Part shown: piece after piece, positions 1 to 38,378 of the stretch
Position numbering within the stretch: position 1 is the stretch's first letter
Layout of the letters: the number at the start of each line of letters is the position of its first letter
IMG/VR virus record: IMGVR_UViG_3300035193_000016
From: a virus
Reading direction: 5' to 3' (one strand)
Length of the DNA stretch: 38,378 nucleotides
Program-made: the position numbers and the translations under genes
The notes under the pieces: generated by a model
What the model was told of the DNA's origin: nothing
The model's input: the letters and a program-made list of their open reading frames with translations, nothing else
The model's database searches: none

Positions 1-127
1 CCGCAGCCAGGCCATGGAACGCGGATCGGAGGAGGAGGCAGGTGCGCGCACGCTGTACGAGTTTCGCACCGATGCGATCGTCACCGAGGTTGGTCTGGTG
101 CTGCATCCGACGCTCGACTATCTTGCC
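1..127. repeat. terminal direct repeat copy 1 (identical to 38252-38378); circularisation overlap
   Basis: The same 127 nt (ccgcagccaggccatggaacgcgg...cgctcgactatcttgcc) is read at both window ends with no mismatch seen. The exonuclease reading frame is continuous across the junction. Confidence 0.95.
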
Positions 128-448
128 GCCTCGCCTGATGGGCTTGTTGGCGACGACGGCCTTGTCGAGATCAAGAACCCGAACACGGCACAGCACGTTG
201 ACACGCTGCTCAATGGGACGATCAAGGGTGAATACCAGAAGCAGATGCAGGGGCAGCTTTTGTGCACCGAGCGCGATTGGTGCGACTTCACCTCTCACGA
301 CTCTCGCCTGCCGGCCGACGTGCGGCTGGTCGTGATCCGCGTTAACCGAGACGAGGCACTCATCAAGAAGATCGAGTATGAGGCGGCGCTGTTCTGGGAG
401 GAGCTGCTCGAGCTTGAGCGCAAGGTTAGGGAGCGAGGCGAGGCGTGA
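2..448 (+). CDS. YqaJ/lambda-Exo-like recombination exonuclease, C-terminal part (continues from 38067-38378 across the circular junction)
   Basis: ORF 14..448 is in frame with 38067.. once the repeat is merged. It carries LVEIKNP (the E-x-K of the PD-(D/E)xK nuclease motif) and lies next to an ERF annealase. Confidence 0.85.
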   Translation, partial: RSQAMERGSEEEAGARTLYEFRTDAIVTEVGLVLHPTLDYLAASPDGLVGDDGLVEIKNPNTAQHVDTLLNGTIKGEYQKQMQGQLLCTERDWCDFTSHDSRLPADVRLVVIRVNRDEALIKKIEYEAALFWEELLELERKVRERGEA

Positions 449-852
449 CGACGGTGATCCAGTGCGTACAGCGAGGTGGGCACATCGTGCCGCTTGACCA
501 GTCCAAGATCAAGCGGTGGAAGGAGAAGCACTCCGAGGGCGAGGTGTACGAGATGATCCTTTCCGACGACGAGTCGACAGGATCGACGCCGCTCGCGAAG
601 AAGTTCCACGCCATCAGGGATGAATACGCATCGGTGAACGGTTACACGAACGACGAGGCGAAGGTAGAGCTGAAGTATCTCCATGGAGTGTGGGCGTCCA
701 GTGCAGCGAGGATCCCGGTCGGCCGCGACGGTCGGGTGCTTGAGTACCACGGTCGCAAGCTATGGTTTCTCTCGATCCGTGACTACACGACCGAGGAACT
801 GCAACGACTTGTTCAGGGGTCTGAGCTGGCATTGAGTGAGGCGATGGTATGA
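445..852 (+). CDS. hypothetical protein (recombination-module neighbour)
   Basis: 135-aa ORF with a GTG start overlapping the exonuclease stop (GTGA). No family recognised. Confidence 0.55.
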   Translation: MTTVIQCVQRGGHIVPLDQSKIKRWKEKHSEGEVYEMILSDDESTGSTPLAKKFHAIRDEYASVNGYTNDEAKVELKYLHGVWASSAARIPVGRDGRVLEYHGRKLWFLSIRDYTTEELQRLVQGSELALSEAMV

Positions 853-1160
853 GCAGAGCCGAACGCCGCCAGGTCGAGATCGACTACACGAAGCTCGTCG
901 TCGCCACGCGTGACGGATGGCGTTGCGTCTACTGCGGGTGCGTCGACCAGTCACGCCTTCAGCTCGCGCACCGAATCCCTCAGGACAAGCGCTACATCAA
1001 GCGGTACGGATCGAGGGTGATCCACCATCCACTCAACATGGTGCTTGCCTGCGACAGGTGCAATCCAAAGGCCGAGGTTGATCCGAAAACCCGGCCGATC
1101 GAAGCACAGGCAATTATCGTCGAGATACTTACGGCGATCAAATCGGAGGACATACTATGA
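849..1160 (+). CDS. HNH endonuclease
   Basis: CVYCGC ... LAHRIPQ ... HHPLNMVLACDRCN gives paired Cys plus the H-N-H pattern. Start overlaps the upstream stop (ATGA). Confidence 0.8.
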   Translation: MSRAERRQVEIDYTKLVVATRDGWRCVYCGCVDQSRLQLAHRIPQDKRYIKRYGSRVIHHPLNMVLACDRCNPKAEVDPKTRPIEAQAIIVEILTAIKSEDIL

Positions 1161-1495
1161 ACGATCTCAATTCAGTCATCATCGAGGGGAACCTTATCTG
1201 CGATCCGATCATGGCGACGACATCGAAAGGGATGGATGTATGCACGTTCTCGATCGCCTCGAAACGCTACTACCTAGTGGAGGGGAAGTTCCAGGAAGAG
1301 GTTTCGTTTTTTAACGTCGAGACGTCTGGCAGAATTACCCAATGGTGCAGCGAGGAGCTGGAGAATGGGCGAGTTGTCCGCGTTGTCGGACGCATCAAAC
1401 AGGATCGGTGGGAGGACAAGGACGGAAGCCCGAGGGTGAGTGTAAAGATCGTCGCGGAGCAAATCGATTTCAGAAGGCGAAGGGGGATCACTTGA
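1157..1495 (+). CDS. ssb: single-stranded DNA-binding protein (short OB-fold SSB)
   Basis: MNDLNSVIIEGNLICDP ... FFNVETSG ... VRVVGRIKQDRWEDKDGSPRVSVKIVAEQIDF matches the bacterial/phage SSB OB-fold pattern. Confidence 0.8.
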   Translation: MNDLNSVIIEGNLICDPIMATTSKGMDVCTFSIASKRYYLVEGKFQEEVSFFNVETSGRITQWCSEELENGRVVRVVGRIKQDRWEDKDGSPRVSVKIVAEQIDFRRRRGIT

Positions 1496-1896
1496 AAACC
1501 ATCCGCTGGATTCTGTGGACGGTCATCGTCGTATTCGTCACCGCCCTTGTGATGACCGCAGCCGCAGCCCCCGGCTTTCTCGCGGCGATCCGATTCAACT
1601 GGCCCGGTCTGGTTTTCACAGTTACCCAGGCTTGCGTGGTTTCGGCTGCGATCTGGCTATCATCGACCGTGACGCGGCGCGTGCTGACTCGGCGTTATGC
1701 CGTGCAGGATCGCGCTGAGCTGGCGGGGACCATTCGCGAGAAGCAAGCGACGATCAACCGGCAGCTCGAAACGATCCACGAGAGAGATTCTGAAATTGGT
1801 GTTCTGAGATCGGTCATTGAGACTCATCGGAATCTCGCTTACGAGATTATCCAGGACAGTGCCGTGGTGACCGGAGTCGAGAGGAGGGAGTTGTGA
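1492..1896 (+). CDS. membrane protein with C-terminal coiled coil (hypothetical)
   Basis: In-frame TTG at 1492 overlaps the SSB stop, with AAGGGGGA upstream. There are two hydrophobic stretches (WILWTVIVVFVTALVMTAAAAPGFLAAI; LVFTVTQACVVSAAIWL). The longer track ORF 1342.. overlaps SSB. Confidence 0.5.
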   Translation: MKTIRWILWTVIVVFVTALVMTAAAAPGFLAAIRFNWPGLVFTVTQACVVSAAIWLSSTVTRRVLTRRYAVQDRAELAGTIREKQATINRQLETIHERDSEIGVLRSVIETHRNLAYEIIQDSAVVTGVERREL

Positions 1897-2402
1897 AAGT
1901 ATGCTACGTAGGCATCGACAACGGCGTGACTGGGAGCATTGGAGTTATTGATGACAATAGGACGTCGCGATTGTACGCAGTCCCGACGAAGCGAGAACAA
2001 AGCTACCAAAAGAAAAAGTCGTCGATCACTCGGGTGCATTTCCTCGAACTCGAGAGCCTGTTCGACCTGATCAATAAGCTGCACTTTGCGGAAGACATCC
2101 ATGTCTTCATCGAGCGCCCCTTCTACAACCCGAATGGGCTCAAGGCAACAGTGTCGGCTATGCGGTGCCTTGAGGCGGTACTGATTGCGGTCGAGATGAG
2201 AAACTGGCGCTATGAGTACGTCGACTCACGACAGTGGCAGCGGGAGCTTCTTCCCGCCGGGATCAAGGGGACGACAGACCTCAAGAGCGCGTCGCTCGAT
2301 ATCGGTACGCGCCTGTTTCCGCACCTCGCGGAGGGAATCAGGAAGCAGAAGGACGCAGACGGCCTACTCATTGCTGAGTGGGCGAGACGAAACAATAGGT
2401 AG
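1893..2402 (+). CDS. RuvC-like Holliday junction resolvase
   Basis: VGIDNG (Asp), FIERP (Glu) and C-terminal DADGLLIAEWARR (Asp) fit the RNase H-fold RuvC catalytic pattern. GTG start overlaps the upstream stop. Confidence 0.65.
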   Translation: MKVCYVGIDNGVTGSIGVIDDNRTSRLYAVPTKREQSYQKKKSSITRVHFLELESLFDLINKLHFAEDIHVFIERPFYNPNGLKATVSAMRCLEAVLIAVEMRNWRYEYVDSRQWQRELLPAGIKGTTDLKSASLDIGTRLFPHLAEGIRKQKDADGLLIAEWARRNNR

Positions 2403-2766
2403 CCAAACCGAGTCTACTGCGTTGCGGTGAATTTCGGATGGAAATGGCCAATGGACTATAGCCGATGGTAAAGAGGTTTTCCGAAGCATAGTCAGGAGGT
2501 TGCGGGGCCGCGACTATAACGCGGGGCAGAGTATCGGAATTTCCTGCCATTCCGAACACCGCCGACTAAACTATTATTTGGCCTGACAGGATCACGTGCG
2601 GTGCCCCATGACCAAGGCTAAGCACGGCGGCCCTATTGATCCGGTCTGGAGCCGTGGAAAACACGGGTGGCATGTGGAGCAGAAAGGCGAAGGGGAAGCT
2701 CAGTGATTGTGGGCACTCAATCTATTGCGACCCCAGGAGGTGGAATAACTCATGCCCGGCCACCAT

Positions 2767-2791
2767 GCAGGTTCGAATCCTGCCGCATGTC
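2767..2791 (+). ncRNA. orphan tRNA-like T-arm plus 3' acceptor strand (no canonical 5' half nearby)
   Basis: gcagg-ttcgaat-cctgc is a perfect 5-bp T-stem with a TTCGAAT loop, followed by cgcatgt. A complementary 7-mer acgtgcg lies at 2594-2600 and would give a G3:U70 pair. Confidence 0.4.
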
Positions 2792-2809
2792 AGTGTGGGG
2801 TGCGCACTC

Positions 2810-2881
2810 TCGCGAGTAGCTCAGTGGTAGAGCACTGGCACGTTAGCCAGGAGGTCGCCGGTTCAATCCCGGCCTCGCGAA
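2810..2881 (+). tRNA. tRNA-like gene, Asn(GUU)-like, with a non-canonical anticodon loop
   Basis: Acceptor tcgcgag/ctcgcga has 7 bp with U1:A72. D-arm is gctc-agtggta-gagc and T-arm is gccgg-ttcaatc-ccggc. The anticodon stem ctggc/gccag encloses only 6 nt (acgtta), and no U occupies the position expected for U33. Confidence 0.6.
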
Positions 2882-2897
2882 TTGGAGGGAACGACAT

Positions 2898-3740
2898 ATG
2901 ACCGACCACCCAATCCTCTACCAGCCCGATATGATACGGGCGAAGCTGGACGGACTCACTGACGGCGGACTTGGACGCAAGTGGCAGACGCTGAGGCTCG
3001 TGAAGCCGCAGCCGGATTGGATCGAAAACAGTGGTCGTTGGCATTGGCCGATCCCCAAGTCAAAGATACATCCAGGGGGTTGTACCGCAGTTGTCTCAGC
3101 ATCTCGTGAATGGTGGGAGTATCTATTACCAGACCAGATGCTGTATCAGCCCGGCGACCTGCTGTGGGTACGGGAGACATTTGCCGATCTTCGTGGGATG
3201 GGATTCGACACTGAGTTCGCATACCGAGCTGACGCGATTCATGCCGATGGTCACGAGGATGCAGATTCCAAGCGATGCCGACTCGATTTCGATGTGAACT
3301 GGAAACCGTCCATCCACATGCCGCGTTGGGCATCCCGCCTCACCGACCAGATCGGAGAGGTGCGCGTTGTGCGCGTGCAGGATATCACGCCGGAAGATGC
3401 GATAGCGGAAGGCCTGAGCGTGCGGCATCATGATCGCTTTGACGTCGATATCTACGGACTTGAGAGCTGGGCCGATGGATGGCGACAAAGCCCGATCGAT
3501 GCCTTTCATCGTCTGTGGGACTCCATTCACTCCAACCCGAAACGCTCGAAGCGAAACCCGTACACGCACGCTCCCGAGGACTGCTATGTCTCGTACCCGT
3601 GGGACGATATACAGGAAACTCAGCGATACGGCGATCTCCCATGGTACGTAGTCGGCAACCCGTTTGTGTGGGTGATCGTAAGTGCTCGCTCATGGGCCCG
3701 CAACGTCGACGAGGTGATCAAGATGCTGGAGTCGAAATGA
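2898..3740 (+). CDS. ASCH/PUA-like domain protein (conserved phage protein often next to DNA methyltransferases)
   Basis: N-terminal HPILYQPDMIRAKLDG...TLRLVKPQP, PGDLLWVRETF and WKPSIHMPRWASRL fit my memory of the ASCH-like phage family. RBS GGAGGGA lies upstream. Confidence 0.45.
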   Translation: MTDHPILYQPDMIRAKLDGLTDGGLGRKWQTLRLVKPQPDWIENSGRWHWPIPKSKIHPGGCTAVVSASREWWEYLLPDQMLYQPGDLLWVRETFADLRGMGFDTEFAYRADAIHADGHEDADSKRCRLDFDVNWKPSIHMPRWASRLTDQIGEVRVVRVQDITPEDAIAEGLSVRHHDRFDVDIYGLESWADGWRQSPIDAFHRLWDSIHSNPKRSKRNPYTHAPEDCYVSYPWDDIQETQRYGDLPWYVVGNPFVWVIVSARSWARNVDEVIKMLESK

Positions 3741-3793
3741 CTGAATCTGAATATGAAGCGCTACCCGAGTGGCAGGGGCCGTGAGGAGGACCA

Positions 3794-4114
3794 ATGAAGC
3801 AGATCGAGGAGCTACAGGAGCGATTGGAAGTCATACGGTCGGAGGCCGGATGTATCTCCGAGGTCAACAACAACGCACGCATGAGAGAAATGTTGCGAGG
3901 ATGGCACGATACCATCGCCGCATGCCGTGAGCGAGACGAGGAGATAGCACGGCTGCAGGAGGCGCTAAGTGAGTGCATGATCGAGATAGACAACACTATC
4001 GACGAGCAGTATCCCGCAGATGCCCATCTACTGTGGGCCGGAAAAAATGCCAATCTCAAGGCGCTGAATCCAGCTCGTATAGCCCTTACCGACACCGCAC
4101 ACGACGAGGTGTAG
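3794..4114 (+). CDS. hypothetical coiled-coil protein
   Basis: 106-aa ORF with GAGGAGG upstream of the ATG. Heptad-like charged sequence. Confidence 0.6.
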   Translation: MKQIEELQERLEVIRSEAGCISEVNNNARMREMLRGWHDTIAACRERDEEIARLQEALSECMIEIDNTIDEQYPADAHLLWAGKNANLKALNPARIALTDTAHDEV

Positions 4115-4212
4115 CCATGCGAAGGCACGATGGTTGACACCATGTACGCTTTGGTGCACACTGTAATTGCTCGATGCAACCGGGCCATAGACCAGAGAAA
4201 ACCGTTGGGTTT

Positions 4213-4297
4213 AGCCCAGCGGCTTCACGAGAGGATTCGGGGCGTTTACTCTGGGCGCACCGACTCCGTTGCAACTCGTGGGGCTGCTGGGCTTTTT
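4213..4297 (+). terminator. long imperfect hairpin followed by a T5 tract (intrinsic terminator/attenuator candidate)
   Basis: 4213-4231 pairs with 4275-4293 (19 bp including 3 G:U). An inner helix pairs 4233-4240 with 4260-4267. ttttt follows at 4293-4297, a few nt before the methyltransferase SD. Confidence 0.45.
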
Positions 4298-4313
4298 CGT
4301 GGGAGGAGGCCGA

Positions 4314-5366
4314 TTGAAAGTTGAGCACATTGGAGACGCAATACTGTACCTCGGAGACGTTCGGGAGGCTCTCGCATCAATGCCTGGTGAATCCGTTCAG
4401 TGCGTCGTGACAAGCCCGCCATACTGGGGTCTGCGAGACTACAGCGTCGATGGTCAGATCGGACTCGAGTCGACTCCCAATGAATACGTAGAAACGATGG
4501 TTGACGTGTTCCGCGAGGTCCGCCGAGTGCTACGGGATGACGGGACGGTGTGGTTGAATCTTGGCGACTCCTACGCAGGTGGTGGACGAGCAGGCAACAA
4601 TCCGGAGTACATGGGGAAACATAAAATGTTCGGCAAGGACGGGTGGGACGCTGGGATATTTGGACGCCCACAACCTATACCTTACGGCCTCAAACCAAAA
4701 GACCTAATCGGCATCCCGTGGCGCGTAGCATTCGCACTCCAGGCCGACGGGTGGTATCTCCGGCAGGACATCATTTGGCACAAACCAAACCCCATGCCGG
4801 AGAGCGTGCGCGATCGCTGCACGAAGTCGCACGAGTACGTTTTTTTGCTCTCGAAATCGGCACGGTACTACTACGATATCGATGCGCTCAGGGAACCCGT
4901 TATTCCAGATCCGCGCGATGCGTGCTGGGGGACAACTGCAGTCACAAGTAGGCACGGCCATGAGCATGATGCCGAACGAGGGATGATGCAGGGCCGCACA
5001 CAAGCGGAAGGGTTTGTGCGTATGTCAAATCCGCTTGGCAAGAACAAGCGCTCCGTATGGACAGTATCTACCGCCCCCTATTCCGCTGCCCATTTTGCAA
5101 CCTATCCACCCGCACTCATCGAGCCGTGTATACTGGCAGGCAGTCGCCCTGGTGACACGGTGCTCGACCCATTTGGAGGCTCTGGAACCACGGCCGCGGT
5201 CGCGCTCGAACATGGGCGCAAGGCGATATTGATTGAGCTATCCGAGAAGTACGCGGCACTGGTCCCGGATCGTATCCGTAGCATTACCGACGCGATCGAC
5301 CAGATGCGTTTGTTTGACGATCCAAAGCCTGAGCCTATCCAACTCGATTTTGCCGAGGAGGCATAA
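4314..5366 (+). CDS. beta-class DNA methyltransferase (N4-cytosine or N6-adenine), orphan
   Basis: Motif IV TSPPYW precedes motif I DPFGGSGTTA, which is the beta-class order. TTG start at 4314 follows GGAGGAGG (4303-4310). No adjacent restriction enzyme is recognisable. Confidence 0.9.
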   Translation: MKVEHIGDAILYLGDVREALASMPGESVQCVVTSPPYWGLRDYSVDGQIGLESTPNEYVETMVDVFREVRRVLRDDGTVWLNLGDSYAGGGRAGNNPEYMGKHKMFGKDGWDAGIFGRPQPIPYGLKPKDLIGIPWRVAFALQADGWYLRQDIIWHKPNPMPESVRDRCTKSHEYVFLLSKSARYYYDIDALREPVIPDPRDACWGTTAVTSRHGHEHDAERGMMQGRTQAEGFVRMSNPLGKNKRSVWTVSTAPYSAAHFATYPPALIEPCILAGSRPGDTVLDPFGGSGTTAAVALEHGRKAILIELSEKYAALVPDRIRSITDAIDQMRLFDDPKPEPIQLDFAEEA

Positions 5367-5372
5367 GACAGC

Positions 5373-6314
5373 ATGGCACGACGACGAATGATTGACCCGA
5401 GTATCTGGGAAAGCCCAGAGGTGACGCAACTGACTGCCCGTGAGTTCCGCCTCTACGTGTTCACAATCTCCCAGGCAGATGACGACGGCAGGTTACGGTT
5501 CATCCCAAAAAAGTGGGCCGCATCACTCGCTCCGGAGAGCGATGACTACAACACGTCCGCGTGCGAACAGGACGCTGATCGACTTGTGCTAATCGGATTG
5601 TTGCACGCCTACGAGGTCGACGGCAGCATCTATCTTCACCATCCCAACTGGACGACCTATCAGACGATCAACAAGCCAACACCGAGTAAGCTCCCCGAAC
5701 CAACTACCGGAGTACCCGTAGAACAGCTACGTGAATCACTACAGGAGTCACTACAGGAGTCACTACCTGAACGACTACCAGAGTCAGTAACGGAGTCACT
5801 ACCGCCTAAGATAAGAGAAGGGAAGAGAAGAAAAGGAAGAGGGGCGGATCTGGAACGATTCGCGGTTGGTTACGACGTCGCCGATGACGAATCCTCGCAA
5901 CCTGAGGAGGTTCCGCCTGACGGCGGGGAGGCTCACGCCTCCCTCTCGCCTCTGAAGGACCCTCTTGCCAACCACTACCAGAACCGGTTCATTGAGGTCC
6001 AGCCGGTTAGCTCGTGGGGTAACGTAGCGAAAGAGCGTGGTCTGCTCTCGGTTCTGGCCAAGAAGACAAGGGAACTACGCAGAGATGCACCAGTAATCTT
6101 CAGTGACGACGTAGAACTTGCAAATGTGATCCTATCGCAGTTCATGGCCCTGCGGCGTAGCGAGAAATCCGAATTCTGGCGCAACGCACCATTCAGTCCG
6201 AGCGGTCTCGCCACGCGGTGGGACCAAGTCATCACGGCGTTGCAGCGCAGCTATGAGCGCGAGGAACGGGATCGCGAAGGCGAGGAGGCACTATCGTGGC
6301 TCACGAGCGGGTAA
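5373..6314 (+). CDS. replisome organiser / replication initiation protein (DnaD-like N-terminal domain)
   Basis: The N-terminus MARRRMIDPSIWESPEVTQLTAREFRLYVFTISQADDDGRL matches the phage replisome-organiser pattern. The gene contains an internal repeat array followed by a polypurine tract. Confidence 0.55.
   Translation: MARRRMIDPSIWESPEVTQLTAREFRLYVFTISQADDDGRLRFIPKKWAASLAPESDDYNTSACEQDADRLVLIGLLHAYEVDGSIYLHHPNWTTYQTINKPTPSKLPEPTTGVPVEQLRESLQESLQESLPERLPESVTESLPPKIREGKRRKGRGADLERFAVGYDVADDESSQPEEVPPDGGEAHASLSPLKDPLANHYQNRFIEVQPVSSWGNVAKERGLLSVLAKKTRELRRDAPVIFSDDVELANVILSQFMALRRSEKSEFWRNAPFSPSGLATRWDQVITALQRSYEREERDREGEEALSWLTSG
5697..5804. repeat. about 9 x 12-bp tandem repeat (consensus GAGTCACTACnG); candidate origin iterons
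   Basis: Units gaatcactacag/gagtcactacag/gagtcactacct/gaacgactacca/gagtcagtaacg/gagtcactaccg run from 5733 to 5804, with more degenerate units from 5697. They encode (E-S-L-Q)n. Confidence 0.7.
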
Positions 6315-6682
6315 TGCTGCCAATCCACGGGCTGCTCAATGGGTTCCAGACCCACTACTCGACCCATCAACTCAAGCTCGACTATACGCAGGCGCAGCGC
6401 AACGAGCTAGTGCGTAGGTTCCAGTGGATTTCGAGCGCATACGCCCGGGTGCTGTACGAGGCTGTCGTCACGGTTCACCCGATGAGCCTCCGGAGTCTCC
6501 CGGACATCGCGGTTATTTCGGAGGCGATGAAGGGCCTTGACCGACCCGAGGTGTATGAGCCGCCGACAAACGCGATGCAGATCACCGACGAGGCAGGATG
6601 GACCGACGAGGAGCGCGAGAAGGCGATCGAGAAGTTCCGGACGATCTCGGGTCGGGTCGCGGCGAAGAGGAGGTTTGTATGA
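6314..6682 (+). CDS. hypothetical protein
   Basis: ATG at 6314 overlaps the upstream TAA (TAATG). 122 aa, no family recognised. Confidence 0.55.
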   Translation: MLPIHGLLNGFQTHYSTHQLKLDYTQAQRNELVRRFQWISSAYARVLYEAVVTVHPMSLRSLPDIAVISEAMKGLDRPEVYEPPTNAMQITDEAGWTDEEREKAIEKFRTISGRVAAKRRFV

Positions 6683-6897
6683 GTAAGCGGCCGGTATCAA
6701 TCAAGCTTGTCAAGGAGACCAGACGTGTCCACGAATGCTTACACTGTGGATTCAAAGGCTACTGGGGTCCAAGCTGGTCGTGGACATTGAATGTCATTGG
6801 ACATGGGTACGAAGGGTACGAACGAACGATCAAAGCGTGCAGCGACGAGTGCGCACGAGCACTTGGGATGCAAGACGGGGTAGACCACCATGAGTGA
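6679..6897 (+). CDS. small Cys-rich (zinc-ribbon-like) protein
   Basis: ATG at 6679 follows GAGGAGG. Contains CLHC ... CSDEC. Confidence 0.55.
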   Translation: MSKRPVSIKLVKETRRVHECLHCGFKGYWGPSWSWTLNVIGHGYEGYERTIKACSDECARALGMQDGVDHHE

Positions 6898-7378
6898 TGA
6901 GCAAGGATTCGAGCGTGTTATCAAAAGGCTTGAAGATCAGGTCGCCGAACAGGCACAGGAGATCAAGCGGCTGCGCGAACTGCTACATGATCAAGCATCG
7001 CAGACTGCGTTTTCGGCGAAGGAATACACAGGCAATATGGATGCACTCCGCGCCAAGCTGCGAACGGTGACGGATATCGCGGAACGGCAAAGTGCAATGC
7101 TAGGCGCGTGGATGGCGAATATTCCTGATGCTGATGCTGCGATGAAGGCCGATACAAAGGTGCTGCAAATCGAGTTCTCGAGACTTGTCGACAAGATCGA
7201 ACCATTCACGCACGACGAGGCTCCGGAGTTGCTTGAGGAGGCAAAATGGATTGCGGATCAGACAAAGAACACTGATTTCGTTGACATCACACACCGTGCA
7301 CGATCACTCGCAGAATGGTGTACCAGACGAGACCGCTGGATCAACCGCTACCAGCAGTACAAGGAGAGTAAAGCATGA
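6890..7378 (+). CDS. hypothetical coiled-coil protein
   Basis: 162-aa ORF overlapping both neighbours by a few nt. Confidence 0.6.
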   Translation: MSDEQGFERVIKRLEDQVAEQAQEIKRLRELLHDQASQTAFSAKEYTGNMDALRAKLRTVTDIAERQSAMLGAWMANIPDADAAMKADTKVLQIEFSRLVDKIEPFTHDEAPELLEEAKWIADQTKNTDFVDITHRARSLAEWCTRRDRWINRYQQYKESKA

Positions 7379-7575
7379 ATATCTCAAGACGTCAGGCAGA
7401 GTGCAGAGCAAAGCAGGTTGAGTCGCTCGGGCTACAGGTCGAAGTTCTCGCGTTCCGAATCGAGCTTCAGGACATCGACGCCGTAGAAGCCGGGCTCGAG
7501 CTATCCAAGATTGCCGGCAGTCTCTCCGATCTGTCGGCGATGATAAATCCAGACGGCGGAGCGCCGATCGAATAG
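7375..7575 (+). CDS. hypothetical protein
   Basis: 66-aa ORF with an ATGA overlap to the upstream gene. Confidence 0.5.
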   Translation: MNISRRQAECRAKQVESLGLQVEVLAFRIELQDIDAVEAGLELSKIAGSLSDLSAMINPDGGAPIE

Positions 7576-7665
7576 CCACCACGGTGCCAACGATGGTTTC
7601 ACGTGAAATACTTATCGCGTGTGTAGTAGTTCAGTCAAAAAAACCGGAAAAACCGGCCGATAACG

Positions 7666-7694
7666 GTTGACATATAGGTATATATGACCTATAC
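7666..7694 (+). promoter_or_regulatory. sigma70-type promoter (TTGACA - 17 bp - TATACT)
   Basis: Consensus -35 at 7666-7671, an exact 17-bp spacer, and -10 TATACT at 7689-7694. It sits in a 184-bp intergenic gap. Confidence 0.7.
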
Positions 7695-7759
7695 TATAGA
7701 CAGGTTGAGAGACCGACGGAGGCTGTAGGCCACCGGAAATTGCTACGGAGGAACGAGAG

Positions 7760-7939
7760 ATGGAAAAGACAATGACGATCAGGTGCAAGGCATTCGACGG
7801 CGAAGGCGTCCGCACAAATCGCGTGATGGTGGACGACGACGGCACCGTGCGTGTGTACGACAGCGTCGCGGGCTACTACACGACGTGTCACTCGCTCAGT
7901 GAGCGCACGATGCGGCGCATCCGAGCGATGAGTCGGTAG
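7760..7939 (+). CDS. small hypothetical protein (59 aa; absent from the ORF track)
   Basis: GGAGGA at 7747-7752 precedes the ATG at 7760. My translation is MEKTMTIRCKAFDGEGVRTNRVMVDDDGTVRVYDSVAGYYTTCHSLSERTMRRIRAMSR*, followed by a GC hairpin at 7948-7965. Confidence 0.6.
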   Translation: MEKTMTIRCKAFDGEGVRTNRVMVDDDGTVRVYDSVAGYYTTCHSLSERTMRRIRAMSR

Positions 7940-8007
7940 CAGAGGGGCGGGGGCTACGGCCCCCGGTAATGCACAAGCCGGTCCCAAGTCCGGCAGAGGA
8001 GTGAGAG

Positions 8008-8268
8008 ATGAGGTACAGAGTCGAGAAATACGCAGCTGACGGTCGTGGAGGCGCTGAGGACGAGTACGTCATCGGCGAGACGAGCAACATCTGCGAAGCG
8101 CGAGCGATGGTAAGATCGGAGCTCGGTCTCCAGAGACTCAGCGCACGACGGCGATGGAGCGGTTCCGGAGGAATCGACTCGGACGGCGAGCCGATCCTAG
8201 CGGTGGAGGCGTATCATGACTCGCTCACCGAGATCGGATGCGGTGGAGTCGTGATTGTAGAGGCATGA
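8008..8268 (+). CDS. hypothetical protein
   Basis: 86-aa ORF with GAGGAG upstream. Confidence 0.55.
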   Translation: MRYRVEKYAADGRGGAEDEYVIGETSNICEARAMVRSELGLQRLSARRRWSGSGGIDSDGEPILAVEAYHDSLTEIGCGGVVIVEA

Positions 8269-8385
8269 CGGCAACGGTTACTGCATCACCTGCGGAGCCG
8301 ATGGCCGAGCGTAGGGCAAGGCCGAGCCCCGTGAAACCCGGGGCCGCCCCGAAAGGGGCGCGGCGCTCAACCTACGGAGGATCAG

Positions 8386-8598
8386 ATGATGAACGAAACC
8401 GACACACAAATCAGACTACGCAGAGCCAAAGAGGCTCTTGCGGCCGCAAGAGAGGCTGAGTCGAGAGCAATCACCGCGCGATCCGAAGCCGCAGAAACAA
8501 GGCGAAGAGCAAAGGAGAGATACGACGAACTGTTTCTCAGGGAGGTACAGGAAGAGTACACCCGACGGATGGCTAACTATAGGCACGCGACGAAGTAG
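8386..8598 (+). CDS. hypothetical coiled-coil protein
   Basis: 70-aa ORF with GGAGGA 6 nt upstream. Charged helical sequence. Confidence 0.55.
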   Translation: MMNETDTQIRLRRAKEALAAAREAESRAITARSEAAETRRRAKERYDELFLREVQEEYTRRMANYRHATK

Positions 8599-8614
8599 CG
8601 TGGCGCTCAACCTG

Positions 8615-8648
8615 CAGACGTACCGGCCCGTGGGTAGACCGGATGGAG
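8615..8648 (+). promoter_or_regulatory. 34-bp conserved leader/boundary element, copy A (31/34 identical to 36362-36395)
   Basis: cagacgtaccggcccgtgggtagaccggatggag ends 6 nt before the ATG at 8655. Its terminal GGAG serves as the SD. Confidence 0.6.
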
Positions 8649-8654
8649 GGAAAG

Positions 8655-8954
8655 ATGCTGAAGATCAAACGAGCCTACTATGATCAGATCGAGATGAAAT
8701 CGGAAGGACGACAAGGTTATTTCCACGTCTACGACGACGGCCTCCAGCTTGACCATGGATTCCGCTACAAGCGAGATGCCGTGCGGTTCCGCGAAATAGT
8801 AGAGGACAAGGGTATCTCGGCTGCGTTGGCGTGGGAGCTTGATGGATCAATTGACTTGTCGTCATTTCCGCGCGAGTCAGAAATTCAGTACGATCAAGAG
8901 GTCATCGAGCGAGGCGAACGCCTACGCGCGGAACTCGATGCTGCCGGTCTGTAG
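8655..8954 (+). CDS. hypothetical protein
   Basis: ATG at 8655 is preceded by GGAGGG. The ORF track starts it 12 nt earlier, at 8643. Confidence 0.6.
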   Translation: MLKIKRAYYDQIEMKSEGRQGYFHVYDDGLQLDHGFRYKRDAVRFREIVEDKGISAALAWELDGSIDLSSFPRESEIQYDQEVIERGERLRAELDAAGL

Positions 8955-8971
8955 ACCGGCAAGGAGACACC

Positions 8972-9127
8972 ATGACCCTCTACGTATACGAGATCAAGAC
9001 AAACAAGCCAATAGTAGAGATCGACATGCCGACTCAGCAACAGTGTGAGGCCATCGTCCGTAAACTCGGACTCGACGCCGAGGAGTATGGCGTGAGCATG
9101 TTCGCTGACAAGGAGGCATCCAGATGA
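8972..9127 (+). CDS. small hypothetical protein (51 aa; absent from the ORF track)
   Basis: AAGGAG at 8961-8966 precedes the ATG at 8972. My translation is MTLYVYEIKTNKPIVEIDMPTQQQCEAIVRKLGLDAEEYGVSMFADKEASR*. The stop overlaps the next start (ATGA). Confidence 0.55.
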   Translation: MTLYVYEIKTNKPIVEIDMPTQQQCEAIVRKLGLDAEEYGVSMFADKEASR

Positions 9128-9324
9128 CAATCGACCGACCACGACAGTGGATCAAGGAACATGGCCTCAAACAACGTGAAGCTGCTCTCATCTGCGGCGT
9201 AACCGAGAGGACTGTGCGTAACTGGTGTGCCAATAAGCCTCCTATGCCGGTGACCGCTCAACGGCTCATGCTCGTATGGTCAGGCGACATGAGCCGTGAC
9301 GAGCTCGACGAGCTGAGGAGATAA
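9124..9324 (+). CDS. helix-turn-helix DNA-binding protein
   Basis: LKQREAALICGVTERTVRNWCAN is a typical HTH segment. 66 aa. Confidence 0.6.
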   Translation: MTIDRPRQWIKEHGLKQREAALICGVTERTVRNWCANKPPMPVTAQRLMLVWSGDMSRDELDELRR

Positions 9325-9396
9325 CATGTTGGAGTCAACCCCATATATGTGGCCGCTGATCGAGCTACTAATCAACCGAGAGCGAGGTGTGTGAGA

Positions 9397-10209
9397 ATGA
9401 GGTATTTGGTCACGGGCGGAACCGGCAGCTTTGGGAGCCGATTTGTTGAACGAGTCATTACGGACGGGCACGAAGCGATAGTGTTTTCGAGGGATGAGCT
9501 CAAGCAGTATGAGATGCGAAAACGCATCACCGGTGCCGAATATGTGATTGGCGATGTTCGCGATAACGCAGCTTTGGAGGAAACCATTAGTCGACGTCGA
9601 TGCAACCGTGTCGTCCACGCCGCAGCACTGAAGCATGTACACACCGGCGAGACTCAGCCATGGGAGTCGGTTAAGACGAATATCATCGGCACGAAAAACG
9701 TAGTTGATGTCTGTGATGATTGGGGATGCGAGCTTGTGTTTCTGTCTACCGACAAGGCCGTTGAACCGGTAAATCTTTACGGCGCAACGAAAATGATAGC
9801 CGAGAGAATCATTCTTGATGCCGGCCAACGGGTTGTAAGGTATGGCAACGTGTTCGGGTCTCGCGGCTCGGTGCTCCACGTATTCGATACGCAGAAGCGG
9901 GACGGCGTGTTTACTATTACCGATCAGCGTATGACGCGGTTTGTGATTACGCTCGATGAGGCGGTTGATTTTGTTCTCAATGCATTCGAAGGCAATACGG
10001 GAACCGTTAGCATCCCAGTTCTTCGGGCTATTCGCATTGTTGATCTTGCAAGAGCTTTCGACCCAACCGCTGAGATACGAGAGATAGGCGTGCAGCCTGG
10101 CGAAAAACTGGCCGAGGTGCTTGGGGATGGTCAGCGATCTGACGAGGCGCCGCTGTTATCGGTTGATGAGATTCGGGAGCTGATCAATGAAACCCTACAC
10201 GATCGTTGA
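9397..10209 (+). CDS. pseB: UDP-GlcNAc 4,6-dehydratase (PseB/FlaA1/CapD family)
   Basis: YLVTGGTGSFG, SRDELKQYEM, IGDVRD, HAAALKHV, KTNIIGTKNV, LSTDKAVEPVNLYGATK, VRYGNVFGSRGSV, ITDQRMTRFVITLDEAV and PGEKLAEV are collinear with FlaA1/PseB motifs as I recall them. ATG at 9397 lies in frame within track ORF 9349... Confidence 0.85.
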   Translation: MRYLVTGGTGSFGSRFVERVITDGHEAIVFSRDELKQYEMRKRITGAEYVIGDVRDNAALEETISRRRCNRVVHAAALKHVHTGETQPWESVKTNIIGTKNVVDVCDDWGCELVFLSTDKAVEPVNLYGATKMIAERIILDAGQRVVRYGNVFGSRGSVLHVFDTQKRDGVFTITDQRMTRFVITLDEAVDFVLNAFEGNTGTVSIPVLRAIRIVDLARAFDPTAEIREIGVQPGEKLAEVLGDGQRSDEAPLLSVDEIRELINETLHDR

Positions 10210-10780
10210 CGCCTTCGAGGAGCGGGTCGCCGAGTATGCCGGAGCTAAGTATGGCGTAGGGGTCAATAGCTGCACCTCTGCAATTATGCTCTCTGCAAAG
10301 TATCGATTTATGCATCGCTACCACACGAGGGCATATCTACCGAGCAGGACGTATGTTGGAGTACCAAACGCGATTATTGCCGCTGGTGGTGAAGTAAATT
10401 TTAAGGACTTTCAATGGTCTGGATGGTACCAGATTCTCCCTCTCGGCATTATCGATAGTGCCCGCAGATTTAGGAAAGGAATGTACAAAGACGGCACGCT
10501 CTATTGCATTTCTTTCCATTGGGGTAAGCATCTCAAAATAGGCACTGGGGGTATGGTTCTTACCGACGATGAGGAGGCATGGAAGGAGTTGAAACGGCTC
10601 AGACATGACGGGAGGACACCGACAATTCACCCGAAACGTGATACAATTGGTTTTGGTTGGCACGTCGGAATGGCTCCAGAAGATGCGGCGAAAGGGCTCA
10701 TGCTCATGCAATATATGCCTGACTACAACGAAGACATTCCATGGGATGACTATCCAGATTGCTCGAGGATATTTTTATGA
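10187..10780 (+). CDS. DegT/DnrJ/EryC1-type PLP sugar aminotransferase, strongly shortened (PseC/LegC-like)
   Basis: FEERVAEYAGAKYGVGVNSCTSAI, IIDSARRF and ISFHWGKHLKIGTGGMVLTDD (PLP-lysine motif SFHxxK) are present. The protein is only 197 aa. Confidence 0.7.
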   Translation: MKPYTIVDAFEERVAEYAGAKYGVGVNSCTSAIMLSAKYRFMHRYHTRAYLPSRTYVGVPNAIIAAGGEVNFKDFQWSGWYQILPLGIIDSARRFRKGMYKDGTLYCISFHWGKHLKIGTGGMVLTDDEEAWKELKRLRHDGRTPTIHPKRDTIGFGWHVGMAPEDAAKGLMLMQYMPDYNEDIPWDDYPDCSRIFL

Positions 10781-10992
10781 GTTGGATAGATGATTCTGTA
10801 TCAAAGGCAATGATTCGAGACACGAAAAAGAAGCTTAAGGCAACCATCATTGATCAATACAACAGACTGATTGAATGCGAATACGATCGCGACGAAGCGG
10901 TAGCGGCAATCAAGGGGCAGATACTGACGATATCACCAGAGCATTGGCCACTTGTAGAACTATGGCTGTCGAAAAAGGAGCGAGGGGAATGA
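10777..10992 (+). CDS. hypothetical 71-aa protein inside the sugar cassette
   Basis: ATG at 10777 overlaps the upstream TGA. No family recognised. Confidence 0.5.
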   Translation: MSWIDDSVSKAMIRDTKKKLKATIIDQYNRLIECEYDRDEAVAAIKGQILTISPEHWPLVELWLSKKERGE

Positions 10993-11591
10993 GTCAATTC
11001 ATTATTGAGTTAGGTTCGGCAAACGAACATCACAACGACATTGGATATCTGCGCGACATGATTGATGCGGTGATCGACTGCGATACAGGCAAGCACAGCA
11101 TTGTCATGAAGCATCAGCTATTCGAGCATGCCGGTGGGAACGAACCGCTCTTGTGGCGCACGTTTGCATGGGCATATGGCTATGCGTGTGAGCGAGGATA
11201 CCCAACAACGGCCAGCGTGTTCGACATCACCTCACTCCATTTCCTTGAACGATTTGACGTGCCGTTTGTCAAGATCGCTTGCGTCCCAAAGCTGTACTGG
11301 CTTGCTCGCAAGACTGACCGTCACGTGTACTTGAGCGTCAATGGCACGTATCCCGAGATAGAAGGCGAGACACACCTTGCATGCGTGCGAAGCTACCCGG
11401 CAGACGCCGCGCAGTACGTGCACAACTTCAGCTCGCTCAAGGTCATCTCAGACCACACCGAAGGCTGGGGCCTTTACAAAAGGTACTTGCCTGTTATCAT
11501 TGAGAAGCACTTTTGCCTCAAACGATCTTCCGACAATCCCGATTCTGGACCGTTCGCGGTTACGCCGAAAGAGCTTGCGGAGGTACTGTGA
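10989..11591 (+). CDS. NeuB/PseI/LegI-type nonulosonic acid synthase, minimal (no SAF domain)
   Basis: IIELGSANEHH, VMKHQLF, FVKIACVP, YLSVNG, ISDHTEGWG and IIEKHFCLKRSSDNPDSGPFAVTPKEL are collinear with NeuB-family motifs. 200 aa. Confidence 0.7.
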   Translation: MSQFIIELGSANEHHNDIGYLRDMIDAVIDCDTGKHSIVMKHQLFEHAGGNEPLLWRTFAWAYGYACERGYPTTASVFDITSLHFLERFDVPFVKIACVPKLYWLARKTDRHVYLSVNGTYPEIEGETHLACVRSYPADAAQYVHNFSSLKVISDHTEGWGLYKRYLPVIIEKHFCLKRSSDNPDSGPFAVTPKELAEVL

Positions 11592-12103
11592 TGAGGATTG
11601 CATTTTGCACCAACAACGAAAACACTCATCCTACCGCACGTTGGCTGCACACCGTCGCCGATGTGGCGATCTATGACGACCATAAGTTGATAGATGATTG
11701 CGACCTGATCGTGAGCTATAACTATCGCTACATTGTTCCAGCAAAGCTGCTGAACAAGTACCCGGCAATCAATCTGCACATGAGTCTGTTGCCGTGGAAT
11801 CGCGGAGCACATCCGATCGTGTGGGCCGCGCGTGAAGGGACTCCGTTCGGCGTCACGATCCACGAGATGACTCCAGCGCTTGATCGAGGGAACATCATCG
11901 CTCAGAGAGAGATACAGATACCCAAAACGTACACGCTCAAACAGGCATATCAACGACACCAAGACGAGATGCTGACGCTGTTGCAGAATACGTGGCAGAG
12001 TATTGTGCAAATGGTCGGGAGTTACCACCATACCGGCCAACTCGGTGATCTCTCAAATGGCTGGGATACTACCATCGAGGAGGTTCGCAATGCTCCGGCT
12101 TGA
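11591..12103 (+). CDS. formyltransferase (Formyl_trans_N-type; sugar N-formyltransferase candidate)
   Basis: IVSYNYRYIVP ... NLHMSLLPWNRGAHPIVWA ... GVTIHEMTPALDRGNII matches the HxSLLPxxRG signature. 170 aa, covering the N-domain only. Confidence 0.7.
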   Translation: MRIAFCTNNENTHPTARWLHTVADVAIYDDHKLIDDCDLIVSYNYRYIVPAKLLNKYPAINLHMSLLPWNRGAHPIVWAAREGTPFGVTIHEMTPALDRGNIIAQREIQIPKTYTLKQAYQRHQDEMLTLLQNTWQSIVQMVGSYHHTGQLGDLSNGWDTTIEEVRNAPA

Positions 12104-12569
12104 ACCACTGAAGCTTGTTCATGCGCTCATGGCGCTTGAGTGGCGTGCAGAGCAGCCGAATTGCCTGAGAACAAGATATCAGATATCAGAAGATGAGCAG
12201 GTGAATTGGTGGAAACAACATCGACAATGGTGGTTTACCATAACGGATGATGGAACACCCATTGGATACACCGGGTTTGGAAGCTTCGGTACCATGCCCG
12301 AGCTGTCGTTTTTGATCACAAAATCAGCATGGGACATCTGGCAAGAGGCATTTGATCTTGTAATCCATAAAGGGATCAAAGCCGACTTTTTCGTCGCCGA
12401 AGTGTACCTTGATTCTGAGACATTGGCGGAATGGACACTTGCCGCACGGCGCTATTCCGCTGGTTCGGTGATTTTTCCAAGGCGAAAAAAAACAAGCGGC
12501 GGCGATTTTGTGGATTCGCTGCTGATTGTATTTAACGGGGAATCATTCGAGGAGAAAGCCGATGCGTAA
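12090..12569 (+). CDS. GNAT-like N-acetyltransferase (PseH-like candidate)
   Basis: MLRLEPL...LEWRAEQPNCLRTRYQISEDEQVNWW resembles the N-terminus of PseH/GNAT proteins. GAGGAGG upstream. The call rests mainly on context. Confidence 0.5.
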   Translation: MLRLEPLKLVHALMALEWRAEQPNCLRTRYQISEDEQVNWWKQHRQWWFTITDDGTPIGYTGFGSFGTMPELSFLITKSAWDIWQEAFDLVIHKGIKADFFVAEVYLDSETLAEWTLAARRYSAGSVIFPRRKKTSGGDFVDSLLIVFNGESFEEKADA

Positions 12570-13176
12570 CGTCTGTATCATCCCGGCGCGGAAAGGATCG
12601 AAGCGGCTGCCTGGGAAGAACCGAATCGAGTTTTTCGGCCGGCCGATTATTCAGAACCCGATAGATGCCGCTGTATCATCCGGATTGTTTGAGCGGATCG
12701 AAGTATCTACCGACGATGAAGCCATGCGCAACATCGTGTTTCCACCCGCTGTGATAAACTGGAGATCGCCCGAGCTCTGTGCCGATGATGTTCCCGATAT
12801 CGATGTTGTGCGTCACTATTGTGACCGACACCGGGATGCAACGTATCTATGTTATCTGTATGCCACCGCTGCGCTTGTGACGCCGGCGCAATTGCTTCGT
12901 GGTCTATCACTGTTGAGGCGATCCGGCGTTGTGAGTACATACTGTTGCGTCGGTCATTCAACTGCCGATGTCGGACAATTTTACTGGTTTGATGTCGCGG
13001 CGATGATATCCAACAAGCTCCAAACCCAAATTGGATTAGTGCTTGACGATCTAGAATGCCAGGACATCAATACTGCCGACGATCTGTGGATTGCTGAACA
13101 GAAGTTGCGGGCGACTCGGAACTACATCACGCTCAAAACACGCGAAGTATCAGATCAGGAAAGTGGGCTGAAGTAA
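12562..13176 (+). CDS. CMP-nonulosonic acid cytidylyltransferase (NeuA/PseF/LegF family)
   Basis: The N-terminal CIIPARKGSKRLPGKN signature is followed by IEVSTDD. GGAGAAAG upstream. Confidence 0.8.
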   Translation: MRNVCIIPARKGSKRLPGKNRIEFFGRPIIQNPIDAAVSSGLFERIEVSTDDEAMRNIVFPPAVINWRSPELCADDVPDIDVVRHYCDRHRDATYLCYLYATAALVTPAQLLRGLSLLRRSGVVSTYCCVGHSTADVGQFYWFDVAAMISNKLQTQIGLVLDDLECQDINTADDLWIAEQKLRATRNYITLKTREVSDQESGLK

Positions 13177-13201
13177 CTGAAATGGAAGGGCGTGATGAGC
13201 G

Positions 13202-13230
13202 TTGACGAAACGGCGCGAATCGGCTAAAAT
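13202..13230 (+). promoter_or_regulatory. sigma70-type promoter (TTGACG - 17 bp - TAAAAT)
   Basis: -35 at 13202-13207 and -10 at 13225-13230 with an exact 17-bp spacer. The next gene's ATG at 13240 is only 10 nt past the -10, and no SD is present. Confidence 0.6.
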
Positions 13231-13239
13231 TGGTATGAA

Positions 13240-14031
13240 ATGGATGAATTTAGGCGGTTATCGCGCCAAATACAGGATATACAGGGCCATAAACGGCTAT
13301 TTTTGGCCTATTCCACGGGCGCCGATGCCACCGCTGCGTGGCTGAGATGTATCGAATCTGACGAATGGGACCCATCCGAGGCCGTACTATACTACTATTA
13401 CCACACGCCTATGTCGTGGACGTGGGAGTACCTTGACTGGTTTGAGGACCATTTTGGCGTCAAGGTAGAACGTGTCCCATCCCACTTGTGCCTTGAATCG
13501 TTAGCGAATTGGTATTTTCAGACACCGGCCAGAGTCGAGGCCATTGTCGAGCTCGCGAAAACACCCCAACACTTCGGGGCGCTCACAAAACAACAGATAC
13601 AGAGGTTTACGGCGTACTGGGCCGGACTGCCGGATACAACGCTTGTCGCACTCGGCGTCAAACAGGGCGACTCCCCAATGCGACGAAAAGCCATGCGCCA
13701 GACTCAGGGGATTAGCCGCAAACAAGGGAAATGGTACCCGATTTGGGACTTTGAAAATCGAGACGCCATTGAGCTCCTGAAGCGGCATAATTGCAAAGTC
13801 CCATATGACTACGAGCTATTCGGAATTACCTTCGAACAACTTGACTACCGCTTTTCAAAAGTGTTGAAAGAACAGTGCCCGAACAATTGGGCGCGCGTGC
13901 TTGATCGATTCCCAATGGCGGAGACGATCATTTCAAGGAGGGAGTACTATCATCCCGATTGGCCGTTGAGGAAGGGCGTGATGTACAAGAAATTCGGCGA
14001 TCTGGTGCTACAGCCAAAGGATCCACTATGA
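13240..14031 (+). CDS. PAPS reductase-like / PP-loop ATPase superfamily protein (degenerate P-loop)
   Basis: LAYSTGADATAA aligns with the SGGxDS PP-loop, VALGVKQGDSPMRRKAMRQ with the GxRxxES-R region, and YPIWDFENRDAIELLKRHNCKVPYDYELF with the P-x-x-W...Y motif region. Confidence 0.5.
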   Translation: MDEFRRLSRQIQDIQGHKRLFLAYSTGADATAAWLRCIESDEWDPSEAVLYYYYHTPMSWTWEYLDWFEDHFGVKVERVPSHLCLESLANWYFQTPARVEAIVELAKTPQHFGALTKQQIQRFTAYWAGLPDTTLVALGVKQGDSPMRRKAMRQTQGISRKQGKWYPIWDFENRDAIELLKRHNCKVPYDYELFGITFEQLDYRFSKVLKEQCPNNWARVLDRFPMAETIISRREYYHPDWPLRKGVMYKKFGDLVLQPKDPL

Positions 14032-14366
14032 AAGACGTTGAAATAACCAACGTATCGATTGGTGATCTCACCGTTGGTGACCTTACCATCGGCGATGTGA
14101 GATCAGAACGCGAGAAAATGGAAGCCATAGACGACTTGACCAAAACGTGTACCGATGAGATAGGCGACCAACTCAAAAAGGTTCGGGCATACGAGCAGAA
14201 ATGGAAAGAGCAATGGGCCTTCGATGGTGAAGCCGGGTATTTCTTTTCCATCGTATTCCGATCAAAGGCGGAACGTGATGCGTTCCTCAAAAAACACCAC
14301 TTGCAACTTCGACATGATGACCATATCATGTATGAAGAGATGAACCACGTGTTCAAGGAGGAATGA
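14028..14366 (+). CDS. hypothetical protein
   Basis: ATG at 14028 overlaps the upstream TGA. 112 aa. Confidence 0.55.
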   Translation: MKDVEITNVSIGDLTVGDLTIGDVRSEREKMEAIDDLTKTCTDEIGDQLKKVRAYEQKWKEQWAFDGEAGYFFSIVFRSKAERDAFLKKHHLQLRHDDHIMYEEMNHVFKEE

Positions 14367-14426
14367 TATGCAAGGGCTTACGGCAAGTCGGCTACGAAGA
14401 GCAGGCAGCAGACTAACCAGCACCTG

Positions 14427-14783
14427 ATGCCTGGAGGACGACCGGTCAAGTACACTAAGAAGGTGGTCAAAGAACTTTTGGCCGCCTTCCTTGTGTACAT
14501 TGACGAACACGACATTCCAATCCTTGCCGAATTTGCATATCTCAATAAGATATCACGAAAACGGCTCTATGAATTCCCTGAGTTTTCGGACGCTATTGAG
14601 CTTTGTCGATGCAAAAAAGAGGCGAACCTTGAAAAAGGAGCCCTTACAAGGGCTATTGATCCAGGATTTGCCAAGTTCTCGCTTGGTCAACTTGGGTGGA
14701 GAGACGCCTATAGTATTGAGCATTCTGTTGATGATCCGCTCAGAGCGTTTGCCGAGGCGCTAAGCAAAGTTGTTTCGAGCTGA
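14427..14783 (+). CDS. terS: terminase small subunit
   Basis: MPGGRPVKYTKKVV... is an HTH-type N-terminus typical of small terminases. It sits immediately upstream of, and overlaps, the large subunit gene. Confidence 0.65.
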   Translation: MPGGRPVKYTKKVVKELLAAFLVYIDEHDIPILAEFAYLNKISRKRLYEFPEFSDAIELCRCKKEANLEKGALTRAIDPGFAKFSLGQLGWRDAYSIEHSVDDPLRAFAEALSKVVSS

Positions 14784-16026
14784 TAATTTCTCTCTTACCG
14801 ATAAACAACACGAAGTTCTTTGCTACTGGAACGAATACAATCCTGTACATCTGATCCTCGAAGGCGCTGTAAGATCGGGGAAAACACACATCGACAATCT
14901 GCTGTTTCTGCAGCATGTCGGCTTGCTTCCAAAGCCAAGCAAGGACGTGATCCTCACAGGGCGCACGATTGGTTCTCTTGAACGAAACGTAATTAAGCCG
15001 CTCTCTGAATTTCTAGGACAGACGGTCAAGCTTGATCAGTTCGGCAGGTTTGATCTTGGTCGACATAAGGTGAATTGTTTTGGGGCCGACACCGAGGCAA
15101 GTTACAAAACAATGACCGGCATGACCGGTTACGGATGGTATGCCAACGAGGTCACCAACCAGCATCCGAACACCATCAACGAAGCCTTTCAGAGGTGTAG
15201 CGGCGAGGGAACGCGGGTGTTGTGGGATACCAATCCTGACCACCCGTATCACATGGTTAAAACGGATTACATCGACAAAACGGGGATCAAGAACGAATCC
15301 GGGCGAGAGCTGATCAAGGCATTTCACTTCCGGCTGGAGGACAACGAGTTCCTGACGCCTGAGTACATCGAGCGGGTAAAGCGCACTACTCCGGTGGGTA
15401 TGTGGTATGATCGACGGATTAAGGGGCTATGGGTTGCCGCCGAGGGAATTATTTATGAGATATTCGATCGAGAGGCTCATGTCGTAGAGCCGTTTGAGAT
15501 ACCCCAGAATTGGCAGCGTGTCCGCGGTATCGACTTCGGCACAATCCACCCATTTGTCATGCTGTGGGGAGCGATCGATCCGGACGGCAGACTCTATATC
15601 TATCGGGAATACTACAAGACCAACACGTTGATACGAGATCACGCAGCGGCAATCAGAGAGCTTTCCGGCGAAGAGCGCTATTTGTGGACGGTGAGCGACC
15701 ACGATGCACAGGAGCGTATCGAGTACGACGCACAGGACATCCCAACAAGGATGGCGCAGAAAGAGGTGATGCTCGGCATAGACTTTGTAGCACAGCGCCT
15801 TACCAAGCAGGTTGACAATCTACCAAGATGTATGATATTCAATACATGCAAGAATTTGATACGCCAAATGGGGACGTATCGATGGAAGCCGTATGAGGAC
15901 GGTAAGCCTTTCAAGGAGGAGCCGCTGAAGGTTGATGACGACGGGCCGGATGTCCTGAGGTACATGATCATGGAGCTAGATTATCCCGGGATTCCGGAGG
16001 TCACGGCCACGCAGAGGATCTGGTAG
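14770..16026 (+). CDS. terL: terminase large subunit (PBSX/Terminase_3-like)
   Basis: Walker A is LEGAVRSGKTH and a C-terminal nuclease region carries acidic motifs. 418 aa. The TTG start is as given in the ORF track. Confidence 0.85.
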   Translation: MFRADNFSLTDKQHEVLCYWNEYNPVHLILEGAVRSGKTHIDNLLFLQHVGLLPKPSKDVILTGRTIGSLERNVIKPLSEFLGQTVKLDQFGRFDLGRHKVNCFGADTEASYKTMTGMTGYGWYANEVTNQHPNTINEAFQRCSGEGTRVLWDTNPDHPYHMVKTDYIDKTGIKNESGRELIKAFHFRLEDNEFLTPEYIERVKRTTPVGMWYDRRIKGLWVAAEGIIYEIFDREAHVVEPFEIPQNWQRVRGIDFGTIHPFVMLWGAIDPDGRLYIYREYYKTNTLIRDHAAAIRELSGEERYLWTVSDHDAQERIEYDAQDIPTRMAQKEVMLGIDFVAQRLTKQVDNLPRCMIFNTCKNLIRQMGTYRWKPYEDGKPFKEEPLKVDDDGPDVLRYMIMELDYPGIPEVTATQRIW

Positions 16027-17441
16027 TGAACGATATCATTGAGCAATTGCATGTCAATGAAGCGATGCTTACCTCGGAAATGCTTCGTGATCTTGTGGAA
16101 GAACAGAGGGCTCCTCGTGGTCGCGGTCGGATCACAAAGCAGCTTGAATCGAGATACGACCAAAGCAAGGTCCCGATCAAAGAAAAGCGGGTTGCTAATC
16201 CTCAGAAGGTTAACGAGAAAATACCAAACGACTTTTTTTCAGACATCGTCGACACCAAGCAAGGATATATGGGGAACGAAGTTACTGTAGAGCTCGACCC
16301 CCAAAAATACGGCGATGCTGAAAACGACGTGGTGAAGAGATTTTTAACACTGAACGATTCGATTGACCAAAACAGCGAGATGGTAAAGGCCTCAGGCATA
16401 GCAGGACGCGGATATCGACTCCTGTATATTCCAGAAGGCCGAAACGAGATAAGGGTTAAGCAACTCCCGGCAAGTGAGACGGTTGTCTATACCGATGATT
16501 CACTTGGTGAGTCAATCTATGCTATGCGATATTGGGACATTACCGATATCACGTACGGCAATGCCGGGCATAAACAACGACAGAAGCGCACAAAGGTCGA
16601 ATGGTATGACCGCGAAATCGTGACAATCTATCTTGACGACGGTCGTGGCAACTATGCAAAAATCGGCGAATTCCCGCATCTATTCTCCGGCGTTCCGATT
16701 ATAGAGTTTCTGAACAATGAAGAAGGGTTAGGTGAAGCCGAGAAAGTGCTTGATCTTATCGATGCATACGATACGGTAATATCAGCGACGACAAGCGAGA
16801 TCGAGCAATTGCGTTTAGCCTATCTTGCACTCAAGGGTCATGTCGGAAAGGTAGATGACGACACGCTCAAAAAGCTTGAGCAAACCGGTATCTTGCCGCT
16901 TGCATCCGATGGTGACGCAAAATTTGTTACCAAGGATGTATCTGTCGAAGGTATCAAGGTGCTGCTTGATGAGATCAGAACCAACATTTATGAGTTTTCG
17001 CGTGGGATTGATCTAAGCCGCGACTATGGTGGTGATTTGCGGGTAATCGGCTGGCAGGTGGCGCTACTAAATCTTGAGAATTCGTGCAAGGTAACCGAGC
17101 GTAAGTTCAAGCGGGCGCTGCGCGAACAGTACCGTATGATCACAGACAAGTGGCGCGAGTGGGGAGAGGCCGACGTTGATTATCTTGATATGCACTTCAC
17201 GTTTACGCGCAACTTCCCGAAGGACATTGGGAGTGAGGCGAAGATATTGCTTGATCTTTTGGGTTCGGTGAGCCGAAAGACCGCCTACTCACTTGTGTCA
17301 TTTATCGACGATCCGGATGATGAGATCGAGGCATTCGAGGCAGAGCGAGAGGAAAATGCAAATCTATTTGGGATAGGAAATGCCGACACGAGATTTGAAG
17401 ACGAATCAACAGCGGGCGACGAGAATGACTCTAATGAATGA
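16026..17441 (+). CDS. portal protein (SPP1 gp6-like)
   Basis: 471 aa, directly after terL. KIPNDFFSDIVDTKQGYMGNEV and DAYDTVISATTSEIEQLRLAYLALKG resemble SPP1-type portals. Acidic C-terminus. Confidence 0.75.
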   Translation: MNDIIEQLHVNEAMLTSEMLRDLVEEQRAPRGRGRITKQLESRYDQSKVPIKEKRVANPQKVNEKIPNDFFSDIVDTKQGYMGNEVTVELDPQKYGDAENDVVKRFLTLNDSIDQNSEMVKASGIAGRGYRLLYIPEGRNEIRVKQLPASETVVYTDDSLGESIYAMRYWDITDITYGNAGHKQRQKRTKVEWYDREIVTIYLDDGRGNYAKIGEFPHLFSGVPIIEFLNNEEGLGEAEKVLDLIDAYDTVISATTSEIEQLRLAYLALKGHVGKVDDDTLKKLEQTGILPLASDGDAKFVTKDVSVEGIKVLLDEIRTNIYEFSRGIDLSRDYGGDLRVIGWQVALLNLENSCKVTERKFKRALREQYRMITDKWREWGEADVDYLDMHFTFTRNFPKDIGSEAKILLDLLGSVSRKTAYSLVSFIDDPDDEIEAFEAEREENANLFGIGNADTRFEDESTAGDENDSNE

Positions 17442-18333
17442 GACTCGCGCAGTTCGTGAGCTTGCCCGCAATTACTCTAATGCCATAGACGAGATCAGGA
17501 ACGAGCTCGCCAAACTGTACGAACGCTATGCCGAGAATGGTGTACTGACACATTCGGAGATGAGCAAGTATAACAGGTTGCGAAATCTTGAACGACATAT
17601 CACGGAAGAGCTTCAGCCGTCGATACTGAAAAACAATGCGTTGATCGAGAAGATCAGTGAAGTCCAGTACGAGGAGGCGTTCTATCGCCACGCATGGTCC
17701 ATCGATCAGACTGTGGGCGTTGGCTTGCGGTGGGGTGGACTGAGTGCCGATCAGATACGAGCCGCCGTTGAAAATGACTTGCGTCATCTTGCGGCGCGTG
17801 ATCTTGCAAATTCAACGTTGACTCGCGTACGGCGATCGATAGCGCAAGGGCTAACTCGTGGTGTATCGCTGAACCGGATGATGCGTGAGATTAGAAGCGC
17901 TATGGAAACAACAGTCGGTCAAGCGATGCGTATCGTACGAACCGAGGCGCATCGGGCACGAGAGCTTGGCGGCATGCGGGCGACCGATATAGCGCGAGAA
18001 CGCGGTGTCAATATCGTGCGAATATGGGATGCGACACTCGACGACAGGACGCGTCCACGTCATGCGTCACTTGATGGACAGCAAGAGCAGAACGGCGGAT
18101 GGATGCTTAGCGGCGTAAAGGCTGAGTATCCCGGCGATCCGGCATTGCCAGCATCACAATCGATTCATTGCCGGTGTTCAGCCGTTGATGAAGTGGAAGG
18201 ATATTCGCCAAGACTTCGGCGGATACGCGGAGAAGGGTTACAGCCATACCAGACGTTTGGTGAATGGGCGAGGGGCCGAGGCATCAAGGCGAATCGGTAT
18301 GGAGAGCAATACAACTTTTTGGAGGCTAACTAA
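17425..18333 (+). CDS. minor head protein (Mu F / SPP1 gp7-like head morphogenesis protein)
   Basis: RIVRTEAHRARELG ... WDATLDDRTRPRHASLDGQ is the Phage_Mu_F signature. The start is uncertain between 17425 and 17434. Confidence 0.75.
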   Translation: MTLMNETRAVRELARNYSNAIDEIRNELAKLYERYAENGVLTHSEMSKYNRLRNLERHITEELQPSILKNNALIEKISEVQYEEAFYRHAWSIDQTVGVGLRWGGLSADQIRAAVENDLRHLAARDLANSTLTRVRRSIAQGLTRGVSLNRMMREIRSAMETTVGQAMRIVRTEAHRARELGGMRATDIARERGVNIVRIWDATLDDRTRPRHASLDGQQEQNGGWMLSGVKAEYPGDPALPASQSIHCRCSAVDEVEGYSPRLRRIRGEGLQPYQTFGEWARGRGIKANRYGEQYNFLEAN

Positions 18334-18935
18334 TGGCTGAAGATCAGAATCATGACCAGAATACTGAAGAGTCTGGTAACGAAGAAGATCAGACGTTTAC
18401 AAAGGAACAGGCAGAAAAGCTTGCGGCGGACGCCGTAGCAAAGGCCACCGAATCGCTCAAGAAAGAGTATGGGGGCATTCAGTCCGGTTTACAAAAGACG
18501 GTAAACGAAAAGGATGCCGAGCTCAAAAAGCTGCGCGAAGCGCAGATGAGCGATGAGGAAAAATGGAAGGCCGAGATGGAAGAGACGCGCCGCCTTATCA
18601 ATGAGGAAAAGTCTCTGCGCATCAAGGCAGAAAACAAATCAGTAGCACAGACCTTGCTTAACGAGGCTGGTCTGAAGGTCAGCCAAAAACTACTGGATCG
18701 GCTGGTTGCTGATGACGTTGAACAAACAAAAGAGTTTGTAAGTGCGTACATCGAAACCGCAAAGGAGCTGACTGCCGAGGCGAACAAGGCCCATGACCGC
18801 GCAAATGGGCGTCGCATTGAGACCGTCCACAAGGACGGCGGGAAAGTTTCGTATGATCAGCTCAGAGAAATGAGCGACGACGAAATCAAGCAATTTAGCC
18901 CTGAGGAAATCGCCAAGATTACCAGCGGGCAATAG
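18333..18935 (+). CDS. scaffolding protein
   Basis: 200 aa, highly charged coiled coil, located between the portal/F-like genes and the capsid gene. Confidence 0.7.
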   Translation: MAEDQNHDQNTEESGNEEDQTFTKEQAEKLAADAVAKATESLKKEYGGIQSGLQKTVNEKDAELKKLREAQMSDEEKWKAEMEETRRLINEEKSLRIKAENKSVAQTLLNEAGLKVSQKLLDRLVADDVEQTKEFVSAYIETAKELTAEANKAHDRANGRRIETVHKDGGKVSYDQLREMSDDEIKQFSPEEIAKITSGQ

Positions 18936-18944
18936 GAGTAGCAA

Positions 18945-19835
18945 ATGGGAACGGCTGAATTTCGCCCTGCCATTTGGTCGGCAAATATCATCGTCAACGT
19001 AGAAAAAGCTCTGGTGTTTCGAAACTTCGTGAACACCGACTATGAAGGCGAGATCACTGCGGCCGGGCAGAGCGTAAACATCAATGAAATCGGTGACATC
19101 AACGTCAACGATTATACCGAGGGCACGGACATGACCGTCCAACGCCTTACCGGTGCACAGCGTAAACTAATCGTCGATCAACAGAAGTACTTCAACTTCG
19201 GGGTCGATTCGATCGAGCGACGGCAAGCAAGGGGCAACCTTATTGCGGCCGCGACACAGAAGGCAGGGTTCGCAATCGCGGATACCATAGATCAGTTCAT
19301 TGCAGCCAAGTACACGGATGCAGGAATCACTACCAGTGGGCTCGGGACGTCGAGTTCCAGCCTCTCGCTGTACTCGGTGCATTCCAGCTCCGCGTCGAAT
19401 CTTGCCGGATTTTTCTCGCGGGTTAACCGGTACATGGATCAGGCAAACTGCCCGAGCATGGGTAGGTGGATTGTCATTCCGCCATGGCTGCATTCGTGGA
19501 TCACGTATTCGCAGCTTAGCGACGATTTGACAGTGGGTAACATGGCAGGAATTACGCCGCTACTTGGCACCGGAAACGGATTTGTCGGGTCGCTGGCTGG
19601 TCTTGCTATTTACGCATCGAACAACGTCAGTACGAACGGAAGCACGCAATGGCGCGTAATGTTTGGCACCAACGACGCGATCAGCTATGCGGGTCAGATA
19701 ACTGAAATCAAAAGCGGCCCGATCGAAAAGCAGTTTGGCGAGTTTGTTGCCGGTCTTTACGTCTACGGTGCGAAGGTCGTTCGTCCTGATCGCCTCGGCG
19801 TAGCGTACGTCGATGACGCAGGACTCTCGACGTAA
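18945..19835 (+). CDS. major capsid protein (HK97-fold, P22-coat-like)
   Basis: Position after the scaffold gene, 296 aa, with an N-terminal pattern AIWSANIIVNVEKALVFRNFVNTDYEGEI...GQSVNI. Confidence 0.75.
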   Translation: MGTAEFRPAIWSANIIVNVEKALVFRNFVNTDYEGEITAAGQSVNINEIGDINVNDYTEGTDMTVQRLTGAQRKLIVDQQKYFNFGVDSIERRQARGNLIAAATQKAGFAIADTIDQFIAAKYTDAGITTSGLGTSSSSLSLYSVHSSSASNLAGFFSRVNRYMDQANCPSMGRWIVIPPWLHSWITYSQLSDDLTVGNMAGITPLLGTGNGFVGSLAGLAIYASNNVSTNGSTQWRVMFGTNDAISYAGQITEIKSGPIEKQFGEFVAGLYVYGAKVVRPDRLGVAYVDDAGLST

Positions 19836-19849
19836 GGAGGGTATGGAAC

Positions 19850-20308
19850 ATGGCTGAACGAACAATTGCACCGATGGTCATTGGCCCAGCCGGCAGCACC
19901 GGGCTGCTTGGGCTCATGAAGACCTCTGAATGGCAGACGCTTTCGAGCGCCGACAATGCACACATTGATCTTGACGACACCTCTACCGCGATCCGTGGTG
20001 AGGATGTCATTGTCTTGCTCCACGTTTCAAGCGGTACTACGGCTCCGGGAATCAAGATTCTTACCTCGACCAAAAGCCCTTACACAGGAAGTGGCCAGGC
20101 AGATCAGACCTTTACGTTTTCGGCGGACGTGTCGCTTTCGACTATCGGGTCGAGTGGGAGCGTGATCAAGGGTACCGTGGTCGTGCTCGGGCCGTTTGAG
20201 ACGGCTCGATATAAGGACACCGACGGTTATCTTAACTTCGTCCGATCGACGGGCGATACGGCTGCTGCTGACTACAAGGTCCACGCAATTGTGATCAAGA
20301 GGAAGTAA
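19850..20308 (+). CDS. Ser/Thr/Gly-rich head-associated protein (decoration protein candidate)
   Basis: 152-aa ORF directly after the MCP gene with AAGGAGGG upstream. Beta-rich, Ser/Thr-rich composition and no family recognised. Confidence 0.5.
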   Translation: MAERTIAPMVIGPAGSTGLLGLMKTSEWQTLSSADNAHIDLDDTSTAIRGEDVIVLLHVSSGTTAPGIKILTSTKSPYTGSGQADQTFTFSADVSLSTIGSSGSVIKGTVVVLGPFETARYKDTDGYLNFVRSTGDTAAADYKVHAIVIKRK

Positions 20309-21000
20309 TGGGAGGATCACTTGCAATCCTGGGAACGGCACCAAGCCGTTCCCAGGCTCCATTCCACGATAAGGACATCACGATTTGGGGCGTCAGCGGG
20401 ACGCAAAAGGCGAATGATGTCGAACGTGTGGATGTGTTGTTTGAGCTTCATCCAAAACGGTATTGGGGAATACCCGCGGTCATGGCAAACTTGAAGGAGT
20501 TCGATGGAAATGTTGTGATGCAAGATCACTACGATGATATCCCTAAATCGGTTGCCTATCCGTATAATGAAGTCAAGGAGCGGTTTTATATTCCGGCAAT
20601 GGGAGCAAATCTATATGTGACCAATACGATCACCTGGATGATGCTAAAGGGCATACTTGACGGGTTTGATGACTTCCAATTATACGGCGTCCACATGGAA
20701 CACGAGACCGAGTATGCCTATCAGCAGCCGAACGTTGCATGGGCGGCCGGGATTATCCAGGGGCTCGGGCTGAGATTATATGTTGCCGGCGAGAGTACGC
20801 TTTTGAAGGCCAGATTTGAATACGGATTTCATGAGCCGACTGCTTTAATGCGTGCGATTACTGATCGACAGGAAGCCCTTTCGAACGGCGTAGAACAAGA
20901 GAAGCGGAAGATGACGGCCGCAAAGGAAAACATGCTGCGCACTGAGGGAGCGATGCAGGAGGCTGAGCATTGGCGAAAATACGTAAGCGGGCAGAAGTAA
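20308..21000 (+). CDS. enzyme-like protein, paralogue A (candidate Cst/Maf-type nonulosonic acid transferase)
   Basis: Shares blocks with paralogue B: ILGTAPS.., IWGVSG, VD..FE.HP, MQDHYD, AYP, LYVTNT, YG..ME.E.EY.YQ.PN. The N-terminal strand-Gly-x-x-P-S and the TNT...G(Y/F)DD...YG segments recall GT42/DUF115 folds. Confidence 0.4.
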   Translation: MGGSLAILGTAPSRSQAPFHDKDITIWGVSGTQKANDVERVDVLFELHPKRYWGIPAVMANLKEFDGNVVMQDHYDDIPKSVAYPYNEVKERFYIPAMGANLYVTNTITWMMLKGILDGFDDFQLYGVHMEHETEYAYQQPNVAWAAGIIQGLGLRLYVAGESTLLKARFEYGFHEPTALMRAITDRQEALSNGVEQEKRKMTAAKENMLRTEGAMQEAEHWRKYVSGQK

Positions 21001-21704
21001 AGCGCACCACTGAGAAGCCGGAACGGCCGAAGCTCATCATGCTCGGCACGGCACGAAACCGGGGCGATGCTCCGTTTGACGACGAGAGCGTTGAAATTTG
21101 GGGCGTATCAGGCGTGCTGACCGCGACGGACGTGAAGCGTGTTGATACCATATTCGAGATGCATCCGAGACGGTTTTGGGCTGACGACGCGATTCTGCGC
21201 GTACTAAACGGACACGGCGGAGACGTGTGGATGCAGGATCACTATGATGAGGTTCCCAATTCTCGTGCCTATCCGATAGACGTGGTGCGGAACGCATTCT
21301 ATATGCCTACCATGGGAGACACGCTGTACGTGACGAACACCGTGAGCTACATGCTCGCGATGGCGCTTTTGATGGGATACGATGACATTGAAACGTTCGG
21401 CATATGGATGGAGGCGGAAGGTGAGTACGGCTACCAGCGGCCAAACTGTGAGTTTTTCCTTGGCTACGCCCATGCGATGGGAGTCAAGGTAAAGCTCAAC
21501 GGGGGAGACGTACTTAAAGCCAATTTCCTATACGGGTACGAAGAGCCGAGAATGCTTGCCGCGCTGGTTGAAGAGGGTAAGCAGTTACAGAACGGCATGG
21601 ACGAATTGCAACGCGAACTTGAAGAGACAAAGCGGAGATTCTATCACCAGGAAGGCGGGATCAAGTATAACAAGCAACTGCGAAGGCGGTTTGGGGGCTA
21701 TTGA
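20970..21704 (+). CDS. enzyme-like protein, paralogue B (candidate Cst/Maf-type nonulosonic acid transferase)
   Basis: TTG at 20970 lies 7 nt after AGGAGG (20957-20962). Roughly 40% identical by eye to paralogue A over about 190 aa. C-terminal coiled coil. Confidence 0.4.
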   Translation: MAKIRKRAEVKRTTEKPERPKLIMLGTARNRGDAPFDDESVEIWGVSGVLTATDVKRVDTIFEMHPRRFWADDAILRVLNGHGGDVWMQDHYDEVPNSRAYPIDVVRNAFYMPTMGDTLYVTNTVSYMLAMALLMGYDDIETFGIWMEAEGEYGYQRPNCEFFLGYAHAMGVKVKLNGGDVLKANFLYGYEEPRMLAALVEEGKQLQNGMDELQRELEETKRRFYHQEGGIKYNKQLRRRFGGY

Positions 21705-22294
21705 TGATAGTCACGAGAGCAGAGGTCTTATCACTTACCAGGTACTCGACTTCCGACACCGATGATCTTGCACTTATCGATACGCTTATACCCTATGTGC
21801 AAGAGGACCTTTGTGACTATCTGAACAACTACTTTCATGACTATTACGTGACCTATGTCTCAGGGTCAATCTCGTTTGTAAAGGGTTCTCCGGACACGAT
21901 CACGGATGGAGAATCTGAGTTTGTGAAAAAGCGGTTTGTGGCTGGTCAGGACATTCATGTTGAGAGTGGGACACTCAACGACGGTATCCACGAGCTCGCG
22001 ACGGTTGCCGCAGGAACGTTGACGCTGACCTCGACAAATGAGTTATACAATATCGCGTACGACGACGGCGACTACAATCTTGGCGGTGTCCGGATTTCGG
22101 CAATCGATTGGCCGAAGTCGCTGAAGTTGGTTGCCGCGCGAATGGTGAAGTACTTGCTTGATCGTAGCGACAAAATAGACGGTACGTTGTCTGAGGTTCA
22201 GGACGGAGTATCTCAGAATTATGACAGAGCACGGACGTATCCAAGAGAGATTCTCGGAATGGCTGACAAGTACAAGCGTTTGGAGTTTTGCTGA
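21704..22294 (+). CDS. head-tail connector/adaptor (gp6-like N-terminus)
   Basis: VTRAEVLSLTRYSTSDTDDLALIDTLIPYVQEDLCDYL is typical of gp6-like connector proteins. ATG overlaps the upstream TGA (TGATG). Confidence 0.5.
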   Translation: MIVTRAEVLSLTRYSTSDTDDLALIDTLIPYVQEDLCDYLNNYFHDYYVTYVSGSISFVKGSPDTITDGESEFVKKRFVAGQDIHVESGTLNDGIHELATVAAGTLTLTSTNELYNIAYDDGDYNLGGVRISAIDWPKSLKLVAARMVKYLLDRSDKIDGTLSEVQDGVSQNYDRARTYPREILGMADKYKRLEFC

Positions 22295-22701
22295 TGTTCA
22301 GTTCACGAGTGATCAGAAAAACAGCAAGAGACTACCCGCAGATTGTCGCGGACATTGTTCCAGGCTTTTTGGAAGAGGCAGGTACCGTTGTTAAGACGGA
22401 GGCAAAAAGGTTGGTGCCGGTAGACATCGGCAATCTCAAAGGGTCCATCAATCACAGGAGGGAAGGGTATCAGGCAATCGTTGGAAGCAATGCAGAATAT
22501 GCCGAGGATGTTGAATATGGGACAGGCCCACATTACATAGGGGCTCCCGTAAATATTCGTGGTGTTGGGTGGAGGTACATCAAAAACCATCCTGGCACGA
22601 AGGAGCAGCCATACATGCGTCCGGCGATTGATGAGAATAGGAAGAAACTGATTCGACGATTCGCTGAACTATTGCGGAGTAGTATTCGTGGCCGAGCTTG
22701 A
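22294..22701 (+). CDS. HK97 gp10-like head-tail joining protein
   Basis: AKRLVPVDIGNLKGSI ... VGSNAEYAEDVEYGTGPH matches the HK97 gp10 family pattern. Confidence 0.65.
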   Translation: MFSSRVIRKTARDYPQIVADIVPGFLEEAGTVVKTEAKRLVPVDIGNLKGSINHRREGYQAIVGSNAEYAEDVEYGTGPHYIGAPVNIRGVGWRYIKNHPGTKEQPYMRPAIDENRKKLIRRFAELLRSSIRGRA

Positions 22702-23071
22702 GACATCGGTTCAAAACCATATGAAAACCCAAGCCACGATTACAACGCATGTAGGGCAGAGAATATTCGAGTATGAAGCAGACAGCGCGGCGCGTCGGCC
22801 GTTCATAGTAATACGAAAAGTCGACGACCTCCGCGCATCATGGACGCAGTCCGTATACGGTGGAATGGCGCGAATATCCATCTATGTATACGCTGCAACG
22901 GTAGATGAGGCGCGGACCATCGGCGCGGCCGTGCTCTCTGTCTATCAACAGTTTCATGGAACGTTGGATACTCACACCGTTGAATGGGTCGAGGTAAGTA
23001 ACGCGCGGTTGTTATTCGGCCCAGGCGATGAGTTTCGATTTCTTGTGGACCTAATAGTCCACTACAACTAG
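22688..23071 (+). CDS. tail completion/terminator-like protein
   Basis: 127-aa ORF between the gp10-like gene and the major tail gene, with a GTG start. The call is positional. Confidence 0.45.
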   Translation: MAELETSVQNHMKTQATITTHVGQRIFEYEADSAARRPFIVIRKVDDLRASWTQSVYGGMARISIYVYAATVDEARTIGAAVLSVYQQFHGTLDTHTVEWVEVSNARLLFGPGDEFRFLVDLIVHYN

Positions 23072-23080
23072 GAGAGCCAT

Positions 23081-23749
23081 ATGGCATTAAATAGTGCACA
23101 TGGGTACTTGTATATCGGAGCGGTAAACAGCACGGCCGATACGGCGCCGGCGCTTGATAGCTCGTCGTGGTACTTGATTACCGGAAAGGCGTCAAGTGGG
23201 TCGGCACTGCCGACCAATCTGACAACCGGCATGGTATTCAAGCAGCTCACGAGTGATCTTCCGGTTGACTCGACGGCGGCATTTTCGAGCAACGATGCGG
23301 TAAAGAAAATCACGCTTACAAAAGCGGCATTCGTCACCGATGTCTCGGTTTCCGTCTCAAAGGAAAAGTTCGAGGAAACCGTACAGACCGACGACGTACG
23401 TTCGTACCAGGTATCGAGCAAACCGGAGAAGACCGGTACGATAAGCGGGTATTGGATCGACAACGATTCAAAGCAACGGGAAATCGTGAAAAAGCTCGAT
23501 ACGGTGACCGAGCAAACCACTACCGGTGGAATCACAAAGACCAGTCCGCAAACGTCTATCTTGAGAATGTTCATGTCCAGGGTCGAGTCGAGCGAGGATA
23601 CCGCAGCGGCGCAGGAGATATGGGAGTATCTTCCGGCAATCGTCGAAGGGCTTACCGGTGACAAGCCGATGGAAGGTCCTGAAACGTTTAGCTTCAACTA
23701 CACGGCCCGCGGCGCGGACAAGCCGGCAACGATTTACATCGACGTATGA
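23081..23749 (+). CDS. major tail protein
   Basis: 222 aa, Ser/Thr-rich, immediately upstream of the chaperone pair and tape measure. AGGAGAG precedes the ATG. Confidence 0.6.
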   Translation: MALNSAHGYLYIGAVNSTADTAPALDSSSWYLITGKASSGSALPTNLTTGMVFKQLTSDLPVDSTAAFSSNDAVKKITLTKAAFVTDVSVSVSKEKFEETVQTDDVRSYQVSSKPEKTGTISGYWIDNDSKQREIVKKLDTVTEQTTTGGITKTSPQTSILRMFMSRVESSEDTAAAQEIWEYLPAIVEGLTGDKPMEGPETFSFNYTARGADKPATIYIDV

Positions 23750-24054
23750 TACGCCTAAAGATAAAAAACCGGCAGTCGGCGGCGGTCGCATATCTCGAAG
23801 CAGATGGGCAGCGGGTAGAAAATGCCCGCTGCCTGTCGCTCCAATACGACGGCACAAAAGCAGTTGGAACATTTGTCATAACGGAGGGAGGCGCGAATGA
23901 AAGTAGTTGCGAATCTGGACGAAAAGTACGTCCCGATGTGGAACAAAAACAGGAGCTTGCCGGAAGCGGACCAAGTGGTCGTGCAGATAAAGTGGCCGAC
24001 AAACGCGCAACGGGAGATGCTAAAGGGATACCGGATCAATCCGAAGACGAGTGA
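23746..24054 (+). CDS. hypothetical ORF overlapping the chaperone start (only the first ~50 codons look protein-like)
   Basis: ATGA overlap with the major tail stop. It runs 157 nt into the chaperone gene in another frame. Confidence 0.3.
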   Translation: MIRLKIKNRQSAAVAYLEADGQRVENARCLSLQYDGTKAVGTFVITEGGANESSCESGRKVRPDVEQKQELAGSGPSGRADKVADKRATGDAKGIPDQSEDE

Positions 24055-24253
24055 AGTGACCGTTTGGTTCGACACCGACACAATTTTGCGTCGTCACATC
24101 GGGACAATTACCAATCTCGATTTGAACGGCAAGCCGATAAAGACAGGCGAGGCGCTTGCCGACGGGCCACCAGCGCTCGGCGGGCTTATCGATGAGCTCA
24201 AGGCGTATGTATGCAGCGAGGATGGAATTGAGGATGGTGAAGAAAAAAACTGA
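23897..24253 (+). CDS. tail assembly chaperone (gpG-like)
   Basis: Position before the tape measure, an acidic C-terminus, and it ends at a slippery run followed by an open -1 frame. Confidence 0.7.
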   Translation: MKVVANLDEKYVPMWNKNRSLPEADQVVVQIKWPTNAQREMLKGYRINPKTSEVTVWFDTDTILRRHIGTITNLDLNGKPIKTGEALADGPPALGGLIDELKAYVCSEDGIEDGEEKN

Positions 24254-24627
24254 GGACCGCCTGTCAGCTATGGTTTAGCGGAGTAACGATAGGTGAGGCT
24301 CGATCGGTTACCTATCCCGATGAGTATTACTACGTATACGTTCGTGCGGCTGGTGGGCGGGACAAAAAGTTTGATCGGCGGGCGATTCGTCGAGTAGATA
24401 TCATAACCTACTTCGGCGATTTGTTTACAAGCGCCGTGCAGGTGTGGAAGATGTGGAAATTGTACGGACTGCCGCATGGTGGGGGCTGGCTCGGTGAACG
24501 GCCGATGGTGACGCAGGTGATCACAATCGTCGAGGAAGAGCGCATATTCTACGAGATGTGCGAAAGGGAGAATCCACGCAATGGCAATAGCGGAGGAACT
24601 TCGCGTCGTCATAAACGCCGAGGTTGA
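23897..24627 (+). CDS. tail assembly chaperone G-T fusion made by -1 programmed frameshift at 24244-24250
   Basis: The -1 frame is open from the slippery site to 24627 (my translation KKLRTACQLWFSGVTIGEAR...; it includes track ORF 24421..24627) and overlaps the tape measure start. Confidence 0.65.
24244..24250 (+). promoter_or_regulatory. -1 ribosomal frameshift slippery heptamer A_AAA_AAC
   Basis: The zero frame reads GAA GAA AAA AAC TGA. The X_XXY_YYZ heptamer sits immediately before the G stop codon. Confidence 0.65.
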
Positions 24628-27298
24628 GAAAGCGATACGTGATCTCGGCGGATTTGGCCGCGAGATGGACAAACAAGAGAGCAAGGCACAACGATTTGCG
24701 AACTCTCTAAATACCATCGGACGGAACATGCAGCGGTATCTCACGCTCCCTATTCTCGGCGCCGCCGCTGCATCGGTTAAATTTGCCGCTGACATCGAAA
24801 GGCAACAAACAGCATTCGGCGTCTTGCTCCAGGATGTCGAGCGCGGGAACAGACTTTTTGAAGAGCTAAAGACGTTTTCTGCACAAACCCCGTTACAGCT
24901 TGAAGATATTACCGCTGCATCACAGACCCTTCTTGCTTTTGGAACCGAATCTGAGAATGTCATAGAGCAAATAGGTAGGATAGGAGACGTCGCGCAAGGC
25001 AATGCCGAGAAACTGAACAGGATAACGCTTGCATTTGGTAAAATACAGGCGCGTGGAAAAGCCTCAATGGAGGAGATTAACATTCTCATTGAGGCCGGCG
25101 TTCCGATTATCGCAACACTGGCTGAAAACTTCGGGGTTGCTGAATCTCAAATCTTTGACTTTGTCTCCTCAGGAAGGGTTGGATTTGAAGAGATAAACGA
25201 GGCGCTTGTTTCACTCACATCAGACGGCGGTCAATTTGAAGGTATGATGGAGCGCATATCTCAGACCACGGCTGGTAAATTTTCGACTGCCATAGACAAT
25301 GCCAAGCTGGCACTTGCTGAGTTTGGCGCTGAGCTGTTACCGATTGTGAATGAGATGCTTGAACAGGCGATAGAGATATCGCAGGCGTTTGCGGCGTTGG
25401 ATGACGAAACAAAGAAAGTAATATTAACCGCCGCTGCCGCGACGGCTGTAATGGGGCCGTTGGCCGTCGGCATAGTAAAGGTCGGAACCGCATTGAAAAC
25501 GCTGGCGACTCCTCCGGCTGGATACATCGTGCTTGCAATAGGAGCACTTACTACATTAGCTACCGTGATCACCACGGCAGTAAGGAGACACAAAGAATAT
25601 GAAAACGCGGTCTACAACACCGCCGAGGCACTCGAGCAACTCAACGAGCAAGAACAAATAGAGCTCAGGACCAAATTTGCGAGGGAGCGCGAGGAACAAG
25701 TCGCTATCCTTAATAGGGCTTTGAGCCAAAGAGCTGAAGCCACAAGAGAGCTTCGTAGAGTGGAGGAGGAGCTTGCTCAAGGCAGTGATGATCTTGGTCA
25801 GGCTGAACAAATTCTACAGCTCAATCAACAGGCGTTGAGAGAAACGATTGAATTTACCACGGCAGAGGTCGACAGGGCAGCGGATAGAATCGATGCGCTC
25901 AACCAAGCGGTTGGTGAGGTAGACGATTCACTTAGCGGTGATCTCATTCCAGATGTCGTCCGTTCCGGCGAAGCTCTCGATGACCTTGGTGATGAAATTG
26001 ATGAGACCGGGAAGGTAGCGGAGGAAGCAGCACGCAAGATTGACGAATATGTAGTAGCGATTAACAAGGCTCGAGGAGAAGCTGAAGTTACTAGCCTTGA
26101 TCTCACTGGATTTGCCGAGGCTCTGGCGCTCGAATATGAATTGTATGAAGGGGCTCAGGAATGGGTTTCGGAGCTTAGAAAGGTAGAGGCCATTTTCGCT
26201 AAACTTCCGGAGGACATAGAACGTACTACCGAGGCAATGGAGAAAATTACCAAGGAAACAAAGGACGTTGCCGACGAAGGCAAGAAAGCTGCGATAGAAA
26301 TAGAGACTGAGTTTCAGCGAATCGCAAAATCAATACAACTTGAGCTTGCGTCCTCAATTGCATCAGGAATAGGAAAAGGGTTGTCAGACGGCGAGATTGA
26401 TGTAAGAGGGATAACAAGGTCAGTAGTTTCAATTGTTACTGAGGCACTTGGTCAGGCGTCTGGAGTACCAGGTCTTGGCGGAGTTGCGGCGGCAGGATTT
26501 GATTTGTTTGCTGGAATCTACGACCGCCTGTTTGGTCCGACCGAGGAAGAGCTTGCAAAAGCATCGGCAGATGCAAGAGACTTTATCGAAGGACTCGACA
26601 TAGCATATCAGGATGAATTGACACTGAGACAACGATACTTGAGAGAGCTGGAAGAAGAGTTTGATCTTGAGTTTGATATCTTGAGGGATGCTTGGGAACG
26701 AAATCTTATTGGCACCGATGAATTCGTTGCAGGGATGCGTGATCTAAATGACGCCCTTGGCCAACGAACCGATGAAGCTGAGGATCAAGCAGAGCTCGAA
26801 GCAGCAACTCAAAACGAGGATGCGTTGCGAGATGCCATAAGCGCTACCGAGGACGAAATACGGAGACTCCAGGCAGAGCTTCGCAGCCTTGGTTTTGTCG
26901 AACGACTGTTTACTGATGAGGATGAAATCCTACAGCAGACAATATCTGAGTTGCAGACTGCGTTAGCAAATCTTGTTGCTCAATACGAAAATGCAGTCAT
27001 AGACCTCGGGGAAGCCGGTGGATCAGTCCCGGAGACACCACTACCGGCACCGATTACCACGACTCCCGGGGTATTGACAGGAGCAAAGGGGCTTAATTTC
27101 ATGACTCGGGGCCCACAACTTTTACTTGTCGGTGACAACGCTTCCGGCAGAGAACACGTCCAGGTCACACCGTCAGGGCAAATGTCTAATGAAGGGCTAA
27201 CAGTAAACTTTTATGCTCCAGTATACGGAATGGATGACTTCGGAGAGCGGATCGAAGAGGCATTGCAAGTCGCGAAAGAAAGGGGACGCATCGCTTGA
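24581..27298 (+). CDS. tape measure protein
   Basis: 905 aa with long coiled-coil stretches, a central hydrophobic segment (VILTAAAATAVMGPLAVGIVKVG...ALTTLATVITTAV), and the canonical position. Confidence 0.9.
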   Translation: MAIAEELRVVINAEVEKAIRDLGGFGREMDKQESKAQRFANSLNTIGRNMQRYLTLPILGAAAASVKFAADIERQQTAFGVLLQDVERGNRLFEELKTFSAQTPLQLEDITAASQTLLAFGTESENVIEQIGRIGDVAQGNAEKLNRITLAFGKIQARGKASMEEINILIEAGVPIIATLAENFGVAESQIFDFVSSGRVGFEEINEALVSLTSDGGQFEGMMERISQTTAGKFSTAIDNAKLALAEFGAELLPIVNEMLEQAIEISQAFAALDDETKKVILTAAAATAVMGPLAVGIVKVGTALKTLATPPAGYIVLAIGALTTLATVITTAVRRHKEYENAVYNTAEALEQLNEQEQIELRTKFAREREEQVAILNRALSQRAEATRELRRVEEELAQGSDDLGQAEQILQLNQQALRETIEFTTAEVDRAADRIDALNQAVGEVDDSLSGDLIPDVVRSGEALDDLGDEIDETGKVAEEAARKIDEYVVAINKARGEAEVTSLDLTGFAEALALEYELYEGAQEWVSELRKVEAIFAKLPEDIERTTEAMEKITKETKDVADEGKKAAIEIETEFQRIAKSIQLELASSIASGIGKGLSDGEIDVRGITRSVVSIVTEALGQASGVPGLGGVAAAGFDLFAGIYDRLFGPTEEELAKASADARDFIEGLDIAYQDELTLRQRYLRELEEEFDLEFDILRDAWERNLIGTDEFVAGMRDLNDALGQRTDEAEDQAELEAATQNEDALRDAISATEDEIRRLQAELRSLGFVERLFTDEDEILQQTISELQTALANLVAQYENAVIDLGEAGGSVPETPLPAPITTTPGVLTGAKGLNFMTRGPQLLLVGDNASGREHVQVTPSGQMSNEGLTVNFYAPVYGMDDFGERIEEALQVAKERGRIA

Positions 27299-29526
27299 TT
27301 CTGAAACTGACTTTTCCTGGCGAATCTGAGACCGACTATTCTGACTACCTTATAGATCGAAGCGTCAACATCACCGATCGAATCATGAACGGCGAGCAAA
27401 AATCGGTTGTCAATACGTGCAGCTTCAAACTTAAGTACAATCAGGCGCTTCAGATCAAGTTCTTCTCCGCGACAAGTTGGATACTGTTTAACCTTGACGA
27501 CGATTCAAGCAACGACATTTTTACCGGCGCGATCGCACCAACCTTCGGGTTGCGCAAGCGGAATAATGTAATGCCAATTTCAATAGAGGCAGTAGATAAT
27601 TCCTATCTCCTTGATGAATTGTTCACCGTTTCGTTCAACTTTCCGTCTACTATTGGAGGGTCTGAGTACCAGATATTCAACGCCGACAATTCGTCGAGCA
27701 ATTTGATATGGGAGCTTCTTGACGACGCTGGATATACGCCGGCTTCCGACATCGCTTCGGGTGCATTAGATATCACCACGACGGTAGAGTACTTTCAGGG
27801 CACCGAGGGCGAAGAGACATACCGGGAGTACATCGATACGTTGTTGAGCGAATATGGCTGGGTGTTTTTCTTTAACGCTTCCGGCAAGTTTAACGTCTTC
27901 CAGTGGGACAAGAATTCAATCAGCTCTACGTTTACCGTTGACGAAGACATAGAAGTCAGGAAGAACAACGTAAAAGAAGACGGCTTTGAGGTCGAGTTTG
28001 CGCAGACAGATGTTGATAGCGCGGCTCTCCTGTTTCGTGATAGCCTCCCGGTTCAAAAGGTTGGAGAACAATATCAATTCACCGGGCAGGCTATAGCAAA
28101 CAATGACTACTACCCCCCCGACTCAGATATAAATGATATTTGGCAACGGTATGTGGTGAAATATCTCGACAAGCCATATCTTTCAAGGGAAACAAGGCTC
28201 AAAAACAAGGACATAACGCTCATTGCCGCTGAGGCTTCAGACGAGTCGGTCGGTTTTATTGCGGACGACGGAATAGACATTGTTGACTCCGAGTATGAGT
28301 CAGGTCGAGCAAGGGTATCATTTCGCAATACCTCCGGTGGAGTTGCGAGTATCTATAATTTCGAGATTCGCGGTACTGCATTGTATCGGAAGTATCGAAG
28401 AACCACGAAGTCACCCTCCACTAGCACACGGCCAAAAAAATACGTTGCGAGATTTTTGCACGATACTACACTGTCTACCGTGCAGGCAAACGCTACAAGA
28501 TTCGCGGATGCTAAATACAATATTATCGCAAACGGCACATTCATCTACACATGGGGTGAACGCACAGACAGAAACACCGGAGACATTGGTACCATCAACA
28601 TCACTGATCCGAGCATCAGTCAGACAATTGTTATCGTTGAAAAGCGCTTTAATCCAGATATAACCTACCGGACGTATACAGGGATTGGAATAAGCGCGTA
28701 TTCGGCGCAAACGGTTGAGTCAACTGGCGAGTCCCCTGACACTACTACTACATCACAACAGGCAAATGCAGATTTGAACCCAGCACACTTTGTGCAATCA
28801 GCAGGCGTTATATACGGCGGAGCACCGTCAACTAGTACGTGGCTCGGCGTGCTCTATGGAGGATCCCCGAGCACCACATTCGTAGAAGATGAGACCGGCG
28901 GACTACCACCATCAGATGGCTCTTTGATTTTGACAGGAGATTTGTACGCAAAACAAAATACAATTTTTAATGCCAATTACGTGTTCGAAGACAGTGACAC
29001 TAGGACCATAAAAATAGGGCCTTCCTTTGGGATTATTGCAAGAGACGGAAGGAACGTCATAATACATGACTTACCAGACGCAATTATTCAGGATACCAAT
29101 TTTTATTGCGGGCACTTGATTCACTTTAACGATGATGATGCATTTTTGTTGTACTCATCGAGTGCGTATACCGAGGGTGTGTGGACCGAGGTGACGTGTA
29201 TCTCCAACGGAAACTCAAACGTAAAGGCCGGATTATTTCAAATAGCAATAAACTCTAGACATACATCGCTGACTTATGATTCAGACCAAATATGCACTAT
29301 AGCATTAAGACCTAACGGAACATCATGGGGGGCTGGGAGCAAGACGCCTTTATTGTCGAGGACGCTAACACTAAATTTTTCGGAAACCATAATTTTTAGT
29401 GCATCATTAAGTGGGCAACTAATTTGTCCTATAGGTGACGACTTTAAAATCGAGTTTTTTGCAAGTGTAAGACCAGATGCTGGTAGCAAGGCTATAACAA
29501 TTGCCCAGCTTGGAGTGTTTATATGA
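27295..29526 (+). CDS. distal tail / baseplate-host recognition protein (Dit/Tal-like, fused)
   Basis: 743-aa ORF directly after the tape measure. The region looks noticeably AT-richer by eye. No catalytic motif recognised. Confidence 0.5.
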   Translation: MILKLTFPGESETDYSDYLIDRSVNITDRIMNGEQKSVVNTCSFKLKYNQALQIKFFSATSWILFNLDDDSSNDIFTGAIAPTFGLRKRNNVMPISIEAVDNSYLLDELFTVSFNFPSTIGGSEYQIFNADNSSSNLIWELLDDAGYTPASDIASGALDITTTVEYFQGTEGEETYREYIDTLLSEYGWVFFFNASGKFNVFQWDKNSISSTFTVDEDIEVRKNNVKEDGFEVEFAQTDVDSAALLFRDSLPVQKVGEQYQFTGQAIANNDYYPPDSDINDIWQRYVVKYLDKPYLSRETRLKNKDITLIAAEASDESVGFIADDGIDIVDSEYESGRARVSFRNTSGGVASIYNFEIRGTALYRKYRRTTKSPSTSTRPKKYVARFLHDTTLSTVQANATRFADAKYNIIANGTFIYTWGERTDRNTGDIGTINITDPSISQTIVIVEKRFNPDITYRTYTGIGISAYSAQTVESTGESPDTTTTSQQANADLNPAHFVQSAGVIYGGAPSTSTWLGVLYGGSPSTTFVEDETGGLPPSDGSLILTGDLYAKQNTIFNANYVFEDSDTRTIKIGPSFGIIARDGRNVIIHDLPDAIIQDTNFYCGHLIHFNDDDAFLLYSSSAYTEGVWTEVTCISNGNSNVKAGLFQIAINSRHTSLTYDSDQICTIALRPNGTSWGAGSKTPLLSRTLTLNFSETIIFSASLSGQLICPIGDDFKIEFFASVRPDAGSKAITIAQLGVFI

Positions 29527-29906
29527 TTCACGAATACCTTGTGGATGATGACGGTATGATTACCGGGTCAAAGCTGATAAGCGAATTTGATCAACCAAAC
29601 GGACCTGCCCAATGCAACAAGCCAATATCGGTATTGTTCGACAAAAAAAACCGGCCACTATACCGAATGACTGAGCGTGGGCCCGAAGAGATGGGTATAT
29701 CAGATGATGAAAAAGCGAACGACAAGCAGCTAGAAATAAATGCTGTTGCCCAGAGGCATCTTCGCGAAAGTGATGTTTCAGTATTGAGGGCACTGGAAGA
29801 ATTGTTTGCCAATCAATTACCAAAAGAGCTAATAGAATCAAGGCGAGACGAGAGAGCTAAAATAAAGGAGTTGCCCAAATGGCTGAGACAAAACAGATAC
29901 GATTGA
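29523..29906 (+). CDS. hypothetical tail-module protein
   Basis: 127-aa ORF with an ATGA overlap upstream. It overlaps the next gene by 28 nt. Confidence 0.5.
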   Translation: MIHEYLVDDDGMITGSKLISEFDQPNGPAQCNKPISVLFDKKNRPLYRMTERGPEEMGISDDEKANDKQLEINAVAQRHLRESDVSVLRALEELFANQLPKELIESRRDERAKIKELPKWLRQNRYD

Positions 29907-30559
29907 GAGAAGGCACTGCTGCAGAATGGACCAGCGCAGACCCGACGTTGCTATCCGGTGAAATGGGCGTTGAGGCAGACACAAAAAAATTCAAGGTCGG
30001 CGATGGGTCTACCGCGTGGACCAGTCTTGCCTATTGGGCCTACCCTCCTATAGGAACAATTATTGCTTATGGCGGAACATCTGCACCTTCCGGGTATTTG
30101 GCATGCGATGGGTCTGCTGTGAGTCGCACTACCTACGCTGATCTTTTCTCTGCCATAGGTACGACGTGGGGCGTGGGAGACGGATCGACGACGTTCAACG
30201 TGCCTGACCTTCGTGGAGCATATCTACGTGGCGCTGGGAGTCACGGATCGGAGACGATGGCCGACGGCAACCCTTATGCCGGTCCTGCTGTCGGGGCGTT
30301 CGAAGATGACCAGATGCAGGGGCATATTCATTTCTCCGGTGCTGGAACAAGAGCGCCGGGAGAACCGGGTGTATATGGATCAACGACCGATGATATTCCC
30401 GGAATGACTGATAATTATTACGGGCATTCGACCGGCAATGTCGCAACAAAACATGCCATAACGTCAGATCCAAAGGAAGACGCCAGTAATGACACTCCAC
30501 GCACGGGAGATGAAACGCGTCCGTTTGCGGCAGGAGTACTTTACTGCATCAAAACGTAA
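29879..30559 (+). CDS. tail fibre protein with phage tail collar domain
   Basis: The N-terminal IRLREGTAAEWTSADPTLLSGEMGVEADTKKFKVGDGSTAWTSL is a fibre N-terminal repeat. GTIIAYGG...PSGYLACDGSAVSRTTYADLFSAIGTTWGVGDGSTTFNVPDLRG is the collar motif. Confidence 0.75.
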   Translation: MAETKQIRLREGTAAEWTSADPTLLSGEMGVEADTKKFKVGDGSTAWTSLAYWAYPPIGTIIAYGGTSAPSGYLACDGSAVSRTTYADLFSAIGTTWGVGDGSTTFNVPDLRGAYLRGAGSHGSETMADGNPYAGPAVGAFEDDQMQGHIHFSGAGTRAPGEPGVYGSTTDDIPGMTDNYYGHSTGNVATKHAITSDPKEDASNDTPRTGDETRPFAAGVLYCIKT

Positions 30560-30616
30560 CTCGTTTTTGGAGAATGACTTCATAGACCAACCACAGCATA
30601 TGTAAGGAGATGAGTC

Positions 30617-30916
30617 ATGGAACTGATCGGTCACATCGGAGCTATACTCGGAATTGTCCTAGGACTCGGAGCGATCGGTGCGTGGCTTGTCACATATGGG
30701 AGACAACAGGCGATGGGTGAACAAGCGAAAAAGGATATCGATGGCGTGGGGCGTAAGGTAGAGCATGTGCGCAAAGATCTACAAACGCAGATCGACAAGG
30801 TCGAAGACGATCACGCGCTGCTTTCTCGCGAGGTCTCTGAGATCAAAGCAACCGTCACAGGGACTCACAGCTTGGTCGAGCGGTTGGTTGACATGCAGAT
30901 GAGGGGGCGGGAATGA
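30617..30916 (+). CDS. membrane-anchored coiled-coil protein (holin-like candidate)
   Basis: One N-terminal TM segment (LIGHIGAILGIVLGLGAIGAWLV) followed by a charged coiled coil. AAGGAG upstream. Last gene of the late operon. Confidence 0.4.
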   Translation: MELIGHIGAILGIVLGLGAIGAWLVTYGRQQAMGEQAKKDIDGVGRKVEHVRKDLQTQIDKVEDDHALLSREVSEIKATVTGTHSLVERLVDMQMRGRE

Positions 30917-30952
30917 ATTTTAATCGCTTCATGACCGTCCGCAATAATCCAT

Positions 30953-31327
30953 TCACTCCTCCAGCAGCTCAGGGTTCTCCCAAATGTTTCCGACGACCTC
31001 GGGGATGGCATCCTCGCGTTTCTCTTTCCATGGCCACGTTTGGAACGTTGGGCCGTACTCGTCCAGCCCGGCCTGGAATGTCCACACATGCTCGCCACCG
31101 GGGCCAAAGTCAACTGGACCGCGTAGAATATCCCCTTCGTAGATATCAACGCTGTTCTTGTCATGGAGGCCGGTGTACTCCTCGATAATTGCATCGAGGT
31201 AGTTGAATGACAGGCTCTCACTTTTTGGGTAGAACGGGCAGTCATCACCAAACCCCTCCACTACCGTCTCAAGGCTAAAATAGTAGTATCTCCCACGATA
31301 CCACGCCCTGAACTTGATCTTTCTCAT
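30953..31327 (-). CDS. YopX family protein
   Basis: MRKIKFRAW... at the N-terminus and ...VVGNIWENPELLEE at the C-terminus are the YopX hallmarks. Confidence 0.75.
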   Translation of the reverse strand: MRKIKFRAWYRGRYYYFSLETVVEGFGDDCPFYPKSESLSFNYLDAIIEEYTGLHDKNSVDIYEGDILRGPVDFGPGGEHVWTFQAGLDEYGPTFQTWPWKEKREDAIPEVVGNIWENPELLEE

Positions 31328-31576
31328 TCACCCCTCCAGGTTCGTCCTCGCATTGATTAACCGCCTTCCGTGGTTCACCTGCGGTTTCCACGCAATGTAG
31401 TAGACCACTCCTTTCTCGCTGCGCTCTCGGCTGTAGTGCAGCACATCTCCGGTATCACGCATCGCCTCGAGAAGATCGCTGTGTCCGGATGCCTCACTCG
31501 CAACGCTCCCCTCATCAACGAGTGCGCTCATATCAATACGGTTGGGCCGGTCGGCTAGGAGCTCGCGGAATGTCAT
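31328..31576 (-). CDS. hypothetical protein
   Basis: 82-aa ORF, tightly packed in the minus-strand operon. Confidence 0.5.
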   Translation of the reverse strand: MTFRELLADRPNRIDMSALVDEGSVASEASGHSDLLEAMRDTGDVLHYSRERSEKGVVYYIAWKPQVNHGRRLINARTNLEG

Positions 31577-31935
31577 GGGGTCTCCTCGGCGTCGGCAAGG
31601 GCGGAGCGGGAAGCTTGCACAGCATTTCGTGTCTCATCACTTCGCCCTGTGTTTGCATCTTCGCCTCCCCGTACGGTGCGTATGCAGTTGCAATGCTCTT
31701 CTCGCTCACCGCACCAACAACCACGTCGGTAGGTCCCGGCTGGTGGTAGCTCTTTGTCAATATCAGCCTTCTGCATCGCCGCAAAGCACTCAGGGTGCAT
31801 CCGCGCCGTTACAGCCTCCCCATATGTGAACCACGTCTGGTACGATTTTCCGGTCTCGATGCGCTCGTAGCACCAATCGCAGTGATACGACTTTCGAGCA
31901 GCTTTCACACTTCGGACACTACTCACTTGGAGCAT
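31573..31935 (-). CDS. Cys-rich (zinc-binding) hypothetical protein
   Basis: HCDWCYERI ... HPEC ... CWCGEREEHCNC. The ATG at 31935 is preceded by GGAGG; an alternative ATG lies at 31947. Confidence 0.5.
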   Translation of the reverse strand: MLQVSSVRSVKAARKSYHCDWCYERIETGKSYQTWFTYGEAVTARMHPECFAAMQKADIDKELPPAGTYRRGCWCGEREEHCNCIRTVRGGEDANTGRSDETRNAVQASRSALADAEETP

Positions 31936-32293
31936 CTTCGCCTCCATGCATGATCCGGTCGTGGTCGGCGATCCATTGGCGAGCATCAGAATGATGCGAC
32001 GCATGATCTACAAATGGATATGCCCGCTGGACCAGTTGCTCAAGCTGCTCGATGTGAACGAGATAACGATCTGCTTCTCTCCGATCGGACTCTTTCTCGT
32101 CCTCTGAGAGGTCAGCATAAGCAGTCGTCATCTGTCGATTCCATCGGTCTACCGCCCACTTCGGGACAAGAACGATCCCATCATTCAATTCAACGCTTTT
32201 TGAGAAGAGATATCTCATCCAAGCGGACCATGCCTTATGTGCTTCCTCAGCCAGTCGCTCCCGCAGCGCGTCGGTTCGTTGGGTGTTACTCAT
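31919..32293 (-). CDS. hypothetical protein
   Basis: The ATG at 32293 gives MSNTQRTDALRERLAEEAHKAWSAWMRYLF.... It overlaps its neighbours by a few nt. Confidence 0.5.
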   Translation of the reverse strand: MSNTQRTDALRERLAEEAHKAWSAWMRYLFSKSVELNDGIVLVPKWAVDRWNRQMTTAYADLSEDEKESDRREADRYLVHIEQLEQLVQRAYPFVDHASHHSDARQWIADHDRIMHGGEDAPSE

Positions 32294-32477
32294 GCACGAC
32301 TCCGTAGTATTGTGCAAGCCACGTTACGACTCGCTGGGCTCCACCTTCGTCTATTCCGAGGTCATCTTGTGCGAATCTCATCACCTCCGCGAGTCCCGCC
32401 ATGACCGTAACCTCATCATGACCCATATCTTCGAATTCCAAGTGAATAAGTTTTTCCGTCCGATCACTGTTGTTCAT
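32286..32477 (-). CDS. hypothetical acidic protein
   Basis: 63-aa ORF with an ATGA overlap to the upstream gene. Confidence 0.45.
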   Translation of the reverse strand: MNNSDRTEKLIHLEFEDMGHDEVTVMAGLAEVMRFAQDDLGIDEGGAQRVVTWLAQYYGVVHE

Positions 32478-32677
32478 CCTCGTACCTCCTCGATCTCTCG
32501 TTTTGCTTCCTCAAAATGCGCCCCCCACTTGACTACCGCCTGGGGGTAGTCGGACATCATCCACACGCCATTGCAACGGGTACAGGCTATCTGCCGGTGG
32601 GTGTCAGTAAAGCGTTCTACGCAATAGTATTCGTGGTGTCCGAAAAGGCATTTGATCAAACCAACCAACCTACGCAT
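32474..32677 (-). CDS. small zinc-finger-like prophage protein (DUF1660-like)
   Basis: CLFGHHEY ... CTRCNG pattern in 67 aa. Confidence 0.45.
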   Translation of the reverse strand: MRRLVGLIKCLFGHHEYYCVERFTDTHRQIACTRCNGVWMMSDYPQAVVKWGAHFEEAKREIEEVRG

Positions 32678-33101
32678 TCCTCACCTCCTCGATCACTTCC
32701 CACAGGGCGCGCAGACTGCCTGCTGAATCACAGGCCATTACCGCTCGTTTGTGGAGAGTTGGTTCCTGCGCTGCTCCCGTGATAATGTCGAACGATCCGC
32801 ACGCAATGAAAGCGTAACGTCCCTTCCCTTGAATAGTCGCCCACGGCTGCCCCACCCGAAAGCCATAAACCTCGGGGAGCGCGGATGTCGGGATGCGCCA
32901 TTGAGCGACCATGGCGTCGAAACGCCACCCGTAATACCACACGATTGCAGAGTGTAGCGGGCCGCCTTGATATACCCCGTACTGTACTTCGCGAATTCTT
33001 CGCCACTGCGCCACCACCTCATGACTTGTGGTGTAGCAGTAGTCGCCCATAATCCGCGTGTGCTCGCTGAGTTGGATTCGGTCGCTTGTAGGCTCACTCA
33101 T
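32670..33101 (-). CDS. hypothetical protein
   Basis: The ATG at 33101 is preceded by GGAGACCACC. 143 aa, no family recognised. Confidence 0.5.
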   Translation of the reverse strand: MSEPTSDRIQLSEHTRIMGDYCYTTSHEVVAQWRRIREVQYGVYQGGPLHSAIVWYYGWRFDAMVAQWRIPTSALPEVYGFRVGQPWATIQGKGRYAFIACGSFDIITGAAQEPTLHKRAVMACDSAGSLRALWEVIEEVRNA

Positions 33102-33495
33102 GGTGGTCTCCTTTGGCGAGTGCAGCGTTACACTCATCCGAAGCGGTTATTGCATACTCAATAACTGAATCGCAGTCTTTCCTCTCCGCTGCACCAATAC
33201 AAGCTAAAAAAACTTTTGACGCTCTCGCAATCTCATCCCGTAGCCGTTGGTTCTCGGCGTCGAGCTCGGTGGCTATGGTAAAGAGGTCGTTGGCGGCAAT
33301 GATCAGTTCTTTGTTAGCCAACCAGTTGCGATCAGTCTCAATCATGGTGCCGAGATTTAGACCGTGGTGTGCAAAATCTCTACCGGAGTAAAGGGCTTCC
33401 CCAGGGCCGTGTGGTTCAAAACTCCACGGGCCTTCCGTATGCCCCTCAGTCCGCTCCACGATATCCCGTAGTCGTTCGTCTGCTATTTCACTCAT
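33094..33495 (-). CDS. Ead/Ea22-like protein
   Basis: TEGPWSFEPHG ... LIIAANDLFTIATELDAENQRLRDEI resembles the Ead/Ea22-like family. ATG at 33495. Confidence 0.45.
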   Translation of the reverse strand: MSEIADERLRDIVERTEGHTEGPWSFEPHGPGEALYSGRDFAHHGLNLGTMIETDRNWLANKELIIAANDLFTIATELDAENQRLRDEIARASKVFLACIGAAERKDCDSVIEYAITASDECNAALAKGDHHE

Positions 33496-33913
33496 CGATC
33501 TCTCCTTGTACGATCTCCAGGTAGCGGCGTAGAGCGTCGGCCGAACCACCACAGAGTTTCGCGCCGTCGAGCGTCAATATCTCGCACGTCGGCCATGCAA
33601 CATCCGTATCACCGGTTGTGCACACACCGTTGTGTGCGATAGCCCACCAGTGACCTTCTCCACGATACTGGTACACCTCGAGATGAGCGGTGAGGAGAGG
33701 GATGCGATAGAGTTCATAGAGGCCAACGGCACCTATATCATTTGTCCAAACCCCATCAGCATCACCCATTCCGGGAGGAACCCACCACGTCTGTGCTCCA
33801 TCGAAATATAGCCATGAGGCAGCTACGCAGTCGTCACTCGTCACGATCCACGCGACTCCCTGCTCATCCCGCTCGATCGTGGTCTCGTGGGTTAGGCGTG
33901 CTATTTTAGTCAT
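33488..33913 (-). CDS. hypothetical protein
   Basis: The ATG at 33913 is preceded by GGAGGAG. 141 aa, Trp-rich. Confidence 0.5.
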   Translation of the reverse strand: MTKIARLTHETTIERDEQGVAWIVTSDDCVAASWLYFDGAQTWWVPPGMGDADGVWTNDIGAVGLYELYRIPLLTAHLEVYQYRGEGHWWAIAHNGVCTTGDTDVAWPTCEILTLDGAKLCGGSADALRRYLEIVQGEIDE

Positions 33914-34103
33914 TGCTTGACTCCTCCACGAGTACGCTTTCCAACACGTACCCGTATCCCGGCTTCGGTAGGCGGTCCCATGCAAGCGCGATTGCCACAT
34001 CGCGTGTCCTGTTGTACACCAAAGTAGACTGCTCGATTTTCTCGATACATTTACCCCACTTGAAGGTTACCTTTTTCGTAGAAAGGAGGCTTTGCTTACT
34101 CAT
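33906..34103 (-). CDS. hypothetical protein
   Basis: The ATG at 34103 overlaps the upstream TGA (ATGA). 65 aa. Confidence 0.45.
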   Translation of the reverse strand: MSKQSLLSTKKVTFKWGKCIEKIEQSTLVYNRTRDVAIALAWDRLPKPGYGYVLESVLVEESSND

Positions 34104-34903
34104 CGCCACCACCTCAGAAGCTCGACGTGGAGGACGTCGGGATCGTTGGAGTAGTTCTCAGCGAATTGCCTCCAGACGCATTCGTGATCTGCTGCGTAGG
34201 CCATCCCACCCTTTTCACTCATGCTGACATCCTCAGGTGCCACCGCAGGATCGAAGCCTCGCGGGCGGATTTGGTCGTAGGGTTCCGATGGTGAGAGGTT
34301 GCTGTACTCTGATACCTCCCCACCATTAGCCATCCATCCAGCGGTCCAAGCGTCCCAGTCATCATTCCGCATCTCAACAGGCAGACCAACCGGAAAAAGC
34401 GGTGCCTCGGGATCGCGGCCGGTCCATGTGCGCTTCAGAAGGTGGTAGGCGACGATGCGATTTGTCTCAGTAGGTATTCCACGACCCCACCCGTAGAAAT
34501 GACCATCAGCCTTGCCCTCCGCACACTCGCACACGTACCCGTCCGCCCAGGCATACCCCCACTCCCCAGCCTTCGCATCGGGGATCTGGCACTCGCCTCC
34601 GTTGTGCGCTACCCAGCCGTCGCCGGGGAGAGGTATAATAGTAGAATAGACATGATCCAAATCTCTCAGGTATGCCATGTGGTGCCGAGTCTTCTTTTTT
34701 GGTGAACTCCACGCATGGCTATGTTCATCAAACCAACGAATATACCATTCGCCCGTAGAATTTAATCTCACCACCGCCCATGTGTTGCGCGGAGGCTCAG
34801 GCGACCAATCATCATTATCTGGTAACTTCACCAGAACCTTGTCGAGTTGACGCTGCCCGACCATTTCCTCGCGGATGATCTCTCTCACTCGTTCTTCAGT
34901 CAT
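34100..34903 (-). CDS. hypothetical 267-aa protein (Trp/Gly-rich)
   Basis: It shares its first 8 codons (MTEERVRE) and part of its leader with the upstream gene. No family recognised. Confidence 0.6.
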   Translation of the reverse strand: MTEERVREIIREEMVGQRQLDKVLVKLPDNDDWSPEPPRNTWAVVRLNSTGEWYIRWFDEHSHAWSSPKKKTRHHMAYLRDLDHVYSTIIPLPGDGWVAHNGGECQIPDAKAGEWGYAWADGYVCECAEGKADGHFYGWGRGIPTETNRIVAYHLLKRTWTGRDPEAPLFPVGLPVEMRNDDWDAWTAGWMANGGEVSEYSNLSPSEPYDQIRPRGFDPAVAPEDVSMSEKGGMAYAADHECVWRQFAENYSNDPDVLHVELLRWWR

Positions 34904-35588
34904 TGGGTGCCTCCATGGCCGACTTAAGCAGCCTATTCAACATCCGAGTCAGACGACGATTTTGTTTTCGCGCCGCCGCATCCCATGCCGCATCCATTGC
35001 CGCAGCCCTTGCCGCATCCCTTACCGCATCCCTTGCCGCAGCCCATGCCGCATCCCTTGCCGCATCCCTTGCCGCAGCCCATGCCGCAGCACTTGCCGCA
35101 GCCCATGCCGCATCCCATGCCGCAGCACTTGCCGCAGCCCATGCCGCATCCCATGCCGCAGCACTTGCCGCAGCCCATGCCGCAGCCCGGATGTCCTCGT
35201 CTCCGGTCTTAAGATATCGGACTACTATTTCTGGGGCATCCCACAGATGGATCACATCAAGGGCGCACATGCGGGCGAACTTCCTTAGCACCTTGGTTGC
35301 GTCTACGCCGGGTTGCTGGACGAATGCCTTGCCGACTACCTTGTCATCGCCTCGAACGATGTCCTCAAGCGGCCGCTTGCTGATCCATGGTCCGGGGGCG
35401 TACCACAAGGCGTCGATCACCTGCTCACTACCATGGTAGCCGCGCTCACACAGGATGGGTTCGCACTCGATAGCATATCGCTTACCGTTCTCAACAAGCG
35501 TGCCGTCACTCATGACCGGGCGTCCCTTTTCGTCCATCGCGCAGAAGTGCCAGTAGGTTTTCATCTCTCTCACTCGTTCTTCAGTCAT
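34896..35588 (-). CDS. protein with C-terminal Ala/Trp helical tandem repeats (Imm5-like putative immunity-type repeat)
   Basis: [21 protein letters not shown] is followed by ([12 protein letters not shown])n and [17 protein letters not shown] recall this pattern from Imm-5-like alpha-repeat proteins. Confidence 0.55.
34975..35190. repeat. 18 x 12-bp tandem repeat (GCCGCAkCCCwT) with a 36-bp higher-order unit
   Basis: Read directly from the sequence. The array has no stop codon in five of the six frames (five overlapping track ORFs span it). Confidence 0.9.
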
Positions 35589-35638
35589 TGGTTTCCTCCC
35601 AAATGCCGGATGTTACTCTTCTCCCTTGCTGCCCATGC

Positions 35639-35833
35639 CTATCCCCTACTCGGGAAGATGCCGAAAATACACCAGTCCGACATTGCCTTACTCGAATCCT
35701 CTCGTTTTCGGTACTTACGTTCAAACACAAGCACACCGTACTGGTAGAATCTGACGCGCCGGCGACCGAACAGTGGTTTGCACTCGATAGCGGAGTACCC
35801 GGCGGTGACTGTTTTTGTGTTGACGATTACCAT
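35639..35833 (-). CDS. hypothetical protein (first gene of the leftward operon)
   Basis: The ATG at 35833 is preceded by GAGGAGAG. 64 aa. Confidence 0.5.
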   Translation of the reverse strand: MVIVNTKTVTAGYSAIECKPLFGRRRVRFYQYGVLVFERKYRKREDSSKAMSDWCIFGIFPSRG

Positions 35834-35910
35834 CTTCTCTCCTCTGGGACGTAGCTCTATCACTGACCCCGCAAGGCGTCCTCGGTGAGGGCGTCACCCG
35901 ATTGACTCCT

Positions 35911-35939
35911 ACTGTATCGCAATATCGGAAACGCGTCAA
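35911..35939 (-). promoter_or_regulatory. leftward sigma70-type promoter (TTGACG - 17 bp - TACAGT on the minus strand)
   Basis: -35 is the reverse complement of 35934-35939 and -10 the reverse complement of 35911-35916, with a 17-bp spacer. It faces the minus-strand gene cluster. Confidence 0.55.
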
Positions 35940-35949
35940 CAAAAAAATG

Positions 35950-35978
35950 TTGACACACATTAATTGCCGTGATAACTT
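35950..35978 (+). promoter_or_regulatory. rightward sigma70-type promoter (TTGACA - 17 bp - TAACTT with TGn extension)
   Basis: -35 TTGACA at 35950-35955, TG at 35970-35971, and -10 at 35973-35978. The ATG of the RHH gene lies 8 nt downstream with no SD. Confidence 0.55.
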
Positions 35979-35985
35979 GCTTTCT

Positions 35986-36171
35986 ATGAGCGAGACAGAA
36001 ACGAAGAGTGATGAAATCAAGGCGATTGGCGCCCGGATTCCGATGGGTCTGTACGCCGCCGTGCGGCTGGCTGCGGCTCGGAGACTCATGTCGCTGAACG
36101 AGTACATTATTGTGTCGCTGGAGAATCAGGCGAAGGCCGACGCGGAGCATAGTGATGCCCCGCAGCGTTGA
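35986..36171 (+). CDS. ribbon-helix-helix (Arc/CopG-like) transcriptional regulator
   Basis: IGARIPMGLYAAVRLAAARRLMSLNEYIIVSLE gives a beta-strand followed by two helices, typical of RHH proteins. 61 aa from the internal ATG of track ORF 35902... Confidence 0.6.
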   Translation: MSETETKSDEIKAIGARIPMGLYAAVRLAAARRLMSLNEYIIVSLENQAKADAEHSDAPQR

Positions 36172-36403
36172 GACTGTCTATCCAGTGACCGATACGCGCC
36201 GAGCTGCCGTGCTCCAATCGCTGATTGACACGGCTCGGATGCGTTGGGGTGATGACATAACCCGGTGCTCTGGTAAATCGTCGTGGGACGAGTGCCTTAC
36301 CATGCTCCCTGATGGACGGATGGCACTGTGGTTCAACGACAGCAGCAACTCGACGCACATTCAGACGTACCGGCCCGTCGATAGACCGGGTGGAGTGAGC
36401 TGA
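36155..36403 (+). CDS. hypothetical protein
   Basis: The ATG at 36155 lies in frame within track ORF 36110... Its 3' end contains copy B of the 34-bp element. Confidence 0.5.
   Translation: MPRSVETVYPVTDTRRAAVLQSLIDTARMRWGDDITRCSGKSSWDECLTMLPDGRMALWFNDSSNSTHIQTYRPVDRPGGVS
36362..36395 (+). promoter_or_regulatory. 34-bp conserved leader/boundary element, copy B
   Basis: cagacgtaccggcccgtcgatagaccgggtggag ends 7 nt before the ATG at 36403. Confidence 0.6.
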
Positions 36404-36753
36404 TGAAGAAACGCATGATTACCATCGAACAACTCCGCAATGCTGACGCATGCAGCGAGCAGGTAGAGTTGTTCCGCGAGCTCTTTGGCGAGCGAACCTA
36501 CGTGACAGAAGCAAAAGCGCAAAGATTTGCCACCAAGTTTAATTTCGAGTGGGCGAAAAAGTTACTGACCGCCCAGGCGTGGGAGGCGTACAGCAAGGCG
36601 ACCGCACCGGCGCGGAAGGCGTACATCAAGGCGATCGCACCGGCGCGGGAGGCGTACATCAAGGCGATCGCCCAGGAGCAGGATGCGTACGAAAAGGCGA
36701 TCGCCCAGGCGTGGGCCCGGGCCTACATCAACGACGTGCCGGCCCGTGGGTAG
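36403..36753 (+). CDS. protein with Ala/Tyr helical tandem repeats
   Basis: The N-terminal ITIEQLRNADACSEQVELFRELFG is followed by (A.A.AR.AYIKAIA)n repeats. Confidence 0.6.
   Translation: MKKRMITIEQLRNADACSEQVELFRELFGERTYVTEAKAQRFATKFNFEWAKKLLTAQAWEAYSKATAPARKAYIKAIAPAREAYIKAIAQEQDAYEKAIAQAWARAYINDVPARG
36586..36717. repeat. 4 x 33-bp tandem repeat (gcgtacatcaaggcgatcgcaccggcgcgggag)
   Basis: Units begin at 36586, 36619, 36652 and 36685. The first three are near-identical and the last diverges. Confidence 0.85.
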
Positions 36754-36778
36754 GCCACTACCACGTGGGGCGCTTTTT
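36742..36778 (+). terminator. weak intrinsic terminator candidate
   Basis: cccgtgg/ccacg(t)gg forms a stem with one bulge and an 11-nt loop, followed by gcgcTTTTT. It overlaps the stop codon at 36751-36753. Confidence 0.3.
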
Positions 36779-36787
36779 GGAGGTTTC

Positions 36788-36982
36788 ATGGCATCGACAT
36801 ACAAGACAATCGTATCACTCGAACGCGCGGCGGAGATATTTCGGGCGATCGGGCTTCGGACGCTCGACACCGATCGCGAGGTATCTATTACAGAGGCAGA
36901 ACAGTACATCCCGGCTGATACGTTCGCCGAGTTTCTCGAGGTGAATCGATCGCGGTATCTGTTCCGGGAGGCTGGCGTATGA
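36788..36982 (+). CDS. hypothetical protein
   Basis: The ATG at 36788 follows TGGAGG. 64 aa. Confidence 0.5.
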   Translation: MASTYKTIVSLERAAEIFRAIGLRTLDTDREVSITEAEQYIPADTFAEFLEVNRSRYLFREAGV

Positions 36983-37221
36983 TTCGCAACGTAGAGGTCG
37001 AGGTCGAGGGCGTCAAACTCAATGTCCAGTGCGATGTCTACAACGATAGGCGCATTCGCCACGACTCGTGGTGGTTTGAGGTTAAGATCACGGTCGACGA
37101 ACACGATGACCTTACGGCGTTGCTCAAACATTTCAGCCATACTGAGCCTTGGGGAGCCTATGACAAGCTCATGGAGCAGATCGAAGCACAGCTTATCGAA
37201 CAGGAGGACTCCCATGGCTGA
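36979..37221 (+). CDS. hypothetical protein
   Basis: 80-aa ORF with an ATGA overlap upstream. Confidence 0.5.
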   Translation: MIRNVEVEVEGVKLNVQCDVYNDRRIRHDSWWFEVKITVDEHDDLTALLKHFSHTEPWGAYDKLMEQIEAQLIEQEDSHG

Positions 37222-38080
37222 CAATCAACTGGATTTGAACGAAGAGCAAGAAGCCGAGGCAGTCGTGGCCCGCATAGATGAGGCGCTCACATCGATCGAG
37301 GACGAGTCCCGTGGTGTGGTGGTGCGCAAGCGTTCGGAGGTTGCGGAACCGAATCATGGATCTGTCGACGCGCTCATTGAGCTCGCTATCTCGCGCGATG
37401 CTGACATGGATAAGCTCGAGCGGCTGATTGCGCTCAAAGATCAACAGGAGGCGAAGCAGGCGAAAGCAGAATTCGATCGGCACTTCGCCGAGATGCAATC
37501 CGCCCTTTCTCGCCTTGGGCCGGCACCTCGCAGCAAGAAAGGCGAGAAGGGGATGTACGCGCCGATCGAGGTGTTGTCAAGACATTACAGCAAGACGATA
37601 TCAGATCACGGATTCGCATTCCGGTTCTACGAGGAGCCGATCGAGGACGGCAGGCTCGAGGTGTTCTGCGACGTATCCGGCTACGGGCACACGCGAACCA
37701 ATTCGAAGATCATGCCTGTGTACGAGCCCGAGAAGTCATCCGGAGGACGGCCCATTCAGAACGTACTGCAAGCCGAGGGGGTGCGATCGACCTACGGACA
37801 GCGTTACGCATTTATCGCGGCGTTTGGTCTCGTAAGCGAGGAAAACGACACCGACGGAGAGCCCGATTTCTCGTGGCTGGATGGCGTCAAGTACGCGGAG
37901 TATATCAACGCAATCGAGGCGCAAACGACGATCGAGGATGCCAGGGCTGCTGGGCGCGACGCATACAAGGCTCTGGAGGAACAGCACGACGAGCGCGGCA
38001 TGGCGATGATCACGCAAGTGACCACCGCTCACAAAAAATATCTCGCGACCAAGAACGGGGTTGACGATGCGAATCGTTGA
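37214..38080 (+). CDS. erf: ERF-family single-strand annealing protein
   Basis: The ATG at 37214 follows CAGGAGG. MYAPIEVLSRHYSKTISDHGF and QAEGVRSTYGQRYAFIAAFGLVSEENDTDGE match the ERF core and its conserved G-S-x-x-TYxxRY...G...D-D region. Confidence 0.7.
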   Translation: MADNQLDLNEEQEAEAVVARIDEALTSIEDESRGVVVRKRSEVAEPNHGSVDALIELAISRDADMDKLERLIALKDQQEAKQAKAEFDRHFAEMQSALSRLGPAPRSKKGEKGMYAPIEVLSRHYSKTISDHGFAFRFYEEPIEDGRLEVFCDVSGYGHTRTNSKIMPVYEPEKSSGGRPIQNVLQAEGVRSTYGQRYAFIAAFGLVSEENDTDGEPDFSWLDGVKYAEYINAIEAQTTIEDARAAGRDAYKALEEQHDERGMAMITQVTTAHKKYLATKNGVDDANR

Positions 38081-38378
38081 GTGCGTTCAAGGTTCGCCAG
38101 AATGGGAACAAGCACGCTGCGGCATTATCACAGCGTCACGTATCTCCGACATCCTCGCGCAAGGACGTGGCGGAGCGCCGTCGGCGAGCCGAAAAAACTA
38201 CATGATGGAGCTGCTCGTTGAGCGGCTCACCTGGCAGCCAGCCGAGCACTACCGCAGCCAGGCCATGGAACGCGGATCGGAGGAGGAGGCAGGTGCGCGC
38301 ACGCTGTACGAGTTTCGCACCGATGCGATCGTCACCGAGGTTGGTCTGGTGCTGCATCCGACGCTCGACTATCTTGCC
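38067..38378 (+). CDS. YqaJ/lambda-Exo-like recombination exonuclease, N-terminal part (runs off the window and continues at 2-448)
   Basis: The ATG at 38067 overlaps the ERF stop. MRIVECVQGSPEWEQARCGIITASRISDIL is the YqaJ N-terminal signature. Confidence 0.85.
   Translation, partial: MRIVECVQGSPEWEQARCGIITASRISDILAQGRGGAPSASRKNYMMELLVERLTWQPAEHYRSQAMERGSEEEAGARTLYEFRTDAIVTEVGLVLHPTLDYLA
38252..38378. repeat. terminal direct repeat copy 2 (identical to 1-127)
   Basis: See copy 1. Confidence 0.95.

Follow-up and report, generated by a model that had tools for sequence, protein, structure and literature searches.

Polycistronic RNAs can be punctuated by tRNAs, and RNase P also cleaves acceptor/T-arm minihelices and a small RNA of phage phi80. 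Anticodon loops comprise 7 nt "with very few exceptions" (PMC9897764; PMC5009743). The natural departures from this length include a yeast mitochondrial tRNA with an extra base, tRNAs in a phage with many relatives, and a glass-sponge mitochondrial tRNA; frameshifting is not known to result from any of them (Atkins et al. 2016, PMC5009743). In bacteria, asparagine identity lies in the G34-U35-U36 anticodon together with G73, with U1:A72 contributing to the amidotransferase route (PMC9976931). The same tRNA-Asn(GUU) is targeted by AriB, the effector of the PARIS system, and tRNA-Asn/Lys/Thr variants of phage T5 neutralise PARIS, leading the authors to suggest that some viral tRNAs might be inhibitors (PMC12409363). 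Anticodon-loop mutations likewise let phage tRNAs evade anticodon nucleases (PMC10264068), and tRNA 3' fragments are a classic footprint of integration (PMC9897764).

The locus described here is best read as an accessory relic or mimic of a tRNA, of an unusual kind, and does not represent a new type of tmRNA-like RNA. It lies in a complete, circular 38-kb phage genome with a 127-nt terminal overlap, which constitutes the window (the whole stretch analysed, 38,378 nt). The original prediction singled out 2403-2897 as the only large coding gap; at 495 nt it is the largest, but further non-coding DNA lies at 7576-7759 and in the spacers, up to 8386, that hold the ribozymes. Composition by codon position reveals no coding periodicity across the gap. 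Across 1904-2510 the closest relative, L109, has 95% nucleotide identity to the window. The homology ends at about 2510 within a GC-rich hairpin; where the cassette would follow, L109 has instead a hairpin resembling a terminator and an unrelated gene of 114 aa, with no tRNA. Because homology stops there and the content beyond differs, the gap is, on sequence comparison, a composite of a conserved trailer (2403-2510) and an accessory tRNA-derived cassette (2511-2897), the latter a mosaic insertion relative to L109. The features are as follows.

2403-2510, plus strand: conserved 3' trailer of the Holliday-junction-resolvase module, outside the tRNA cassette and 95% identical in L109.
2511-2897, plus strand: accessory cassette, missing from L109, comprising two short hairpins, putative decayed tRNA-like debris, a tRNA minihelix and a tRNA-like gene.
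2686-2764, plus strand: possible decayed copy of the neighbouring tRNA, on the weak evidence of three collinear short matches.
2750-2790, plus strand: internally deleted Asn-type tRNA ("minihelix"), made up of TCATGCC (2750-2756), a 10-nt linker, a T-arm (2767-2783) and CGCATGT (2784-2790).
2810-2881, plus strand: tRNA-Asn-derived tRNA-like gene with an intact body, a 6-nt anticodon loop (ACGUUA), C33 and A73; CCA is not encoded.
2835-2850, plus strand: remodelled anticodon arm, with the stem at 2835-2839/2846-2850 and the loop at 2840-2845.
2885-2900, plus strand: Shine-Dalgarno sequence GGAGGG (2885-2890) and ATG (2898) of the downstream ASCH-like gene, as read from the sequence.

The trailer differs from its counterpart in L109 by 2 substitutions and 1 indel in 108 nt and has a fold z-score of 0.03. 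Both upstream hairpins of the original prediction (2508-2524 and 2535-2554) are present, in a region that folds no better than shuffles (z 0.05). Neither a terminator nor a consensus promoter was found in 2100-3200, a region that includes the cassette. The downstream ORF (2898-3740) matches phrog_874, with a weak match to the ASCH fold, and its Shine-Dalgarno sequence begins 4 nt past the tRNA discriminator, so that Shine-Dalgarno and ATG together lie 4-17 nt beyond it. The RNA island was found in none of the examined relatives of either flanking gene: the 5779 homologues of the downstream gene reach at most about 50% identity. Of 80 loci around the methylase, two lie near ordinary tRNAs, both in unrelated phages. 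In the same phage, Twister-P5 and twister-sister ribozymes detected with Rfam fill two other intercistronic spacers. As a separate observation, the tRNA D-arm is complementary over 14 nt to codons 5-9 of the next gene (2825-2838/2910-2923), a match with a blast E value of 2.7 that was taken as chance.

The cloverleaf proposed at 2810-2881 on the plus strand is well supported by Rfam and ARAGORN, with the U1:A72 pair and four perfect Watson-Crick stems of an elongator tRNA (acceptor 7 bp, D 4 bp, anticodon 5 bp, T 5 bp). It scores 52.9 bits against the Rfam tRNA model RF00005 (gathering score 29), and the cloverleaf is the minimum-energy fold, with a 62% ensemble frequency and a z-score of -3.29; none of 200 shuffles was equally stable. 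Besides the 21 of 21 stem pairs, the bases of the tertiary interactions are intact, and the sequence and the Rfam alignment contain every conserved core nucleotide (U8, A14, G15-C48, G18G19, G53-T54-T55-C56, A58 and C61). ARAGORN nevertheless calls the gene tRNA-???, resolved as tRNA-?(Thr|Asn) with a 2-base anticodon "gt". Its nearest counterparts are phage tRNA-Asn(GUU) genes such as that of Caulobacter phage CcrBL9 (about 82% identity by BLAST and pairwise alignment, identical D-arm, both 72 nt) and the T5 variant, to which it is also linked by U1:A72, the GUU triplet, A37 and a position among phage early genes. Compared position by position at this same length, its differences from canonical tRNA-Asn cluster in the anticodon arm: the loop is ACGUUA instead of CUGUUAA, position 33 is C, and the anticodon stem's 3' strand is displaced by one base. 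The gene also has a 6-nt variable loop and, in place of G73, an A73 discriminator. Exact and degenerate patterns retrieved no second copy of this tRNA from IMG/VR (0 or chance matches), nor was there one in INPHARED, where blastn returned only generic tRNA similarity. A single IMG/VR pattern match (L007) was compatible with chance.

The anticodon arm of this gene departs from that of the tRNA-Asn genes compared. CTGGC (2835-2839) pairs with GCCAG (2846-2850) around ACGTTA, leaving C at position 33, just as the prediction of a 6-nt loop without U33 had it. With the 5-bp stem and 6-nt loop the fold reaches -32.7 kcal/mol, against -28.8 for a 4-bp stem with an 8-nt loop and -20.4 for the canonical register, which makes the 7-nt register worse by about 12 kcal/mol, and no tool used re-paired 2810-2881 into a normal 7-nt loop. 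The element lacks the canonical anticodon loop, in which 7 nt include U33 and a purine 37; all 7 tRNA-Asn genes compared have the loop (C/T)TGTTAA where 2810-2881 has ACGUUA. The four tRNA-Asn genes with a readable discriminator (L001, L022, L100 and L108) carry G73, in contrast to A73 here. The bacterial tRNA-Asn identity set is thus incomplete, in that GUU and U1:A72 are present but A73 replaces the identity base and the anticodon sits inside a 6-nt loop. With a 6-nt loop that lacks U33, and A73 for G73, the RNA probably would not decode Asn. Of the options entertained originally, the one that holds is a tRNA-like gene with a true 6-nt loop, either decoding-defective or a mimic. Assembly error was considered as the source of the short loop and is unlikely, as no single insertion yields a canonical loop and an independent Logan contig is identical. 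Like the non-standard-loop tRNAs reviewed previously, the gene is a rare departure from the 7-nt loop, and in a phage (PMC5009743). The direction of the change differs, since the yeast loop gains a base and the loop here is contracted to 6 nt. The non-standard-loop phage tRNAs among the Atkins review cases likewise have enlarged loops.

An orphan T-arm (gcagg-ttcgaat-cctgc, 2767-2783) followed by cgcatgt (2784-2790) does lie 19 nt upstream of the tRNA, and these two elements account for both occurrences of GGTTCRANYCC in 38 kb. The statement that the T-arm has no nearby 5' half does not survive, as the local TCATGCC (2750-2756) pairs with the acceptor strand over 5 bp (CATGC/GCATG) and is used in the minimum-energy fold. 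The only homologue found, in an Actinomycetota MAG (L006), keeps this partner strand, with GCATGCC, the T-arm and CGCATGT separated by a linker 7 nt shorter. A metagenomic tRNA-Asn(GTT), L100, has the acceptor TCATGCG/CGCATGA and a T-arm identical to that of the minihelix. The minihelix acceptor, in comparison, has just 5 bp, flanked by two mismatches. A first metagenome pattern gave 0 matches; T-arms followed by CGCATG 3' ends are frequent in genuine tRNAs, with 11 of the 14 matches to a second metagenome pattern called as tRNA (10 of standard isotypes and 1 tRNA-???).

Further upstream, 2686-2764 contains three short matches collinear with the tRNA (AGCTCAGTG at 2697=2818, CCAGGAGGT at 2733=2847 and TCATGCCCGGCC at 2750~2863). 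With a local alignment score of 31 against the tRNA, this segment ranks within the best 0.3% among 3804 windows of the genome, and the Rfam tRNA model does not recognise the segment at E<=10; on this weak evidence it is possibly a decayed copy of 2810-2881. Several further candidates were rejected. A third tRNA-derived unit at 2452-2530, suggested by a repeated CAGGAGGT motif, ranks only at 7% by alignment, and the motif is not conserved in the 95%-identical L109; a tRNA-derived motif at 2489-2506 fails in the same way, not being conserved in L109. ARAGORN relaxed to 60-70% with introns allowed gives overlapping poor calls of tRNA-Ala (2723-2791) and tRNA-Met (2661-2791, with a 55-nt "intron"), which were regarded as noise, and antisense Plastid-ycf2 matches and a PYLIS match in the Rfam search at E<=10 were discarded.

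Based on these data, a simple model would suggest that the cassette is tRNA-gene material that has become a non-decoding relic or mimic and is co-transcribed and processed with its neighbours, a reading we favour on balance, with considerable reserve. Its layers would be a structurally perfect tRNA-Asn derivative (2810-2881) in which the features for Asn identity and for decoding are both disabled; directly upstream, an Asn-type tRNA that appears to have lost its D and anticodon arms (minihelix, 2750-2790); and, further upstream, apparently more decayed tRNA debris. With no terminator found between the early genes and the cassette, the latter would be transcribed within the early plus-strand operon. 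The intact acceptor/T-arm/D-arm body, taken with the established substrate rules of the enzymes, predicts that host tRNA maturation would cut at the 5' end (2810) with RNase P and just past 2881 with a 3' endonuclease, and would add CCA. These cuts would free an RNA with the shape of a tRNA, and the next gene would start behind a leader of 16 nt. Neither charging by AsnRS or ND-AspRS nor normal decoding would be expected of the freed RNA, which is what would make it a non-decoding relic or mimic. Punctuation of the transcript is the sole near-certain effect of the tRNA-like element, given the predicted processing, and would parallel the two self-cleaving ribozymes between other small genes of the same phage. 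The minihelix might be cut as well; like tRNA-like processing signals and known RNase P minihelix substrates, the cassette has an acceptor/T-arm stack within an operon and directly before the start of a gene, although the minihelix acceptor has just 5 bp between two mismatches.

Several other readings of the gap were weighed. That unannotated small genes fill it is very improbable: ORFs exist at 2636-2830, 2596-2706 and 2752-2901, an AGGAGG (2735-2740) stands 11 nt before the ATG at 2752, and ORF 2752-2901 shares an ATGA overlap with the next gene, but these frames have none of the codon-position composition of the flanking genes, cross the high-scoring tRNA, gave no tblastn match in 50,697 phage records, and would be broken by the 7-nt indel of the MAG homologue. 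We give hardly any credence to the originally proposed RNA of about 200 nt, tmRNA-like or otherwise tRNA-like, closed by 2594-2600 and 2784-2790. The strand acgtgcg does form 7 bp with 2784-2790, including G3:U70, and this helix closes the minimum-energy fold of 2594-2791 folded alone. It may nevertheless have arisen by chance, because at least one 7/7 partner arises in 30% of dinucleotide shuffles and one with at most one G:U in 14%; nor is acgtgcg the only good partner, as GCATGTG at 2670-2676 is a second full 7/7 match. The helix goes unused when the whole island is folded, the fold z-score of 2594-2791 is +0.67, and the MAG homologue keeps the local partner, not the distant 2594 strand. 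ARAGORN reported no tmRNA or permuted tmRNA at default or at thresholds relaxed to 70%, and Rfam no tmRNA-family match in 2300-2950 at E<=10. The likeness to tmRNA ends with a T-arm, a 3' acceptor strand and a possible G3:U70 helix; a tag reading frame, pseudoknots, CCA and a detector call are all absent. Least credible of all is a Y RNA-like RNA across 2745-2860. Rfam RF02553 (YrlA) matches there with 32.4 bits (E 4e-5), below the gathering score of 69, with the inner stem missing and several non-canonical pairs. Bacterial Y RNAs also have a tRNA-like module in which a T-arm precedes a D-arm, but the D-arm here belongs to a complete cloverleaf, so the match joins the T-arm of one element to the D-arm of its neighbour, the dimeric-tRNA class of false positives described by the authors of the family (PMC4201824). 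The Ro-binding closing stem is absent, as is a TROVE/Rsr (Ro60) gene among all ORFs scanned. An integration relic, with the cassette as attP or captured host-derived att-site DNA, is decidedly unlikely. A T-arm with a 3' acceptor fragment resembles the classic tRNA 3' footprint (PMC9897764), the insertion relative to L109 is mosaic, and about 60 nt are common to the MAG: an exact 24 nt together with CATGCCCG and CCAGGNGG. In the MAG the element lies 13 nt from the contig end, downstream of a STAND-NTPase/WD40 gene. Against this, the MAG element is neither a tRNA nor a tmRNA gene, and beyond these 60 nt, in the part preceding the T-arm, it resembles the window no more than expected by chance. 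The earlier impression that there is no integrase was correct: no tyrosine or serine recombinase emerged when about 67 ORFs of the complete circular genome were scanned with Pfam and PHROGs, and no repressor was detected either. The T-arm plus acceptor 21-mer GGTTCGAATCCTGCCGCATGT occurs once in 185,579 species genomes, outside any tRNA or tmRNA gene, and among these species representatives no tRNA has this 3' end, which speaks against the attP suggestion. Similar 3' ends occur in metagenomic tRNAs of several isotypes. The locus shares with described tRNA gene fragments and pseudo-tRNAs an orphan T-arm and 3' acceptor strand beside an intact tRNA-type gene in accessory, mosaic DNA (van der Gulik et al. 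2023, PMC9897764), but differs in having no integrase and no full-length partner tRNA found, and in that the element keeps both acceptor strands, as in an internal deletion and not a 3' duplication. The cassette is neither a tmRNA-like RNA, nor a Y RNA, nor a demonstrable attP.

The remaining alternatives concern the function of the tRNA-like RNA itself. Continued decoding of AAC/AAU (or ACG) by an unusual, perhaps shift-prone tRNA seems quite improbable to us, even though G34-U35-U36-A37 is retained, U1:A72 and the D- and T-arms are canonical, the phage uses AAC and AAU at 21 and 16 per thousand codons, and the A-site codon of the tail-chaperone -1 frameshift site A_AAA_AAC is an Asn codon. 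A canonical U-turn is precluded without U33, the loop has 6 nt and the 7-nt register costs about 12 kcal/mol, A73 replaces the identity element G73, and doublet reading at every AAC codon would be harmful. A more specific version, to which we attach next to no probability, would make the GUU-bearing 6-nt-loop RNA a phage "shifty" tRNA acting at the phage's own tail-assembly-chaperone site (24244-24250, A-site codon AAC, TGA directly after). Two-base or slippage-prone decoding at AAC would then, just as improbably, set the G:GT protein ratio. The only support for this is a coincidence of codon identity, and finding an Asn codon in the A site has a prior of about 1 in 4-5. Both A73 and the lack of U33 speak against a role of any kind on the ribosome. 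An anti-defence mimic or decoy is unlikely, though it deserves more weight than these: the RNA, perhaps with the minihelix, would bind, titrate or resist a nuclease targeting tRNA-Asn(GUU), its loop having been remodelled against cleavage. The tRNA body is perfectly kept while at least 3 changes cluster in the discriminator and the 7-nt loop, and two Asn-type elements stand in tandem, both without a canonical anticodon loop. tRNA-Asn(GUU) is the AriB target and T5 tRNA variants neutralise PARIS (PMC12409363), and loop changes are a precedented route of evasion in phage tRNAs (PMC10264068). The known evading variants, however, keep a canonical, decoding-competent 7-nt loop (PMC12409363), whereas the loop here is contracted; substitutions are present in 2810-2881, but with 6 nt, no U33 and no G73 it is not a decoding-competent evader. 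The cassette is missing from L109, and pattern searches of IMG/VR yielded no further examples.

A non-decoding relic or mimic remains our preferred reading, but some observations weigh against a plain relic. A pseudogene should gather stem mismatches, but here every stem is unbroken, and even the anticodon stem, though shifted, pairs perfectly over 5 bp. Intact stems with an altered loop look like selection for a folded body, and this may indicate a trans-acting function, for example as a decoy. Some 390 nt of apparently functionless DNA would also be unusual in a tightly packed 38-kb phage. It also counts against this reading that the tRNA-like element is a singleton in the IMG/VR and INPHARED searches, and that the statistical support for 2686-2764 as a "decayed copy" is moderate.

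Should the cassette be no more than a relic, it would cleanly illustrate the decay of phage tRNA genes and warn against mistaking orphan T-arms or tRNA-??? calls for new RNA classes. It matters more if the intact body and altered loop reflect selection. A non-decoding tRNA-Asn mimic, if true, would extend the arms race from resistant substitutes to pure decoys, and a shifty tRNA, if true, would provide the first natural case of programmed frameshifting by a tRNA whose anticodon loop is shortened. Together with two self-cleaving ribozymes as intercistronic spacers, the locus makes this genome a compact test case for operon organisation based on RNA processing in phages.

The RNA encoded at 2810-2881 derives from tRNA-Asn. 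Its nearest database sequence is the tRNA-Asn(GTT) of Caulobacter phage CcrBL9, which is equal in length and 82% identical by BLAST (~82% position by position). The gene scores 52.9 bits against the Rfam tRNA model (gathering score 29), with six loop nucleotides aligned where the model has seven, and ARAGORN reports a "tRNA-???" with a two-base anticodon. A cloverleaf with a 6-nt anticodon loop is the minimum-energy structure, comprising 62% of the ensemble (z -3.29 relative to shuffled sequence); forcing a 4-bp stem/8-nt loop register costs 3.9 kcal/mol, and forcing the canonical 27-43 register costs 12.3 kcal/mol. Alignment, ARAGORN call, fold and register costs all uphold the contracted loop of the original prediction.

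In canonical numbering, the RNA reads A32 C33 G34 U35 U36 A37 G38. On its 3' side the anticodon stem is shifted one base loopward, placing G43 in the variable loop, and a canonical loop cannot be regained by inserting any one nucleotide. Stem pairing (21/21) and the nucleotides of tertiary interactions are preserved, and CCA is not encoded. The loop is (C/T)UGUUAA in 7/7 tRNA-Asn genes collected from fetched loci, and G73 is present in the four with a readable discriminator (L001, L022, L100, and L108); the window RNA carries A73. Bacterial Asn identity resides in the anticodon and G73, and the amidotransferase route uses U1:A72 (PMC9976931). The altered loop and A73 therefore compromise both Asn identity elements. 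The RNA is probably non-decoding and is best filed as a non-canonical phage tRNA-Asn derivative within an accessory cassette of tRNA-gene debris. Non-standard anticodon-loop sizes are rare but known, phage tRNAs included (PMC5009743; PMC9897764). A tRNA with a shortened anticodon loop also lies at the end of metagenome contig Ga0114946_10029691 (3136-3203; 53.7 bits; anticodon arm CCGGG-UUGC-UCCGG; ARAGORN tRNA-??? "tg"), so that the window phage is not alone in carrying a contracted-loop tRNA-like gene.

The orphan T-arm (gcagg-ttcgaat-cctgc, 2767-2783), followed by cgcatgt, is likewise real; the genome has just one other T-loop motif. The distant partner proposed for it, 2594-2600, does pair at 7/7 positions with G3:U70, but the following observations count against the closing role assigned to it. 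A second 7/7 partner for the 3' acceptor strand lies at 2670-2676; such partners arise in 30% of trials with shuffled upstream sequence (14% if at most one G:U is allowed); 2594-2791 folds no better than its shuffles (z +0.67); and the whole-island fold (z +0.22) lacks the 2594/2784 helix. A local partner, TCATGCC (2750-2756), pairs through CATGC/GCATG in the minimum-energy fold. The acceptor strands of a metagenomic tRNA-Asn(GTT), L100, are TCATGCG/CGCATGA, and its T-arm is identical to that of the window; the element therefore looks like a minihelix, an Asn-type tRNA minus positions 8-48. Among T-arms with CGCATG 3' ends in the metagenome collection, 11/14 matches are real tRNAs of several isotypes (10 standard isotypes and one tRNA-???). 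Orphan T-arms lacking a callable tRNA occur in a metagenomic locus (L105) and in IMG/VR contig 3300037418_001409 (592-637). The latter, ordered CATGC, 16-nt hairpin linker, GCGG-TTCGAAT-CCGC, CGCATG, lies within 500 nt of non-coding sequence that follows an acyl-carrier-protein-like gene, and its match is compatible with chance.

The 21-mer of T-arm and acceptor has one match in 185,579 species genomes, in an Actinomycetota metagenome-assembled genome (MAG; L006, CAWELM010000007.1, 2990-3057), ~380 nt downstream of a STAND-NTPase/WD40 gene and 13 nt from the contig end, a possible boundary of an island or prophage. Homology to the window reaches ~60 nt upstream (CCAGGNGG...CATGCCCG...CAGGTTCGAATCCTGCCGCATGTC), beyond which similarity is at chance level. 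A 7-nt indel in the linker means that the two share no reading frame. The L006 element is not recognized as a tRNA, tmRNA, or Rfam family, and its fold is again the local minihelix; helix bases are identical in both sequences (n = 2), with no covariation.

Elsewhere in the island, 2686-2764 shares three short collinear matches with the tRNA-like gene, and its alignment score ranks among the highest 0.3% across the genome's windows. The Rfam search left it unrecognised; the matches suggest a decayed tRNA copy. Both upstream hairpins of the original prediction exist, but their region folds only at shuffle level. The ORFs of the gap lack coding-type composition and gave no tblastn matches. One on the + strand (2752-2901, 49 aa, AGGAGG 11 nt upstream) spans the T-arm and the entire tRNA-like gene and overlaps the start of the next gene at ATGA; it is probably spurious. 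That next gene (2898-3740, +) belongs to phrog_874, a phage family that is both uncharacterised and very large (5779 homologues at E<=1e-3). Its product has a GxKTQTRR motif, and its confidently predicted AlphaFold model (pLDDT 85.7) has a weak fold match to domains of the ASCH type (PUA-like, RNA-binding or ac4C-amidohydrolase).

The phage's resolvase has a 95%-identical relative, P0121, on L109, a 1,346-nt JGI contig from the phage's closest relative. Nucleotide homology to L109 is 95% over 1904-2510 and then ends, and the gap is therefore composite. The coding part has 26 mismatches, 16 at third codon positions, and the 108 non-coding nucleotides have just 2 substitutions and 1 indel. By this comparison, 2403-2510 belongs to the resolvase module and 2511-2897 is an accessory cassette. 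In place of the cassette, L109 has a strong hairpin resembling a terminator (z -3.4), an unrelated gene of 114 aa, and no tRNA. The cassette's left junction falls within this terminator stem; the mosaic breakpoint (L109 830-870, window 2500-2530) lies in the 5' arm of the hairpin, which is intact only in L109. With the terminator lost, transcription of the early operon is expected to continue into the cassette, and since the cassette contains no predicted terminator or consensus promoter, such read-through is the simplest expectation. More distant relatives of either flanking gene have tightly packed surroundings and no RNA island.

The phage is siphovirus-like by gene content, and its portal is only ~35% identical to that of any cultured phage. 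It encodes:
recombination module: ERF, YqaJ exonuclease, SSB, Holliday-junction resolvase
DNA methylase, replication initiator
terminase, SPP1-type portal, capsid, tape measure, tail fibre
9349-13176, + strand: nonulosonic-acid-type sugar cluster

Searches of its ORFs found no integrase, repressor, or TROVE/Rsr protein. The sugar-nucleotide genes (PseB-like dehydratase, DegT aminotransferase, NeuB, formyltransferase, and cytidylyltransferase) are typical of pseudaminic or legionaminic-type acid synthesis and are unusual cargo in a 38-kb phage. An exact 127-nt terminal direct repeat (1-127 and 38252-38378) is an assembler k-mer overlap, indicating a circular (or circularly permuted) genome of ~38,251 bp; a Logan contig from SRR11711952 assembled the identical sequence.

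A tmRNA-like or ~200-nt RNA, as originally suggested, finds no support: the detectors are negative (no ARAGORN tmRNA call even at 70% thresholds and no Rfam call), the closing helix is at chance level, and that span folds no better than shuffles. YrlA reaches 32.4 bits, below its gathering score of 69, and there is no Rsr gene; the match takes its T-arm from the orphan element and its D-arm from the complete tRNA, placing it in the class of dimeric-tRNA false positives described by the family's defining authors (PMC4201824). That the cassette is a relic of integration, or of capture, has a low probability: the L006 match and the mosaic junction with L109 support it, but neither an integrase nor a matching host tRNA was found, and the attP reading is likewise unsupported. 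Among nuclease-evading phage tRNAs, T5 variants counter PARIS, whose effector AriB has tRNA-Asn(GUU) as a documented secondary target (PMC12409363; PMC10264068); those variants, however, keep canonical loops, whereas the window RNA has a 6-nt loop.

Beyond the sequence, fold, and accessory status of the cassette, which are observed directly, established enzyme specificities predict that RNase P, 3' maturation, and CCA-adding enzymes should excise the 2810-2881 body from an early transcript. Cleavage after A73 would leave a 16-nt leader with a Shine-Dalgarno sequence on the downstream ASCH-like gene. Such processing would be analogous to that expected at two self-cleaving ribozymes that lie downstream of a promoter in other intercistronic spacers of the same phage:
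7667-7695, + strand: near-consensus sigma-70 promoter (TTGACA, 17 nt, TATACT; 11/12 matches)
7938-7993, + strand: Twister-P5 ribozyme (61 bits), starting at the stop codon of ORF 7760-7939
8309-8379, + strand: Twister-sister ribozyme (54 bits), ending 6 nt short of the ATG at 8386

The ribozymes occupy consecutive spacers on either side of an 86-aa ORF (8008-8268), and the small ORFs flanking them have no Pfam match. The promoter, upstream of both, heads their operon of small genes and lies within 184 nt of non-coding sequence (7576-7759); the island, described originally as the only large coding gap, is thus not the sole non-coding region.

The stretch 24244-24253 (+) holds a tail-assembly-chaperone -1 frameshift site of the classic form, A_AAA_AAC, and directly after it a 0-frame TGA stop; the -1 frame is open to 24627 and overlaps the tape-measure start. 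Its A-site codon, AAC (Asn), matches the GUU of the tRNA-like gene. There is a small chance that the tRNA-like RNA is a decoy or a frameshift-linked tRNA. Once released, the tRNA-shaped RNA might have a function in trans, such as that of a decoy, the main argument being its perfect body set against a specifically altered loop and discriminator.

Follow-up and report, generated by a model that had tools for sequence, protein, structure and literature searches.

A predicted compact cassette of the pseudaminic acid type for CMP-nonulosonic acid formation in a 38-kb phage

Seven genes of a small phage support, by their sequences, the presence of a phage-borne, compact CMP-nonulosonic acid cassette of the pseudaminic acid (Pse) type. 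We consider it likely that this cassette is a working phage route that leads from host UDP-GlcNAc to CMP-pseudaminic acid, most probably CMP-Pse5Ac7Fo, and that a host transferase consumes the product. Either the best equivalog or the best solved structure is PseB for g1, PseC for g2, PseI for g4, PseJ for g5, PseF for g7 and PseH for the group of proteins to which g6 belongs, with every equivalog score (TIGR models) lying below the NCBI curated cut-off.

Gene content and layout

The window, that is the whole stretch of 38,378 nucleotides analyzed here, stems from a complete, circular phage genome of 38,251 bp. ORF coordinates and profiles of the flanking genes agree with an earlier sequence-only reading, which had described seven co-directional, overlapping genes between early genes and packaging module (Table 1). 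Genes for an HTH protein, a replication initiator, SSB and ERF lie upstream; small terminase (GP3_package), large terminase, SPP1-type portal and MuF genes follow downstream. Neighboring genes overlap by 23, 4, 4, 1, 14 and 8 nt in the order g1 to g7, a GAGG/GGAG-type ribosome-binding site is located 5' of all seven starts and the identical seven genes were obtained when a second assembly of this genome was called independently. At 0.49-0.53, the cassette matches the late region of the genome in G+C content. The motifs SFHWGK and IIPARKGSKRLPGKN, quoted in the sequence-only reading, are both found in the sequence. A six-frame search of the window with canonical Klebsiella pseB, pseC, pseF and pseI matched exactly g1, g2, g7 and g4.

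Table 1. Genes of the cassette (positions 9397-13176 of the window).
Gene	Position	Strand	Length (aa)	Assignment
g1	9397-10209	+	270	PseB-type UDP-GlcNAc 4,6-dehydratase, inverting, 5-epimerising
g2	10187-10780	+	197	Half-size DegT/PseC-type PLP aminotransferase
g3	10777-10992	+	71	Small protein without family match
g4	10989-11591	+	200	Minimal NeuB/PseI-type PEP-condensing nonulosonic acid synthase
g5	11591-12103	+	170	PseJ-type sugar N-formyltransferase, single domain
g6	12090-12569	+	159	PseH-like GNAT-fold protein, degenerate acetyl-CoA (pyrophosphate-binding) loop
g7	12562-13176	+	204	PseF-type CMP-nonulosonic acid synthetase (cytidylyltransferase)

Enzymes of the cassette

Profile searches placed g1, g2, g4, g5 and g7, with scores that chance cannot explain, in the families that had been named for them from the sequence alone, and the PLP lysine, the metal ligands of the synthase and the P-loop of the cytidylyltransferase are all present. 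The first enzyme, taken before as a PseB/FlaA1-type dehydratase, matches Polysacc_synt_2 (8e-71) and aligns with positions 8-261 of the 324-position PseB model TIGR03589 (4e-76, 256 bits), its C-terminus being short; FnlA (7e-47, 160 bits) and LegB (9e-12, 45 bits) score lower. Its best solved match is FlaA1/PseB from H. pylori (2gn4, 2.6e-54) with TGGTGSFG, STDKA and YGATK aligned, the STDKA and YxxxK motifs are kept, and identity to PGAP-annotated plasmid pseB genes, including that of Klebsiella, amounts to 45%. The last enzyme, g7, is a CMP-sugar cytidylyltransferase as had been proposed. It matches CTP_transf_3 (1.5e-18) and, as best equivalog, PseF (TIGR03584, 2e-35), its best solved matches are CMP-sugar synthetases of the NeuA type with IIPARxGSKRxPxKN and QDIxTxDD aligned and the P-loop kept, and over 224 aa it shares 32% identity with PGAP-annotated pseF from Klebsiella.

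The synthase g4, previously read as a NeuB/PseI-type protein of 200 aa without SAF domain, matches NeuB (1e-8) and PseI (TIGR03586, 3e-8) and consists of a TIM barrel alone, the SAF/antifreeze-like domain being absent. Its relatives make up 49 clusters, nearly all of 193-241 aa, in which K41, Q43, N51, S76, K95, S116, S154-D155-H156-T157, E172, H174 and D185 are invariant; the two histidines that bind the metal are kept, as are the lysine and the serines for PEP binding. The family profile finds PseI from C. jejuni (8h2c, 6.7e-10; SDH, IEKHF and YPA aligned) as best solved match and a NeuB structure more weakly (1.9e-5). An AlphaFold model (pLDDT 96.1) contains eight strands, and its top Foldseek matches are all NeuB, PseI or SpsE. 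The TIM barrel of these synthases (1xuu, 8h2c, 1vli, 6ncs) recurs in g4 with TM 0.7-0.8 over the query, and the K-I-A and Y-P-A motifs are shared as well as the metal site formed by SDH and E-K-H; however, g4 has about 140 residues fewer, with trimmed loops and neither linker nor C-terminal SAF domain, and it is only 25% identical to the Klebsiella PseI (349 aa). The nearest solved barrel-only chain is an uncharacterised 285-aa Leptospira entry (6ncs). The missing SAF domain speaks against a working synthase: in NeuB from N. meningitidis this domain supplies an arginine to the active site of the partner subunit, and PDB entries exist for NeuB R314A/K mutants (4ipi, 4ipj).

Size reduction is just as pronounced in g2, for which the proposed DegT/PseC-type assignment with SFHWGK as lysine motif holds: DegT_DnrJ_EryC1 is matched with 5e-19, split over two stretches, and PseC is the best equivalog. 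Only the large PLP domain is present, with trimmed helices and without C-terminal domain. Relatives form at least 276 clusters, and nearly all of the 120 listed measure 196-247 aa; S28-C29-T30, T55-Y56, D90, S109, H111 and K114 are invariant, such that the PLP lysine and aspartate are kept. In the AlphaFold model (pLDDT 93.1) the seven-stranded sheet is retained, and its Foldseek neighbors are sugar aminotransferases, one of them PseC from H. pylori (2fnu, TM ~0.7 over the query); identity to the Klebsiella PseC (383 aa) is 21%. Structure prediction, which had been suggested as a check, thus gave confident models in the right families for both short enzymes. Both are conserved families and not gene fragments. 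To our knowledge, no aminotransferase of the size of g2 and lacking the C-terminal domain has been characterised so far, which likewise speaks against a working route.

The formyltransferase call for g5 is corroborated by Formyl_trans_N (5e-19) and by the best solved match, the formyltransferase PseJ (6ci2/6ci4; 1e-23, residues 32-164 aligned). N61, H63 and D98 appear, on reading of the sequence, to lie in the usual catalytic motif H-x-S-L-L-P-x-x-R-G ... D. Possession of the N-domain only had been regarded as phage miniaturisation, but is in fact the known architecture of PseJ: both enzymes are small and single-domain (170 versus 192 aa, 133 residues aligned), the phage enzyme lacking about 20 N-terminal residues. 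PseJ is cited as the enzyme completing the Pse5Ac7Fo route (PMC11040635), and PseF and PseI are reported to accept a 7-N-formyl group (PMC11040635; PMC13576459).

The neighboring g6 alone gave no significant profile match (GNAT, E = 0.14). When g6 was aligned with five positional counterparts, on the other hand, the alignment matched PseH from C. jejuni (4xpk, 2e-7), and the PseH model TIGR03585 is matched by three of these six proteins (best 4.8e-7), g6 itself not being among them. Like 15 of 16 GNATs linked to a formyltransferase gene, g6 lacks the G-x-G loop, which nearly all other GNATs retain; as far as phages were compared, pseJ genes nearly always adjoin a GNAT gene with such a degenerate acetyl-CoA loop. 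Since this loop is lost, g6 is probably not an acetyltransferase and, therefore, not a second N-acylating enzyme. The earlier description as a GNAT-like acyltransferase is consequently retained for the fold and abandoned for the function. Likewise, the mixed N-formyl/N-acetyl sugar that had been deduced from the pair of formyltransferase and GNAT is a plausible product, but not by that route.

The 71-aa protein g3, rightly noted as lacking a known function, has no match in Pfam, NCBIfam or PHROG. Among 1.84 billion representatives its relatives are two 70-aa proteins and one weak repeat-protein match. It is weakly similar to an 87-aa ORF at the equivalent position in one related locus (L012), is absent from the other relatives and does not belong to the conserved components of the islands.

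Completeness of the pathway

Five of the six steps of the bacterial PseB-PseC-PseH-PseG-PseI-PseF pathway known from C. jejuni and H. pylori are represented in the cassette by the same families and motifs. It differs from the bacterial pathway by the absence of PseG, by the apparent functional replacement of PseH through PseJ with a degenerate GNAT remaining, by a PseC without C-terminal domain, a PseI without SAF domain and by its carrier, a 38-kb phage instead of a cell. Neither gene annotations of the circular genome nor a six-frame search of the window revealed a gene for a PseG-type UDP-sugar hydrolase, and a bona fide PseG query matched in none of 89 related loci. A recognisable glycosyltransferase gene is absent from the whole genome as well. 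The designation as a complete activated-sugar pathway was therefore an overstatement: without PseG, the encoded pathway would come to a halt if the missing activity were contributed neither by the host nor by an unrecognised protein.

The statement that all enzymes are short applies in part. Compared with a PGAP-annotated pse cluster on a Klebsiella plasmid (NZ_CP055164.1), PseC (197 versus 383 aa), PseI (200 versus 349 aa) and PseB (270 versus 332 aa) are indeed reduced and PseF slightly so (204 versus 236 aa), whereas the formyltransferase (170 versus 192 aa in PseJ) and the GNAT (159 versus 163 aa in the PseH chain 4xpk) are close to normal. Three enzymes far shorter than their bacterial counterparts, a step lacking a gene and a fast evolving GNAT with a destroyed cofactor loop (g6 is ~27% identical to its counterpart in L012, compared with 42-64% for neighboring genes) could be taken as signs of decay, the phage having acquired a bacterial pse cluster whose genes are now truncated and no longer make a sugar. 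Such decay is highly improbable, given that dozens to hundreds of sequence clusters contain the short forms at constant length and with their catalytic residues invariant, that g2 and g4 are confidently predicted to fold as complete domains, that frameshifts and internal stops are absent, that the operon is tight with a ribosome-binding site for each start and that gene order is maintained in relatives at only 42-64% protein identity.

A different product is somewhat less improbable, though still unlikely. Legionaminic acid or another nonulosonic isomer might be formed, or the pathway might end at a UDP-2,4-diamino-2,4,6-trideoxyhexose of the bacillosamine or AltNAc type, in which case the NeuB-like protein and the cytidylyltransferase would belong to the synthesis of some other keto-acid sugar. 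Equivalog scores that all remain under curated cut-offs are consistent with this, as is the g4 model, whose fold taken by itself is about as close to NeuB as to PseI. A pathway that needs no free sugar would also be less affected by the lack of PseG. Furthermore, full-length relatives of g2 (32-42% identical, 87-97% coverage) are encoded among dehydratases and glycosyltransferases in the cultured Flavobacterium phage vB_FspM_immuto and Synechococcus phage S-SCSM2R and in the huge phages LR756511 and LR756502; these clusters look hexose- or bacillosamine-type rather than like nonulosonic acid pathways, those of immuto and S-SCSM2R being bacillosamine-like and devoid of NeuB. The scores of g1 and of the synthase profile given above nevertheless favor PseB and PseI, PseF and PseJ are the best matches of g7 and g5, PseA, a Pse methylase and PseD are present in relatives, and a hydrolysing epimerase of the NeuC/LegG type is absent from the window and from three relatives with Pfam tables for all genes.

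Related islands in other phages

The cassette is not the isolated curiosity of one genome. The same short synthase, inside a pseudaminic acid island, occurs on at least 80 non-redundant, uncultivated phage-like contigs, in these 80 together with PseB (65 loci), cytidylyltransferase (63), GNAT (61) and DegT (57), although a NeuB-type synthase or PseF-type cytidylyltransferase is found in no deposited phage genome. Accessory genes of related islands encode PseD/Maf-like (NF050051, 1e-54) and PseA/WbuX (4e-58) proteins and a Pse-associated methylase (4e-67, above the curated cut-off). PseA, PseD/Maf and methylase also stand beside pse genes in flagellin glycosylation islands of the Campylobacter type; the window, however, has none of them, and the phage islands adjoin packaging genes and not a flagellar locus.

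The surroundings of the islands bear on the acceptor. It is possible, albeit clearly less probable than consumption by a host transferase, that the same pathway serves the virion itself, capsid or tail being O-glycosylated late in infection by a transferase that is Maf/PseD-like, GT29-like or KpsS-like in relatives and not recognised here; the attached sugar might then protect the particle or promote its binding. Glycosylation of virions by transferases that phages encode, known from mycobacteriophages, provides a precedent. In 21 of 27 loci with a terminase in reach, fewer than 3 kb separate the island from the large terminase gene downstream of it, the terminases belonging to differing families, and 33 of the 80 loci contain a Maf/PseD-like protein glycosyltransferase gene adjoining pseB, nine more a GT29-like and five a KpsS-like one. 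The genomes also look lytic, with no integrase found and homing endonucleases inside related islands; because no integrase was found, a classical role in lysogenic conversion is unlikely. On the other hand, no transferase is recognisable in the window or in L012 and L029, its closest relatives, characterised Maf proteins modify flagellin and not phage proteins, and proximity to packaging genes is equally typical of moron-type cargo.

Proposed pathway and implications

For the favored route to CMP-Pse5Ac7Fo we infer the following order of reactions. PseB (g1) would oxidise, dehydrate and 5-epimerise UDP-GlcNAc, yielding a 4-keto-6-deoxy-L-sugar that would be aminated at C4 by the half-size aminotransferase g2. 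The C4 amine would then be formylated by g5 with N10-formyl-tetrahydrofolate as donor, and g6 may be a PseH relic or an adaptor. UDP would have to be removed by a non-phage enzyme, probably host PseG, or by an unrecognised activity, before the SAF-less synthase g4 could condense the free sugar with PEP and g7 could couple the product to CMP. UDP-GlcNAc would accordingly supply the 5-N-acetyl group, and g5 would add the 7-N-formyl group; it is the relationship of g5 to PseJ that leads us to predict the 5-acetamido-7-formamido form. As the genome lacks a transferase, the CMP-sugar would most probably be used by that of the host. If this is true, 7-N-formyl Pse would replace the normally 7-N-acetylated Pse of the host on flagellin, LPS or capsule during infection.

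Genomic setting of the gene cassette

The first and last 127 bases of the window are identical, which marks it as a circular assembly of a complete genome whose unit is 38,251 bp long. The genome is that of a siphovirus-type phage. It encodes SSB, ERF/YqaJ recombination proteins, a replication initiator and an N6/N4 methyltransferase; further on come the small and large terminase, an SPP1-type portal, MuF, scaffold and capsid proteins, a tape measure protein of 905 aa and a tail fibre. Between the last early gene, which encodes an HTH protein, and the packaging genes lie seven plus-strand genes, here g1 to g7. Consecutive genes overlap by 23, 4, 4, 1, 14 and 8 nt, a GAGG/GGAG ribosome-binding site is present at each start, and an independent second assembly of this genome gives identical gene calls. 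A promoter and terminator scan of the window gave counts at chance level only. Surface-glycan modules acting in lysogenic conversion are carried by temperate phages with an integrase and a repressor. Neither Pfam nor PHROGs revealed an integrase among the scanned window ORFs of 100 aa or more; from 30.8 to 36.1 kb, several ORFs on the minus strand carry no annotation.

Between the cassette and the terminase lies g8, encoding a PAPS-reductase-like protein of 263 aa (PHROGs 2302 and 424). It was rejected as a PseA-like amidotransferase, as it has no similarity to the PseA of the related locus L014 and no NCBIfam or PDB hit, and as a conserved member of the island, as it does not resemble the ORF at the same place in the relative L029. 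The tail-fibre protein combines Mtd_N (major tropism determinant) and phage tail collar domains. Mtd is a target of diversity-generating retroelements; no template/variable repeat pair was detected near this gene and no reverse transcriptase among the scanned ORFs. Two further regions are repetitive: a tandem array of about 285 nt with a 12-nt period lies inside an ORF for a 229-aa tetrapeptide-repeat protein matching PHROG 18326, which has no assigned function, and a 33-nt direct repeat (an 11-residue repeat in the protein) is present in 4-5 copies. A tRNA-like element reported by ARAGORN has an abnormal two-base anticodon (gt), so that no tRNA type was assigned; a tRNA usable for identifying the host was not found.

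Positions of the features discussed, in the window and in related phage loci (L numbers)
Feature	Sequence	Coordinates	Strand
Terminal direct repeat, 127 bp	window	1-127 and 38252-38378	
tRNA-like element	window	2810-2881	
HTH protein, last early gene	window	9124-9324	
Cassette g1-g7	window	9397-13176	+
g1, PseB	window	9397-10209	+
g2, short DegT/PseC-type aminotransferase	window	10187-10780	+
g3, 71-aa protein	window	10777-10992	+
g4, short NeuB/PseI-type synthase	window	10989-11591	+
g5, PseJ-type formyltransferase	window	11591-12103	+
g6, PseH-like GNAT	window	12090-12569	+
g7, PseF-type cytidylyltransferase	window	12562-13176	+
g8, PAPS-reductase-like	window	13240-14031	
Tail fibre	window	29879-30559	
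12-nt-period tandem array	window	34939-35224	
Tetrapeptide-repeat ORF	window	34896-35588	-
33-nt direct repeat	window	36567-36731	
ORFs carrying the 33-nt repeat	window	36403-36944	
Short DegT-type aminotransferase	L001 (Flavobacterium phage immuto)	7986-8630	
Short DegT-type aminotransferase	L002 (Synechococcus phage S-SCSM2R)	7998-8585	
TROVE-domain protein	L012	3549-4889	
Cytidylyltransferase with sigma-70-like segment	L025	6754-7965	
Cytidylyltransferase with sigma-70-like segment	L038	5939-7081	
Full-length PseI-like synthase	L043	3942-4964	
Homing endonuclease	L006	11765-12634	
Homing endonuclease	L015	10650-11090	
Homing endonuclease	L020	4626-5282	
Homing endonuclease	L027	805-1440	
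Capsule_synth/KpsS-like protein	L081	8014-9336	
GT29-like sialyltransferase	L099	4082-4834	

The cassette encodes most of a probable pseudaminic acid pathway

The cassette is best read as a pseudaminic acid route. It is a near-member of the established pathway, departing from it in the SAF domain of the synthase, the C-terminal domain of the aminotransferase and PseG; all its enzymes belong to known families with known chemistry. When a canonical Klebsiella plasmid cluster (pseB, pseC, pseF, pseG, pseI) was used for six-frame queries, pseB, pseC, pseF and pseI matched exactly g1, g2, g7 and g4. Profile searches gave family assignments for g1 (PseB), g2 (DegT), g4 (NeuB), g5 (Formyl_trans_N) and g7 (PseF).

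The g1 product is an inverting UDP-GlcNAc 4,6-dehydratase/5-epimerase of the PseB type. It matches TIGR03589 (4e-76, 256 bits against a curated cut-off of 407), Polysacc_synt_2 (8e-71) and PseB from H. pylori (2gn4, 2.6e-54), with the TGGxGxxG, STDKA and YxxxK motifs aligned in register, and is 45% identical to plasmid genes annotated as pseB by NCBI. At the other end of the cassette, g7 is assigned to PseF (TIGR03584, 2e-35, 122 bits against a cut-off of 206), its P-loop and QDIxT motifs aligning with the family. The g5 product belongs to Formyl_trans_N (5e-19), and its best solved relative is the "formyltransferase PseJ" 6ci2 (192 aa; 1e-23 over residues 32-164). Enzymes of the PseJ type are built from one Formyl_trans_N-type domain, roughly 190 aa long, that contains an Asn-His-Asp catalytic triad, and g5 conforms to this pattern. 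Residues N61, H63 and D98 can be read directly from g5, and family membership suggests that they are catalytic. The 71-aa product of g3 found just two 70-aa relatives and one weak repeat-protein match among 1.84 billion representatives. The ideas that it supplies the absent C-terminal portion of the aminotransferase or substitutes for PseG were both rejected, since no similarity was found and g3 is not conserved in relatives.

All enzymes of the cassette had initially been described as miniaturised. This is true of the 197-aa aminotransferase, of the synthase devoid of an SAF domain and, moderately, of PseB (270 aa vs 332); PseF is only slightly short (204 aa vs 236), and in the PseJ homologue and the GNAT the length is nearly normal.

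Two minimal enzyme forms

The g4 product is recognized by NeuB (1e-8) and PseI (3e-8) profiles. A profile of the g4 family finds C. jejuni PseI as its best solved match (6.7e-10) in an alignment spanning the K-I-A, Y-P-A, S-D-H and I-E-K-H-F motifs, in agreement with a PEP-dependent synthase. Its relatives form 49 clusters, nearly all of 193-241 aa, in which K41, Q43, N51, S76, K95, S116, S154-D155-H156-T157, E172, H174 and D185 are invariant; among these are the metal-binding H156 and H174 and the PEP-binding K95, S116 and S154 of the NeuB-family barrel. AlphaFold predicts a barrel of eight strands (pLDDT 96.1), for which the best structural matches are all NeuB, PseI or SpsE. In the NeuB family a C-terminal SAF/antifreeze-like domain closes the active site of the partner subunit. 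As the g4 chain stops 14 residues past the barrel there is no such domain, which is also absent from all 49 clusters of relatives, PF08666 occurring only in a distant hit of 332 aa. The short synthase is a real, conserved protein form and not a gene fragment. None of the 50,697 deposited phage records contains it, or g7, and a BFVD fold search returned no NeuB-type structure among the predicted structures of viral UniProt proteins. One related contig, L043, carries a full-length (340 aa) PseI-like synthase beside the short one.

DegT/DnrJ/EryC1/StrS aminotransferases of fold type I consist of two domains, the C-terminal one being small, and comprise about 360-400 aa. The g2 product does not have this two-domain architecture. 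Residues 7-80 and 103-180 correspond to positions 35-107 and 172-247 of a 375-aa enzyme and nothing corresponds to positions 248-375, such that g2 lacks roughly 28 residues at the N-terminus, some 42 in the interior and the entire C-terminal domain. The catalytic core is that of a DegT-family C4 aminotransferase (DegT, 5e-19; best equivalog PseC). S28-T30, D90 and K114 in SFHWGK are invariant in 45 relatives and, by role, the invariant positions comprise the S-C-T that binds the phosphate, the T-Y that stacks on the ring, Asp90, and Lys114 of the Schiff base. In the model (pLDDT 93.1) the seven-stranded sheet of the PLP domain is kept, and it matches sugar aminotransferases including PseC (2fnu). 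The relatives form at least 276 clusters, and the 120 among the matches listed are nearly all 196-247 aa long; the short aminotransferase, too, is a real, conserved protein form rather than a gene fragment. With K114, H156/H174 and the P-loop of g7, the residues regarded as essential in the sequence-only reading are in place, and both structural models fall among the expected families. The same short form (about 195-215 aa) occurs in two cultured phages, where it is annotated as an ordinary transaminase or "AHBA synthase" and located in glycosyltransferase-rich clusters.

A degenerate GNAT accompanies the formyltransferase

On its own, g6 yields no significant hit. When g6 is aligned with its positional counterparts from related loci, the alignment finds C. 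jejuni PseH (4xpk, 2e-7); TIGR03585 for PseH is matched by three of the six proteins (best 4.8e-7), g6 not among them. GNAT enzymes bind the pyrophosphate of acetyl-CoA with a loop, R/Q-x-x-G-x-G/A, following strand 4. Here g6 reads KSAWDIWQEA, without any glycine, whereas relatives from islands free of formyltransferase have xGxGYGxxA. According to the alignment the loop is missing in 15 of the 16 GNATs adjoining a PseJ gene (among them g6, L004-L006, L012, L015-L017 and L020), about ten of which, including that of the window, have no glycine at all at this site, while G-x-G is kept in nearly all GNATs from islands without PseJ. The pattern recurs in two different island layouts and also within the lineage of the window, where L029, lacking PseJ, retains RREGLG, and the window and L012, which possess PseJ, have lost the loop. 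The loci concerned are related, so the independent events are few, though at least two. Between the window and L012 the GNATs share only about 27% identity, as compared to 55-64% for PseB, PseC, PseI and PseJ. Judged by its sequence, g6 is a degenerate, presumably cofactor-blind GNAT. For N-acylation, by PseH or PseJ, the cassette thus provides the PseJ homologue g5 next to a PseH-like GNAT with a degenerate cofactor loop. The proposal that formyltransferase and GNAT together yield a mixed N-formyl/N-acetyl sugar arrives at a plausible product but needs correcting as to the route: the acetyl-CoA loop is lost, and the 5-N-acetyl group stems from UDP-GlcNAc.

PseG and the glycosyltransferase are missing

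PseG, the UDP-sugar hydrolase of GT-B fold in the pseudaminic acid pathway, was not found. A bona fide query detected none in the six-frame translated window (best E = 1.6) and none among 1,798 ORFs of 89 loci searched with flanks of 8-10 kb, the sole hit (E = 0.006) being a GNAT, which is to be read in the light of the PseH part fused to the query. In the same ORF set, queries for PseB, PseC, PseF and PseI matched strongly. The absence refers to this direct query, an earlier scan of 90 cluster representatives having displayed the most frequent families only. Precomputed Pfam tables of the window and three relatives list no GT-B protein, and no NeuC-type gene is present in three relatives with complete Pfam tables. 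Neighbouring ORFs of relatives were rejected as a hidden PseG: in the sampled clusters they proved to be homing endonucleases, a methylase, oxidoreductases, radical SAM, ATP-grasp, PIG-L deacetylase and similar proteins. The claim of a CMP-nonulosonic acid cassette therefore holds for PseB, aminotransferase, formyltransferase, synthase and PseF but not for its completeness. The lack of PseG, that of a transferase and the degeneration of the GNAT had all escaped the first reading.

We suggest that UDP-GlcNAc would be acted upon by PseB (g1), aminated at C4 by the short aminotransferase (g2) and formylated at the new amine by PseJ (g5). UDP would then be removed by an enzyme not encoded in the phage, before the short synthase (g4) would add PEP and PseF (g7) CMP. 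As the 5-N-acetyl group derives from UDP-GlcNAc itself, CMP-Pse5Ac7Fo is predicted as the product. In the literature the Pse5Ac7Fo route is completed by PseJ, and bacterial PseF is reported to take Pse5Ac7Fo as well as it takes Pse5Ac7Ac (PMC11040635); conversion of the 4-formamido precursor is reported for C. jejuni PseI (PMC13576459). Since both enzymes handle formyl substrates, the downstream steps are chemically plausible.

Neither the window nor its closest relatives L012 and L029 have a detectable transferase, whatever the kind; Maf proteins of other relatives find no match in the window, and Pfam and PHROG scans of its remaining larger ORFs reveal no glycosyltransferase. We therefore favour use of the CMP-sugar by a host transferase, which would change the group at N7 of the host's Pse-glycans in the course of infection. 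The main rival explanation, that the virion itself is the acceptor and is decorated with the sugar, draws on the position of the island next to packaging genes and on the transferases carried by relatives; against it, the window genome has no transferase of its own, and modification of host glycans remains the favoured reading.

A family of phage islands

At the nucleotide level the cassette has no match among 50,697 phage records. The short synthase occurs on 74 IMG/VR contigs and, in a genome-collection scan, on 11 MAG contigs from scattered, unrelated phyla including an archaeon; these are most simply explained as mis-binned phage contigs. The closest phages by terminase, Staphylococcus phages, are only about 35% identical to the window in this protein, which hence says nothing about the host. 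Among 80 non-redundant short-synthase loci, PseB is encoded in 65, a cytidylyltransferase in 63, a GNAT in 61 and DegT in 57 (short in nine, full length in the others). Less frequent are a Maf/PseD-like protein (33 loci), a PseA/WbuX amidotransferase and a PseJ-type formyltransferase (18 loci each), and relatives also encode a Pse-associated methylase scoring above the curated cut-off. Some islands free of Maf contain a 251-aa GT29-like sialyltransferase (nine loci) and others a 441-aa Capsule_synth/KpsS-like protein (five loci) instead, so phage lineages may use different nonulosonic acid transferases. In 21 of the 27 loci with a large terminase in reach, less than 3 kb separates the end of the island from this gene downstream, and the terminase families differ.

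L012 has the identical seven-gene order with 42-64% protein identity outside the GNAT, and L029 shares the backbone without the formyltransferase. Directly upstream of the L012 island lies a gene for a 446-aa TROVE-domain (Ro60-like) protein. In L025 and L038, a PseF-type cytidylyltransferase and a C-terminal segment resembling sigma-70/ECF region 4 share one ORF, either through genuine fusion or through an ORF-calling artefact. Genes for GIY-YIG and HNH homing endonucleases are inserted between pse genes in several related loci (L006, L015, L020 and L027).

Implications

Pseudaminic acids are bacterial surface sugars of flagella, pili, LPS and capsules and serve as phage receptors and virulence factors. 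Phages making the activated sugar could rewrite the surface of the host or coat their own particles. Full-text literature searches yielded papers on phage proteins binding, cleaving, acetylating or epimerising this sugar and a review counting pseI among marine phage auxiliary genes, but no account of such a pathway encoded by a phage. What is new is the carrier, a small tailed phage belonging to a set of 80 or more phage-like contigs that bear such an island, together with two minimal enzyme forms (synthase and aminotransferase), the systematic lack of PseG and the link between PseJ and a degenerate GNAT.

The 200-aa synthase and the 197-aa aminotransferase reduce two well-studied enzyme families to a minimal catalytic core. 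Should they prove active, catalysis can do without the SAF domain and the C-terminal domain of the aminotransferase, and the enzymes would be handy small catalysts for making pseudaminic acid derivatives chemoenzymatically, compounds sought for glycoconjugate vaccines and antibodies. The absence of PseG and the retention of a cofactor-blind GNAT beside PseJ raise concrete questions about pathway rewiring. Tentatively, and with rather less than even confidence, we propose that widespread uncultivated tailed phages make their own sialic-acid-like sugar with a PseG-free, stripped-down gene set, including the smallest known NeuB-type synthase and DegT-type aminotransferase, and attach it to their own virions or to host appendages via Maf-, GT29- or KpsS-type transferases. 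If true, this would be the first case of bacteriophage-directed nonulosonic acid glycosylation.

Follow-up and report, generated by a model that had tools for sequence, protein, structure and literature searches.

Genes downstream of the major capsid gene

The window, by which we mean the whole stretch of 38,378 nucleotides of viral DNA analysed here, carries a run of genes that begins with the major capsid gene, continues with a small Ser/Thr-rich protein and two paralogous genes (named A and B), and ends at an adaptor gene:

18945-19835, + strand, major capsid protein (phrog_267, E 1e-52; PF25209 Phage_capsid_4, E 3.6e-13)
19850-20308, + strand, Ser/Thr-rich protein of 152 aa, mostly beta, 24% Ser+Thr
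20308-21000, + strand, paralogue A, 230 aa, ATG start; putative CMP-nonulosonate transferase with a minimal Cst-II/Maf fold (transfer inferred)
20970-21704, + strand, paralogue B, 244 aa, TTG start; same family as A, putative transferase (activity inferred)
21701-22294, + strand, head-tail adaptor-like protein (phrog_1236, phrog_1161), closing the module at its conserved downstream end

An earlier note on this DNA, made without database searches, had placed A, B and the 152-aa gene at these same positions and had taken the gene before them for a capsid gene, as the phrog_267 and Phage_capsid_4 matches confirm. It had also estimated by eye that A and B are paralogues of about 40% identity; BLASTP gave 40% over 225 residues (E 1e-66), far above chance. 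The two reading frames overlap by 31 nt, with AGGAGG upstream of the TTG start of B, and the overlap suggests that their translation may be coupled. An Rfam scan of 19850-21704 found no RNA element. The minus-strand ORFs of this interval are short and overlap conserved plus-strand genes, and were taken as shadow ORFs. Further along the window, the major tail protein gene occupies 23081-23749.

The sequence blocks that the earlier note had listed for the pair (ILGTAPS/MLGTARN, IWGVSG, VDxxFExHP, MQDHYD, AYP, LYVTNT, G(F/Y)DD...YG..ME and EYxYQxPN) are all present in the A/B alignment, and most are kept across 57 homologues. In the alignment of these homologues (A1), P18, W27, E46, H48, P85, G127, M130, E135, Q139, Y172, G173 and G214 are invariant, all 12 being retained in B, while T10 and A11 reach a conservation of 90% or more. 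G9, W27, H48, P85, G127, E135 and Y172 are invariant in a family alignment of 84 sequences, whose members are 24-71% identical to A. In four family members, intein-like insertions bracket E135-Y136; insertion sites of this type are usually catalytic or ligand-binding motifs. As read from the alignments alone, the conservation pattern of the family is enzyme-like, and the invariant polar residues, together with the placing of the intein insertions in a conserved loop, speak for catalysis. That H48 and E135, both invariant, take part in catalysis is an inference from sequence. Neither A nor B had a match at E<=1 in Pfam, any match in PHROGs or NCBIfam, or a real match among PDB sequences with phmmer. 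Matches of B to designed ankyrins (PDB, E 0.002-1) and of A to CppA (PDB, E 0.75) were discarded as short chance or compositional matches.

At residues about 130-149 the capsid protein has a stretch rich in Ser, TSGLGTSSSSLSLYSVHSSS, which may be considered, on sequence alone, a candidate acceptor for a sugar. The 152-aa protein is likewise a candidate, both as a capsid decoration protein and as an acceptor, neither of which has been shown. The earlier note had called it Ser/Thr-rich, and its Ser+Thr content does stand out against the 7-12% of the window enzymes; such richness is weak evidence for an acceptor, since it is common in surface beta proteins. Only 7 homologues of this protein were found, its AlphaFold model is poor (pLDDT 54.5), and its best fold match (E 0.04, probability 0.75), to a turret protein of the Haloferax tailed virus 1 capsid, was not significant.

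When clustered at 50% identity, the family to which A and B belong amounts to no fewer than 4,856 clusters, nearly all of them from uncultured phages. In about 80 related loci the capsid gene is followed by a small Ser/Thr-rich ORF, then by one or two transferases and the adaptor. The adaptor is kept directly 3' of the transferase(s) in these related loci, and an ORF of 120-170 aa (mean Ser+Thr 21%) separates the capsid gene from the transferase in 38 of 39 loci. Most relatives have one transferase copy, not two. A neighbour-joining tree shows the clades of A and B as sisters; B is a separate, old clade and always the second copy, and the two-copy state, with distinct conserved subtypes, occurs in at least two lineages. 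Among 50,697 records of cultured phages we found no member of this clade and one distant match only. A distant member of the family (26% identity) precedes the small terminase gene in a complete Microcystis phage genome that has no annotated sugar-nucleotide pathway; another adjoins a methyltransferase in a 115-kb contig, and yet another sits in a podovirus-like module. Of the 52 loci returned by a metagenome scan, almost none attained 7.5 kb, and a single one (L072) measured 20 kb. A genome scan returned one 4-kb contig, from a Rhodobacterales MAG, which is a weak hint of Rhodobacterales as host, and the sole one obtained.

Predicted fold and remote homology of the paralogues

AlphaFold modelled A with high confidence (pLDDT 93.3, pTM 0.78) as a core of residues 1-178, putatively the catalytic one (catalysis being inferred), followed by a long C-terminal helix (179-227). 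The earlier note had both paralogues ending in a coiled coil; a single long helix is indeed predicted there for A, and there are no oligomerisation data that would make a coiled coil of it. By its sequence, this helix is highly charged and not amphipathic.

When the model of A was compared with the PDB using Foldseek, the top 12 matches were all Cst-II (GT42; E 4.3e-6 to 1.3e-4, probability 1.0), and the 13th was the Maf glycosyltransferase 5mu5 (E 7.2e-3, probability 0.99). TM-scores were only about 0.5 (0.50 against the best Cst-II). Matches among viral models include MptE-like/DUF115 proteins (E 5e-5 to 1e-3). Ranks 15-45 include non-glycosyltransferases of the same superfold (pterin and thiamin pyrophosphokinases, SteA), the E value being 4e-6 for Cst-II, versus 0.03 for SteA and 0.2 for the best pyrophosphokinase.

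The likeness to GT42 and Maf enzymes, which the earlier note had drawn for two segments, has held up at the level of fold, and it is also supported by profile-profile comparison. The family profile matched a 41-sequence GT42 profile in hhalign with E 1.5e-4, and with E 6.5e-6 (85% probability) when a more diverse family alignment was used. Both segments are placed on Cst-II elements: the N-terminal strand falls, together with the loop behind it, on its Cst-II equivalent, the G-T-A-x-S loop (G9-T10-A11-x-S13) aligning with Cst-II G-N-G-P-S, to which it is degenerate rather than identical, and the TNT...M...G(Y/F)(D/T)D..L.G segment falls on the matching Cst-II element. The most frequent sub-threshold Pfam matches of the 84 members were PF01973 MptE-like (6 of 84, best E 0.038) and PF06002 CST-I (4 of 84 at E 0.011; 1 of 57 at E 0.11), none of them significant, and the best PDB profile match, a GT42 sialyltransferase at LYVTNT...GY.DI.LYGVHM, was not significant either. 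Judged by sequence, neither A nor B belongs to GT42 or to Maf.

Cst-II has a flexible lid (residues 155-188) and uses His188 as catalytic base (PMC4202792). In hhalign, neither the lid nor His188 had an alignable counterpart in the A/B family; that the invariant E135 or H48 may substitute for His188 is inference only. The same comparison aligned Y136 of A with Cst-II Y162, and Y156 with the non-conserved E131. The GT42 alignment is unreliable past about residue 142, where hhalign with -mact 0.05 or -glob returned zero-confidence columns. By eye, RLYVAGESTLL in A resembles KLYCLCPNSLL in Cst-II, a pairing that would set E135 near His188 and that we keep as a lead only.

The upstream nonulosonic-acid cassette

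A group of sugar-nucleotide genes lies upstream in the window:

9349-10209, + strand, PseB-like UDP-GlcNAc 4,6-dehydratase (PF02719, E 9.6e-71; TIGR03589, E 4.3e-76)
10187-10780, + strand, PseC-like (DegT family) aminotransferase, 197 aa (PF01041, E 4.6e-19; TIGR03588, E 4.9e-14)
10875-11591, + strand, PseI/NeuB-like nonulosonic acid synthase, 238 aa (PF03102, E 1.7e-8; TIGR03586, E 4.7e-8)
11513-12103, + strand, formyltransferase (NCBIfam sugar formyltransferase and fmt models, E 2e-19 to 1e-15)
12003-12569, + strand, 188-aa ORF without family match, at the cassette position of Acetyltransf_3 in relatives
12526-13176, + strand, PseF-like CMP-nonulosonate synthetase (cytidylyltransferase; PF02348, E 1.7e-18; TIGR03584, E 2.4e-35)

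The matches to PseB-, PseC-, PseI- and PseF-like enzymes and to a formyltransferase bear out the CMP-sugar cassette that the earlier note had described here. The PseB-like dehydratase is predicted to take the first step of a Pse-type pathway, the formyltransferase could give an N-formylated sugar, and the PseF-like enzyme, again by prediction, would make the activated CMP donor. The 188-aa ORF matched nothing in Pfam, NCBIfam or PHROGs; its positional counterparts in L020, L023, L024, L025 and L082 match Acetyltransf_3, and the cassette is taken to include a probable acetyltransferase. Formyl_trans_N is found at the equivalent cassette position in L020 and L082, and a cytidylyltransferase in every locus covering its region.

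The PseC-like and PseI-like enzymes are unusually short compared with bacterial forms, none of the cassette enzymes reaches its NCBIfam equivalog cut-off, and no PseG-like hydrolase was found, so that both the completeness of the pathway and the identity of the sugar are uncertain. Short forms recur in relatives (a 200-aa DegT and a 212-aa NeuB in L020, 216 and 204 aa in L082), and their being kept argues for function. A 263-aa ORF at 13240-14031 was rejected as a PseG or an extra transferase, being PAPS-reductase-like (phrog_2302, E 5e-14) with no PDB match. The scans of window ORFs turned up no further glycosyltransferase domain.

The link between the paralogues and such a cassette, which the earlier note had drawn, extends to other genomes. 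Nonulosonic-acid genes are present, upstream of the terminase, in all ten of the loci that reach past it (the window, L003, L016, L020, L022, L023, L024, L025, L072 and L082). These come from related phages with a shared genome layout and are therefore not independent observations.

Proposed function and relation to known systems

For this pair the analysis shows the paralogy, the fold (as a prediction), a remote homology, the kept gene order and the linkage to a sugar cassette; the donor, the transferase activity and the acceptor are inferred, and transfer of a nonulosonic acid from a CMP-sugar rests solely on the genetic linkage to the CMP-nonulosonate cassette (10 of 10 loci). On this basis we lean towards a reading in which A and B, two divergent members of a large phage family that has no name, are minimal CMP-nonulosonate transferases acting on virion proteins. 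The phage cassette would make a CMP-activated, pseudaminic-acid-like 5,7-diamino nonulosonic acid, possibly N-formylated, in the infected cell. A and B, which have no evident membrane-binding segment, would be expressed from the late structural operon and would hold the CMP-sugar with the N-terminal strand and G-T-A-x-S loop and with the TNT...GVHM...EY loop. They would then transfer the sugar to Ser/Thr, or to a sugar already attached, of virion proteins during assembly in the cytoplasm, comparably to Maf, which acts on flagellin ahead of its export. The likeliest acceptors would be the small Ser/Thr-rich protein encoded upstream, the Ser-rich loop of the capsid protein, or both, and the two paralogues would probably divide the labour by acceptor protein, site or linkage. 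A broader form of this proposal is plausible without yet being probable: that a widespread lineage of uncultured aquatic siphoviruses makes its own CMP-pseudaminic-acid-like sugar and O-glycosylates capsid or decoration proteins with minimal, lid-less Cst/Maf-fold transferases, a family not recognised before and encoded beside the capsid gene, the paralogues differing in acceptor or linkage wherever there are two. No nonulosonic-acid-decorated phage particle would have been known before it; we found no report of a virion modified in this way in the full-text literature searched.

The acceptor of such transferases could also be a host molecule (flagellin before its export, a lipid-linked precursor of LPS or capsule, or a different host protein), and the effect would then be superinfection exclusion or receptor masking through a changed cell surface, or a takeover of host functions. 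We consider this unlikely. The nearest folds do modify such molecules, Maf acting on flagellin and Cst-II on lipo-oligosaccharide, but the C-terminal helix, highly charged and not amphipathic, is unlike the membrane-binding tail that an acceptor linked to lipid would lead one to expect. Phages with enzymes that modify the nonulosonic-acid glycans of their hosts are on record (PMC12053666, PMC6586298), and the phage may be temperate, given an ERF recombinase in the window and an integrase in its relative L024. However, the genes keep a position between capsid and adaptor, on the structural strand, in about 80 loci; no excess of promoter- or terminator-like sites was seen between 8.5 and 24.5 kb, and such a position is ill suited to expression in a lysogen. 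The Ser/Thr-rich small ORF adjoining the transferase in 38 of 39 loci also speaks against a host acceptor.

We find it similarly improbable that A and B are not glycosyltransferases, sharing only the MptE-like/Rossmann-type nucleotide-binding superfold and serving in a different reaction (pyrophosphokinase-like, or transfer of a nucleotidyl or other group) or as a non-catalytic factor in head assembly or completion, with the cassette merely hitch-hiking. They match no curated family, and the His188 and lid of Cst-II are missing or unplaced, but catalysis is favoured by the invariance of polar residues and by the intein insertions. SteA and thiamin pyrophosphokinases did appear in the fold search; the E value of Cst-II is nevertheless about four orders of magnitude better than that of any pyrophosphokinase, and the profile-profile homology points specifically at GT42. 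Finally, although the ten cassette loci are kin and the distant member in the Microcystis phage has no annotated sugar pathway beside it, the making of a CMP-sugar calls for a transferase in the genome, and the window ORFs scanned offered no further candidate. Very unlikely, in our opinion, is that A and B act on the virion with another donor (host CMP-Kdo, CMP-Neu5Ac or CMP-legionaminic acid), the cassette being otherwise used or partly decayed: its enzymes score below cut-off, two are truncated relative to bacterial enzymes, PseG is lacking, and the Maf of Clostridium botulinum is considerably promiscuous for its donor, using Neu5Ac and Kdo (PMC11339370), but the short enzyme forms are kept in L020 and L082 and a cytidylyltransferase is present in every locus covering that region.

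If A and B do modify virion proteins as we favour, sialic-acid-like sugars would join what is known of phage particle chemistry. Nonulosonic acids on bacteria govern motility, immune evasion and phage recognition; a negative sugar coat on a virion could alter its adhesion, aggregation and decay in water, as well as its evasion of recognition by hosts or grazers. A very large family without any Pfam, PHROGs or NCBIfam model would gain a function, and the costly 4-kb sugar pathway in small phage genomes a reason. The proteins would also represent a stripped-down catalytic core of the GT42/Maf superfamily, of possible use in glyco-engineering.

Among known systems, Cst-II/Cst-I of Campylobacter jejuni (GT42, PF06002) is the best structural and profile-profile match of the family. 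As in Cst-II, the turn is followed by a helix, with T-N-T in A and B where Cst-II has T-S-G, and a G-(V/I)-x-(M/F) strand precedes a conserved Tyr (Y136 in A, Y162 in Cst-II); CMP-activated nine-carbon acidic sugars are the expected donors, and no more than expected. Unlike Cst-II, A and B have no significant PF06002 match, lack or do not place the lid (155-188) and His188, and carry a charged C-terminal helix of 49 residues in place of the membrane-association region. The acceptor of Cst is lipo-oligosaccharide, whereas the one proposed for A and B is protein.

Maf (PF01973, Maf_flag10/MptE-like, 5mu5) is the second-best PDB fold match of A. In PMC11339370, Maf is described as having three domains, the central one itself Cst-II-like. 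A and B share with Maf the fold of this central domain as seen in 5mu5, genetic linkage to Pse/Leg biosynthesis genes (10 of 10 loci) and, in our proposal, a cytoplasmic location and the mode of action, which for Maf is O-glycosylation of Ser/Thr in a self-assembling structural protein before assembly. They differ in size, the 5mu5 chain having 632 residues and A and B, with 230-244 aa, only a central domain and one helix; they have no N- or C-terminal acceptor-recognition domains, and their proposed acceptor is a phage protein instead of flagellin.

Virion glycosylation in mycobacteriophages relies on conventional glycosyltransferases and host sugar nucleotides, and the glycans are of the hexose type. 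The genes for these enzymes are linked to capsid genes, for example in cluster F, and the capsid has been suggested as their target (PMC11256854). Like them, A and B are phage-encoded, with genes set within or beside the capsid gene group in about 80 loci; in contrast, their phage brings its own nonulosonic-acid pathway, and their predicted fold is that of GT42 and Maf.

Two tandem genes in the head module and their setting in relatives

Directly after the major capsid gene we found three ORFs, at exactly the positions where the earlier note had placed them:

19850-20308, +, small Ser/Thr-rich ORF (152 aa, 24% Ser+Thr)
20308-21000, +, A (230 aa)
20970-21704, +, B (244 aa; TTG start behind AGGAGG; 31-nt overlap with A)

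A and B, which had been judged by eye to be about 40% identical, are paralogues (40% identity over 225 residues, E 1e-66), and all the conserved blocks listed for them are present in their alignment. The head-module setting is also as described. The major capsid protein (phrog_267, E 1e-52), which contains a Ser-rich segment, TSGLGTSSSSLSLYSVHSSS, is encoded upstream of the three ORFs and is itself preceded by an SPP1-type portal, a MuF-like protein and a scaffold; on the downstream side come a head-tail adaptor, neck proteins and what is putatively the major tail protein. The 38,378-bp window is as long as the longest contig on record for protein A, so it is probably that contig in full, and it may represent a nearly complete phage genome. 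It also carries the following:

2810-2881, +, tRNA-like gene (Rfam 52.9 bits), with an irregular anticodon loop, since ARAGORN leaves the anticodon unassigned ('tRNA-???') and places one of two bases (gt) at position 33
4269-5366, +, DNA N6/N4 methyltransferase (PF01555, E 1.8e-52)
37022-38080, +, ERF-family recombinase (E 1e-8)

We compared gene context across 19 viral loci, 52 metagenome loci and 11 contigs from an exact-protein look-up. Relatives conserve the order portal, MuF, scaffold, capsid, small ORF, transferase and adaptor. Of 39 loci in which the interval can be seen, 38 have the small ORF (~120-170 aa); its mean Ser+Thr content is 21%, against 9-12% in enzymes and packaging proteins. 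Most relatives carry one transferase copy, and about a quarter of the visible-interval loci carry two in tandem. A neighbour-joining tree places the B-type proteins together as sister to the A clade, and wherever they occur they are the second of the two copies; among more distant loci, one group conserves a different pair of subtypes. The pattern favours sub-functionalisation over a duplication that is recent and redundant.

Distant members of the family occupy other positions, though these too are within or next to structural or packaging modules:

L026 (locus in a 115-kb contig) 10001-10720, adjoining a methyltransferase, upstream of a 1,604-aa portal-MuF fusion protein
L027 (Microcystis phage locus) 19899-20702, equal to PP496355.1 34781-35584, before the small terminase
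L085 (podovirus-like locus) 9643-10299, inside a P22-portal/SU10-adaptor structural module

The second, from phage Mvi-Yong1342-1 (26% identity to A, E 1e-14), was the one match in 50,697 cultured phage records; its genome has no annotated sugar pathway. The label 'type 11 methyltransferase' on this homologue is unsupported by the Cst/Maf-like fold of the family.

Fold and conservation of the A/B family

Searches of A and B against Pfam, PHROGs, NCBIfam and PDB sequences gave nothing real, and none of 101 homologues from a word-indexed search carries a Pfam domain. The family is nevertheless large: an exhaustive profile search returned at least 4,856 clusters (50% identity) at E<=1e-3, and 3,675 at E<=1e-10. 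Judged from sequence alone, its conservation looks enzyme-like. Twelve residues are invariant across 57 members, and G9, W27, H48, P85, G127, E135 and Y172 (numbered as in A) across 84 members 24-71% identical to A; B keeps both sets. Only H48 and E135 are polar residues invariant family-wide. Four members (P0132, P0135, P0155 and P0187; 441-548 aa) are interrupted by intein-like insertions that have Cys1, end in His-Asn and are followed by Ser/Thr at +1; three of them also contain a LAGLIDADG-like block. The insertions enter at two points, immediately on one side or the other of the invariant E135-Y136. Since catalytic or ligand-binding motifs are the typical sites of inteins, the insertions are an extra clue that this region marks the functional centre.

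An AlphaFold2 model of A, built with a 57-sequence alignment, is confident (pLDDT 93.3, pTM 0.78); in it an alpha/beta core (residues 1-178) leads into one 49-residue helix. The earlier note had likened two segments to GT42 and Maf/DUF115 transferases, and the structural comparison bears this out. The 12 best Foldseek matches in the PDB were all Cst-II, the Campylobacter GT42 sialyltransferase (E 4.3e-6 to 1.3e-4, probability 1.0, TM ~0.5), and the next was the Maf glycosyltransferase 5mu5 (E 7e-3, probability 0.99); SteA (E 0.03) and thiamin pyrophosphokinases, of the same superfold, ranked far lower. Among viral models, uncharacterised phage proteins came first and MptE-like/DUF115 proteins followed. 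Against a GT42 profile of 41 sequences, with the Cst-II sequence checked against 1ro7, hhalign gave E 1.5e-4, or E 6.5e-6 (85% probability) with a more diverse family alignment. The same two segments were aligned: the first strand and G-T-A-x-S onto G-N-G-P-S, the TNT...M helix onto ITSG.YM, and G(Y/F).D..LYGVHM onto GYKEIYLSGIDF, with Y136 onto Cst-II Y162. A longer forced alignment to GT42 gave no reliable columns. Further, the commonest sub-threshold Pfam matches among the 84 members were PF01973 MptE-like (6) and PF06002 CST-I (4). Foldseek, hhalign and these Pfam results, three independent approaches, agree on the superfamily, and we hold the Cst-II/Maf-like assignment with high confidence.

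The sugar cassette

The CMP-sugar cassette reported 7-11 kb upstream is real, with PseB-like, PseC-like, PseI/NeuB-like, formyltransferase and PseF-like genes; a 188-aa ORF takes the position held in relatives by an Acetyltransf_3 gene. The best-scoring models for every enzyme are pseudaminic-acid models, yet all fall below NCBI equivalog cut-offs, and no PseG-like hydrolase was found. Bacterial PseC-like and NeuB/PseI-like enzymes have ~380 and ~330 aa, respectively; the phage forms are unusually short.

Short cassette enzymes in the window and two related loci, L020 and L082
PseC-like aminotransferase (197-216 aa): window 10187-10780; L020 446-1048; L082 47-697
NeuB/PseI-like synthase (204-238 aa): window 10875-11591; L020 1305-1943; L082 694-1308

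Since related phages share the reduced size, these may be miniaturised enzymes and not pseudogenes. A gene placed after the cytidylyltransferase and ahead of the small terminase (13240-14031, +) encodes a 263-aa PAPS-reductase-like protein (phrog_2302, E 5e-14) without Pfam or PDB match. About 1 kb upstream of the cassette are two different self-cleaving ribozymes ~300 nt apart, both above Rfam gathering scores:

7938-7993, +, type-P5 twister (61 bits, E 1.9e-10)
8309-8379, +, twister-sister (54 bits, E 1.3e-9)

The earlier note had joined paralogues and cassette in one system, and the two are linked: nonulosonic-acid pathway genes occur in all ten loci that reach at least ~1 kb upstream of the terminase genes (the window, L003, L016, L020, L022, L023, L024, L025, L072 and L082). 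These are not independent, because one genome plan is common to these phages. Pfam or PHROGs scans of window ORFs showed no further glycosyltransferase domain.

Proposed role and relation to known transferases

We lean, by a modest degree, towards a mechanism in which the cassette would make a CMP-activated Pse-like 5,7-diamino nonulosonic acid that may carry an N-formyl group, and in the cytoplasm A and B would attach it to virion proteins in the way that Maf glycosylates flagellin. Of this, the analysis established the predicted fold, the homology, the synteny and the linkage with the cassette, whereas donor, activity, acceptor and the roles of single residues are inferred. No membrane-binding segment is evident in A or B, and their genes lie within the structural block. 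The likeliest acceptor would be the adjacent Ser/Thr-rich protein, with the Ser-rich capsid segment or a Ser/Thr-rich tail protein as alternatives. H48 and E135 are inferred to be the likeliest catalytic or phosphate-binding residues, and the charged C-terminal helix probably serves oligomerisation or acceptor docking.

That the acceptors belong to the host rather than to the virion seems unlikely, and we give equally little credit to a superfold put to non-glycosyltransferase use or to a non-catalytic role in assembly. Neither is excluded, but both have against them the gene position, a Cst-II match four orders of magnitude better than that to the pyrophosphokinases (SteA being intermediate, E 0.03), the polar residues that never vary and the short cassette enzymes, conserved as such in relatives. 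The most doubtful reading on the same evidence, although it too remains possible, is that the donor is a different one and the cassette has nothing to do with A and B.

Virion glycosylation is already known in mycobacteriophages, as are nonulosonic-acid transferases of Cst/Maf-like fold in bacteria, so the proposed transfer to virions by A and B would be a variation on what is known, with a large unannotated family as its basis. No account of a phage particle modified with nonulosonic acid, or of the A/B protein family, came up in a full-text literature search.

Finally, the family differs from both of its nearest known systems. The Cst-II lid (155-188) is absent, its catalytic base His188 (PMC4202792) has no alignable residue, and Y156 falls on a variable position; the N- and C-terminal domains of Maf (PMC11339370) are missing from A and B. 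The two proteins are therefore a distinct, minimal branch of the superfamily and not members of GT42 or Maf.
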